The notes under the pieces were generated by a model. That model made no database searches. It saw only the letters and a list, made by a program, of their open reading frames with translations, and was not told the origin of the DNA. Source: Podarcis erhardii (lineage: Eukaryota). From it: a DNA stretch of 64,000 nt. Positions within the stretch are counted from its first letter, which is position 1; the number at the start of each line of letters is the position of its first letter. Shown here piece after piece: positions 1 through 64,000 of this stretch. The position numbers were made by a program, and so were the translations under genes. Location: the NCBI GenBank assembly GCA_964252035.1, contig OZ176205.1; one strand, written 5' to 3'.

Positions 1-1718
1 TTACTTAACTATGGAGCTGTAGCTCTTTTCAAACAGCATGTCTTAATATGGCCTTGGCATCTGCTGTGCTTGTTAGTTTTTAAACTAGCATGCATTTATT
101 CCTGGTCTAATGTATCTCTGTGTGTAGCAAGGTTGTACCTACTGAAAAACAGGGGGGTTGTGATAAATAAATTCTCATTGATTGATATTCAGTTCATTTA
201 TTTCTGTTGTCTTCTAATAAGGGTCTCAGCCTGGGGAGAAGAATTTTGTCCTAGATCAGCCCTAGACACATAAGCACGTTCTTTCCAGGAGTTTCCTGTG
301 TTGCCAGTCCAGTGCCTTAGCACAAGAGAAGTAGGAAATAAAAGTACTGACAAAAATATGAATTGTGGAGTTGGGGATTTATGTGTTTTTATCACTCCTT
401 CCATTGTGTCGGATACATAGCCACAATGCCCCACATCTACCATATGCAAAGATTCATATGGTACCATCAGAACATCTCAGACAAGAAAGGAAAGATGAGT
501 CTGATCTTTGAGAATATTCCAGGTTTTTACATCAAATAATGTAACTAAAAATTGAACATGTGCTGGTCACACTTCAAAGGGTTGGTTGCCTAATTATGCA
601 AAGTGCTCATTGATTTCACTGGATGTCTGCTTACCATTTCTAAGAATGAAACGGGTGTTTGCTTTAATGTGGAGTTACAGTCCTGTCATTCAGTTCATTT
701 GGCACCAAAATGGAACATTCCATCCTGGAGTTTTCTATCAGGCCACATGTCCCTTTGGCATAAGGACTTTTTGATCCATTTACCAGTGGCACTGCCCGCA
801 GTGATGACTAAAAATAAACAAACACATAAAAATTAGATGTAAAACCCCACTCTTGGAAGAATGAGCCTTTCTATAAAAGATTTGTAACCCTTTGAATTTA
901 ATGGCCCAAATGACTCAGAAGAGGCATCTAGTATGATTTATGCTCTAGACAATATATTGCCTATTCCCAAATGTGTATTCGGTATTGTTGGCAGCTGACA
1001 TCTGTATTCTGGCTCCATGAATTGTTTCAGTTGCTCAATCTGATTAAAACTTATTTTATTCAAATATGTATCATTGGATAAAGAGTTGTCACCCATATAT
1101 GGGTGTAATACTTTACTAATAATGAGATCTTAGAGAAATTATAACTCTGGTGCTATGGGTTTTACATGCTGTGTAATGAGAAGTTTGATTAGACATAGGC
1201 ACAAGAAAGTATGCCCTCCAATCTGTTGGTTCATATCAAAATTGCTCTCATCTTTGATTTGGATGTGAATTAGGACTAGCTTGCATAACTGAGATGGGTT
1301 AGGGTGGGGTTGGGGAGTTGGTCCCTCTCTGGGTACTCTGTTCAGCAGCAGCATAGAGTTGAGGGTTGAGGGGGGCAGTTTCCAATCTACAGGAATTCTA
1401 TTTCCCCAGACTTCTGTCCATTTTTTGAGTGCTAGTTTGGAGTATTTGTAACTTTTATTGTACATCAGAATTCCTGCCTAAGCTGGTATAGGTGGTTTTT
1501 GATTTGGTGTTGAGGACTCTCAAGGTCATTGCTCAGTTTGTGTCTCTGTGTGTGAGAATCTTAACATTCATGTTGAGCTCACCATATCCAGGGTGGCTTA
1601 GGGCTCCTAAACCACCAAGGCAACCATGGGGTTATCCCAACATATCATTTGCTTGACTCCATGGCATGACTGAGGTCATTCAGGGATTTAAGAGTGTTAG
1701 GTCACCACTATGTGACCT

Positions 1719-2140
1719 AATGTATGGAAGTGAGAGCTGGACCATAAAGAAGGCTGATCGCCGAAGAATTGATGCTTTTGAATTATGGTGCTGGAGGAGA
1801 CTCTTGAGAGTCCCATGGACTGCAAGAAGATCAAACCTATCCATTCTTAAGGAAATCAGTCCTGAGTGTTCACTGGAAGGACAGATCCTGAAGCTGAGGC
1901 TCCAATACTTTGGCCACCTCATGAGAAGAGAAGACTCTGGAAAAGACCCTGATGTTGGGAAAGATTGAGGGCACAAAGAGAAGGGGACGACAGAGAACAA
2001 GATGGTTGTACAGTATTCTCGAAGCTACCAACATGAGTTTGACCAAGCTGCGAGAGGCAGTGGAAGACAGGAGTGCCTGGCGTGCTCTGGTCCATGGGGT
2101 CACGAAGAGTCGGACACGACTAAACGACTAAACAACAACA
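1719..2140 (+). mobile_element. BovB (RTE) LINE, 5'-truncated 3' end
   Basis: ORF 1666..1968 contains MYGSESWTIKKADRRRIDAFELWCWRRLLRVPWTARRSNLSIL, the BovB ORF C-terminus. It ends with the BovB tail GGGGTCACGAAGAGTCGGACACGACTAAACGACTAAACAACAACA. Confidence 0.93.
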
Positions 2141-2149
2141 TGTGAATGA

Positions 2150-2850
2150 CACCAAGCTCTGTTTCTCTTTTTCACTGAACACAAGTGAAGGTGCTAGAGC
2201 AGAGGCTGGCTACATAAACTGAGGTTTAATCCAGAGAAGATGGAAGTACTGTTGGTGGGTGGTTCCTTTAATCAAGTATGTGGTGTTGAACCTGTTCTGG
2301 AGGAGATCACATTCCCTCATTCAGGATCATAAGGATCATGGTCTGGGGGTGCTTGTTGATCCATCTTCGTCATTAGAAACCCATAGCATCAGGGGCCCAC
2401 AGCACCTTTTACCTGTTTAGCTAGGATTCTACCTGAAAAGCGAGAACTTCGCTTCAGTGAGCCATGCACTGTATTGGATTACTGTAATGTGTTGGATATG
2501 GAGCTGCCTTTGAAAACAGTCCAGTTGGTGCAGAATAAGGCTGGGAGAGTATAAACAGGACCAGGTTTTATGAGCATGTTATGCTAGTACTTCATTATCG
2601 TCACAGGATACCGACTATTTCCAGGCCCAATTCAAAGTACAGGATTTAACCTTTAAAGCACATGCTTGAGAATTTAGTGTCTGAAGGATCACCTCTTTTC
2701 ACATAAACCTCCCCATACCTTGAAATAATTGGTTGAGGCCCTTCTTTTGAGTACTCAAAAAACAAAGTATTGTGGAAGAATTACAGGCAACAGGGCCTTT
2801 TCCACAGTGGCCCCTTGGTTGCAGGGGTTATCCAAGAGAGGACAGTCTTA
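2150..2850 (+). mobile_element. Degenerate L2-clade LINE fragment (RT C-terminal region)
   Basis: Decayed motifs typical of squamate L2 (CTGAGGTTTAATCCAGAGAAGATGGAAGTACTGTTGGTGGG; GGATTACTGTAATGTG..GAGCTGCCTTTGAAAACAGTCCAGTTGGTGCAGAAT). No intact ORF; boundaries approximate. Confidence 0.6.
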
Positions 2851-4489
2851 CACCTGCTTTGATGTCTTTTTGGCACTGGGCAAAAAAAATTGTTATTTTC
2901 ATGGGCTGCTGAAACCTTTGTTGTGCTTTGGTATTCCATTAATTTTGTCCTGTAATATGTTTTATCCTCTGCTCTCCATTTTATCTGCTTTGTATGGTGG
3001 TGTCTTATTCTTCTACCCTGTGTTTTCAAATGATTTGCTTTTATTTTTAGAGTTGTGTGTGGATCCCCCCCCTTCTTTTTTGCTCCATTCTGATAGTATT
3101 TTGTTGTAATAGATTATTTTTGTTTTCATCTTGTATGCTGCCCAGAGAACCCTTCTTATAGAGTGACAAATAATGGGATAAATAAATAATGTTAGGAATC
3201 ACTGTGAAGTTGTCATACTGTGCAGGCTGATAATGGCTTCGTGTTTAGATACTGCTTATGAATAATAAAAGTTTTTCACTTATATTACTTGGGCTATCTT
3301 CACAACATCTTTATAGGTTCGTTCAATTTATTACCCCCATACTGTGGATACCCCCCATATTAAGGGTAAAAGATCTTACTATATGTAAGATTCATTTCCA
3401 CCATAAATTCGCTCAGGATTACAGAGGATAGGCAGAAGCAGACACTATCTCCCTCTCCAAATTGGGATAATGATGCTAACCTACCTTAGAGGCTTGTTTT
3501 AAGGATTACTGAGAGATTGAACATTCACATCCAGCATTTCTGTAAGGCTTACATTACTATCCAATTCTATCCATTTCACAGGTTCAAGCACAGTTTGTCT
3601 AGTCACTGTAATAGTTTACAAAGGATTTCTTTCCCTTCAATTTACACAAGCTGAAGTGTAAGAACCCATTGGAAAACTCAACAGATGCTGTCTTTCTGTT
3701 AGGCTTTGGTGACAGAGCTCTTCTTAATGGCAAAAAGATCATTGCTGGCTTCTGTGTTTACATGCTGCTGAGCCCAATAGGTCTCCTGTTCAAGATTTGG
3801 GCTCCTGACTCTTACTCCAACGTAAATTGATGTTGTACTTAATAATCAGTTACAATAATGGGAGATTCTTTTGCTCCTCCAGGCTGTCATTTTAGGGGAA
3901 GGAAGGGCAAAGGGAGACATCCAAGAAGTTCTGTGCCAACTCTTGTTTGAAATTTAGTGGCAACTAGGTCTGTTTCAGACCATTGCAAAAAAAATATTTT
4001 ATGCAGCATTTTCTAGTTTCCTTTTTCTATCAAATGGAGCCCCCTAGAGGCTGTCGTAGTAATTGTCCTTGTAAGCGGTACAGGATAGTTCTCCTCTAGC
4101 TTAATGAAGTTAACTCTGCATTAGAGCTGAACATGGATGTGATTTGGAAAGCTGCCCCTTTGGCAACTGAAAGCTGTTTGGAAGAGGAAAATACCTTAAC
4201 AGGTGCACAGATGCCTAGGCCTGGAGAGCTGTTGCAGCAAATTGCACTGCAAGGGAGCTCTTCTAACAGATTGCCCTTGTGCAGGAGAGTGCCTAGGATT
4301 ATCAGAGCTTGGTTGTCCTCTGCAGGCATACTTCATTTCTTCCTTTTATTTACTGGGGGTTGAACCATTGCAGAGGGAAGGCAGGGATAACAAACCATTG
4401 CAGTATGAAAGGTACAGCTGTATGGTAACTTGGTTGAGATGCAACACCAAGCTGGGGCTAAGGGAATGAATTTGGGATGAAGCTGGGGC

Positions 4490-4620
4490 TCATTAATTCC
4501 TCTTGCAAGGTAGGTTAGGCTAAGAGACAGTGACTGGCCCAAGGTCACACGGTGAGCTTCATGACTAAGTGAGGTTTTGAACCTAAGTCCTCTGACCACT
4601 ACACCATACTGCCTACTACT
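4490..4620 (-). mobile_element. tRNA-derived SINE remnant (MIR-like squamate family)
   Basis: GGTAGGTTAGGCTAAGAGACAGTGACTGGCCCAAGGTCAC...TTTGAACC is the reverse complement of the same family seen at 44558-44750. Confidence 0.55.
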
Positions 4621-7600
4621 GAGTGCTGTATTTATATTCTGCTTCTGCATAGAGCAATTGTGTTTGTGTTTGTAATGTTCTTAGTCTTGGTCTATAGGCA
4701 GTAATAATAAATTAAAAGCTAGAATTATTTGTTGATTTGTTTTAGAAAACAGCTTTTGTTTCTTGTTAAGACATACAAATGTTTTTTAAATGTTTGTTTA
4801 GGAATGCTTAGAAGTTTGGACTTCGTAAAGTATTTTTCTTTATAAAGTTGGGACTTTGGTTTGGTTTAGTGTGTGGTTGCAACTTGGGCTCGTGGTTTGT
4901 GCTGGGTTTACAGTTTATGGTTTGTCTGGAGGAGACAAACTATGAATCTGATTTCAGACAACATACGACATCAAACCATTGCTATGCTCAGCTGCAGTGC
5001 AGCAGAAAAAGGACTGGCAGAGGAGCACAGCAATGTGAATCTCTCTAGAACCCTCATGTTTGCACATATGCACTAAGCCATAGTTTGACTTAGCATTTGT
5101 TATGTGCAAACCAGTTCACTCTCTCAGTGAACACTTTGTCTCCACACTGGGCATCTAAGGTGGGACCAGAAGATCTGTGTAGAAGTCGCAGGGTAAAAGC
5201 AGAAGCAGACAGGCCTGCTCAATAGCTAGCGTGCTGTTTGGAGCTGCTTAATGAAAAGCAGATAAGGAAAAAAACATTTCCACAGTGAATCATAGGAACT
5301 AAGGTTCAGAAACCAGTAACCTTGAACCTATTGGACTTAAAATAGCTGTTTAAACTTTACAAAACTGACAACCTGGACTATTTATAGGCATGCAAAACAA
5401 GCCTAATGAGCTTGAATCCCAGCTGCAAATGCCAGAACACAAAATGTTTCAGTTTAAGGATTAATGCCCTCCCAAAAGTCTGATAGGTCACCTACCTGGA
5501 AGCCTGCTTGGTGTACTGACAAAACTGTTAACATTTATGCAGTGCCAGCCATGTGCTAAGTGCTGGTTTAACATGACCACTGGCCTCGGTTCTAATACTG
5601 GTTTCTGTTTTTCTGCACTGCAGCACAGAGGAGGGTTTTGCTTAAACGAGTTTGTAATGTGAATCCAAAAGAAAAAGCCCTTGTGTTCCTGTGTGTGGAA
5701 CTCAATGTAGTGCTGAATGGGGCATGTGAGAGGAGAACGAGGTCTGTTCACACAATGGGACTTCCCCCTTTTCCATCTCCTGCTCCCATGTGGCCCCTAA
5801 GCCAGTTTTTGGGTTCCCCCCAACAATTCCCAGGAATGGTAACTCTGTGAGGGGAATGGGGTTTTCTAACAACTCTCTACACCCTTAGCAAATTACTGCT
5901 CTCAGGATTCTTTGGGGGAAGTCATGGCTGTTTAAAATGGCATGATACTGCTTTATATGTATAGTGCAGATAGGGCCTTTCTTTCTAAAAGTTTAGCTCA
6001 GCCCTTGGGCTCAGCGCTCCTCTCCTCTAAGAAATGAAGACACAGACAAGGCTGTTAAGAATTAGAATCATGTGCAGTGAAAATGAAAAGCACCGAAGAA
6101 GCTTCTGTTTATAAAGCAGAGAAGCTTTGAATGAAAGGACCTTTGTGTCCACTGGTGACCTCTTTCTGACTTTCTGTCATCCACTTCCATTTGTGACACA
6201 GTGACGGCTTCCATCAGGTTACAGGGTCAGTCAGTACTTCCCCTACTTGCTTGCAAATATCTGAGGAAAATATTGCCTTCGTATTCTTCCTATGCAGAAA
6301 ATCATTTCTCTGCTGCTGCTTTTCCTTTGTCAAACTGGCCACACAATTGGGCATTTCTGGGTTTGGGCTGTACCTGTAGGGGACATTCATTGGAAAGCAT
6401 GTTCTCATTCCTGGACCACCTCCACAGGAAAAGTGAGAAGGCAGTGGTGCACACTGAATAACTTACGCTGATCCTACAAGTGTCCCCCCATCAAGCAGTG
6501 GGGATGAACTGTGTAGGTGATAATCAGATGCACTGCATTCAGTTTCATGATCAGGTAAGAAGAGCCTGCTGAAACAAACCATCTAGCCATGGTTCATCTA
6601 GTCCAGCATCCTGTTGTCACAGTGACCCGTGGGAAACCAACAAGCAGAACATCAACCCAAGAGCAGTATGCAGTATGTCAAGGCATTCAATCCTAAAGCT
6701 CCTAATTGGTGGTCACCTGTTGGGCAGAAGGTAGAATGCAGTCTTGCGATGATGACAACCTAAAGATTTCACTGAATTATTGCCACTTGTTGCAGAATTT
6801 TAAGAGGGCATCAAGGACCCACTTGTTTAAAATTACCTTTGCACAAGTTTTAATTGGGCTGCTGTTTGGTTGAGTTGTGTTTTAGCTGTTAGTCATTTGT
6901 CTTTGTGCTGTTATGCTGGTTTTAATGTTTTCTTGTTAGTGCTGGTTTGTGGGTAATTTTTATGGCAGTTTGCATATTGGAAGCTACCCCCAGAGGTTTG
7001 ACCTAGAAAGGTTGCCTATACATGTTTTAAATATATCTTTATTTTTTAAAAAACCAGAACATATTCTAGAAAATATCATTGGCTTATTTAATTATATATG
7101 CCTTTGGCATGTAGTATTTGTAGGTGTTGCTTCAAAAACTTGTTTGTACTGCAGAAGATAGCACAAAAAATGAGTATGTACTGTATGGGTGACATTGGCC
7201 TGGTTTGCACCTAATGCTAAACTATCGTTTGCTTAACAAGCCATGAGTTAACCATGAGTTTTCCCACAGATGATCAAACAAACCATGCCTTGTTTCTCAA
7301 ACTTTGTTGTGTTTTTCCCCAGGTATTCTTGCCTTGTGTCTTTTGTGGTTTGGTGACCACTTGGCATGCAGTGGTAAAAAAACAACATAGTTAAGAAAGG
7401 GATCTAGATTCCCATGTAATGCAAAGCTATAGTTAAAACAAATCAAAGTTCGCAAGCCAACAACAAAACATGGTTTCACATTGTGGTTTGTTGGCAGTAA
7501 GCAAACAAAACACATTTAAGCTACTGGGCAAGATTCACACATAACACTAACCCATAATTTAATAAGCCACAGTTTTATTGACCATGGTTTAGCGTTTTGT

Positions 7601-9519
7601 GAGGACCGGGCTAATGTATATTTTACATTACATTCTATTTCCTCTCTCTGGCCTTGAATATTGTGTAGCAATTTACATGCAGTGGAAGTATCTTTAATGA
7701 CCAGTTGTCCCATTCCATTGTACTACTTTTCATCTCTGCAAAAGACAACTGTAAACATGCTTCTTTTTGCACACTTCAATACAGCGTGACTTGGTACACT
7801 AATAATTTTGTGCAGGTCTCTGAAGCGAGCTACTTTTATTGCTACTTTTATCTTTTGCTGCTGAATGTTCTACTGTCCAGAGGAGGCCAAAGCTATTGAA
7901 CCAAGCCAAGTAGCAATGATATTTTTGAGTGGATTATATTTTCTTCCAGAATTAGGTTTTTCAGTGTGCTGAGGTGGAGTGTTTTGTTGCCTTCTCTGAG
8001 TTAGTGGATAGTCTCTCCTGAATGATGATTAGTGAAGGGCATTGAAATTGGGTCCCTGAGCAGGTGAAGTATTAATGAGTCTGCACGTAGCAGTCCATGT
8101 TTAAAATTGTTAGCTGCCTCACAAATAGTAGCTCGGTCTTTAGAACTGGATCCTTGATTTCCTTGGCTGTATACACCAACTGAACCTGGATCAAACCTCT
8201 GCAGAACTACCCTGTAATTATTTGGTGTCCAAACAGACACAGGATTGTATTGTTAGACCTTGTTCATATGTAACACTAAACCATGTTTTAGCATTATGAG
8301 GACTGGTGGCAAGTGTGAGCCTTAGGCTTGTGTTCTCTACCTTCCCCTTTCCTCCACATATGAAGGGAGAAAGTTTTAATTTTGTGGTTTGGAACAAACT
8401 ACAGCTTATTCTGGCATCTGAGTATAGTAAACTAGTTTGTTCAAAGCACAGTTTGTTCAGAAACAGGATATTACACCATGGTTCAGTCAAACTGCAGTCA
8501 CACCAGAGAAGATTTACATGTATAGCATTGCATTGTAAGGTTGAAATTCTCTGCACTCTTACTTGAAAGGAAGATACACAGAACTCAGTAGGGTTTACTT
8601 TTGAGTGTGGATGGGAGAGAAATTCAGCTCACGCTTGCAAATAAACCTACCTAATTTCCACTCCCTGAAACAATATGCAAACAGAAACACAGCTGTCCTT
8701 TGGCATTCACACTTTCCTGAATGTTGCAGTGCAGTTCTCCAACCAAAAAATGGGCACAGTGATGGATATATATTATGGGCAAGTATATATGTTAGTGAAA
8801 ATAACACACAAAAATGTGTTAGGGGAGATTACATGCAACAAGGTTGATATCAGGAAAAGTGCTCTCTAAATGAATTTTCATGAGGAATGTTGTTTTTTGT
8901 TTTGTTTTTTAAATGCAAGTTGATGTGGAAATGTCAACTGAACTTAGGACCAGAAAAATGAGAAACTGAAACCGACATTTTTGCCACACCTGTTTTGCCA
9001 CACCTGAGCAATTTATGTAGGATCAAGTTGCATGCAATTGAAAATTTAAAAATAATCTCTCTCTGTTTCATGATGCCATTTTCCCTCCCACAAATGCCAC
9101 ATCCTTCCTGGAACGGAAGTGTGTCACTGTGGGGTGGATAAATACATGAATACAATCTGGATTAAAAGTCTACAAATAAGTGAAAATGTGTTGCTGCTGA
9201 ATTACCTTTGCATGCCAGAATTGCTTCCAGCCTGTGTTTAAAATTACTTTTGCATTGTTTTAGACCTTAACTAAATTTCCTTGCCCTGTATTTAATTTGT
9301 CCACCTACTGATTCAGTAAGAAATCCAGTTTATTCATGGCTCCTCCAAAGGGTTGCTGCCTATTTTACAGTAGTGCTTCTACAAACAACTCATCTGAATA
9401 AAACTGAACATTTCTATGAAACCAGGGCTACATTTTGAAGGAAACTGATGCCTCCACCTTGCTGAAGCTAAGCAGCTCTGGGGCTAGTTGCAAGTTCACT
9501 TGGCAACCTCATGTACACC

Positions 9520-9643
9520 CAGTGGCATAGCGTGGGGGGTGCAGGGGGGCCGGCCGCACCAGGCGCAACATCTGGGGGTTAGGGTTAGGGGGCGCAAATT
9601 ACTTGCCTTGCCCCAGGTGCTGACAACCCACGCTACGCCACTG
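9520..9643. mobile_element. hAT-type MITE, 124 bp
   Basis: TIRs CAGTGGCATAGCGTGGG / CCCACGCTACGCCACTG. Perfect 8-bp TSD TGTACACC at 9512-9519 and 9644-9651. Confidence 0.88.
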
Positions 9644-12600
9644 TGTACACCAACTTGAGCTCTGTTGTAGGATAAAGATGTGTTGCACCCCACAGTGGCT
9701 TTGCACCATTGAAAGCACTTCTACTTGGGGAAGATAGATCACTTGATTTTTGCCAAACTCTCCTATGCAGTGCAGCCCAGTGCCCTCCAAAACCTCTACT
9801 GAGGTTTAGGGGACCCTCTGGAATGGTTTGGGATGTGGCATAGTAGAGATTGATAAACATAGGGTTCCTTTGCTTTGCTCTTGCAGAAACACTTCTATAG
9901 CACATTGGCTATACCCTGTTATATTTATATACATTTTCTTACTCAGTGATACGGGTTGTGGAATGCAGATTTAAATGACCCAGCTGGATGTGAATTCTAG
10001 GAGGTTGCAAAGAGAAATGATAAGTAATATTGACTGTTGATGTTTCATTCTATGCAGGTCACTCATCTTTCTTAACCGTCACAAGATTTCCAAGGTGCCT
10101 AGCAGCTAGCCAGTACAAGTGATTGTGGTGAGTCCTGCACAATGGTGTTCTGTTCTTTTGATACTGAAAATCCCCCTTCCTTGTATAACTCCACTATCTT
10201 GGATCCTGGTCTTGAGGTAAGAAGTTAAAAGACTGAAAAACGGCTCAAAGAAGCATGTTATCTCCACAATCTCTTTCATATGCACCAGGCATTACATACC
10301 CATTCAAATAATTAATACAGAAAGATCCAACTGAAGGCTTCCAGTGTCTCAGCATAAAGCTGATGGATAATAAAACAAAACGTGAAATCGCTGAGAAGTG
10401 CAAGGTGTCCATGCATTATGGTCACTTAAAAGACACCTGGGTTATAACACTGAAATTTGTTAGCTAAATCATACCTCGAGGCCAGCAGCGAGCCAAATTA
10501 TTTCAACTTGTAGTAAAGAAACACATTGATTTATATGGAGGTCAGTTGCCTCTTTGGGTGCTGTGACAATCTTTTAGCCAGAATGTCTTGATTTATACCT
10601 ACCCAAGCAAGCTTCCTTGTCGCCTTTGAGGAATACACAGAATAACAATGTATTTCATCTTGCAAATAAAGAGACAGAAAAGATCTATGAAGCCTGCATT
10701 TGAGGGCAGCAATTTGCATGATAGATATGTTATCTGGTGAGCGTAACTACTTTTCTTGACCTCACAGTATCTCTTCGGGTGAATTGGCCAAGCCTAATTT
10801 TTTTACGCTTCTTATCCCATCCATGCACATACGCCATTTTTCAAGCGTTTTGTGCTTCGACATATGGAGTGTGATCCTGAAGACCTTTGGGAAAGGCTGC
10901 CCACAATCAGAGCACCTGTTACTTAAAAAAAAACATTAAATGCAGCTCCTGGAACAGAGGGCAAATAGTGGGCAAATCAGATCAGAGCTATGTGTAGTTG
11001 TTTTTTTTTAGAAACACTTTTTCTTTACACCCTCAAACTTTTATATGTGGGTGAATATATTGACTGATTCTCCCATCAATCATTCATTTAGTGCACATGC
11101 CATTCAGTTCTATCCCTTTTATCCTCCTATTAATTCCGGCAGGGAAGGAATACCCTTCCTGTTTTCTGCATAAGAAAGTAGTGTAGTAGAGTGAGTCCCT
11201 TATATGCTGGCTATTGTGATTAGGGAGAATGGTTGTTCCTTTCTCCAAGGGCTGCAGAATGGACTTCGTTCAATTTGTTGGTAAGCAGCTTCTCTGTCTA
11301 CTGAGTGAAACTCAAAACACAGGGGATGTTTCAGAGCACTGTACATTGGTAGGATCTGGGAAGTCTTGCCACCATGAAGCAGCTCAGAGGATCTGTGATC
11401 TGCCCTGAGAATGCCTGAAGAGGGCTTCTCTCACACACACCACCAGATCCCGCTTTGTTGATACCTCTGCTCAATATTTCTTTCCCTGGTGTAGGTTATC
11501 AGGGTCTCCCAGGATGCAGTAACAATCAGATAGGAAATAATGTACTGCAGAATTAGTTGCTCAAATCTGCTTGCAGCTTCCTAAAAGGACCAAAATCTTG
11601 CCTGGATCCCATAATGTGAATCTAATGTCATCGTTGTCTTCTTTTTAACAGCCTGCTACATGATATGTACTGAGCCTTAGGACTTGCTGAGCCTCAGGAC
11701 ATTACAAGGCTTGCATATAATAATGAGCACTTGCTTATTAAAGATACAGGAAGAGAACAGATACTTCAATAATTTGAGTGTGAGGAAGGATAGGTGAGTT
11801 GCTTGTAGGATGAAAAATCACTAGACAATATGTCAGGTGACCTTGGATTTCCATTGTTAGGGGCATGTGAGTTGCATATGAGGTGCACCAGGAACACAAA
11901 TATGTTGAAGTGGATGGTGTAGCTGCTGGAGATAGATGGGAACTCTGCTGGCTCTTCCCCTTCAATTCTGCTGTCTCCTACATTGTCCTGCGGATAAGTG
12001 CCAAGAAAAGGGACTCATTTGTCTTCCTGTTTCCTAATAGCTGGATAGAGCCTTACACAGCCTGCCGCATTCCAGTGCAATGGCATGCTTACTGTGGGAC
12101 CAAAAGTATTATGAATGCACATTGCTGCATTTTAATTCCTCCCATTGCTGCAAATTCCAGTGGGCCAACCCAGCACAATGAATCATCCTTTGTATGGATG
12201 GCAAGCAAGTTAGATCCTTTTGGCGTCATTAAAATCTCCATCAAGCAAACAGAATCCCATTTGTCACAGTGCAAACAAAGAGTACAAGAGATCCAACTTC
12301 CTTGGAACTAATAAATTGTACTTGGGTCATGCTAGGGTAATGGTTAGGAGTGGAGATAATTGTTGTGTGTTCACAGGAATGAGGATTTGTGAATCCTACA
12401 AAAGAAAGAAGGATGAACCTGTGTTTACCGGGTGGGGTAAACTTTCAGGAATCACCTTACAGCGACTGATTGATTCCCACTTATGACTTTGAAGTGATTT
12501 AGACTCATGTGCCTTAGTTTAGCTCGCTGCCTATCAGTCAGGGGTGGGATGGCATGGATAACTCTCCTTTCACTGACTTAATTGCCATTTTTTTCAGAAC

Positions 12601-13222
12601 AGGAGGTGACTTTAGCACATTATACCTCACAGCAGGTTTGCCTTTGACTAGGAAGCCCAGTGGGCCCAGTCTTTTAAAGCTGCATATGAATTAAGAGATG
12701 ATTAGCAAATGGCCCAGATCCTTGTCTTCAGGTCCTCCACAGGAATACTTACCAGTGCATGAGTTCATATATTTAAGTTATGGTAGGACTCTCCCACTCT
12801 GCACTGCACCTAAAAACAGAAGAAAGGAAAGAACCTCCATTATCGAGAGGGGTTCCAACCTCCCCTCTCCACATGCTGCAGTTCTGGTGGAAAGAAATTG
12901 ACTCCCCCCGCAAAGCCAACAAGTAACATAGCATAACCTTCCCCAACTTGGTGCCCTCCAGGTGCTTCAGTCCCCAGCATTTCTGACTGAGGCTGGTAGG
13001 AGTTGTAGCCCAACAACTCCTTGGGGGGCACCTGGTTGCGGAAGCCTGACCAAACATGTAGAGTAGTCAATGTGGTACCCTCCAGACTGTCGTAAACTAA
13101 GTTTTAAATTTCAGTTTTTTTATTCTTTTGTTACGGTTTTTATTTCACACTGCATTTTAATGTTTGGCTTTGTGAGCCACGCAGAGAATTCTTATTATGG
13201 GGTGGCTGTACAAAGTGCAGGT

Positions 13223-13243
13223 AATTATTATTATTATTATTAT
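13223..13243. repeat. (TAT)n microsatellite
   Basis: About 7 ATT/TAT units read directly. Confidence 0.85.
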
Positions 13244-14109
13244 TTAAAAAAACAACAACCCCAGAACAACCAGGCCATGGACCAAAGGAGGGAGAGATGC
13301 ATTAGGGAGTGGGTAGGACTGGACAGCAGCTGGTGCTGAATTTTCTCTTTAACTACTATCTGTCTGTGAAAATGAGAAGGCTGTTCTCTACTTTCCCTTC
13401 CTTGCCAACCAATAAAGGTAATTTCAAAGGTATGCTTCTGTTCGTGCTCAGCCCCTACCCCTCTGCTGATTACTTTCATGCGCTGGGCAGCACAAAGCAT
13501 GCCAAGCATGCGGGACCATTTAGCCAAGGTTGATCCAGTAAAACAGTCTTCTTGCTTAAAAGAAGTGTGTATGTGTACAAAGCCCCCCCCTTCCCCTGCT
13601 AAATTCCTTTCATTTTCTGTCCTATCTGGGTATCAGTTTCCTGACTAACAAGTGGGGATAAAAATAGCTTTGTCCTCCTTTGTAGCAGTGTGTTTGTGTG
13701 GGTACACGTATTAGGAAAGGGGAAAATTCCCTGTGTGGCAAGTTCCTTTTGCTCTTTTTAATCACATTGGCGTGGGTATTGTTACTGATGTAATTATCTA
13801 TTGTGTGGCAATCTAAGAATTTAAACAGATTTAAAGTTCCTGGTCAGGCTCTCTAAAAATATAGCCAAAGGCAGCTTATTACAAGACGTAACAGAAAATA
13901 ATCAAGATGTTGTGATGGACGTGGTCAAATTTAGGGAGCAGAGAAGAGCCGCATGGCTTTAAATCCACTGTTGTATTATTTGTGTCATCTGTGAATGCTG
14001 CTAATGTAGGCTAGAGAGCTTGTGAAACTTAGAGGTGTGCACTGCAATACTTATCCAGAAGTAAGTTCAGTGGAGTTCAGTGGAGTTTGGTGCCAAAGAG
14101 ACTGAAGTG

Positions 14110-14245
14110 CAGTGGTGGCCAAACTTGGCCCTCCAGCTGTTTTGGGACTACAATTCCCATCATCCCTGGCCACTGGTCCTGTTAGCTAGGGATGATGGGA
14201 GTTGTAGTCCAAAAACAGCTGGAGGGCCAAGTTTGGCCACCACTG
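14110..14245. mobile_element. hAT-type palindromic MITE, 136 bp
   Basis: Long TIRs CAGTGGTGGCCAAACTTGGCCCTCCAGCTGTTTT / AAAACAGCTGGAGGGCCAAGTTTGGCCACCACTG. 8-bp TSD CTGAAGTG at 14102-14109 and 14246-14253. Confidence 0.92.
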
Positions 14246-16059
14246 CTGAAGTGTAAGGAGACAAAACCAAACCTCACCCCTGGCATGATCTCACTAGTTG
14301 GCTGTCCACAAGTCACTCTCTTCTGCTTCAGCCTCCATTTGCAATATGGAGAGGATAAGACTGACCTACCTTTAAGAGTTGTACAGATTGCAACACGATA
14401 ATAGATGTGATGTAGATGGTTTTGTTGAAATATGGCATCCTTTTATAAAATGTTTTATTGATAACCCTGAAGAATGGCAACTACCAAAATCACAGATTCA
14501 ACGTTGGCAAACTTAAATAAATTTATCCATCCAGGGTGGTGGGGGGGGGGAGTTGGGATTTTGTGTTTGCATTTGCCCCCCCCCCACACTTTTTTGTAAC
14601 TGTTATATATTGGAGACTATAAGACTATATTTTCAAAAAAGATAATGGCTGTGCAGCACACCCGGACATTCAAAATTCCTATATAGATGCTTGTTGTTGC
14701 TGCTTCTGCTGTTGTATTATTAATATAATGCAAAGGTGCCAAATACACATTGCAGGGAATGTTGATTTACAAACTCTCACATGTGGAAACATGGTTTGCT
14801 GATCTATGAAAGTGCACAGAAAGTGTCCTTCTGCCCTTGCACATGGGTGGTGCAAGGAGTTATTTTGGAGGTGTTATTCACAAAAACGTGTGCTTAAAAC
14901 AACAGTTTTAATGGAGTGGGAGACTGGTCAGAGAGACTGCTGTAGAACTCTCCATGGGCTGCAGAATACGAGGGCTCTGAAGCGAGCTTGCAGCTTCACA
15001 GAGGCAGCCTCGGTCTGTCTGAGGCTGCAGCTGGTCTGCAAGCATGGGGAAAGCATGAAGTGGGAGTTGCTGCACCACAGCCTCTGCAGTCAGGTGGCTG
15101 CAATAACTGCAGGGAGGAGATAAATGTACAGCTACGTCTCCCTCCCTGCCCTGCTCTGAGTAGCGGTGGTGTCCTGGGAGAGTCACAGCAGCTCCAATGA
15201 CCTAAGTCAAAGAGGATTGGCTCAGCTGCTCCTGCTCTGGGACTGCTGTAGGCATCTGGCAGGATGAAAGTGCTGCAGTGGAAGGTGGCTTAGTGACTCA
15301 GCACTTTTCTCTCTCTCTCTTGCGCTCTCTCTGTTTTCTCTCTGCTGCAGTATTAACTCTCTCTTTGCATGGGGCGGGATACCTGCCTGCTCATTTCTCC
15401 GATGACAGCTGGTGGACTGGCATGAAGTCTTAAGAGGACAGGACTGCATAGTGTTGGAAGCTCATGTTGCATTGAACTAGAGGCAGTCAGGACATCCTTA
15501 CTTTGCACTCGTGGGTCTCTGTTGCCTTTCACAGGGCACAGTGGCACAGAGAATAGCCAGGCACCTCTTAAGTCGTCATGCAAAGGGTGCCCAAACACCT
15601 TTCTTCCAGGGGAACTGCACTGCAAGCAAAATGTCCAGAATCTTGTTTTGTTTTTGTTGTTTTTGCAGCAGGAGAGATGCTTGCACCCATTGCTTTTGGA
15701 CGAGTTGCCCTTAACTGTTAATCTACCATTCATCAAGTATGCAACGTTATTGCTGAATGCCCCCATGCCACAAGTAAAAATTTGTGACATTAAAGAAAAA
15801 AAAAAGATAAGCAAGACTAGGATTGGGAGGGGAAAGGAGGAATGTAGTTGTGGTTATTGTGCTCAGGCTAGAGGTGTGGAAAGGGTTCTGGAAGTGGCAT
15901 GGAGGAGAGTTGGGTGGGGAAGGAAGGAAGGCAAACAGTGGGCCAAATTATTACAACTTGTAGTAAAGAAGCACATTGATTTTATGAGGTGGTTGTTCTG
16001 GAAGCTCATAAGGACAAGGGAAAAGCAGGATTGCATTTTGGGCTTGTTGTTTTTTTAGT

Positions 16060-16520
16060 TTAGGGGAAAGGTGATTAAGAGATGATATGAGACAAGTTTA
16101 TTTAAAAGTTGACATGGAGATAGTGGATAGAGAAAAGTTTTTTTTCCCTCCCTCTCTCTTAAAACTAGAACTTGTGGGCATCCAGTGAAGCTGACTGTTG
16201 AAAGATGAATGCTAAAAGAAAGTACTCGTTCATGCAGCGCATAGTTAAACTATGGAACTCACTGCCACAGGAAGCAGAGATGGCCACCAAATTGAATGGC
16301 TTTAAAAAGGGGTTTGGAGAAATTCATGGAGGATATGGCAATCAGTGGCTGGAGGCAGTAATGCTTCTGAATACCAGTTGGTGGGAGCTGCCGGAGGGCA
16401 GAGTGATCTTGTACTATGTTCTGCTTTGGGTTTGCCACAGGCACCTGGTTTGCCGCTATGAGAACAGGACTGGACTTAGGCCATTGGCCTGATCCAACAG
16501 GCACTTCTCATGTTCTTATG
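16060..16520 (+). mobile_element. CR1 LINE 3' end
   Basis: ORF 16205..16492 (RKYSFMQRIVKLWNSLPQEAEMATKLNGFKKG) matches the CR1 ORF2 C-terminus, followed by the squamate CR1 3'UTR ending GGCCTGATCCAACAGGCACTTCTCATGTTCTTATG. Confidence 0.85.
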
Positions 16521-18506
16521 ATGGAACTGGAATAGGTGGTTTAGTGATCCAAGTAGGTGCAAGGCATTTTTATGCATGTAGACAGAATATTGCACTGTTG
16601 CATTTTGAAGTAGGATCTCTGGAATTTTCAAGAAAGCTGAAGAGAGGTATGAGTCAATAGAATATCAGTCCCATGACTGAAACTGGGACATAAGTGTATC
16701 TGGTCTCAAGAAAGGTGTGTTGAGAATATGGGAAGGTGAACCACTCCTGCCTTTCTTTACATAAAAACCCTTTTTTTGTGCTACAATTTTAATTACCAGA
16801 ATGACCTGGGAGAAACACTTGCTTGAGTCAGAAACCCAAAGCATAAAGTGTGAGGCAACTAAGAGCTAAAAGCTTGTTCTGCTACAGGGATCATAGCAGG
16901 TCAAAAGCTAAACAAGGTGGAATGTGCTATGCTTCACTGAAGTTTTCGTTTGGTGAAATTCTAAGTTTATGTTCTGGCAAGTGCAACTTACAGCTTCTGT
17001 TCTTGTCAAGCGCTTTTGGCCTGAGAGCATTTTAAGGCCAACTGAAAATTTTAACAGATTTTTCTATCTCTGAGTGTCTTAACTTTCTTATCTCAGTGGT
17101 GGGGAACCTCCTCTACATGGGTCTTATTAGGCCAACCAGACCTCCCTGTTTGGCCTGTGAGCGGGGAGCAGGTAAAGATGTGGTTGGGCCTAATAGGGTG
17201 TTGTACCTGCAAAATTTCATGCACTGCTCTTGGCAAACCTCACAATCATTGAGGCTTCAAAGCACCCTGAACAACTCTATACAAGTCTTGATGATCAGCT
17301 GATTGCCAAGACTTCAAAGCATCAAACATGTCATACTGGTGCCTACGTGTTTTAATTTCAAACTGCATGGCTGAGTGAAAACAGATCACCTGATGTGGTG
17401 TCACCCTCCTGCCAAACTTGTCCTGCAGGGGGCAGGAGACATAAGGATCTGGCCTGACTGGATCCACTTCCCAACCCTGATCTATCTGCTTCGGAAAGTT
17501 CAGTGTAGCTTCACTTTTATAGGCTCCCCAACAGCCCTGCTGTTTGTGTTCCAACTTGTGCTGAAGATTCTGTTGGAAGAGGGTGATCTAGTTATGAGAG
17601 AAGTGTAATTCTTTAGCTTTTCAACTGAGGCTACCAGCAAGATGCCGCCTACTGCCCAATGTTATAATTCTAGGAACATGTCTGAAACATTTCATTACAA
17701 CATTGCACATTCTCAACCATAACTCTCTTCTAAATGTATCTGAATTCCCGTGTTGACTTGATATCCGTGGAACACGGCTACTAATTTAGATGCGGGTGAT
17801 TCCATTACTTGGGAATATAAATATGCAACCATTCCAGGCAGGGTAAATGTATGCAAAGCCAGTGGAGTTTGTGTGGATAAAGAGACCAGCATACAGATGG
17901 GATATTGGTTCAGGTGCAAAAGTGTCTTGTTTTTAAGGTTAGGACTGCAGGTTAGGGCTTAAAGTGGTCCTTAAAGACCCATTCGTTTAGAAGCAACTCT
18001 TCTTAGGAGATTATCATGTTGCTTGTTTGCTTTGGTGCTGAAATAGTTCTTAGCTATTTTTATTTATTTGAAAGTTGATCTCTGGACTCTATGGTACTTG
18101 CATCAATGCTGCTGTTTTCATTAGTATTCTTAGTGCCCCTTATGGTGTGTTAGGATTAGATTCAAACAAACATACAATGTTGGAAGGCTCTTTGTGAGGA
18201 TTTGGCCTTAAAGGCAGCCTAAAAAATATCATAAATAAGTGAGCACTATTCCCCATTTCTGTAGCAAGTATGTGTATTGAAAAACAGAACTGAGCAGGAG
18301 CAACAGCCAAGCATTCAAACATTTATTGCAAAGGGCATTTAAAACCTCCTATCATTTGGCTAAGAGACCTTTAGAGCTTACCAAGCCAAATGCAATCCAC
18401 CAGTCATGTTTTGTGGGCTGCAAGCACCAGGCATGCAGTAAAGCCACAGGGCTGTGCTTCAGTGGCCTGGTGGATTAAAGGTGGGCAGTCTTTTTTTTTT
18501 TTTTTT

Positions 18507-18682
18507 AAGAATGGCAAACTGCCACATGCAGCGCCTTACTTGGATGTGTCTGGAGTCTTGGAAGCTTGACTACCCTACGTTCTCCTACAAATGGACCTTG
18601 AGCTTGTTTGGAGGTTCTAGCAGGGGAGCGCAGCTATCGTATACCCTTGACCGAAGAACGGTACACTCCTTCTATCTGGGAT
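18507..18682 (-). pseudogene. RN7SK: 7SK snRNA retrocopy (3' ~176 nt visible, polyadenylated)
   Basis: The reverse complement reads ...TTCGGTCAAGGGTATACGATAGCTGCGCTCCCCTGCTAGAACCTCCAAACAAGCTCAAGGTCCATTTGTAGGAGAACGTAGGGTAGTCAAGCTTCCAAGACTCCAGACACATCCAAGTAAGGCGCTGCATGTGGCAGTTTGCCATTCTT + A16, which I recognise as the vertebrate 7SK 3' half. The 5' part runs into the gap. Confidence 0.92.
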
Positions 18683-18852
18683 NNNNNNNNNNNNNNNNNN
18701 NNNNNNNNNNNNNNNNNNNNNNNNNNNNNNNNNNNNNNNNNNNNNNNNNNNNNNNNNNNNNNNNNNNNNNNNNNNNNNNNNNNNNNNNNNNNNNNNNNNN
18801 NNNNNNNNNNNNNNNNNNNNNNNNNNNNNNNNNNNNNNNNNNNNNNNNNNNN
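18683..18852. other. Assembly gap (170 N)
   Basis: Run of N. Confidence 0.99.
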
Positions 18853-20343
18853 TTTAAGATATTAACAGATGCGAAAGAAAGAGGGGGCTTTGCCCTGCCA
18901 GACTTAAAGTTGTACTATGAAGCCGCAGCTTTTTGCTGGCTAAAAGACTGGCTACTTCTCGAAGACACTGACGTGCTGGACTTGGAAGGTTTTAACAATG
19001 CTTTTGGTTGGCATGCATACTTATGGTATGATAAAGTTAAGATCAATAAGGCCTTTAAGAACCATATTGTCAGGAAAGCAGTGCTTAATGTCTGGACAAA
19101 ATATAAAGACTTACTGGAAAATAAAACTCCAAGGTGGCTCTCACCTCTGGAGGCTAAGGCCCTAAAAAGACCCAATATGGAGGCCAAATGGCCAAAATAT
19201 TGGGAAATATTAGAAAAAGATGGAGACAATTGGAAATTGCAGAGTTTGGAGAAAATGAAGGATAAGGTGCGAGACTGGTTACATTATGCTCAGATTAAAG
19301 AAGTTTTTAAAAATGATAAAAAGTTAGGGTTCCAGGTGGAGAAATCGAAGTTAGAAACTGAATTGTTAGAACCAAAGACTAAGGTACTATCTAGAATGTA
19401 TAACTTGCTGTTAAAATGGAATACACAAGACGAAATGGTTAAATCGGTTATGATAAAATGGGCACAGGACATTGGGCATAACATTATGTTTGAGGACTGG
19501 GAAAGGTTGTGGACCACTGGGCTGAACTTCACCGCATGTAATGCTCTGAAGGAAAATGTTATGAAAATGATATATAGATGGTACATGACCCCAGTTAAAC
19601 TTGCTAAAATATACCATTCGTCTGATAATAAATGTTGGAAATGTAAAGAAAATGAAGGAACATTCTTTCACCTCTGGTGGACATGCCCTAAGGTGAAGGT
19701 CTTCTGGGAAATGATATATAATGAACTGAAAAAGGTATTTAAGTATACCTTCACAAAGAAACCAGAGGCCTTCCTCCTGGGTATTGTCGGCCAGAAGGTG
19801 TTAAAGAAGGATCGAACATTTTTCATGTATGCAACAACGGCAGCAAGGATTCTTATCGCAAAAAACTGGAAAACTCAAGATCTACCCACACTGGAAGAGT
19901 GGCAGATGCAGCTGATGGACTATATGCAACTGGCCGAGATGACCGGCAGAATCCGTGATCTGGGAGAAGAGAAGATGGAGGAAGACTGGGAGAAATTCAA
20001 AATGTATTTACAAAAACATTGTAATTTGGTTGAATCTTAAGAAGGATGCTGGATTATAAAAAACTGCTCACCACTAAATTAGATTTAAATTTGATGATAA
20101 GTGAGACTAAAGAAAATATAAAAAATTTTTTGGAAGAAGTGCTAGATTATATTTGAATGAATGGACATGAGATTGAAAACAAGTTGATAATTTGTGTGGA
20201 AAAACTTTTAACGATGTAAATGGGAGCGGGAGACGTGAGGGAGTCCAAAGAAGTGATGAAATTGTTATGACAGAAATAAGATTGTTTATTATGTGTGCAT
20301 TTATATTTAAAAACCTTAATAAATATTTATAAAAAAAAAAAAA
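18853..20343 (+). mobile_element. L1-clade LINE 3' portion: ORF2 C-terminus (18853-20040), 3'UTR, AATAAA, poly(A)
   Basis: 395 uninterrupted codons beginning FKILTDAKERGGFALPDLKLYYEAA and containing the CCHC knuckle CWKCKENEGTFFHLWWTC. AATAAA near 20318 and an A-tail at 20331-20343. Confidence 0.92.
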
Positions 20344-23325
20344 TAAAGGTGGGCAGTCTTGCCTTTCTGGTGGTCATTTTATGACTGGATGGAGGCCTGC
20401 AGGCAGCCCTTGGCCTCTGCAAGTGATCAGTTTAGATCTCCGGTGAGAGCATCTGTGGTCTGTCTCAGGGCAGGCGGAGATAGAGAGGTGGGGCAGGGCT
20501 GAAAGACCGTACAAGTTTGATATGTGCATGCAGGAACTGAGTTGGGAGAAGTAGACAACGCTGCTACTTTAGTAGGGAGACATAGGCATCTTATGGGTGT
20601 GTTTAGAGACAGCAACTCTGCGAACATGAACATGAAGATTGTGTGTTGGATTTGCAGTAGATGCACCTTTACTTCCTTTCCAAACAAACATGCTACGTGC
20701 CTCAAAAATCACTCCCCCCCCCTTTGAACTTCACAATCTAGACAGAGGTGACTTTGCTTACAAAGAACCCCAGTTTACCTTATTGTGATGCTCCATGGGC
20801 CTTTATTCTGAATTTGGTCCCCATTCCCCCCCCCCAGGCTCTCCATTAAATAAATGGCTATGCCACCATGATTCTGTTTTATGGTCCCAGAACTTGAACA
20901 TGCCTTAGACTGTGTATATTCCAACACTAAGTGTGTGCTATGATGGTTCTTTTTTCCTTTCCCATAAGGGAAACTGAACTTGTAGGTGTCAAGAGCTGGG
21001 GCATTCTTGGCTTGCTTAGGAGCCCTGTTGATTTGCATTCCCTGTATTAGAGTTTACTAGGCACAGTGGTCTGTAGAGATCGTGCTACCTTTGCATGCAC
21101 ACTGGGCCCTAATCTATTTATTTACTTATTTAGATATTTATATCAGGGTGGTGTAATAAATTAGGAATAAATTAGGAAAACATTAAAAGCAGTTGATACA
21201 AATGGACCTTTTGGGTTTCCTTTTCCTTGTTTGTTTACATAACACAGAAGTGATGGATCAAAATTACATGAGTGCCGTTTAAAAATAGTTTCCTAGGAGT
21301 GATGTAGGAACTACTGCAGAAGTGGTGGCTACCATGTGGCTCCACAGCATCTGTAGAGGGTATCTTGGTGTAGATTATTACATCTTCTGAAGGTAGCATC
21401 AAGAAAGTGGGAGGCAGTAATTCTTAGTTCAAGGGCAAGCAGTAGTCAGTGTGCCTTTTTGGTGGAGGAGAGATGTGGGGAGATACGATTTGCAGTTGGA
21501 GTAGGATATGAATGACCCAGTGGTTTGACTTAACATGCTTACTATTAATATTATTATTAATTACCCACCCTTCACCATAAGTCCAGGGTGGAACACAACA
21601 ATTTAAAATACAAAATATATGTTTGGCCATAATATTACTAGTCCAACAAACTGTGGTCTTTTGGTGCATGAATGAGCACCAAATTTCAGGGTTCCCCATT
21701 TCCCTCCTTTGTCTCTGCTCCTCTCTCACACACATCTTCAGAAAATACTTCCTCATTTGTTAAATCAGAGTTTTCCCCTTGACATCTGTACCAGTTTCCT
21801 TAAGTGCACTCCACAAACCAGCACCAGCTGACTTAAGTGCACTTTACAAACCACATTTGTAAACCACAATCTGAAACTGTACAATCCCATGGGGTTCAGG
21901 GAGAGTGTGAGGAAATCTTTTAATGGGGTCTGCCCTAATACCATGAAGCAGCAAGAATCAGGAAAACTTCAGGGACTATTTATTTGTGAACAACAGAGCA
22001 ACAACTCAGTATGGCAGCTGGGACTTGCTACACAGGACAGCTTATGGTTCCCACTGAGCTGTGGAGGAAGCCAGAGCGCGGTGTTTCTTAAAGAGACAGG
22101 CCACACACACTACAGAAACTTGCTTGCGCTTGTTGCTTGTTCCTTCTCTAACAATCCATAGTTTGTTGCACCAAGAACATAAAGCAAACCAAATAATCCG
22201 AGATACCTTAAAAACGAACAGACTTATTTTGGCATAAGCCTTCATGGACCAGTGCATGCTTGATTTAGATACATGAAGTGTTGTCTGCATGGACGTGTGT
22301 TTATGCATTTGACAAAATGAGCCCTAGGTCATGAAACTTTATCCTGCAATGAATTTGTTAACAAGATCAGATTGTAAGTTATCTCTTGGTAAAGGAGACC
22401 AACCAAATAATATATAAGTGTTGGTGATTGCCCTAGTTATTTCCCTATATTGCTGTCATTTCTTACCAGTTTATAAGATTGTGGGCCAGGAGTGCCATTA
22501 CAAACATGCTTCATGGAACAGAAGTTCCTGGTAAGAACACTGCATCTTACTTGTCTGTAAGGCCATTTTGGAACACTCAGAATGGGTATAAATTTATACG
22601 TGGAAGGTTTCCTATGCAAGCCCCATTAAAATTAATGTATTTGTATTTTTCATGGGTCCTCTCTCCTTCTTTGGGGCTCTCTCAGAATTCATTTATAGTG
22701 AATGGAACCCTGTGCTGCGTATGACATGATCACTTTCCTTCAACCTTATCGGGGCTTATAAAGAGTGCCTTGATAAAAACAACTTAAAAGAAGAAGGGAA
22801 AAGGAGAGCCGTGCATGGAGAATGAGACTGAACTAATTCTTGTTTGAAGACAATGCTATTCATAAAAATGAGAGACAGTTGAGCTTTCATAATCGAAAAA
22901 GAGAGTTGTCTTCTAATTTTATTTTCATACACTGAATTAGCACTATGCCCAATTGACAGTGTTTGTAGTGTGCCTGCCAATTAAGTTTCTATGTTCGTCC
23001 AGCTATACAGATTTCTATATCAACATGAATTGTATTTCCAAGTGTGATCTCATGAGACACCGTAAACAGATACTCTGCAGGAAGTCCACAAAAGAATATC
23101 TTCCCTGACGCTCATTCTGCAATTTGGTAACAAAGGGAAGGAGTATGTCAAACATAATTTGCTTGTTTGCTTGCCAAGGGCTGTGCACTCCTTGCATGTG
23201 CGTCTTGGATTTTTACCTAGCAATTTGTTTCCACTCACTCTCTGATATGTAGTCTGGCACTGAAGTTACTGGAGTCGACTCCGGTTGGTAACCGAGATGA
23301 CTGTTCTGCCCCACTCATTCAAACA

Positions 23326-23463
23326 NNNNNNNNNNNNNNNNNNNNNNNNNNNNNNNNNNNNNNNNNNNNNNNNNNNNNNNNNNNNNNNNNNNNNNNNNNN
23401 NNNNNNNNNNNNNNNNNNNNNNNNNNNNNNNNNNNNNNNNNNNNNNNNNNNNNNNNNNNNNNN
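23326..23463. other. Assembly gap (138 N)
   Basis: Run of N. Confidence 0.99.
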
Positions 23464-24239
23464 TAAAAATTTTGCATTTCAAGAAATAAATTATCACTCA
23501 AATACATAATATATATTTAATAAATGTATTGCTTTTATTCATACCCTGCTTCAATTTAGACACTTACAGTTTAATCATCTTTATATCTTATGACATCTTA
23601 TATCTTAAGACATTCTCACAGAAACATGAAGTCAAATCTCTTGAAGTCAAATTGTCTTTCAGTATTATTCACTACAGAACCCCAACCGACATATACACGA
23701 CAGCACATTTTTTGAAAAGATCTTTGCAAGGAACCCCAACATTTTAATATGCATGATCTGCTCTTCAAACCAGTTTGTGCTGTGCCCCACCAAAACATAA
23801 ATCCATACTCACGTCTGTATTTCTGATTCCACAGGTCAGTCTGATAAATCAAAAAGGAGGAGGGAGAGTGGGCCTCACTGTCAATTACCCGTTAGTAGCA
23901 AGTGTTATGAGCACATGCCATTTATTATACATGGAAACAGTCATGTGGATTATGGAGGAAACCAAGGCTTGAAGCAGTGGCTTGCATAAATTTCCAATTC
24001 TGTTGCTTACCCTGGTGACAAATTTCCTGCCAGTTCTTAATTTTCTTGATAAAGGGGCAACCAGGTTTAAAAAGGAGTCTTATGTTGTCTGAACCTTGGT
24101 GCTTGTGCAGAGTGCATGGGATGGGGTGTAACCTGTTGTAGGCATTTGGCTAGGACTGCTGTCAATCTTCATTTGTCAAAGAAGTAAGCTAATAATTAAC
24201 ACATGACAGTGGATCCTTCACAGCTTTATGAAGCATCAA

Positions 24240-24490
24240 GACGAGTCACAAACCAGTTGGAGCTGAAAAAAGGCACTTTAAGCCATCCAAGTCACCTGAG
24301 CCTCCAACTGACAGTGTCAAATCCAGTAGCTACCCCCAGGCTGTGGACCAGCTCCTTCCAGGGGAGTGCTATTCTCTCCAGGACAGGCCATCTCCCCACC
24401 TCCCAGACTTGAGAGTTTGGGATGTATGACACCTCTGTCTTTGCAGGATTCAGCTTCAGTTTATTGGCCCACACCCAGCCCATCACTGCT
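24240..24490 (-). mobile_element. L2-clade LINE RT fragment
   Basis: The minus-strand ORF MMGWVWANKLKLNPAKTEV...LPWKELVHSLGV matches the late RT motifs WxxxNxLxLNxxKTE and LGV. Confidence 0.75.
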
Positions 24491-25107
24491 TATTTATAAC
24501 ATTTGCGTGGGAATCACTTCTTCCTTCCTTCTGTGCCAGCCATATTTCAACATCTTTCAAAGAGCTTATTTGAACCACCAAGGGCTGCAGCATGTCCGTG
24601 GGTCCCCCCCCCCGAATTGTTTTTAGATCTGCTGCTTTTAAATCTGCTGCCAAGAGTGGAAGGAATTCCTCTTCTAAGATAGAGGGGAAAGGGGGACACA
24701 CCTTGCTGTTTATAAGGCCCTGGTGTGGATGAAGACTTAGGCCTTTTAGGATCTGCAGAGTCACAGCTCATTAGCAGCACCAGTGAGGTTGTAAATGCCT
24801 TCACTAGGGTTCAGAAGGATTTAGGAGGTCTCTCCATTAGGCACTGTGACACACTGCTTGAAGCATAGCTAAGGTAGGGAGTTCATCAAGGCTTGTCTGG
24901 TCCAGTAGTCATCTTGTTAGGAAGTCTTGCTGGCCATCTCTTTTTCTTAAGCAGATTGCTAGTTATTACTAGCTCAGAATGGTTACTGTATTCTTAATGG
25001 GAGCCCAAATTAGTGGGAGGCTGTGGTTTTGAAAGAGAGACAGAGAGTGACAACCAGAGAAGTTTGAGTAGAAGACTGAAAGGATATTGGGGTGGTCTCA
25101 TGTAGGG

Positions 25108-25468
25108 GGACATGGGTGGTGCCGTGGTCTAAACCACAGAGCCTAGGGCTTGCCGATCAGAAGATTGGCGGTTCGAATCCCTGTGACGGGGTGAGCTCCC
25201 GTTGTTCAGTCCCAGATCCTGCCCACCTAGCAGTTCAAAAGCATGTCAAGTGCAAGTAGATAAATAGGTACCACTCCGGTGGGAAGGTAAACAGCGTTTC
25301 CGTGCGCTGCTCTGGTTCTCCAGAAGCAGCTTAGTCATGCTGGCCATATGACCCGGAAGCTGTCTGTGGACAAACGCCGGCTCCCTCGGCCTCTAGAGCA
25401 AGATGAGCGCCGCAACCCCAGAGTCGTCCACAACTGGACCTAATGGTCAGGGGTACCTTTACCTTTTA
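25108..25468 (+). mobile_element. Sauria SINE, full length
   Basis: tRNA-like head (GGTTCGAATCC B-box), core GTAGATAAATAGGTACC and 3' tail CCTTTACCTTT. TSD CATGTAGGG at 25099-25107 and 25469-25477. Confidence 0.92.
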
Positions 25469-26978
25469 CATGTAGGGTAGCAGAACTGTTGCATGCTAAG
25501 AACGCTTGTGCTGTTTTCCTCCACCTGTGCTCTACTTGTATGTCTGCAAATGAACCAAAACATACAAAAACACCATAGATTTCTCTTCTCCAAAGGAAGT
25601 CAGACCCTAATGAATGCTGCCCTTGGAATTCTCACTGCTCAAGAAGTGGGAAGCCTGCACACTGCAGAAATCCATAGATTGGATCATCCCAAAGCTATAA
25701 TACTTGTGAAGGATTGTTTGTTCTATTTGTTTGTTTAGCATTTTTAATCTTCTGTTTCAGACCTGTGTTTAATTCTGTGGGATGTGGAGAAGAACTTGAC
25801 ATTTGCTTTTTAAATGAAACCAACAGCAGTGCCAATAAGGTTAATTTTTCTCCAAAGCTTCCCCCTGACACAAACTAAGGATATAAACATCCTAGACTGT
25901 GGTGCTACTGATCCATCTTTCAAACTTACTTATTTCTTCATTGAGGGAGATTTGGGGAAGTTCAGTATCTTGGCAATTTTTAAATGGCCCATTTTATTTC
26001 TCCCCCAAGTTATTAATGGTTTTGCTGTCCTTTTCTTCTGAGGCAAATACATAAAAGCCCTTCTCATTTCTCTTTAACTGCAACGACAGGCACTGTTAAT
26101 TCATTCACCATGCTTGCTGCACTTATCTATTCCTTACAACCCTCTGACACTGCACTTTCCTCCTGAGTGCCCTACATTTTTTTGCAATTTTGAATTTAGC
26201 TAGTTGGAGAACACTTGCAGGAATTTGGACTTGCTGCTGTTTCTAGGCAGAGTTCAGTGGCTGCAGAGGTATGTAGAAAGCCACATGCAGCTAATGCAAC
26301 CATTTCTATTTTTTAATGGTTGAAAAAGGTCAGACATCTGTGGTGATCCTTGGGGAGGTGGAGACAGGATCCAGAATCTGAAGCACAGCAATACCTTGAT
26401 TAGAACCAACCAAAAAGTGACAAAAGAGCAAACTCTCCATCAGGGTGGATGTTAAGCAAACCATGGAGTAGGGAACAAACCGTAGAAGATTTTACGATCT
26501 CCAGTCGTAAATCATGGGGGTGGTCCAGCATGTTTCCTTACATGTGTGCTAGTTAGCAGAGTAGCAATTGCACAGCATCATGTCGAAGGATCAAGTTGTG
26601 CATAGACGATGGCAATAAATCACTCATGGAAGCAATCTACAAAAATGCAAACGCAACATGCTGGCTAATAACTGTTAGTAAATATATAATTGGTATGATG
26701 TCATTCAAAATATACTAATAAGTCACTTCAGCGTTCCTCGTTATTCATTGGTTGTTTGAATCTTTGCTTGACTCTGATACATATAACAAGTTGCAGTTAA
26801 TTTTGTGAGATGTGGTATATGATGTATATTATTTTGAAGTCACTTTGTTTCGTCTACAGCAGCCTATAATCTTGCACTATGATGCTTCGAGAATCTTCAA
26901 GAATCTTCTCTCAGTTTCTGGAAATGAATGACTCTCACACACTTATTATAATGCAAACTGGCATGCTGTTAAGGCTAC

Positions 26979-27358
26979 AGGGAATGAGGATGGTGCTATG
27001 GTCTAAAGCACCGAGCTTCTTGGGTTTGCTGATCAAAAGGTCAACAATTAGAATCTGTGCAAAGGAGTGAGCTCCCATTGCTCTGTTCCAGCTCCTGTCA
27101 ACCTAGCAGTTCGAAAGCATACCAGCACAAGTAGATAAATAGGTACCGTTGTGGCGGGAAGGTAACCTGCATTTCCATGTGCTCTGGCATTCTTCACAGT
27201 GCTCCGTGAGCCAGAAGCAGTTTAGTCATGCTGGCCAGATGACCCGGAAAAGCTGTCTGCGGAAAAAGCCGGCACCCTAGGCTTGAAAGTGGAGATGGGC
27301 GCTGCACCCCATAGTCAAATTTGATTGGACTTAACCATCCAGGGATCCTTTACCTTTT
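26979..27358 (+). mobile_element. Sauria SINE, older diverged copy
   Basis: Same core (CCTAGCAGTTCGAAAGCA, AAGTAGATAAATAGGTACC, TTAGTCATGCTGGCC, CCTTTACCTTT) with more substitutions. Confidence 0.85.
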
Positions 27359-28325
27359 CCTAAACCTTTCCTCAGCACTGGCATAGTGGTTCAACAAGCC
27401 TGAATGTGGGAAGAAGGGCTCTGAGCATTTGAAACACTCCAAAGCACTGTGTAGGACAAAGGTGAAGAACTTAAGCTCTTGTCAGGAATTTAGAGGTAAC
27501 CTTTTAAAAATTGCAACAGGAGTAGTGGTTCTAAAGGCTTTGAAAAGCAGGACATGTTATTTTTTTGTTGGCCAGTTCTTTTAAAATGGCCTCTTTCTGC
27601 TCTTTTAACAATAAGTTGCTAAATCAGCTCTGATTCTGAACCAAGATGGGAGACCTTAGATCCAGTTTTGTGGATCTGAAAATAAATGCTGAACTAGATG
27701 AGACAGAGGAGTTTTATGATCACTAAAAAAAAAAAAAAGGAGCTCTGTTAAGGGACAGAGCAGTGAAGGGCTAATAGCTCCACCCTGTAGCAGCTTTAGG
27801 GGTTAGACAGGATTAAGAGTGGGGGCCATGTGGGAAGGTTAAACCCTCTCCAATCCCAGCCTTGTGTCTACAGCCGACTTTGACCTGCTGTCCAGCACTG
27901 AAGAAAACCATGATGGGCGGGGGGCAGTCTGACCACAGGTCTTCCATTGTCTTGTATAATTTGATTCCAAGATGGTAACTGTATGGGTTTTTTTTCCTGG
28001 ACATTAAAAAGAACAGGGGACTAATTATGCAACAGCAAGCACAGGAAGTGGAGTTGGAGCACTCATGGAAGGGAATTGCCACTACAGTCCTATCTCCTAA
28101 AGAGAATATCAACCTATTCTGTGAATTAGCAATTTACTCTGGACTGGTGTTTGCATGTTTCAGCGTATAAAGTAGAACTGAGGTGGGTGGGGCTAGTTTG
28201 GGTCAATTGCCTCCAATTCATTAGCCACTTCAGTAGCAAAGGTAAGAAAGATGTATGGGTCTGATCCTTCCCTGCCCCACGTCCAAAGAAGGACATTAGA
28301 TGACTTTTATTTTAATAACACATCT

Positions 28326-28327
<2 letters not shown>

Positions 28328-28378
<51 letters not shown>
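28328..28378. repeat. (GT)n(AT)n compound microsatellite at the left end of the Penelope insertion
   Basis: Read directly. A matching (AT)n run lies at 29695-29717. Confidence 0.95.
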
Positions 28379-28379
<1 letters not shown>

Positions 28380-28427
28380 GCAGGTTTTGGTGTCCTCGGG
28401 TGTCTTCCCGTGTAAAAGTTGGGGTGT

Positions 28428-28472
28428 CTAGGCGACGTTTCGACGAGGTCTCACTCGTCATCTTCAGGCTGG
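28428..28472 (-). ncRNA. Minimal hammerhead ribozyme motif (antisense copy in PLE left arm)
   Basis: Exact reverse complement of the motif at 29572-29616. Confidence 0.6.
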
Positions 28473-29571
28473 TGCTTTCGGCTTCTTGTTACTGGAACAG
28501 AGCAGGATCTCAGTGTTTGAGTTCCTATAAATACTGTAGAGGGGGTGTGGTGTATAGCCTCCAATGTTCTGGGCAGAGAGGAAGTTCCCAGGCTAGTGTG
28601 CCTTTTCTTCTTTTGTTCCTTAATTACTTGAGAGATATCTTGAGTGATTTCTTGAGTGATATCCTGAGTACCACTTAGGTGGGTCATTAGGTGTGGATTA
28701 GTTGTTAAAGTCTTTGTGTCTTGACCTCTTGAACTTTGTGAAGAGTTTTCCTGAGAAGATGGCTGTACTGTACTTAGTTGTGCTCTGGCTTGGCTTCGTG
28801 TATAGGGGCGAGCTGTGGTTTTGTGGCTTGTGTCAGCCAGATCTGTGTAGGGATTGCAGGGGGGTGCAGCATCCGGAGGTGCCACCATGGATTGGCTACT
28901 GGATGGTGTCTGTAATTCATCTGTGGAGAGGGTCTGGGAATAATCATGGAAGCCATCGAGATAGAGAAACACCCTCACAACATGAACAAGCGTGACGACA
29001 CATCCCGCTTGCCAGACATCTGGAAATTAGCCCTCCCCACAAAAACTGACACCAGATCCAGAGGCACACAGAACGCCAACACCAATCAACCACACCAGAC
29101 CCAAACCCAGACCCTCTCCACAGATGAATTACAGACACCATCCAGTAGCCAATCCATGGTGGCACCTCCGGATGCTGCACCCCCCTGCAATCCCTACACA
29201 GATCTGGCTGACACAAGCCACAAAACCACAGCTCGCCCCTATACACGAAGCCAAGCCAGAGCACAACTAAGTACAGTACAGCCATCTTCTCAGGAAAACT
29301 CTTCACAAAGTTCAAGAGGTCAAGACACAAAGACTTTAACAACTAATCCACACCTAATGACCCACCTAAGTGGTACTCAGGATATCACTCAAGAAATCAC
29401 TCAAGATATCTCTCAAGTAATTAAGGAACAAAAGAAGAAAAGGCACACTAGCCTGGGAACTTCCTCTCTGCCCAGAACATTGGAGGCTATACACCACACC
29501 CCCTCTACAGTATTTATAGGAACTCAAACACTGAGATCCTGCTCTGTTCCAGTAACAAGAAGCCGAAAGCA

Positions 29572-29616
29572 CCAGCCTGAAGATGACGAGTGAGACCTCG
29601 TCGAAACGTCGCCTAG
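29572..29616 (+). ncRNA. Minimal type I hammerhead ribozyme motif
   Basis: CUGAAGA(U), stem II GACGAG/UGAGAC/CUCGUC, GAAA-C-G-UC. Predicted cleavage after 29610. Stem I has only ~2 immediate base pairs. Confidence 0.65.
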
Positions 29617-30879
29617 ACACCCCAACTTTTACACGGGAAGACACCCGAGGACACCAAAACCTGCATTCCTGTACCCGTGAAAATCTACGAAAGCATATAT
29701 ATATATATATATATATAGGCTGTTTGCACAATTTAAATCAGTTGCGCAGGCATTATATGAGTTTTGCTTTGCATTTTCCTGTTTGGCTCCACTGATCAAG
29801 GCCTTTGCTACTCTTAGCCACCTCCACAATCTGTACTTTACTGTTGACATTTGTGTAATTTAAGAAATTTAAAAGGGCAGCTTTCCTCCTGGCATTGCTT
29901 TCCCGAATTGTGTCCAATAGCTGCTGAAGAGCATCTGAGCATCTGTTAGCTTGTGTTGTTGTTTTTCTCCATCAACAGATTGGGCCTGATGGATAGGTGC
30001 TCACCACCCTCCTTTCCCTCCTCCCCTTCCATTTCTTTTATAGCCCTAAGAAGCTGTCATTTACGTTGAAGCAGGATTGTTAAATAGCCCCCACCCCATT
30101 CCTGATTGATGGAGGCTTGAAATATACCATGTTAACAATGGAGGAGAAGCAGAAAAAGGAGAGATTGACTCACTCATTGCCATGAAAAGTGGCAGATTGG
30201 CTTTTTCAAAGATGACTCTCTAACTTCGCCTCCACCCCACCCCCCTCCATCTCCTCATTCTTCGTCTTCTGTCTCCCCAACTCCCTCTGCTCTCAAATGT
30301 TAAATTATTACACAGGGGGAAATAATCTATTACACTTGGTCTATAGAGGCTCTCACGTACCAGTGGCTGGCTATCGTACTGGCATTAATCAGTTAAGAGA
30401 CGCCAAAGAGCAAAAATGAGATGCTTGCCCACAGGCGCTCTCATTGTTTACCAGTCAGCCATAAATATTGACTCATAAATATGCAGGCCTCCTCTTAAGT
30501 GAAAAAGTGAAATGACAGGTTCAGGAGACGAGGGGATTTGCGAGCGGGACAGAGTCGAGATTGTGCAGCCTTTTAGGCACCAACTAGATGTGAGGGTGGA
30601 AGGATGTGATTTGAAGTTAATTATGGGCAGACAGGGGAAGGAAGCTGACATCCCTCTCCCCACTGTGCAAGAAATTAAAAATAGTATCAGGGATGCAGGG
30701 AAGCCTGGGCAAAGGGAGGGTATGGCGTCTTCTTCCCTCTGACTCATATTACATATTAAATTGCCACTTCATCCTGTGCAAGGAATGAATTGCATGGAAG
30801 CTTCTTTCTTCTTTCTCCTCTTTTCTTTAACAAAAAGAAAAATGACCGGAAAATCTGGTTTTCGTTGGGAGGACACCTT

Positions 30880-31565
30880 TCCTTTTTTTACATATAATTT
30901 TTTATTAATTTTCCAACACAATTGTACAATTTTATCCAAATTTTAACAAATTATTCCTTTTGAACTTCCTTCAGCTTCTCTGGTAATCGTCCGTAATTAC
31001 TCTTCAATACGCATTCCCTTCATTGTAGTGCCATTTGTCTTCCCTCCCCTTTCTATTTCTTTTTAACAATACATCTTAAACTTTTACAGTGCTTCTTGAA
31101 ACCCCACTAGCATTGTTTGCACATCACATACATTTTTCAGATAATCTACAAACTTTCCCCAATCTTCGATGAACTTTTGGTTTCGAATATAGCTTATTTT
31201 CCCAGTCAGTTTATCCAGTTCCGCATAGTCCGTCAATTTCATTCTCCATTCTTGTATCGTCGGTATTTCCTCTTGTTTCCATTTCTGGGCCAATAAAATT
31301 CTTGCTGCTGTAACTGCATACTGGAAAAGTTTACAGTCTTTTCTTCTTATTTCTTTTCCTGTAATCCCTAACAGAAAAATTCCTGGTTTCTTAACAAAGG
31401 TATATTTTAACATCTTTTTCAATTCATTATATATCGCTTCCCAGAAACTCTTCACTTTCTTACATTCCCACCACATATGATAAAATGTTCCCTCTTTTTC
31501 TTTACATTTCCAACACTTATTACATGTTTTGTACATTTTTGCAAGTTTTACCGGTGTAATGTACC
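30880..31565 (-). mobile_element. L1-clade LINE 3' fragment (different subfamily from 18853-20343)
   Basis: ORF 31084..31536 contains the CCHC knuckle CWKCKEKEGTFYHMWWEC. The 3'UTR with AATAAA/A-rich tail lies at ~30880-30905. No TSD found. Confidence 0.88.
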
Positions 31566-32765
31566 CACTAGCATCTAGACAGTAGACTGAAAAGGTGCCT
31601 GATCACTCTTCCCCACAATTGTGAGGTGTATTCTGGTAATTATTTCTAAATTTGCATCTATGACTATCAATTTGCATGTACAAATTCCATGCAAATCTTT
31701 GACCTCTTTTTGGGCGTTGCCCAGGTAGTCACCCTAGTTCTTGCTGTGTGTAGATACATTCACCTTTAAATTTAAAATGAATACATACAGTTGGGAAATG
31801 GCCACTTTTTTAGGTTGCAAGTCTATTCTGGATAGCAGGCCCCATTGAACTTAATGGGACTTTCTTCTGAGTAAACATGCCTACAGTTGCACTGTTTAAA
31901 TACCACTTTGGCAGCAGACTTAGAGGTGAGCCAGCCAGAATCAAGTGCTGAAACTCTGGTGGTCAAGCGATCAGTTTTGATGCAGTGCCAACATTTCCAT
32001 GAAAGAGAATGGCACATGAAAGCAGAGAAGGCGAGAAGATAAATTAGAACAGAAGAACATGGTCCAGGATGAAAAATACATCTGGCATTTCTGTTCATTG
32101 AGGGTACACAACATTTCTGCAATGCCATTGCTAGGGTTCTGTGTTACCCGAGTTCTAATAGTCAGGAATTCCTCGCATGAGATCTCCAGTCCTTCAGCTA
32201 CTGTAGCAGAGCCTGCCGTGCTTCTTTCAGGTTTGTAGTGGAGCAATAAATGGATATAAATTCCCTCGGCGAGATTGAGGTGGGGTGAGAGAAAATATGT
32301 TCCTCCTACTGCAGTGCAGTGGATTCTTTGAATCTTTAGAGCTTCCTTTGGGGACACCTTAGGCATGCACACATGAGTCCAGTATAGGATTGATGTATCC
32401 CAATTTTTCTCCCTCTCCTTGCTGTCCTGCCCAGAATCTGGAGTGGCCTGATTTGCATGTGCAAATGGACTGCTAACTCTTCAGATCAGAAACATTAACT
32501 GGGGTATTTTCTGTGACCTGCTTTTTGTTTTTTCTTGGCATTTGTCCCAGACCTTTGGGGAAGGATAGATGGACCTGATCTCATGACAGGAAAAAAGTGT
32601 GTTCTTGGGTTTTGCATGCTCTTTGGAATTATTATGATGCTTTCTGATGACAAAACTAGAATAAGAAATTGAGATGTGTGTACTATTTTGACTCTGCGAA
32701 AGCCCTGTTGATCGTGTACCAATTTTTGCATGCATTCCTTAAGGTTTACATTTGTAGTCATGTTC

Positions 32766-32794
32766 TTTAGTATATGTGCTGCCGAAGCGAGCAC
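32766..32794 (-). pseudogene. RNU6: U6 snRNA nt 1-29 retrocopy (3'-truncated)
   Basis: The reverse complement is GTGCTCGCTTCGGCAGCACATATACTAAA, the U6 5' end. 18-bp direct repeats ACATTTGTAGTCATGTTC flank it at 32748-32765 and 32796-32813. Confidence 0.93.
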
Positions 32795-32952
32795 AACATT
32801 TGTAGTCATGTTCATGCAGGATTTAAAGCACTTGGATGTGACTTGTTCTCAGTCTATTAATGATGCTTTTTGACTTCAAAACCTAAGTGCAAGTGGTAGA
32901 ATTAGGACTATGCCACTAGATGCATGTTCCTCTGAGGTACTAACCACAACTA

Positions 32953-33279
32953 CAGTGGTGCCCCGCAAGACGAATGCCTCGCAAGACGGAAAACCCGCTA
33001 GACGAAAGGGTTTTCCGTTTTGGAGGCGCTTCGCAAAACGAATTTCCCTATGGGCTTGCTTCGCAAGACGAAAATGTCTTGCGAGTTCCTGCGGGGTTTT
33101 TCCCCCTCCCCCCCTTTTCCTAAGCCCTAAGCCGCTTATCAGCTGATCCGCTAAAAGCCGCTAAACCGCTAATAGCGCTAATCCGCTAAGCTGTCAATGG
33201 GCTTGCTTCGCAAGACGAAAAAACCGCTATACGAAGAGCCTCATGGAACGGATTAATTTCGTCTTGCGAGGCACCACTG
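32953..33279 (+). mobile_element. Tc1/mariner-type MITE, copy 1
   Basis: TIRs CAGTGGTGCCCCGCAAGACGAA / TTCGTCTTGCGAGGCACCACTG with TA duplicated on both sides. Internal CCGCTAA-type mini-repeats. Strand label is arbitrary. Confidence 0.92.
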
Positions 33280-33580
33280 TAATTGTGTTCATTTTATCTA
33301 ATTATAAATATGTGGCTAGTGAAGAAGATTCAGAGTTGGAACATGTTTGGCTGCTTCATTATTAAGGAGCACTTGTTGTGACATGCTTCATTGGGCATTG
33401 GGCCTTCATAAGGTTATAAGAGTGCAGTTTTAATAATCTATTTTTTTGAAAAAAATGAGCTGAAATAAACAAATGCTTCCATGCCTACTTCATCATATGT
33501 AAGAAGCTATTTCTCAGTGTCGTTCTTAGTACTCTGTCAAATAGTGTAGAGCAATTATCATTGTGCCTATATTTTTTCAG

Positions 33581-33601
33581 TGACCCTCAAGAGTAGCCAA
33601 G
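33581..33601 (+). other. SYT2: SYT2 5'UTR part of the first coding exon
   Basis: Acceptor ATTTTTTCAG ends at 33580. ATG at 33602 has A at -3. This implies a non-coding exon further upstream. Confidence 0.8.
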
Positions 33602-33812
33602 ATGACTTGGAACCTCTTCAAGAAGAAGCCCCAGCCGGAGCCCATCATAGCTGTTACCCCGGGCACTGCGGCACCCCATATTCCTACCACAACAGTGGCA
33701 CCAGCAGTGTCAATGGACAACACAACACAGCCTTCAGGCCCAGTAGAGAGCCAGGAGGATGTCTTTGCCAAGATTAAAGAAAAGTTCATGAATGAGATAA
33801 ACAAGATTCCCT
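33602..33812 (+). CDS. SYT2: Synaptotagmin-2 coding exon 1 (luminal domain)
   Basis: MTWNLFKKK...DNTT...ESQEDVFAKIKEKFMNEINKIP matches the SYT2 N-terminus (human ESQEDMFAKLKEKLFNEINKIP). Donor CT/GTAAGT, 211 nt, phase 1. Confidence 0.95.
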
Positions 33813-34981
33813 GTAAGTAGCTTGCATATGCTGCCCCTTTTTTGGAGACTTCGCAGAAATGTTCTGCTTGCTCCATCACTGCAGTTTCTAAACCTGTTTG
33901 TAGAATGCAAAGGACTGGGCTGGCACCAAGCCTGAATTCCCTCTTGGCAAAAGACTACTTGTGGGCAATTAACTACTTGTGGGATAAATGACAATGACGT
34001 ATACTCAGGACATCATTGTGGTACAGGCCAAAGTGTTTAAGGCTTTGCAACGTTGTAGGTGCTTTGTGGGCTGAACACAAGGGTTAAAATGGGCACCTGA
34101 TGTCATTGCAACATCAGGTGTTGGAGAGGTCAAGTTTGGCCCACTGGGGGTTGAGGAGATGATGTTCTGGCCCTCAGACCAGATCCAGTTCCCCACCCTT
34201 GCTCTAGGTATTGTTGGACTGCAATTCCTATCATTCATGACCATTGACCGTGTTGGTTGCAGATGACGGGAACTGGAGTCTTAACAGCACCTGGAGAACC
34301 ACAAGTTCCTCATCCCTGACTTAGTCAACCTTATTCAGGAGCATTACTGAATGGTTTTCTGCTTTAAAAAAAGAGCTTTATTGAAAAATGTGTGGTTTGT
34401 GGAAGGAAAGAGACTAAGAAAATAATTGTGTTTTTAAAAAAGAAAAAGAGATAGAAAATACGCTCTATATTTAAAGGAAAGCATATTGATTTCTAGCCTT
34501 TAAGAAGCCACCTGGAAGGATGAGACTCATGACAGAACTGTTGACAGGAAATGTTCATACATAGCATTTTCATAGGATAGGAATGGTCATTGCTGCATAG
34601 GGCTGCCCCTGTATTCAGGTCAACATCTGAAAATGCATGGTCAAAAGTGCAGCAGGTGGGGATGGTGTCTTTTAAGTCATGGCATCTAAATAATGGAATG
34701 CCTGTCAGCATGCAGCAAAAGGTCGTGCATTTTAGCAAGCATTGCAAATTATTACTTTTAGTTTTATGCTTTTTTAAAAAAATAAAAAATGGAGGCGACT
34801 TTAGAAGTGGTGCTGGTGGGAATCCTGCACCCAACAATCAGGGTACAAGTTAATTACCCTTGGAATAACTAAATACATTTCCTGGGTTGTGAGTAGTGTG
34901 ACCTATACTTGCATTTCAGGCACTCGGCCATCCCAATAAATTCCGCTATAACTGTGCAATGAGAGTGTTTTGTATTTTCAG

Positions 34982-35142
34982 TGCCGCCTTGGGCCCTGAT
35001 TGCCATTGCTGTAGTTGCTGGGCTGCTGATCCTCACCTGTTGCTTTTGCATCTGCAAGAAATGCTGCTGCAAGAAGAAGAAGAACAAGAAGGACAAAAAG
35101 GGGATGAAAAACGCAATGAACATGAAAGACATGAAAGGCCAG
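34982..35142 (+). CDS. SYT2: Synaptotagmin-2 coding exon 2 (TM, Cys cluster, polybasic juxtamembrane)
   Basis: [56 protein letters not shown] acceptor ends at 34981 and GT starts at 35143; 161 nt restores phase 0. Confidence 0.97.
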
Positions 35143-36689
35143 GTAAAATGACACCTCCTGGGAGAGGATGCTGCAGTTAGCATGATGCGGTGAGGACTTG
35201 CTTGTGCTTTTGGCGGGATGAAAATCAGATGTACAAGCAAAGAGCTCAGTTCTTTATTATGCAGGGAGTGCATGAATGCCCCAACCAGGTAGGGCCAGCA
35301 GTGAGATTTGAAATTGGCCCTTCATTGCTTGTAGCAGCAGCAGCCTTAAGATAAAAGATTGACCATCAAAATGCAAGCCTTGATATTAGTCAGGGTAGTT
35401 TGCAACCCAACACTAAAACCTGTCTGTGTAGAATTAAAGCTCACAGAGTTCCTCTTTGGTAAGTAAATGCTACGAGAACTTACCTGCATCAAACAGAAGA
35501 CCAGTAGCTGTTAGAGAACACTCAGGATCAAGATATCCAGCCTTTCTGGTCCATAAAAATATACATATGCTGGCTGGTAATAAAAAAAAAAAGGAAAAAG
35601 CATTATGCTTCTCATGTGAGTATGTTTTTAATGGGCAGATCCTTAGTTATAATGTATATTCCAGCTTTTCTAGGAAATTCCGTTGGGCAAACCCTACTGG
35701 ACATGAATGGGAACTACGCAAGACTTAGAGTAGTGGATAATATTCTGTTTAAAAGGGGGAAGTTAAGTAGATTATGGTTCTATCAGCATCATGGTATTTT
35801 GTAGTAGATTTTCCTGTGAGCCTTATCTACAGCCTGCAATGCACTAGAAGTCAATGGAAGGTAGGAATACATACCTTTTCTCCCACCAGCAATGGTGACT
35901 TCTCTTGCCTAGTACCTGCAGATGAAAAATATTAAAGGCCACAAATGCACTAGAGGATCTGAAAGGGTGTTGCTCCCAGGAAGTAATGTGTACAAAACAG
36001 TCAATAAATCCCAGCTCATAAAAGTGTCTGGTGCAGCGTCCCACCTGATGCCACCATCACACCAATTCCCCCCCGCTTCTTACTGCTCAGGGTTATAATG
36101 TTTCCTTTGCTGGCAGCAATCAAACTAACTCAGCAGCAAATCCCATTAGCAGTTAAAGATAGACAAACCTGTGAAACTTTGGAAGGTTTTATGGGCACTA
36201 AATTCTTCTCCCATATTGGAGACTTTTGATTTGGTAACTTGGGTAGCAGGCTCAGAAATGGGACTTTTATAGCCCATATTGCTGGAACTCTTTCTCTCTC
36301 TGTTAATGAGGCTATTTGCATGAGGTGCTTTAATGAAGCACAGCCCAGAGGTGCCTAGTCATCCAGATCCCTCTGCTGTGTGCTGAGATTCTGCATGTAA
36401 TGAAGGGAGGGTGGAGAAGAGATGTCACAAAGCTTTCCTCATGATTCTCTGCCTTGAGTCACTTCTCTTGCCAAATCCAACAGTGGAAGATTTGGATGTC
36501 ATTAACTGCTTGTGTTTCCAGAGACACTGGAAAATGAGGAAAGCTGGGCCAAGGCTAAACAGTTAAATTCCTTGAGGCATTTCAGCATTGTTGGTAGCAG
36601 GACCCAGAAAATGTATGCAAAACCAAGATAACAAATTACTAAGACAACACCCACTTCCTTGCAACTAGGCAGTCTGGAATAATGGGAAG

Positions 36690-36890
36690 GACATAGCTCA
36701 GTAAAAGAGTGTGCATGCTTTGCATGTAGAACATCCCAGGTTTGATCCCCAGCATGTTCACTTAAAAAAAAGGATTGGGTAGCAGGCAATGAGAAAGATA
36801 TCTGTCTGAGACATTGGAGAGCTGCTGTCAGGCAGGGGACTAGGATAGATGGGGAAATAATCTGACCAGGTATAAATTGCCTTCCTAATA
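36690..36890 (+). mobile_element. tRNA-derived squamate SINE remnant
   Basis: A-box-like AGCTCAGT, B-box-like GGTTTGATCCCCAGCA, body GAGACATTGGAGAGCTGCTGTCAG...GTATAA. Decayed. Confidence 0.55.
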
Positions 36891-39800
36891 GAAGTGATCT
36901 GGTGGTTTTGTGCATCATTTAGAGTCCCAAGTGAAAGGTTGACATTCATCATCTTAGCCTGGTACCTGGCCCACTTCAGACATTTGAAAGGAATGATGGG
37001 AAGCTGAACGACTGCTCTTGCTTTTGGACATCATACGCAGAAGGAGGATGTGCATCCTGAACATGGGACAGAGCAGTCACGTCCCTCCCTCTCACTTCCC
37101 ACACGACCTGGACACGTTTTCTAGGTTAAGAACACCAGAAGAGCCTATTGGATCTAAGCCAAGAGTCCATCAGATCCAACAGCCTGTTCTCACAGTGGCC
37201 ACCCAGAGGCAAGAGCATGGTCTCTTCTGAGGTTTCCAGCAACTGGTATTCCTGAGCATTACTGCCTCTGACCGTGGAAGGCTAGCAAGCAGTCTCAGCT
37301 CTAAGGCTCCTTACTCATGGCAAGGCAACTATGCCTTCCCTGCTAGCTTCATTATTGCGTAACTTCCCAGTGTAGCCACTAATGGGCATGCCATTAGTGT
37401 AACCACATTGCCTAATGCAAAGCCAAGTGTATCCCAGGGTGGGGTGGGGCGATGGACTTGCGTGGTTCTTTCCACCTTATTAATACATGCATACTCCATC
37501 CTAGGATTGTACTTGGTAGTTAGGGAAACTATTGCAACAGAGCCTGCTGAATCACACCAGTGGCCCATCTCATCCAGCATCGTGTTCTTACATTGGCCAA
37601 CCAGATGCCTGTGGGAGACCCACAAGCAGCACCTGAGCACAACCACCACCACTGGAATTCAACTATTCTGTAATCCTCTGATTTTATTAAATTGGGGTTT
37701 CCCATTGCTGATTAACTTGAGCAAATGTTTGAGCAAATATTAATTGCAGTATTCAGGATTTTCAGACAGGAAGGATAGATTAGATGTTAATGTGGAATGC
37801 CTAGATGCATCAGTTAATTGAGACATAAAAACCTCTGAAAAAATGCTTCCCTAGCAAGTAGGATAACTTGTGTAAGGATAACGTAAAAAGGCACGGTTCT
37901 GTGGAAGTTGTTTGATGCAGAAATCTGCCCCGAAGAGCCATTCACTAAATGGGTACAACATAAGATTTTCCTACATATCTTCTAGCTGAGCTACACCAGT
38001 CACAAATGTACAGCTGTCATTGTGCTGGGGGAACTGAACTCTGTTATGCAGAACTCAGTGGCCTAGTTTGCACATCACACTAAGGCAAATCATGGGTTAG
38101 TGTGATTGCATGGTCTTCTGGAGAGGAGAGTGCAAGTGCTTCACTCCTCCCTGGGTTTTTTTGCTGCTCCCCAAATGAACCATGAGCCATAAGCCATAGG
38201 ACAAGCCTTGGTTACCACTCATGATTAGTCTGGAGATAGTTAGACCATGAGTTCTGGTGCACCAGCAAAATGCCTGGGGAAGAGCAAAGTGTCAATGATC
38301 TCTACAATAGTTCCCACATTTGGGCTAAGCCATAGTTGATGCAAACCAGGCCAGTGACTGTATATCTTCTGCTTCAAACAGAGGATGAATGTCAATAGCA
38401 ACAGACAGAATTGGAGCTTTTTCTGTTTATAAACCTCTGGAAGCACTAGACTGCACCCTCTTAGCAGGATCATTACAACAGCTATGTGTCTTTTCTTTGC
38501 ACTTTATTTTTTGTTCTTTGTTGTCTAGAAGCAGAGACAAATATGCAGTCCCTAAGTTACTAATGTGCATAGAAAGTCATGTTTTCTCTTTCTCTCTGTC
38601 TTTCTCTTTCCCCCTGTGTACTTCTGTGCTTTTCAGGTTCCAGAGAAATCCAGGTCCAGTAGTTACCTTCATTCAGTTTTGTGAGACAATTTACAATAAA
38701 GCGGGGAGAAGAAATTGGCTGGTTCAAAACACATAGTGGCAAATTACCTTGTTTGCACCCTTCTAAGCAAAATGAACATGAGTGCAGATACAGCGTTGTC
38801 ACAAGGGACAAAATGCACACCACTTGTTTTAAAAAAAGGAAGCAACCCCAGAATGGCAACTTCTGCTTTGAAGGAAAAGCTCCCAGTCCAGTTTGAGGGC
38901 CCATGCAATTTTCAGCAAACAAGACCTGCAGTGGGAAATTACAACCAGGGGTGTGACTTCCAGTGGAAAATTGGTGCATGGTCCCAATTTGGATCAGGAA
39001 CATGATCTGAGTCAGCTTCCCACACAGATGCTTTTTTTTCAAACTGAAGCAACTAGCTTAATGTAATGTGTAGTTAGTCCTTCACCCCACCCCCAAAATG
39101 GTTTCTTGAAATTGTAATTACCCAGTCCCCCAAATACATTTTGAAGGTGTGGAGTCTGTGGTTTCTCAGGAGCACTAGGTGTTGTTGATGATGTGTGCAG
39201 TTTTTGTCTCTATAATGCCCTTCTCTTCCTTCTCTGTGCTCTCGTTGCTCTCCTTCTGTGTTGTTCTGTCTCCATCTTATCTGACTAACCTGGATGTCAA
39301 CTCACGGTAGGTCCTGATGCAAACGTCGCTTCCCTTTTAGGCTTAAAGGGACAAGGGAAAAGGGTTTAACTAACACACAATTCAAAGTTCTACGCAGGCT
39401 TTGTTAAGATGGTGGAGTTAATTGTGATATGGGACTTATACTGGGGAAGGTAAACAAATTTTTCTTACAAATTTTGGTTAAGGGGACATTAAATTCCTGC
39501 AAATCTACCCAGTTGTAAATGAGGTTGAGTGCAAAGTCTGTTTTGTGTTAATTGTTGGATAATGTGCATCATCAAATGAGTTTCTTAGCAGATCAATTTC
39601 TCTGTCAAGACAACAGACTTGTCCATACTTCTGCTTGTTCTGTGCTTGAGCTGAGCGGTTTTCCGCTTGCTCCTTTCCCAGGGAAATACTGCTCTTTAGC
39701 TTTAAATCGGAGCAAACAGCAATATGTGGAAAACCTGATTGAAGTTTGCTCTGATTAAGCAGTAAAGGTCGGGGGGGGGCGGGGAGCAGTGGGACAAGAA

Positions 39801-41034
39801 AGTGTGTGGATAAACTCCACAAGGTGAAATGAAACTCTGAATGAATTTGCATGTATTGGTGACCTGATTGTGTTTGCAAGAATTTTGTGGGGAAGGAACT
39901 AGTTTGAAAATATGCAGTACATTTGACCAAGTTAGATCAATGTATTTCGTTTTAAAGATGTGAATTGCTTGAACGAATAACATGTACATTGAGGGTATGT
40001 ATGCATGCATACAAATGTGCAAGTGTTCCAGTCCCATTTGTTTTATGCAAGGTACAAAAAGAGAATATTGGATTTAGGTGAAGCCCCTGTTTCATTTCCT
40101 AGGCACCAACCCCATAGTGAGCACCAGCCACCCTCTCACTAAAGCTACTGAACAGCCAGGCTCTTCCCTTGCTGCATCATGGCAACCCCACTTCCCATAA
40201 TCCTCTTGCCATAGATTGGTCCCCTTTGTACACAAACCACATAACAACAGTTCCATTGCTTACACTGTTCTCCTTGAAATCTCTCAGAGTTCACAGTTGC
40301 CAGAAAGCTAATCTTTATATTCTGAAAGTCAGAGCATTCAGCATTTATGCAGAAAATTACTGAGGTGTTAAATTTATGTAGCAGCTTATCAATATATATA
40401 CGGGGTAGTTTACAAGCAAATCAATATTAAATACAGCATGTAATAATAAAAATCAACACTAAGAAATTTCAGGCATCCAAAAAATAGACTTTTATTTGCA
40501 ACAGAAACAACAGAAACCATTTACAAACCAGAGTAAACTTCACTGGCCACAATAGTCCAGGGTTAGTTTAAAGTGCAATTAACAATAGTCTTAACTGAGC
40601 CGTGGGTTCTGTCTCTTCCTTTCACTAAATCTGCTGTCCAGTAGACCAGGGATAGGAGACCTGCGGCTCTCCAGATAAAGCGTGACTCTCATCTCTCATC
40701 CCTGACCATTGTCTGGGATTGATGTGAGTTCATCAACATTTGGATGGCCTCAGGCCTATAATCTCTGTAGTAGATTATGATGATGATTAATTCATTAATC
40801 CCTCTAAGGCAATAGACAGTTAAATAAAAATATGCAATAAAAACACCACATAAAACAGAACAAGACCATTACTAACAAAGTGGAATTTTAAATGCATCAA
40901 AATCCAGGTGCTACTGGATAGGCACTACTGTAGGTGCCACATAATGCCAAACCTCAGCAGGGAGCAAGAAGGACCAGGGAGGAGGAAAGTGGTTTTGAGT
41001 ATGACACCTTTCACATCAAGCCATGGTTTGCCTT

Positions 41035-41530
41035 ATTGTGATATGCGAACCAGGCCACCATCTGCCTTCATTTCTTTTGCCAAAATTCATGTTCCTTTTT
41101 ATTCTCTTCCTTTGGCAAAGGCTTCCATTTTCTGAAGGAAGCCTTTTGGATAGCTTCCTTGACTCTGCTGGCCTCCTCTTCGCTCCGGGGGCATCTTTCC
41201 TGACCTGTATGCAGTCTAGCCGAGCTTCTAGTTTTGAACAATCCCTACCCCCAATAATTTTAGATAGTTTTGACGCCTCTTGACTTTCCCTTTCAACTTC
41301 CCTTTTTACCAATCCCCTCATTTTGGGGGAATTTCCTCCTTCAAAGTTGGGCTTTGCCCACTGACATATATGTTGACTTTTTCACCACTAGGATTACTGT
41401 TACAATCTGGTCCAACAACCCTTATATCTTGTACCAGGTTCTGGGCACCACTTAAGATTAAGTCCAGGACCGCCACCCCTCTACCCAACGTTTCAATGAT
41501 TCCGTCATTTAGGGTATCTAGAAATTTTTA
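41035..41530 (-). mobile_element. CR1 LINE ORF2 fragment (endonuclease/linker)
   Basis: Minus-strand frameshifted translation gives FLDTLND..., AVLDLILSGAQNLVQDI and MRGLVKR, matching CR1 ORF2. Confidence 0.75.
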
Positions 41531-41807
41531 ACTCTTTATCGTGACTAGAATATGCCCAGTCTGTGTGGTGATGACTGAAGTCAGAGAGAGACGCCAAATT
41601 ATGAGCAAAATACTGATAAGGAACCTTAGGCTCCCCTTTCGACAACTCTCCTTTTCCTACTCCTGAAGTAACGCTTTATAGATTATGTACATGCATTTCA
41701 GTGCTTAGGCAAGGTATGGGAGAAAGGATATGCATGTGTGAAGGGGAACTAGGTTCTCAGTGCATGGTGTTCCTGTGCAAAACATTATGGTGTTGCTTCT
41801 CTTCCAG

Positions 41808-41936
41808 GACAAACAGGATGATGACGATGATGACGAAGAAGAAGGGGAAGGGGAGGGGGAACAGGAAGAGGAGAAGGAACCAGAGAACCTGGGCAAGCTG
41901 CAGTTCTCCCTAGACTATGACTTCCAGGCTAACCAG
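41808..41936 (+). CDS. SYT2: Synaptotagmin-2 coding exon 3 (acidic linker, start of C2A)
   Basis: [43 protein letters not shown]. Acceptor CTTCCAG ends at 41807 (alternative CAG ends at 41816). Donor CAG/GTAAGG, 129 nt. Confidence 0.96.
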
Positions 41937-43308
41937 GTAAGGCACCCAAATGGGGCGAGAGAGAAGGGGAAAGGCTATGCACCCAAAGCTGTTGGAGAGA
42001 TGTCACCCAATGGGAGAACAGTGATAGCAGAAGCAGTTAACACAGTTGGTAGCTATGTGTTATTTAGCCACACATGTCAGAGAGCCTCAGTGGCATTTTG
42101 ATTTTGAGGGAAAGCAGTTTCAGCGAGATGGCAGTATTGTTGAGAAGCAGTATATGTGAAAGAGAAGCTTTGCTCTTTCCCTGCCCACAGCTTTTCCACT
42201 ACAGACCCCCCTAAAGCTGATTTTTACCCTCACAAATGTACCAAGTGGAGGAGCTTGTGTGTGTGAAGGAAGAGTTATTTGAAGCAGGGAAGTTGAGGTT
42301 AGGAAAAGATTAAACATCCCCTTCTCCCATTCCAAATTCTCACACACTGCTTTTCCTTTAAAATCAGTGGCATGCAATTTTATGCTCTTTTTCTTTTACA
42401 GACCAGGTGATGGAATAATGGTGCTTTCCCAGTATACTTTTATTTGTAAGAAGTAATGAGAATGGCTATCTCTTGATGGTTAATGGGGTAATCAGCTTCA
42501 TGGGCATGACATAGTGGCCAATGGATTTATAGGCCCAGTTTGTGCATGGTGCTAAGCCAAACATACTGACTTAGCATGACAAAATGTGTAAGCTCCAGAA
42601 AAATGTTTGAAGTTGCTTGGCTCCTCTGGTTGTTTTGCTGCTGCACTAGTCAAAGCCGTGGTTTGGCTTAGCATTTTATCCAAGCCTGGCTTGCAGTTTT
42701 GGTTTCTCAACAAATAATGAGCTTTAGCCGAAGTTTGCCCTGTGGTTTACAGCTCATGGTTTATCTGGGAAGGCTGAACTACAAACGCAAGTTTGGGTGA
42801 TATGTTAAGTGAAATCATGGCTTGGCTCAGTTTGGTACAGCATCTAAGCAACCAGAAGGACTGGCTGAAATCTCTCCCAGAGACTGCTTGTTTGGGCTGA
42901 ATAATGGTTTGTTTCAATGTTACAGAAGGGTAGTGTCTGTATTTATTGCAAGCATACTGAAACAGGAACACATTGTTAGTTGCTGCTTTTCATTCTTTGT
43001 CATTATTTCACTTACTAAATTACTATACTGCCCTTCTTCCTAGGGCGGTTTACACTGTACAGTTATGTATTTTATATATCATAGCAATAAACTAAACTAA
43101 ATAAGATGGTATTGCTAGGCGAATTGAAGAAGAACACCTGTGAGTGTAACACAAAAGAGAAGGACAACGTAGGGCATCTAGCAAGAGCAGAAGGAAGGTG
43201 ACAGTTCATATTAGTTCTGAGGCCAATTTCCTTCTCTGTGCATTGTGCTGTTTGGCATGTGGCCTTGCAAAGCCATTTCATTTCCTAAGACCTATTTTTC
43301 CCTGACAG

Positions 43309-43476
43309 CTCACAGTAGGGATCCTCCAAGCAGCTGAGCTCCCAGCACTGGACATGGGGGGCACATCTGACCCTTACGTCAAAGTCTTCCTGCTTCCTGA
43401 CAAGAAAAAGAAGTTTGAGACCAAAGTGCAAAAGAAGACCCTTAACCCAACCTACAATGAGACCTTTGTCTTCAAG
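43309..43476 (+). CDS. SYT2: Synaptotagmin-2 coding exon 4 (C2A)
   Basis: [60 protein letters not shown] boundaries, 168 nt. Confidence 0.97.
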
Positions 43477-43733
43477 GTGAGACTTCTGTTGGCCTAGGCA
43501 TCCTCTGCAGAGGATATACTGCACACTGACATATTTGTGGTAGCCCCCAGAGAGAAAGAAAGAAGCACTGCAGGGAGCAATGCCCAGTGTCGCTCGGAGA
43601 AAAATGGGGGGAAATTACTGGCAATCGAAACAAAATGTATTATTGGGCAAGATTATTCCAACAGCCTCTTAAGAGAGTTTGTTCCGGGTGCCAAAGCAGT
43701 TATTGAACCACAGTCCTCTGTTCTGTGTAACAG

Positions 43734-43901
43734 ATTCCGTATCAGGAGCTGGGTGGCAAGACGTTGGTGATGGCTATCTATGACTTCGACCGTTTCTCCA
43801 AACATGACATCATTGGAGAAGTCAAGGTGCCCATGAACACGGTGGACCTGGGGCAGCCCATTGAAGAATGGAGAGATCTGGAGAGTGCAGAAAAAGAGGA
43901 G
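43734..43901 (+). CDS. SYT2: Synaptotagmin-2 coding exon 5 (C2A end), GC donor
   Basis: [56 protein letters not shown]. Donor GAG/GCAAGG, 168 nt. Confidence 0.95.
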
Positions 43902-44557
43902 GCAAGGAGCTGATGGAACTGGAAGCATCTTGTTTTCTTTCATTGCCTTTTGCTGCTGTTTTTTTCAATTACGTTACTTTTTTTTTACCTCAGCTGTGCA
44001 ATTGTGGGTAGTGATACTTAGCACTGTATGAAGGAGCCCCACACAGAAGGTGAATTTTGCTAAGTTTCCTGAGGTCTTTGGTAGGAGGTTGGCATTGGAG
44101 AAATGCAGATTTAGAAGGCTTAGGTTCTTGCTGGGCTGAGCTGCCTTCTTTAAGGAAACCCTCAGTCTCTCAGCAGAGCATCTCTGCACCTCAGCCTTCT
44201 GCTACTAAGTGGTCTTTGTGGAAGATCATTTGCCTCTTGTCAGTATCTAAGGACTGGAAACTGATTGGTCAAGTCTAAAAACCAAGTTCTCTACTGCCTA
44301 GCTGGAAGAATAAGGTCTTGGATTTAAAAAAATGTAGCATTCATAAGTCAAAAGTGATGCATATTGGTGTGTGCGTTTGTGATGGTGGGGAATCCCTAAA
44401 CCCTAACTACATATAAACAATGTTGAGTCCAAAATTGGCTATTTATTACTTTTCAGGAAATAAATCTTAACATCATTATGGGGTTTCTCACCTCAATGAT
44501 TTCCGAGGGGTGGAGGAACTTGTTATTCCTCCTGCCTTAGACTGGAGCTGTGCATCC

Positions 44558-44750
44558 AGCCCGTGTGGTATAGAGGTTAGTGCGTTGGACTAGGACCTGT
44601 AAAACCAGGTCAGTCAGGAACCACTCTGGGTGATTGGACTAGGACCTGTAAAACCACTCAGTCAGGAACCCTCTGGGTGATTTTGAGCCAGTCGCTATCT
44701 CTCAGCCTAACCTACCTCACAGGGTTGCTGTGAAGATAACATAGAGAAGG
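44558..44750 (+). mobile_element. tRNA-derived SINE (MIR-like) with internal ~48-bp tandem duplication
   Basis: GTGTGGTATAGAGGTTAGTGCGTTGGACTAGGACC head and CTCTCAGCCTAACCTACCTCACAGGGTTGCTGTGAAGATAA body. Confidence 0.7.
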
Positions 44751-45355
44751 TAATAAATTTATGTCACCTTGACCCCTTGAAGGAACGGGGAGATCTAAAT
44801 GTAATAATAACTAAAAATGCATAAAGACAGCTCATTGTACTTTGAATGTATTGTCTGCTGTTCCTCTGGTTTTAGTATTAATGCCTGTGTATAAGCGTAC
44901 CAAAATATGGAGTAATCTCGCTGTTATTTATTCAATTTCTCACCCACCCTTCACCATAAAGTCCCAGGGTGGGTTACAGCAATTTATAAATGCAATATTA
45001 AAATAAGTTAGAAACAAATTACGGTCAAGCGAATAGGACGGTCCTTAAAGTATATATCTCAAATGTCAAAGGCCAAGATAAAGAGGTGCATCTTCAGCAT
45101 GTGACAGACAACATAAGGAAGGTGTCAGATGCTTCTCCTGCTCCTGACACCAGGTCCTTTGCTTTCCTGGCTGGAGGAGGCGATGGTGGCCATAGTTGTA
45201 ATGACAGGGCAACATTCAAATTATTTGTCTGCTAGACGGTGAGAAGGGGCAGTGTGAACAGGGCAGTTGTGTTATGCCATGACTTAGGACTCTGAACTTT
45301 TATTGGCGCTGAGTAGAACTCCAGATTTCATTGCTCTCCCTGTTTCCCTCAACAG

Positions 45356-45473
45356 CCAGAGAAACTGGGAGACATCTGTATCTCATTACGGTATGTTCCC
45401 ACTGCCGGGAAACTCACTGTCTGCATCCTGGAGGCCAAGAACTTGAAAAAGATGGATGTCGGAGGACTTTCAG
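45356..45473 (+). CDS. SYT2: Synaptotagmin-2 coding exon 6 (C2B start)
   Basis: [39 protein letters not shown]. Donor CAG/GTGAGT, 118 nt. Confidence 0.97.
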
Positions 45474-45969
45474 GTGAGTGCAGAACAACTTCATGCCCAC
45501 CAGATGGCACCTCAGAGCCAGGACCAAAGGATTTTCTGGGCATTTTTGCACAATGAGGCATAAAGTAGTTCTTACTTTCATTGCTTTGTAATATGAATGT
45601 ATAACCCACACCTGCCAAAATGCTGTTCTTCCTCTTTCTCTATATTATTCCTCTTAATTACTTTATTTTGATTTGGGGGTTTTTTAACCTGCCCTTCACT
45701 CTAAGGTCTCAGAGTTCCTTTTTTGGGGGGGGGGTCCCATGGCCTCTTGTTGCTTAAGTCTGAGTGACACTAGCTTCCCATACGGCTGTGACCATTTATA
45801 GCTATGGCTTCTTGACCCACCCACCCCAAAAGGGAGAGTCGTACTGGTGTAGTTGAAATACCTGCAACTGTATGGAAAGTTGCTTTCTTCAGCTTCCTGC
45901 ATAGGACTGTGGCCATTTCAATCTTGAGATGTCAGCCATTCCACTAGAGAAGCGTGAACCAGCCTTATG

Positions 45970-46170
45970 CTGCCCCAGGACGTGAGGAAAACCTGCTGGG
46001 TCAGGCCAAAGGCTCCTCTAGTCCAGCATCCTGTTCTCCCAGTGGCAAACCAGATGCCTGTGAGAAGCCCACAAGCATCCCCTGAGCTGAGGAAAGCACT
46101 TTCCCCACTTGCGATTCCACACGGTGGAAGTAGAGCGCAGCCATCATTGCTAGTAGCCTTGTGCTCCATG
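45970..46170 (-). mobile_element. CR1-type 3' tail remnant
   Basis: CTGCTGGGTCAGGCCAAAGG..CTAGTCCAGCATCCTGTTCTCCCAGTGGCAAACCAGATGCCTGTG is the reverse complement of the tail at 16430-16520. Similar remnants lie at ~6555-6660, 37129-37280 and 37560-37660. Confidence 0.65.
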
Positions 46171-46453
46171 CATTTGTCTAAGCCTCTTATCCCAAGTTGG
46201 TGGGTATCTTGAGCTTTTACAAAAGAGATAAGAACTCTCTGGGAAGAGGAGGAGGATCCACAGGAAATGCATCCTACATAAGTGGCTCAAAACGACCAAC
46301 GATTCCAGATTATGAAGCAAAAAGTTAATGGCATCTCTGTCTGTCCTGTTCCTCTGTGCACCATGGCTAATTCCTAGCTGTTTCCCCTTGAGGTTTCCTT
46401 TCAGTGTGTGTTAGCTGCCTGCGAAGTCTGAACTGCTTAGCCTTGCTTTTCAG

Positions 46454-46587
46454 ATCCCTATGTGAAGATCCACCTGCTGCAGAATGGCAAGAGGCTCAAG
46501 AAGAAGAAGACCACCGTCAAGAAGAAGACTCTGAACCCCTATTTCAACGAGTCGTTCAGCTTTGAAATCCCCTTTGAGCAGATACAG
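46454..46587 (+). CDS. SYT2: Synaptotagmin-2 coding exon 7 (C2B polybasic region)
   Basis: [45 protein letters not shown]. Weak donor CAG/GTTCAC, 134 nt. Confidence 0.95.
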
Positions 46588-46849
46588 GTTCACCTGCTTC
46601 TCACTTGAGGGAGTTTGGGGGAGGGCCATGCAAAGGGCTCCCAGGTCACTGAGCTCATCCGTGGGCTGATAAAGTTCTCTGCCATCTTACCTGTATCATG
46701 TGATCTTATGTTGGCCTCTCAAAGTGCATAGGCCAAATCTCTGAATAGTCTAGCCTCATTTCCTCCCTGTTGGCAATGGAAGGGGAATGTTCTCAAGGGA
46801 TAAGCTTTAAAAAGCTTGGTGAGTTTTGTACAGGGTGAATCCTGTAAAA

Positions 46850-46985
46850 CAGTGTTTCCCAACCTTGGGCCTCCAGATGTTTTTGGCCTACAACTCCCAT
46901 CATCCCTAGCTAGCAAGACCAGTGGTCAGGGATGATGGGAATTGTAGTTCAAAAACAGCTGGAGGCCCAAGGTTGGGAAACACTG
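46850..46985. mobile_element. hAT-type palindromic MITE, 136 bp (same family as 14110-14245)
   Basis: TIRs CAGTGTTTCCCAACCTTGGGCCTCCAG / CTGGAGGCCCAAGGTTGGGAAACACTG. 8-bp TSD CTGTAAAA at 46842-46849 and 46986-46993. Confidence 0.92.
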
Positions 46986-47255
46986 CTGTAAAAGATTTGA
47001 TTTAAGTTAGGCATTTTTTTAACAAGTCCAGGCCTGATCGGTCCAACCATTCTCTGATGAGGGACATGTTTTGTACTGCACTTATTTTATTTCTTTACTA
47101 CATTTATATCTCCCCTTTTCCTCTGAGGAGATAAAGGCATCATAGATGATTCCCCCTCCCCCTTCCCCTTTTATCCCCACAGCAACACTTTGTGATAACA
47201 AAATAAAAAAATTCCTTCCCAGTAGCACCTTAAAGACCAACTAAGTTAGTTCTTG

Positions 47256-47293
47256 GTATGAGCTTTCGTGTGCATGCACACTTCTTCAGATAC
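47256..47293 (-). ncRNA. Minimal hammerhead ribozyme motif (antisense copy)
   Basis: Reverse complement of 47470-47507. Confidence 0.65.
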
Positions 47294-47469
47294 ACTGAAA
47301 CAGAAGTCACCAGACCCTTCTATATAGTGAGAAGGTGGGGAGGTGTATTACTCAGAAGGGTGGTGGGAATGGGTGATTGATTCCCACCACCCATTCCCGC
47401 CACCCTTCTGAGTAATACCCCTCCCCACCTTCTCACTATATAGAAGGGTCTGGTGACTTCTGTTTCAGT

Positions 47470-47507
47470 GTATCTGAAGAAGTGTGCATGCACACGAAAG
47501 CTCATAC
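47470..47507 (+). ncRNA. Minimal type I hammerhead ribozyme motif
   Basis: Stem I GUAU/AUAC, core CUGAAGA(A), stem II GUGUG-CAUG-CACAC, GAAA-G-C-UC. Predicted cleavage after 47503. Confidence 0.75.
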
Positions 47508-47984
47508 CAAGAACTAACTTAGTTGGTCTTTAAGGTGCTACTGGGAAGGAATTTTTTTATTTTGTTTTGACTATGGCAGACCAACACGGCTACCTATCTG
47601 TAACTGGAACTTTGTGATAAGTGAGGCTGAGATATAGCAACCCACCCAAGGACACAGTGTGAGCTTCATGTATGAATGAGGATTTGAACCCAAGTCTCCC
47701 TCATCCTCATCCAACCCTCGTAATTGCTGCACCAGCACTCAGTTCATTGTTTCCCATCATAGGACACCAATGTTGTAAAGAGCAACCTGAAGCCTGCCAG
47801 AGTGCAGTTTCAGTGTCTCCAACCAGAGCTCGGTTGTGCACATTTTGCTCATTCGGTCCAAACACTATATGGAATAAAGGAGAAGGAAGCATGAGCTACA
47901 GCTGCCCTCTTGGTTGTGTCAAAATTAAGTCCTCCATAGACCTCAGGGTGGTTAACAACATAAAAAAAGAACAAAACATATAAT

Positions 47985-48292
47985 AAAAAGAACAAAAGCA
48001 AACCAATAATCCCACAACATATTCAAAAGGGTATTGGATGTCAGTTAGCCCAAGGCCTGGTTAAAAAAGGAACGTTTTTGCCTGGTGTCTAAAGGTGTGT
48101 AATGAAGGCACCAGGCGAATCTCTCTGAGAAGAGCATTCCAGAGATGGGGAGCCACTGCAGAGAAGGCCCATTCTCATGTTGCCATCCTCCGGACCTCTC
48201 GTGGAGGAGGCACACAAAGAAGGGCCTCAGATGGTGATTGCAGGGTCTGAGTGGGTTTATATGGAGACAGGCAGTCCTTGTAGTCCTGCGCC
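47985..48292 (-). mobile_element. L2-type LINE 3' end
   Basis: AAGGCCTGGTTAAAAAAGGAACGTTTTTGCCTGG...AGAGCATTCCAGAGATGGGGAGCCACTGCAGAGAAGGCCC is typical antisense squamate L2 3' sequence. Confidence 0.6.
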
Positions 48293-49099
48293 ACATCCCT
48301 ACCTGATTCTGATTCTGTTTCTTCTATCATCAGTTTAGGTGATGATTGTTTAGCTGGTGCCATCTGAACCATACTGAACCCACAAGCTGTTTTTGTGTCT
48401 TCCTGCAAGCCACATTTCAGTCAAGATTTGATTTTAAAGGTGTTTTGACACTGAGAGATTTTGGATTTAATATCTTTTGCTGTGTTGCCCGTACACCACT
48501 GCTTTGGTGGATTTCTTGTGGCTTTGTGGTGCCCAACTATCTGTGAAGGGATTGTAGTGTGTGTTGGGGGGCACTCTGCAGTGGCTGAACCAGTGATAGG
48601 GGAATAGGATAGTTCTTGTGAATACAGAAGTCGGCCATTCCTGATCCATAGGGCCCCCTTTCAGATCTAATGATAGTAAAGCATTAAGACACACAGCAGA
48701 ATTAGATTACATAGCCGTTCTATGATAGCATTGCCCGCGTGAACTGTTTAAAATAGCATGCTTTGATGTTAATGCCTAGTAATGAGTTTAGGGATTTTAC
48801 AAAGGGGGGGGGGGGAGAATGAACCATCTCAAGCCATCCGAGCCTTGTCCAAATCCCATAATTTCTGTGTACTTATCCATAAAATGATGTAGAGTCCTAT
48901 TAACATATAATCACTTGTGTAAATGATGCATAGTAACTAGCTCGCTGTAGCTGCATCCAGGGAGCGTTCTGCAGAATCCATTGTTAAAGCTTTTAACCTG
49001 GTCTGGGTCACTTCAAGCTGCAGGTGTAGCTCACAAAGCAATGCTATGTATGCCTACTTGGATGTAAGCCTCATGGAGTTGGTCCCACATGAGTGTATA

Positions 49100-49437
49100 C
49101 AGTGGTGCCTCGCAAGACGAAATTAATCCGTTCCGTGAGGCTCTTCGTATAGCGGTTTTTTCGTCTTGCGAAGCAAGCCCATTGACAGCTTAGCGGATTA
49201 GCGCTATTAGCGGTTTAGCGGCTTTTAGCGGATCAGCTGATAAGCGGCTTATCAGCGGATCAGCTGATAAGCGGCTTAGGGCTTAGGAAAAGGGGGGGGA
49301 GGGAAAAAACCCCGCAGGAACTCGCAAGACATTTTCGTCTTGCGAAGCAAGCCCATAGGGAAATTCGTTTTGCGAAGCGCCTCCATAACGGAAAACCCTT
49401 TCGTCTAGCGGGTTTTCCGTCTTGCGGGGCACCACTG
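49100..49437 (-). mobile_element. Tc1/mariner-type MITE, copy 2 (opposite orientation to copy 1)
   Basis: TA TSD and the same TIRs. Internal sequence is the reverse complement of 32953-33279 apart from two small indels and a few substitutions. Confidence 0.92.
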
Positions 49438-50088
49438 TATAGGATTGCAGCCTCAGCTGATGCATTGTACATGCTTCCATCAAATTTATCAGTTAAAATT
49501 TGACAGAATAAGTGTACTTTCTTGTTTTGTTTTTACATAATGCAGGCGTAGCAGATACTTTTTTAGAGGTTTTTCCTCATATAAGAGAGTTTTTTAAATC
49601 AATATTTCCAGTTACAAACAATTCTTTTGAGTGGATTAAGGCTTCGGTCCTATAAGCACTTGCCTGGGAACAAGTTTCATTGAACTCAATGGGGCTTCTT
49701 TCTGAGAAGGCAAGCATAAGATTGCACTGTAACAATTCAATCTGAGCAATCCAGTGATTTAAACATTGCAGCCCTAGTCACATACAAATCACATGCATCA
49801 AATTTTGCGTGCATCATCTCATCTTTGCAGCAAGCTCTTGTTCAACCAAAAATACATGCTATTTCTGGTCAGGATTCCCCCAATGAGATTGTCACCCTGT
49901 TGTGATCCTCTGCTCCTTGCCCATTAATCCCAGAACAATCCCATTGCTCCTAAAGCCTGACATGTGGGAACAAACCAGCAACTATCATTTCCAGCCTTTA
50001 AAAAAATAAGATCAACTGAGCACCTACTGAACTTTAAACGGAAGTAGTATACCATAATACTAATTTCTCTTTTTTGCCTCCCATCCAG

Positions 50089-50295
50089 AAAGTGCAAGTT
50101 GTGATTACTGTGCTGGATTATGACAAGCTGGGGAAGAACGAAGCCATTGGCAAAGTATTTGTCGGCAACAAATCCACTGGCACGGAGCTAAGGCACTGGT
50201 CTGACATGCTGGCCAACCCACGCCGTCCCATTGCCCAGTGGCATTCCCTGAAGCCTGAAGAGGAGGTGGATGCAGCTCTTGGGAAAAACAAATAG
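50089..50295 (+). CDS. SYT2: Synaptotagmin-2 last coding exon (C2B end, stop)
   Basis: [74 protein letters not shown] and the C-terminal LGKNK are SYT2-type. Total CDS 1296 nt = 431 aa + stop. Confidence 0.97.
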
Positions 50296-51413
50296 GCAGC
50301 TCCATACCCCAGCATCACCTTCTGAACATTCAAAGTGATCCAGAGCTATCAATACCTCAGTTAGGCAACGTTTGGTTTCTGTTCCGTTCTGTTTTCTAAG
50401 CTGCAATACCCCTTCTTTGATGGCTGTAGAGGGATTCTGGATGAACTCGAGAGCATCCAGAGGGGAGAAGGTTTAAAGACACAGCTGTTCCTTTCGCATT
50501 CTTCAAAGTAGTTTTGTCTGCTGCATGTTCCATCGTCTCTCTGTGTCGTTCTCTTCGAGCGCAAAGCAAGCTTCGTTCTTGGGTTTCTCCCCAAGACCAC
50601 CATGAATAGCAGCACAAAGCAAGCTTTGCTTTTACTCGCTTTGGGATCTTCTTCCTTAAATTGGACCTTTGAAAACCGTGCTTGGATGATACCAGAGCCT
50701 GACAATGTGAGTTGACCAGATACACTGTGCTTGCTTTGGAAGACAGCAAGGTGCACGAAGTGGTGCTCTTGGGAACCATACGAGCATCTTCACACTTCGA
50801 GATTGGTGGCCTTCAGCCATTGGCCACCTAGCAGAGAGGACAAGGAGCAACTCTGGCACTGGAACATCCCTGATTATGTGGATAGCTGGTGGCTTAAGTC
50901 TCTTTGGTGAGGGGAGTGTGGTTTTGAGCATACAAATTACCTAATACTAATTGCCCTGTATTATCTAGGTAATGCAGTGGGTCTTCTGCTCCCTTATAGT
51001 TTTCAGTTCTTGAGTAGAACAGTGGAGTGGCACTAGGAGGTTATTGGAGTGCAATAACTGCACTTGCGAGTTGCCACTCTTCTGTCTTAAGTGCAGGGCA
51101 GAGCATAAAACACACTTTGTTTTTGAAGGACAGCACCACGGGATATTTATGCCAGTAGCCTTACCATGTGGAAATTAGAAGGCCCAGCCCTGCAGGTAAG
51201 TCAACTTCTAGATAGCGGTGTTAAACTGGGTGCATAGTGGAAAACGGTAGCAAGAACCTCAATGCAGCTTTGAGACCTGAAGAAAACGGCAGCCCTGGGT
51301 TGGTTTGCATACAGTTCTCATCCTGCCTTGCACTGCCATCTCTCTTTTGTGGACACAGCAACCTAAATCTGAAGAGATGTAGAGATATTTAGCTGGAAGC
51401 TTAATTTGCGTCC

Positions 51414-51582
51414 ATATGTCAGTGGTAAGGCACGTGCATTGTATGCAAAAAGATCCCAGGTTCCACCCATTGTGCCCTCAAGTATCACTGGGAATGTCCT
51501 CTGTCTGGAGAGCCGCTGCCCATCCGAGTAGACAGCACTGGGATAGGTGGCCTGACTCAGTATAAGACAGTTTCCTACATTC
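51414..51582 (+). mobile_element. tRNA-derived squamate SINE remnant in the probable 3'UTR
   Basis: TCAGTGGTAAGGCAC..TTGTATGCAAAAAGATCCCAGGTTC head and CTGGAGAGCCGCTGCC...GTAGACAGCACTG...CTGACTCAGTATAAGACAGTTTCCTA body. Confidence 0.65.
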
Positions 51583-54500
51583 CTAACATCTTAAGGATTT
51601 TTTTCAGCCAAAGGCGTATGGGAAGTACCTGTGTTTTTTCTAATGCTCTGATGATCTGATAGATGGGAAGAGCAGGGAGGACAAGCAGATTTGCCCAAAG
51701 GCCTACAGAATGCTGTATTGATCTTAGATTAATTTATCTAATTTCTCAATTAGGAGAGTTGAATCAGCTTTCGGCTGGGAGCCTTCTCCCCCACCCCCCA
51801 CCCCCCAACCCCGCATCGTCGCTCTTGGCTAGTAGAGGGAGCATTGTGCATGTTCGAGTTTAGAGGGAAAGCGAATCCATTCCAACCTAAGGACCAAAGA
51901 TGCACCAAAGGCAGCAGCATCTCCTATTCTATATAATATTGTCCGGCTGCCAAAAACATTTATGGTTTCTTTGCTGATCCCAGAGGGATAAGCCATATTA
52001 TCTTTGCTACCTAGTGTTTGCACTGATCCCTGAAGGGCCTGCCTGTTTCATTTGTTGCACCAGATACCAATGTCTTGGACGTATTGACTCCCTGTTCAGG
52101 TTGTTGGAGCAGGAAGGATGTAGACACTGGCACCACTCGCAGCAGTGAATGTGGGCCTGATGCTTTTATGTTTGCCTTGGTTGTGTTCCATTTAGTCACC
52201 ATGGTGGTCCTTGGACCTTTTGGTGCTGATAGGGGGAAAACAGATTCTAGCCACGAAGGTGGTTGAGCAAGGCTCAGGCTTTATACAAGTTGCAGATTCA
52301 GGGAGCAAAAGGCCTCAAAAAACTGTCCTGTGAGGGCAAAATATTTAGCCAAGGAAGATCTCTTGTACAAGCTTCTTCATTGGCTTAGCTTGGACCGAAT
52401 CAGTCCTGCTTACCATGATCATTTTAATATTTTGGCTGCACAGCCAAATAGCGACTTATACTTTTGTGTTTGTAGGAATAGACAGAGAGAGAGAGAGAGC
52501 ACTGGTGGAGTTCTGAGCATGCAGAATAAGGCAGTCCTTGTGCTTCAGCAGCCTCTGTGGCAATAATGTCTCCCTTCCTATTCTGGCCACCAAGGCAAGA
52601 CTTAAGTACCAATATTGGCTTTAAGGTTCTCAGCTGCCTGTCAGCCACCTGTAAGGAATTCTGAGCTTGAAAGAACAGTTTGGCTAATGCAGACAAAGCA
52701 TAGGGTTCTTGGGTGTTGTATGCTGACCTCCCATGGGTTGTAGGGTTCTTTGAATTCTTCATTTCTCAGCTAGCTAGGGTTAGGCCTCAGGTCTAGCTGG
52801 GCGGCAATAGCCGTCTCTCTGTTTTGTGCCATTCCAGCCCACAGATGAGAACTGAATGTTCCTCCATATACAAAAACGAAACAAGAATCCTGCCGTGTAG
52901 AAAACTAGCATGACAGAAGGCATCTCCTTTGTTGGTTTGTTTGTACGGAGGAGCATTCCATTGTGTGATCTTCCCCTTTCAATCTCAAATGGTACAGCCC
53001 AGAAACTAGCCCTTAGAAATTGGTTGTTCTTGCCCAAATGGGTCATTGCAAGCAGAGTAATCCCAGGATCATTCATGTACAGACAGAATTAAACCACTTT
53101 GGTTGTAGGGGTGAGTAAATACCTTGATGTTAATGCACTTTGGGCCTTGGCTCTGCTTCTTTTTCCTTCCTCACCAACTTTACTACAGAGATGGAAAGGG
53201 AGAGCCATCACCAGCTGCTTAAAAATGCTCTAGAAATATGAAGAAAAGAAATGGGAGGGACTCTTTAAAGGTCTTCAGCATGCTTCCCTGCAAGTTTCCT
53301 TCTTGGATTAATCAAACCTAAAAAGCTACAATTGCAGCCCTGTCCACTCTGCACATTGCTACCATGGTATCACCACCTGTGGGTTGTGCTCCTAAGCCCC
53401 ATGAAGTGAGACCTGGGTTTATTTATTAATCAGACCTGCAGGACCATATGCAATAGTGCCTATGCTTAATCAGAAAAAAATAAATCACTGCAGCATCTCT
53501 GAAAAGATAGCTTTGGTACTGGTTTGTTCTTTTTTTAAAAAAACAAAAACAAATATGTCCATCCCCACTAAAGGGTACATTAAATTTGTTCCCGATTAAG
53601 GGTAGATAAAATCTGTGCCTCTCTTAGCTTTTAATGCTGCCACTGGCAAAGATAGGGTTTTAAGGCATCCTTGCAGAAGGATGTCCTTGTGGAGTTCTGA
53701 ATCTGTCCATGAGATTCTTCTTCTTAACCTAGACATGGCACCATCCCTAATCAGATGCCATCGCAACAGCACCACTGTAGTGCCAGGAAGTCCCAATAGC
53801 AGAGGGAAGGATCACATGTTTCTGTCCACAAAGATCAAAAGGTGCCTTTGCAGGTTGTAAGCATGATGGAATAATGAGCTCTTCATCCCGCAGAGATTCT
53901 CATGAGGTTCTGCAATGTCCTGCTTTCTTAAATAGTGGGTGAGCACTGGAATCTATGGGTGCGTGCGCATTTGTGCCAGTGTGCCAGTCTTTGTGTACAG
54001 TTCCTAGTCACTGCAGGCATCTATACATTTGGATAATGGCTGCCAAACCAATTTGTATTATTTTGTTACAGTGAATTACAGTGCTGATTATCTTCCCAGG
54101 TTATGCTTCTTTTGCCTCCTCTTACCTACAGCTGTAGAACCTGATGCCAGTTCTCTCCCAGATCCACCATCGTTTGGTGGGATTACTTTGCTTTGATCTG
54201 CAAAATACTAACATTTATAACTGTTTCTAGTGCAGAAGCCGTGTTAAGTCTGTTGCAAGGAGTGCAGCAAAGAGTCGTGTTTCACCTTTAAAGCCCAATA
54301 CATTTATTATGGTGCAAACAAATATATACCATAATATAAATTTTGTTGATTTGCAACTGTGTGATGTATTATGTAAAGCTTACAAACGTCACTTCCTTCC
54401 CTGGATTGGCAATTCATGCTTCTAAGCAGTGTCACTTGAGGCTTACCGGTTCTTAATTCACACTAAAGAAAGGGGGGGGGGTAGCAGAATCTATGTGGCA

Positions 54501-55577
54501 CTCCAAATTGCCTCATTGACAATCATGCAATGGCTGCAAAATTCATAAGGTTGGATAGAGAGCTGCCTTTTTGTGAATGGAAAGGACTGGAATCCAGCAG
54601 AGGCTCTTGCTGAAAGGAACTGGGGCAACTTTCACCATTCCCCATCTTCCATGTCCTCTGGAAGAGCTTTTCAGGATGAAGTCATCCTGGCCTCCTGGAA
54701 TTCTGCTTGTGGGAAGTCTGGATCCAGCTCATAGCTTAAATTTACCTTGAGTTAGCATTTATATTGCCAATTCACATGTGGCTATAAAGGTGATGTCTAC
54801 GTAAACAGATGGCAGTAAGATACAAAGTAATCTATAGCCTCATAATAAGATACTGTGCATGTGGATGCATATATCTATTGATATTTCAAGAGGCATGTAG
54901 ACAGTTTGTGAGGGCTCAGGTGAGCATTGCATTGAAGATGCCTCCATATCAATAGTGGTTATGGGCATAGATTAATCTTGCTGAATTAGAACAAATATGT
55001 TTGAAGAATTTGAATTTTTGCAAGCAAAAAGGATCAGACTGCACTGCAAAATGGCAACATTGCCACACAAACCCAGTTCTGTTACTCTTCTCCTGCTGAT
55101 AAACGATCCAGGGTGTCCTCTTTGAAACCAATGATGTGGAAATAATAGCACTAAGAACCAGGTCGGAACACACAGCCATTAATGAATGGTGTCTCCAACT
55201 TCTACAGTTTAAAATGGGGGAGCTGTAACTTTAATACACAATATAAATGTATTTTGGTTTTAATTTCTTTTTCTATAAAGGGGGAGAAAAAGTGAACCAA
55301 CTCAAGCCATCTGAGCCTCATCCTAATCCCATCATTTGTGTGTACTTATATATAAAATGATATAGAGATCTATTAACATAAACGAAACCCTCTTGTAAGC
55401 AATGCATGATGCCTAGCCAGTATGTAAGTAGCAGCAGCATGCAACGAGCAGAACCCATAGACCATGTGTGTCATTGCCCATTTTCTAGAATACAGTCAGG
55501 CTACAGAGTTATTTTTAAAATGTGGTGTGAATGAATTTATTTTACCTAATAAGATGGGGGGAGGGGACTGTAAAAAA

Positions 55578-55648
55578 AATAAATAAGAGAGAGTGGTTGT
55601 AACAATGTAAGTTTATTTTCAATAAAAAGTAATAATTTTTTAAATAAA
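55578..55648 (+). terminator. Cluster of + strand poly(A) signals
   Basis: AATAAA at 55578-55583, 55621-55626 and 55643-55648. Confidence 0.55.
55612..55617 (-). terminator. Candidate minus-strand poly(A) signal
   Basis: TTTATT on + (AATAAA on -), followed on the minus strand by a U-rich tract (reverse complement of 55571-55590). Confidence 0.35.
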
Positions 55649-58090
55649 AAAGCAACAAAGCATGCCTGATCCATTAAAAAAAATATTCATAGAAGCGTTG
55701 TATGGGGTGGGGTGGGGGATACAACACCAACAATATGGCAGTGGATTTCATCAGTGTGTTGTAATCTATATTTACAAAACTGTAACTTGTTGCATTTTTA
55801 CCATGTCCTAGTAGCAGCAACATTGCCGCTTCCATGTTCTGTGTCGTGCTGAAGCATTTCACTGTTGAAGCAAATTTAGAAGCCATATTAGATCACAGGC
55901 TGCCAGGATCCTGAAACTGGGATTGGCTGACAGGTGATCCCCAGTCTCTCCTCTCCCTCGCTAATGTTTCCCCGCCTCTGTCTTTGTCTATCGTGCTGTC
56001 CATGTCTTACGTTATTCCTGGGGACGTTTGTGCATGACAGAGACCCAACTTGGAGGCTGTGGCTTCACTTTGGGTTGGAGCTCTGAAGGAAAGCCATCAA
56101 GTATGGGCCTTTCGACACTGGCTGCGAATAACATCGTTCTGACGTTCTTTCTTGGTCAACAGTCAGGATTAGCTTCAGCATTTGAGGCAGCCATTCAGGG
56201 ATCAAAACACCCTGGCAGATCACATCAGTGCTGGTGTCTCTATTAACCCTCTTGTCCACCCATCTTCCCCAGCTGAAGGCTTATCCGGTGGCAGTGGATG
56301 GATCTGGGAAGACCACTGTTAATACTTTCCCATGATGCCCTGGAACACCCAACATAGCATTATGGGAAATTTCAATGGTTCTTAGCCACCTCAACTGCTA
56401 CCAGATAAGCCAACAATTTTTCTTAAAAACCACAACTGGAGTTTTTAAAACCACAATTGGAGCAGTGGGCAGACATGGGGAAGGTCTATAGTTCCTGTAT
56501 CAGCATGATGTGTTCATCTAGAGCAGGAGCACCTTCTGGGTGTTTTCAGACTCCCAACTCCATCAGTCTCAGCCACCTTGAGCTGTAGTCCAGTAATGGC
56601 TGGATGACACCATGCCCAGAGGAAGTTTTGGGTAGTGGATGGGAAGGATTCAAAGGGAGTAGTGCTCACCTTGGGGAGGAGAATAGGAAGTGGGATAGTC
56701 TATTTCAAGCTAGGCCAGACAGCGACCCTGTTTAGGCAAAACTCTCACATCTTCTTTGAATGCATGTTTAGCAGAACAGGAAGGGGCACACCTGCATTGG
56801 CTGTGAACCCCCAACATGCAGTTAAAAGTCTGAACATGGCCCATTGATACATGGCAGGGCTTCACAGGAATCTTATCTGGTCAAGCATTTCCCATTGTGC
56901 GTTCACTGCCAGTGAGGTTTTGTCTGAACAAGGGGCTGTCTGTGGGGAAAAAGGAAAATGGTGGCATCCTCAAGCGATGAGATTGCTGGGGCCCTTTAGG
57001 CTACTTCTGTAACACCCAGTTCTGAAAGGAATTATAGGACTATTTTTTGAAAAAGCCTCTGTTCCAAGCGATTGTTGATCCAAGTTTTCTGGCCATAGCA
57101 CCACTCCACGAGGCGTGTGTTGTCAATGAGCTTGGCAAAAAACAACAACATAGTGCGAACTGGGCTTTATCTCAGCTTATCAACAGCACTATAAAACTGC
57201 AGGATGACATCAAAAAAGCGGCAGGTAGCACGAACGTTATGAATGGATGGAGTACAGATTTGGACATGATGACCCAGGTCACAGCAGGCTGGCTGCTAAA
57301 ATCTGCTCCTATCCTTCATGCAGGTGTATAGCGCAATGTGGCAAAGTGGGATTGTTAAAGGCAGCACTTCAAGGAACAGTTTGAAAAGTTGGCACGTCCA
57401 TTTGAGGGGTGGCAGATATACAGACCATAAACTCAAGAGGTGGCCTAGGTGATACACACCCACACATCCAAAAAAGGCTAGAGAAAGGCTTCAAACCTTT
57501 GATATTCTGAGGCAAGGCTTTTGCTTCCTTTGCCTCCTCTTCCAGCCAGGCCCTCTGTCACATACAAACGTCCTGAACCAACTCATTTCTTGGCCCCACT
57601 TCATTCCCACCATTTCTGGTGCAGCCTGAGCTCTGCAGCACTGACCTCCAACCCCCACCCCCAACCCTCTCTGCAGGAAGCTGCTTTTAATGCTCCCTTT
57701 CCTGTCCTCATGTGGACCATTTCTGTCTCTATTGTTAAATTGTTATTTTGTAATGATATGTGTCTCCTTATTAAAGAAACTAGCTGAAAGACCCAGCCGT
57801 TCTCTGTTTTCCTGTTATTTACATAAGTGCATTTTTCTTAATAGGAATACTTATTGGATCTCAGAATTAAGAGAGACTCAGCTGGAGGACAAAGTCCCTT
57901 TATAGAAGAGGGAATTTTGGCAGAGATCCCATGTTCAAAAGAAATCAGTGGATAGTGAAGGGAGAACCGTCCCTGTTTGCATTTTCAAAACAACTTACAC
58001 AGTAGAAACATCCAACAGGCAAATCAGTGATTTAAGTGTCAGGCGTCATACCTTTCTCATGGAGTCATCTCATATATTACATCCAGTGTT

Positions 58091-58430
58091 GTCGTCTTCT
58101 TCTTTGGCAATCACTTGTAGCTGAAGAAGATTGTCTTCCATGAATATGGTCTTAACAGTGTGTCCATAGACGACTGTGGAGGCCAATTTTGGATCTGCAC
58201 ATCTTTCCACAGTGGGGACATAGGTTACCGGGTAGGAGTTGATAGCGGTGAGGATTTGCCAAACATGCCTTCCTCTTAGCTCGTTTCTCCCTTTCATCCC
58301 AAGTTCGTGCTTCAAAATCCTTGATGCCTTTGGTCAAGGCTGCTCTCCAATTGCAGCGCTCGTAGGGAGTCATTCCATCTATTACATCCACTGTTATAGA
58401 ATTCTGCACTGTACCAATGCAGACTGCAGG
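58091..58430 (-). mobile_element. RTE-clade LINE 3' end
   Basis: ORF 58152..58409 contains WRAALTKGIKDFE...LCPHCGKMCRSKIGLHS, the RTE C-terminal Zn-finger-like motif. Confidence 0.8.
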
Positions 58431-58766
58431 GGAGATCCTATTAATGCTCTTCCCATATTAGCATTTTTTGAAAAGGCCATGGAGCAAACTACCAGGGAAA
58501 AAGGACTGACCTTTGCTCAGTGGCTAATTTGCTATATGCAGGCAGCTTTTAATTGTTATGGGGAGGGGGGGTGGTGGGGGGGGCACTGAATACTTCATTA
58601 ATCTAATGACAAAATAGTTTCAAAATAATTGAAAATCCTCACAACAGGGCATAAAATGTAGCTTCTGTTCTATTCATTTCTAAAAAGTATGTGTTGGCAA
58701 ACATTCAACTCAAGCAAAGGCTTTCCACTTTTTAGTCAATTTCAACTCCTATGTATGGAAGGCATA

Positions 58767-58825
58767 GGTAAAGGTAAAGGGACCCCTGACCATTAGGTCC
58801 AGTCATGGCCCACTCTGGGGTTGCG
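58767..58825 (-). mobile_element. Sauria SINE 3' fragment
   Basis: GGTAAAGGTAAAGGGACCCCTGACCATTAGGTCCAGTC...CTCTGGGGTTGCG is the reverse complement of the 3' end of 25108-25468. Confidence 0.85.
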
Positions 58826-59208
58826 AAGTTAGCCATTAGATATAAAAACGTGGCATACTGCCATTGTTTCAGTGACATGTCTCTTTATCACAGTTCAACA
58901 GCCCCTTCATATTGTCCTGGTCCATATTTCCAATGGCAAGGAAATGTAGCAAATGCTAAGTTAAGGGGGATGATAGGATCTACATCACTTGGATCCTCAT
59001 GCAGTTTCATTGAGACTTTCATGTGTTGCTATTATTTTCGGCCACTGCATCAAGTTTCCCATCTGACTAAGACAAATGTAACCTTAGTTCAAAGTAGAGC
59101 AAACATTCATGAGGAGATGGGGAAACTTCTACTTCCCCCAGTGACTCACCAAAGCATCCTGAGACCATGCTCTCACTATTAAGATAGACTCAGGCTGTGT
59201 TAAAGCAC

Positions 59209-59214
59209 TTTATT
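59209..59214 (-). terminator. Candidate minus-strand poly(A) signal
   Basis: TTTATT in a context (CTGTGTTAAAGCACTTTATTCATTTATAAATAC) that looks like an antisense mRNA 3' end. Confidence 0.3.
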
Positions 59215-62200
59215 CATTTATAAATACTGTTGTGTTTACAAGCATCATAGATGTGGATATTATCCCCAAACTTTCAAACATATACTTAGAATACTATATA
59301 ACAATCAAGAAAACAAAAACCATTCATCTCAAGAGTTTGAAAGGCCACTCAAAAAATTGCATAAAAATACATTCTTTCTCATCACTCACAGGCTAGTCTT
59401 TTCTCCAAGTAGTGTATTTACAACAATCTGTAAAACTCTCCTTAAAACAGGTAAGTACAGAATACTTGCAGCTTGGGAAGTTAGCGAGCCAAGTGCATAA
59501 CACCACTCTTTCCCACGAGTTAGCATTTGCAGAGGGGACTTGTTACTAGATTCCTCAACAACATGAGGGAAGCAAGGAGAGGGGACAACACAAGAGGCCC
59601 TGTGGCAACAGCTCGGGCTGTGCTGTTTTTCGAGAGTATTTACTGAGAACACTCTGAAAGTCATATACGCCAAGGGTCCGATTTGCCCCAGGAAAAGAGA
59701 GAACAGTTGTCAGGGGAAAGGAACAGAGGAAGAAAAGAATTGCCCCTAGGAATTGGGTTAAATTTCACCTGTGAGCTGCTTGTGGAGTTAATCTTTGTAA
59801 AAAGCCCTTCATGGAACATGCTGCTTCTAGGAGAATCATGCAAAAGGATTTTCAAACATGAAGGTGATCATGATCCAAATCTAAGTCACTCAGGGAAAAG
59901 GCCTTGGGGAGTCTGCTAGCTTGAAATAAACTTAAAATTGCCTTTTGAAACAGGCCCCTTAACATTGCTGAAGGAAGGAGTACATCCAAAAATGCTGGGC
60001 TTTGAGTTGTGCAACAGGTGGGCTAATATGGCAGGAGTGAAGTAGAATAAAGGAAAACAAAGATGAAAGTAGGGGGCATCAGTGTGAGTGCAAAGGACAA
60101 ATTTCTATCTCAGGGTGGGCGGGGGGAGAGATTTCTGCCTTCTGACTCGCTTGCAAGGAGTCCAAGCAAAACATGATTAATCTGAGATACAGATGAACAC
60201 CCATTCAAAAAAAATTGGAGACATGTTTGTTAAGGAGAATCTGCATTTGAATCAAAGTGGGAATTTGGAAGTCGTCCAGAAACGTGCTAAGACCCTGCTC
60301 ACAAACAGCTCTCTAATTCAGAAAGAATTATAGTGGTTATGGGGGAAAGCAAACATGATACAGTAGAAATCATCTCTCAAGTATATTTTGATTTCAATCA
60401 TGATTTCTATTCACTGTCAGTAAATCCCAGGCCTTGGCGACCTACCATCACCTGGTAATGGCAGAACTGGCAGGGCAGGGGAGAGATATTCAGTCAATAT
60501 CCTTTGTGGGGGAAAGGACTACATTCTGCACTTTACCATCTACAGGCATACATTAAGCTCACCAGCCTTGGGAGCAGACTAGCTATTCCCTAATGAAAAA
60601 CAACTGTTAAGTCTCCCAAGCACAGTCAGGGAGTTGCATACGATTTGACCTATTGGCAAATATCATCATGGCGAGTCTTATCATTCCTGGTTATCCCATG
60701 AGAATAAGACTTTTAAATGCTAATGAACAACCACCGACTGGATTGTATCCACAGCCCTTAAAAGAAGTCAGTCCTATGGCATCAAATACTTTGCTATCAG
60801 ATTTCTATAGACTGGCTTCTGATAATAATTATTCCTATGTGGACTAGAAACCACCAATAAATCTGAAATTAGCTGATTTGATAAAACACAGTGCACTCTT
60901 AAACCCTGACTTACTGAAGATGACTGACTGAATTATATCTGGTCAGATCTCTAGAGTCATTCTTTAATTCCTTCCATTAACAGTAAATCAATATGGACAG
61001 TGCACAGATGCTGCATCATCAGCTGTCACAAAATACAGATGAAATCAAGTACACATGCTCTTGCAGCTCTAAATCTACCCCCCACTTAAAATTCCATTTC
61101 CATTCCACTGGTTAAGAGTTCTCTGCATATGACAGCTGTTCATCCATATTATTCATGTTGTATTTTAGCAGTACAACACAACCTCCTTTAATGTAAGGCA
61201 TTCAACCGCAATATTGTCAGCTCTCAATACTACTTCTGTATCTGCATTTGTTTCCTTCAACTTGGCCCTTTTTGCATGCCTCTAGTTTCTTCTGAAACTT
61301 TGCTTCAGACCAACAAACCACCGCACATAAACCTCGCGTTCACAATTTGCAAGCAATGAAACCCGCTCCTTCCTTACTCCAAGCTCTGCTTCTTATATCA
61401 AAAAAGTTGCACTGGAACTTCAATACAGATGCGGAAGAGGTTTCTAAGACCTTCGACATGCAAGTACGTCTTAGGATGTACACTGAGCTGTAGAAGCTTC
61501 TGGGAGTAAGAAAACAGTAAGGCAGAAGAGTTTAAAGAAAAACCACCCAGTGCCTTCCAGTTAAAAGCTCTCACAGCTCACAGAATAAACTTGCAGTGGT
61601 TTCTCCGCATAATTTGTACTTTATGTAGAGGATATTCTAGCAGACTTCACAATTATAACTAACATTATATAAATCCATTGGAACACTAAAACGCACTAGT
61701 ACAAAGCAATCATAATTCAGTAGCAGTAATATTTTCTCTCTGGGTTTTCTTAAAAACAGGCATGAATTTGCTTATGAGTGGACTGTCCTGAATTGTCTAC
61801 TCCCTTGGTTAAAACATTATATTAAAATAATAGCCTGCATTTGAACAATCATATATCAGCTTAATCAATCAAGATATGATTTTGCTCCTGTACACAGCCC
61901 CTCGGCTGCTCCCTTTTGAGTGAGTTGTGTTTCAACAAGGGCCTCTATTTACCAGTGTTTTCCAGTTTGTGAAACTATGGCTACCAGCTTTGGAACAAGA
62001 CAGGATTGTCAAACCAAATTCAAACTAAGATTTAAGATCCAGGCTTCCCCCCATGTTATTCCTGGTTTAGTCACAGCTTGGACAAAATAACAGCATGATG
62101 GGGGCGGGGGGGCAGAACTCTCATTCATACCTCAGTTTTTTAAGGTGAAATGGTTGTCCAATCCAGGCCAGTGTTAACTTTAATACTGGAATAAAAATGG

Positions 62201-64000
62201 GTTCTCGTGTGATTGGTTTAGGGAAGTCTTACTAAGGAAGACAAAGCTATGTATTAAAATAAATAAAAAATTGATTATCTTTTACATGACATGAAGCCCA
62301 GAATGTCAAGACACAGGATACTTGGAGGACAACACTGATATCGGTGACCCCCAAAAATAATCTGCTTAAGTAACTTTCAGTAGCACTAGCTATCATAGTG
62401 TTTTGGCTTGTCAACAGGATTAAGTAGCTCACGTAATTTCAGGCTGGACAGAATTCAAGTTTAAATATCAAATCCCAACGTTAAAAAGGCTCAACTTCAT
62501 AGGTCACCATCCTTCATGCTGTATCAATGTGGCCATCTGTGGTCTTTTAGATGCTGCTGGAGTCCCACTCCCACCATCCCTGGCCATGTTGTGTGGGGCT
62601 GGGGGGAACTGGAGCCCTCCAACTTCTGCAGGGCCACAGGCAAGCCATCCTTGCTGCATTAGCCACAATAGTCTGTGTCTTTTAAGGTCCACACAATGAA
62701 ACTGTGAGATATACTTAACCTACTGTATGCTAAGTGAGAACTGGCAACAGGAGAATGTAGGGATCATTACAGAATGGACCATAAGCACCAGACGCTTGCT
62801 CCTTCTGTGCTGTTAAATGATTATTCATGGCAGAGTCTGAAAAAGTTCAGCCAAATACTCTCACTGGTGTAAAATCAGATAGACTGGTGAGCTAGAATGC
62901 TTGAGCTGGAAGATACCACTCACAGAGATCAGTGCATGTTGTGGCCAGTATAAAACAACCCCCACAAGCCTTTCTAGCTCTGAAACAAGGTTGGTAGGAA
63001 GGTAACTGTTGAAGAAAAGCACTGGATGTAAGAAAAGCAACACATAAAATTAGTAGAGTATAAGAGGTTGTACCAGATAATTTATCTGACCCATCCAGAA
63101 TCCTGACTATCTGCTGTTCTTAAAATGAAACATAATGTCAGAAAATATTTCTGGTGCTTCTTTTTTTTTTAAGCAATAGTTTGCTAGGAACTCAAGAGTT
63201 TACCTTGTTTCTGTTCAAAGGGACAAGCTATGCTCACCATAGTAGAAGCCTGAATTAGTCTTTTGAGATGCTTCTATGCAAAGATGATATCCACTGGTTA
63301 TTAACTGAATTCATACAGTTCTGCTCAGAAACGGAGTGCAAACATATGGAGTCTCCATATTTGAGAGAAACAGATTTCTAATTGTGCAATGGGACTTCAA
63401 TGTCCTCTCCTTCCTTCTGAAGTCCCTGGTATGCCCTCAAACTTGCTCAAGGGTTGGGGGGGGCCCTCTGGAGATTCTGAGAGTGCATAGGGGTAAGAAA
63501 GGAAGATGAAGTCTTGCTGAGTCTCTTTGCACAATTCTGTCTTCATCTCAGAGCTGATTCCATAACTGATCAAAAAAGCACCTTCCCCTCTGATAAATGC
63601 TGGATGAAATGTCTGAATTTCTACTGCTCACTTGTATGCTTTCAAGAGTAGTTATTCTCAGATCCCAAAGTTCCTTATTTTAAATAATTGTGAGAATTAA
63701 AAGAATGCAGGGAAAGAACAGAGCAAGTCCACTGGCAAGTTGCCATATTGACAGGAAACTCCTTAACAGGTTCTGCAGATGAAATCCGGTTCTCTGTAGT
63801 ATCCAGAAGAACAGAGCGTGCAAATTAGTTACATCATGATAACCTATAAACATGAATTCGTTCATTTCCAGTATGCAGAGAAATGGCTTTTTGAGAAATC
63901 TAGGCCCTGCTGTTGATGCCCTCATTAAATGCAAATTTGTGTCTTACAACTGCGCAAATGATCACAGTATCAAAATTCTCAGACATCATAGAATGCTACT

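What the first reader, a model, noticed from the sequence alone, without database searches (positions are those of the whole stretch)
18476..20360. Double-tailed 7SK/L1 chimeric retro-insertion: antisense polyadenylated 7SK fused head-to-head with an L1 3' end inside one TSD
Seen: TSD(15-17 bp), T16, antisense 7SK 3' half, 170 N, 1.5 kb sense L1 3' end, A13, TSD. The missing 5' part of a ~330-nt 7SK (~155 nt) fits the gap. Established: known snRNA/L1 chimeras (e.g. U6/L1) have the small RNA in sense at the 5' end without an internal poly(A), and twin-priming inversions use a second site on the same L1 RNA. Inference: here both target-site nicks seem to have primed reverse transcription on two different RNAs, the bottom strand on the L1 poly(A) and the top strand (ending ...GTCTT) on an oligo-adenylated 7SK. 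The two cDNAs then joined head-to-head. This would be two-template twin priming, which I do not recall being described in reptiles or for 7SK.
Basis: partly seen in the sequence, partly recalled or inferred. Interest (0 to 1): 0.8.

Follow-up and report, generated by a model that had tools for sequence, protein, structure and literature searches.

The report
Lizard 7SK/L1 back-to-back retro-insertion
A young L1 fragment and a backwards-facing, A-tailed copy of 7SK RNA sit inside one perfect 17-base target duplication in a lacertid lizard genome. This is most likely one insertion event in which both cut DNA ends primed copying of different RNAs, a mechanism already described in mammals, and the actual joint is hidden in an assembly gap.

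Summary

- **Target duplication:** a perfect 17-nt direct repeat lies at 18476-18492 and 20344-20360.
- **7SK part:** T16 is followed by antisense 7SK (Rfam 135 bits). The 7SK match runs to the gap edge at model position 155 of 331.
- **Gap:** 170 N.
- **L1 part:** a sense L1 ORF2 tail of 396 open codons matches human ORF2p residues 860-1224. It is followed by a 3'UTR with AATAAA, then A13.
- **Host:** a lacertid lizard; the best protein hits are from Podarcis.

The 7SK/L1 joint itself lies in the gap. So "fused head-to-head" is an inference, not something seen.

The best reading (about 0.6) is one L1-driven event. The bottom-strand nick (TTTA/AT) primed on the L1 poly(A). The top-strand end (...GTCTT) primed on an A-tailed 7SK.

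The novelty claim fails. Twin priming on a second RNA was proposed for inverted snRNA/L1 chimeras in 2015. It was seen experimentally in 2024. It was catalogued in 2026, including 7SK/L1 chimeras and antisense Alu/L1 chimeras with poly(T).

This scan has already noted two other inverted 7SK/LINE chimeras elsewhere in the same genome, one of them followed up. I file this as a new member of a known kind, of modest interest.

The parts
18476..18492 (.). Left copy of the 17-nt target-site duplication. Its last two T are shared with the T run, so the duplication is 15-17 nt.
   Evidence: perfect direct repeat, only two copies in the window
18493..18506 (-). A tail of the antisense 7SK copy, read as T on the + strand. 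It is 14 T unambiguously, or 16 counting the two shared with the target duplication.
18507..18682 (-). Antisense 7SK RNA retrocopy covering Rfam model positions 155-331. It includes the natural 3' end and runs into the gap.
   Evidence: 135.4 bits, model 172-331; 18639-18682 aligns to model 155-195
18683..18852 (.). Assembly gap of 170 N (length is an estimate). It hides the 5' remainder of the 7SK copy, the 5' end of the L1 piece and their joint. It was not filled or looked up.
18853..20040 (+). L1 ORF2 C-terminal part: 395 codons plus the TAA stop, with no internal stop. It includes the Cys/His motif.
20041..20330 (+). L1 3' untranslated region with AATAAA at 20318-20323
20331..20343 (+). 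L1 poly(A) tail, A13
20344..20360 (.). Right copy of the 17-nt target-site duplication

Best explanation
This is one L1-mediated retrotransposition event at the site ...GGAT|TAAAGGTGGGCAGTCTT|GCC....

1. The L1 endonuclease nicked the bottom strand at 5'-TTTA/AT, within one base of TTT/AA. That end primed reverse transcription on the poly(A) of an L1 RNA, giving the sense L1 3' end plus A13 next to the right copy of the target duplication.
2. After the top strand was cut 17 nt away, its 3' end (...GTCTT) annealed to the A tail of a second RNA, a 7SK RNA carrying an oligo(A) tail. It primed a second cDNA, giving T14-16 plus antisense 7SK next to the left copy.
3. The two cDNAs were then joined head-to-head by end joining. 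If the gap estimate is right, the joint lies at or near the 7SK 5' end.

Shown: the two tails, the two orientations, the identities of both RNAs, the perfect target duplication and the nick-site sequences.

Inferred: that a single event made both, that the junction is direct, and where the A tail came from. The tail could come from post-transcriptional adenylation of 7SK. It could also come from priming on a poly(A) followed by a template switch to the 7SK 3' end.
For: - Each copy of the perfect 17-nt repeat abuts a homopolymer tail, T16 on the inside left and A13 on the inside right.
- The 7SK copy is antisense, reaches the natural 3' end and is followed by the tail.
- L1 identity: the reading frame is open, and a pure tail follows the AATAAA signal.
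- The flanks are single-copy in the window.
- The bottom-strand nick site TTTA/AT is L1-endonuclease-like, and the top-strand end ...CTT can pair with an A tail (read).
- The missing 154 positions of 7SK fit the 170-N estimate.
- The mechanism is documented elsewhere: inverted snRNA/L1 chimeras (PMC4476161), experimental two-RNA opposite-orientation insertions (PMC11702581), and 7SK/L1 chimeras plus poly(T)-bearing antisense Alu/L1 chimeras (PMC13174262).
- 7SK is post-transcriptionally adenylated in human cells (PMC12811392).
- This scan noted two more inverted 7SK/LINE chimeras in the same genome. I did not check them.
Against: - The joint is not visible, because both elements run into the gap, whose length is only an estimate.
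- No empty site in a relative could be fetched.
- The described snRNA examples are 3'-truncated and tailless, unlike this copy.
- A 14-16 nt tail is longer than the mono-adenylation documented for 7SK.
Confidence: 0.6

Rival explanations
1. Two separate insertions. One element inserted first with the 17-nt duplication. The other then inserted exactly at the inner edge of one duplication copy. Its own duplication is therefore a third copy, or part, of the same repeat, hidden in the gap.
For: The gap hides the place where a third repeat copy would lie. The inner edge ...TCTT/ is T-rich, so it is a possible endonuclease site.
Against: The second nick would have to fall within 1-2 bases of an existing junction, and in the right orientation. 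With plausible copy numbers the expected count per genome is well below one (my estimate, not computed from the genome). Both tails are pure and both outer repeats are perfect, so both parts look equally young. Scan notes report further 7SK/LINE inverted chimeras in this genome, which points to a mechanism rather than a coincidence.
Confidence: 0.12
2. Retrocopy of a pre-existing composite RNA. A transcript that already held an antisense A-tailed 7SK retrocopy upstream of, or inside, an L1 3' part was polyadenylated at the L1 signal and copied in one pass. Its 5' end was then joined inside the U/T run through microhomology with the ...CTT end.
For: The 5' junction lies in a T run adjoining ...CTT, so microhomology-guided 5' joining is possible. 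The gap length is only an estimate.
Against: It needs a source locus that already has the same head-to-head layout, so it only moves the problem. The 5' end would have to fall just inside a 16-nt run. An L1 interrupted in ORF2 would have to be mobilised in trans. The other 7SK/LINE locus that was followed up is described with a 58-61 nt 7SK piece in a 769-nt feature, which implies a different joint (unchecked).
Confidence: 0.07
3. Assembly artefact. The scaffold joins two contigs across the gap that are not one molecule, for example two alleles or a collapsed repeat. Alternatively, the gap is much longer than stated and hides unrelated sequence.
For: The junction is unsequenced. The same window holds a 561-nt inverted repeat that is 100% complementary, which may be a fold-back artefact, and a second gap.
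Against: The two contig ends carry the same 17-nt repeat at the outer edge of each tail, and unique flanks. Two alleles with independent insertions at the same pair of staggered nicks are very unlikely. Gap sizes of 170 and 138 are not placeholders, which suggests spanning evidence (inference).
Confidence: 0.08

Closest known systems
Inverted snRNA/L1 chimeras made by twin priming on a second RNA (U5, U1, U2 and one U6; Doucet et al. 2015, PMC4476161)
   Same: A small nuclear RNA copy lies in the opposite orientation to a 5'-truncated L1, inside one target duplication. The endonuclease site makes sense only from the L1 side. The top-strand end primes on the small RNA.
   Different: Those snRNA pieces are 3'-truncated and tailless, because priming was internal through microhomology. 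Here the 7SK copy keeps its natural 3' end and carries a 14-16 nt A tail. The host is a lizard, not a mammal.
Antisense Alu/LINE-1 chimeras with a poly(T) tail, and 7SK/LINE-1 chimeras, in the primate catalogue (Cell Genomics 2026, PMC13174262)
   Same: The layout is double-tailed: target duplication, poly(T), antisense retrocopy, sense L1, poly(A), target duplication. 7SK is listed there as a chimera partner, and twin priming is the proposed mechanism for antisense partners.
   Different: The A-tailed partner there is Alu, a dedicated L1 parasite with an encoded A tail. The orientation and tail state of the few 7SK cases could not be checked, because the supplement is not held. Those are mammalian L1s.
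Classical twin priming, L1 5' inversion (Ostertag and Kazazian 2001, as described in PMC2912911 and PMC12016303)
   Same: Both nicked ends prime reverse transcription, and the two cDNAs are joined in opposite orientation within one target duplication.
   Different: Classically the second primer anneals inside the same L1 RNA, so there is no second tail and no foreign RNA.
U6/L1 sense chimeras made by template switching or RNA ligation
   Same: A small Pol III RNA is joined to a 5'-truncated L1 inside one target duplication.
   Different: Those are in the same orientation, with no tail on the small RNA and a single cDNA. That does not fit this locus.

Membership tests
L1-mediated target-primed retro-insertion | Target-site duplication of about 7-20 bp flanking the insert | tested here: met
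   Perfect 17-nt repeat, only two copies in the window
L1-mediated target-primed retro-insertion | Poly(A) tail at the 3' end, next to the duplication | tested here: met
   A13 at 20331-20343 after AATAAA. The mirror-image T16 lies at 18491-18506.
L1-mediated target-primed retro-insertion | T-rich/A endonuclease nick site (TTTT/AA type) on the primed strand | tested here: met
   The bottom strand reads 5'-CCTTTA/ATCC, that is TTTA/AT, or TTT/AA if shifted by one base (read). This is one deviation from the consensus.
L1 clade ORF2 | Homology to L1 ORF2p, including the C-terminal Cys/His motif | tested here: met
   phmmer match to human ORF2p residues 860-1224, E 2e-14, with the C..C..H..C motif aligned. 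Podarcis reverse-transcriptase proteins are 76-94% identical. Pfam itself gave no hit for this tail.
7SK RNA (Rfam RF00100) retrocopy | Score above the family gathering threshold, with structure | tested here: met
   135.4 bits against 35, model positions 172-331. The match extends to position 155 at the gap edge.
7SK RNA (Rfam RF00100) retrocopy | Whether the copy is full length or 5'-truncated | not testable with these tools
   Model positions 1-154 would lie in the gap.
Two-template twin-priming chimera (inverted small RNA/L1) | Two retrocopies in opposite orientation inside a single target duplication | tested here: met
Two-template twin-priming chimera (inverted small RNA/L1) | Direct cDNA-to-cDNA joint with no intervening target sequence or second duplication | not testable with these tools
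   The joint lies in the gap at 18683-18852.
Two-template twin-priming chimera (inverted small RNA/L1) | Complementarity between the top-strand 3' end and the start point on the second RNA | tested here: met
   The top-strand end ...GTCTT has two terminal T shared with the T run.
Tailless, 3'-truncated inverted snRNA/L1 chimeras (Doucet 2015 subtype) | The small RNA is 3'-truncated and has no A tail | tested here: not met
   The 7SK copy reaches model position 331 and carries a 14-16 nt tail. It fits the poly(T)-bearing antisense subtype instead.
Insertion (as opposed to an ancestral arrangement) | Empty site in relatives or other individuals | not testable with these tools
Look-ups of flank ORFs found nothing.

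The most novel reading that the evidence does not exclude
7SK may be a recurrent, preferred second template for L1 twin priming in lacertid lizards. The scan has noted three inverted 7SK/LINE chimeras in roughly 3% of this genome. That would extrapolate to on the order of a hundred genome-wide. The copy here would show that oligo-adenylated 7SK, a decay or maturation intermediate, is captured by ORF2p at the second nick. It would also imply a physical association between 7SK particles and L1 particles outside mammals.
Probability: 0.3. Interest if true: 0.45.

Novelty: new member of a known kind. Interest (0 to 1): 0.3.

Why it matters
If the joint proves direct, this locus is a clean non-mammalian example of the second nicked end at an L1 target capturing an independent A-tailed cellular RNA. 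That supports the generality of twin priming across amniote L1s. It also supports the idea that any A-tailed RNA near the L1 particle can be copied there. Together with the other 7SK/LINE chimeras noted in this genome, it suggests a genome-wide census that could rank which cellular RNAs sit near lizard L1 particles. It does not reveal a new mechanism.

Tried and rejected
- **Reads.** So there is no read support, no empty-allele test and no test across the gap. All later work used 18534 and below, 18639-18682, and 18853 and above.
- **Flank ORF look-ups.** I looked up three flank ORFs in public assemblies to fetch an orthologous locus. None is on record.
- **Host gene route.** I considered reaching a relative's locus through the host gene. 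Only a 43-residue synaptotagmin exon is available by reference, which is too short for the length-limited protein search, so I dropped it.
- **Pfam.** It gave no hit on the ORF2 tail. The PDB sequence search identified the fragment as L1 ORF2p instead.
- **Supplement.** The supplement of the chimera catalogue is not held, so the orientation and tails of the mammalian 7SK/L1 cases are unknown to me.
- **Rejected: U6-type template switching or RNA ligation.** These give the wrong orientation and would leave no second tail.
- **Rejected: classical same-RNA twin priming.** The inverted part is not L1.
- **Rejected: a 7SK-derived SINE.** The copy matches the 7SK model nearly perfectly to its natural 3' end.
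- **Rejected: a protein-coding reading across the gap.** That ORF is an artefact of N being read as X.
Full report
**What is there**

- The 17-mer TAAAGGTGGGCAGTCTT occurs at 18476-18492 and again at 20344-20360. It has no mismatch and no other copy in the 64-kb window.
- Directly inside the left copy lies a run of 16 T (18491-18506). Its first two T overlap the repeat.
- Directly inside the right copy lies a run of 13 A (20331-20343).
- These are the only T run and one of only two A runs of 13 or more in the window.
- A 15-17 nt identity sitting exactly at the outer edge of two opposed homopolymer tails cannot reasonably be chance.
- The 1 kb of flank on each side is single-copy in the window.

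**The left element**

Rfam places 7SK RNA (RF00100) on the minus strand at 18507-18662. The score is 135.4 bits against a gathering score of 35, covering model positions 172-331, so the natural 3' end is included. It is the only Rfam family above threshold in the whole window.

The 44 bases between that hit and the gap (18639-18682) align to model positions 155-195. The 7SK copy therefore runs into the gap at position 155, and 154 model positions are unaccounted for. On the RNA strand the copy ends ...CAUUCUU and is followed by 14-16 A.

**The right element**

From the first base after the gap, 18853-20040 is an open frame of 396 codons ending in TAA.
- It aligns to human L1 ORF2p residues 860-1224 of 1275 (E 2e-14), with the C-terminal Cys/His motif in register.
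- Its best relatives are reverse-transcriptase fragments annotated in Podarcis muralis and P. lilfordi, at 76-94% identity. The genome is therefore a lacertid lizard.
- A 290-nt 3'UTR follows, with AATAAA at 20318-20323 just upstream of the A13 tail.
- The open frame, the pure tails and the perfect duplication all point to a young insertion.

The two edges cannot be continuous in the ordinary sense. The left edge is antisense 7SK at model position 155. The right edge is sense L1 at about ORF2 residue 860. At least one joint must lie inside the 170 N.

I tried to lay contigs of the same species and of three relatives over 17900-20900.

Look-ups of three flank ORFs, meant to fetch an orthologous locus, found nothing. 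The evidence that both gap edges belong to one locus is therefore the target duplication itself, not reads.

**Most likely mechanism**

The reconstructed target is ...GGAT|TAAAGGTGGGCAGTCTT|GCC....
- On the bottom strand the nick that puts A13 next to the right repeat copy is 5'-CCTTTA/ATCC. That is TTTA/AT, a one-step variant of the L1 endonuclease site.
- On the top strand the left fragment ends ...GTCTT-3', whose terminal T can pair with an A tail.

The simplest account is a single event. The bottom-strand end primed on the L1 poly(A). The top-strand end primed on an A-tailed 7SK RNA. The two cDNAs were then joined head-to-head.

The source of the 7SK tail is inferred.
- 7SK is post-transcriptionally adenylated in human cells, mostly by a single A (PMC12811392).
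- Oligo(A) tails mark small RNAs for decay (same paper).
- Alternatively, the top-strand end primed on a poly(A) and the enzyme then switched to the 7SK 3' end. Kojima suggested this for the few A-tailed non-coding RNA retrocopies (PMC2912911).

**Rivals**

- **(a) Two nested insertions.** The second would have hit the inner edge of the first duplication. This predicts a third copy, or part, of the repeat inside the gap. It needs a nick within a base or two of an existing junction, which I judge unlikely but cannot exclude.
- **(b) A retrocopy of a pre-formed composite transcript, 5'-joined in the T run.** This only relocates the question to a source locus. It also needs trans-mobilisation.
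- **(c) A scaffolding artefact.** The shared repeat at both contig ends argues against it. The window does hold a suspicious 561-nt perfect inverted repeat and a second gap.

I put the single event at about 0.6 and the rivals together at about 0.3. The rest is unassigned.

**Comparison with what is known**

That premise is out of date.
- Doucet et al. 2015 described inverted U5, U1, U2 and U6/L1 chimeras. [quoted passage not shown]
- Mendez-Dorantes et al. recovered insertions made of two different RNAs in opposite orientation in cultured cells. They attributed them to joining of two ends extended from different templates (PMC11702581).
- The 2026 catalogue lists 7SK among new LINE-1 chimera partners. 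It assigns antisense partners to twin priming. It reports 452 Alu/LINE-1 chimeras, of which 16.8% are antisense and carry a poly(T) tail (PMC13174262; preprint).

This locus differs from the snRNA cases because the 7SK copy is 3'-complete and tailed. In layout it matches the antisense Alu cases. Among the four papers that hold both 'twin priming' and 'Anolis', I read only the U6 study, which covers lizard U6 chimeras in sense orientation. I saw no reptile example of a two-RNA inverted chimera. That library is not complete.

**Earlier notes of this scan (unchecked by me)**

The same genome already has two other notes of inverted 7SK/LINE chimeras inside one duplication. One was followed up and judged a clean example of a known event. 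There is also a note of a tailless 84-nt 7SK retrocopy. Three such chimeras in about 3% of the genome hint that 7SK is a recurrent partner in this lizard. That is the most interesting reading still open, and it needs a census.

**Verdict**

This is a new member of a known kind, of modest interest.

Noticed in passing
window 28378-29666: Perfect inverted repeat: arms 28378-28938 and 29106-29666, 561 nt, 100% complementary, with a 167-nt spacer. It carries mirrored ORFs and a (CA)n-like stretch. It is either a very recent inverted duplication or a fold-back assembly artefact.
   Followed up: partly
window 41808-41936 (+): Exon-like stretch encoding an acidic linker and the start of a synaptotagmin C2A domain (PDB 1rsy_A, E 4e-6). 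The 7SK/L1 insertion lies about 21.5 kb upstream, probably in an intron or upstream region of a synaptotagmin-1/2-like gene.
   Followed up: partly
window 31084-31536 (-): A second L1 ORF2 C-terminal fragment (150 aa ORF with the same Cys/His motif) from a different L1 family. It is 77% identical at nucleotide level over 186 nt to the L1 studied here.
   Followed up: partly
window 1666-1968 (+): An ORF resembling the C-terminal part of an RTE/BovB-type LINE reverse transcriptase, judged by eye from the translation.
   Followed up: no
window 17073-17192 (-): Weak SCARNA11-like match, 30.3 bits, below the gathering score of 37. It lies 1.3 kb left of the insertion and is probably chance.
   Followed up: no
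window 23326-23463: A second assembly gap (138 N). The unequal gap sizes suggest estimated lengths rather than placeholders.
   Followed up: no
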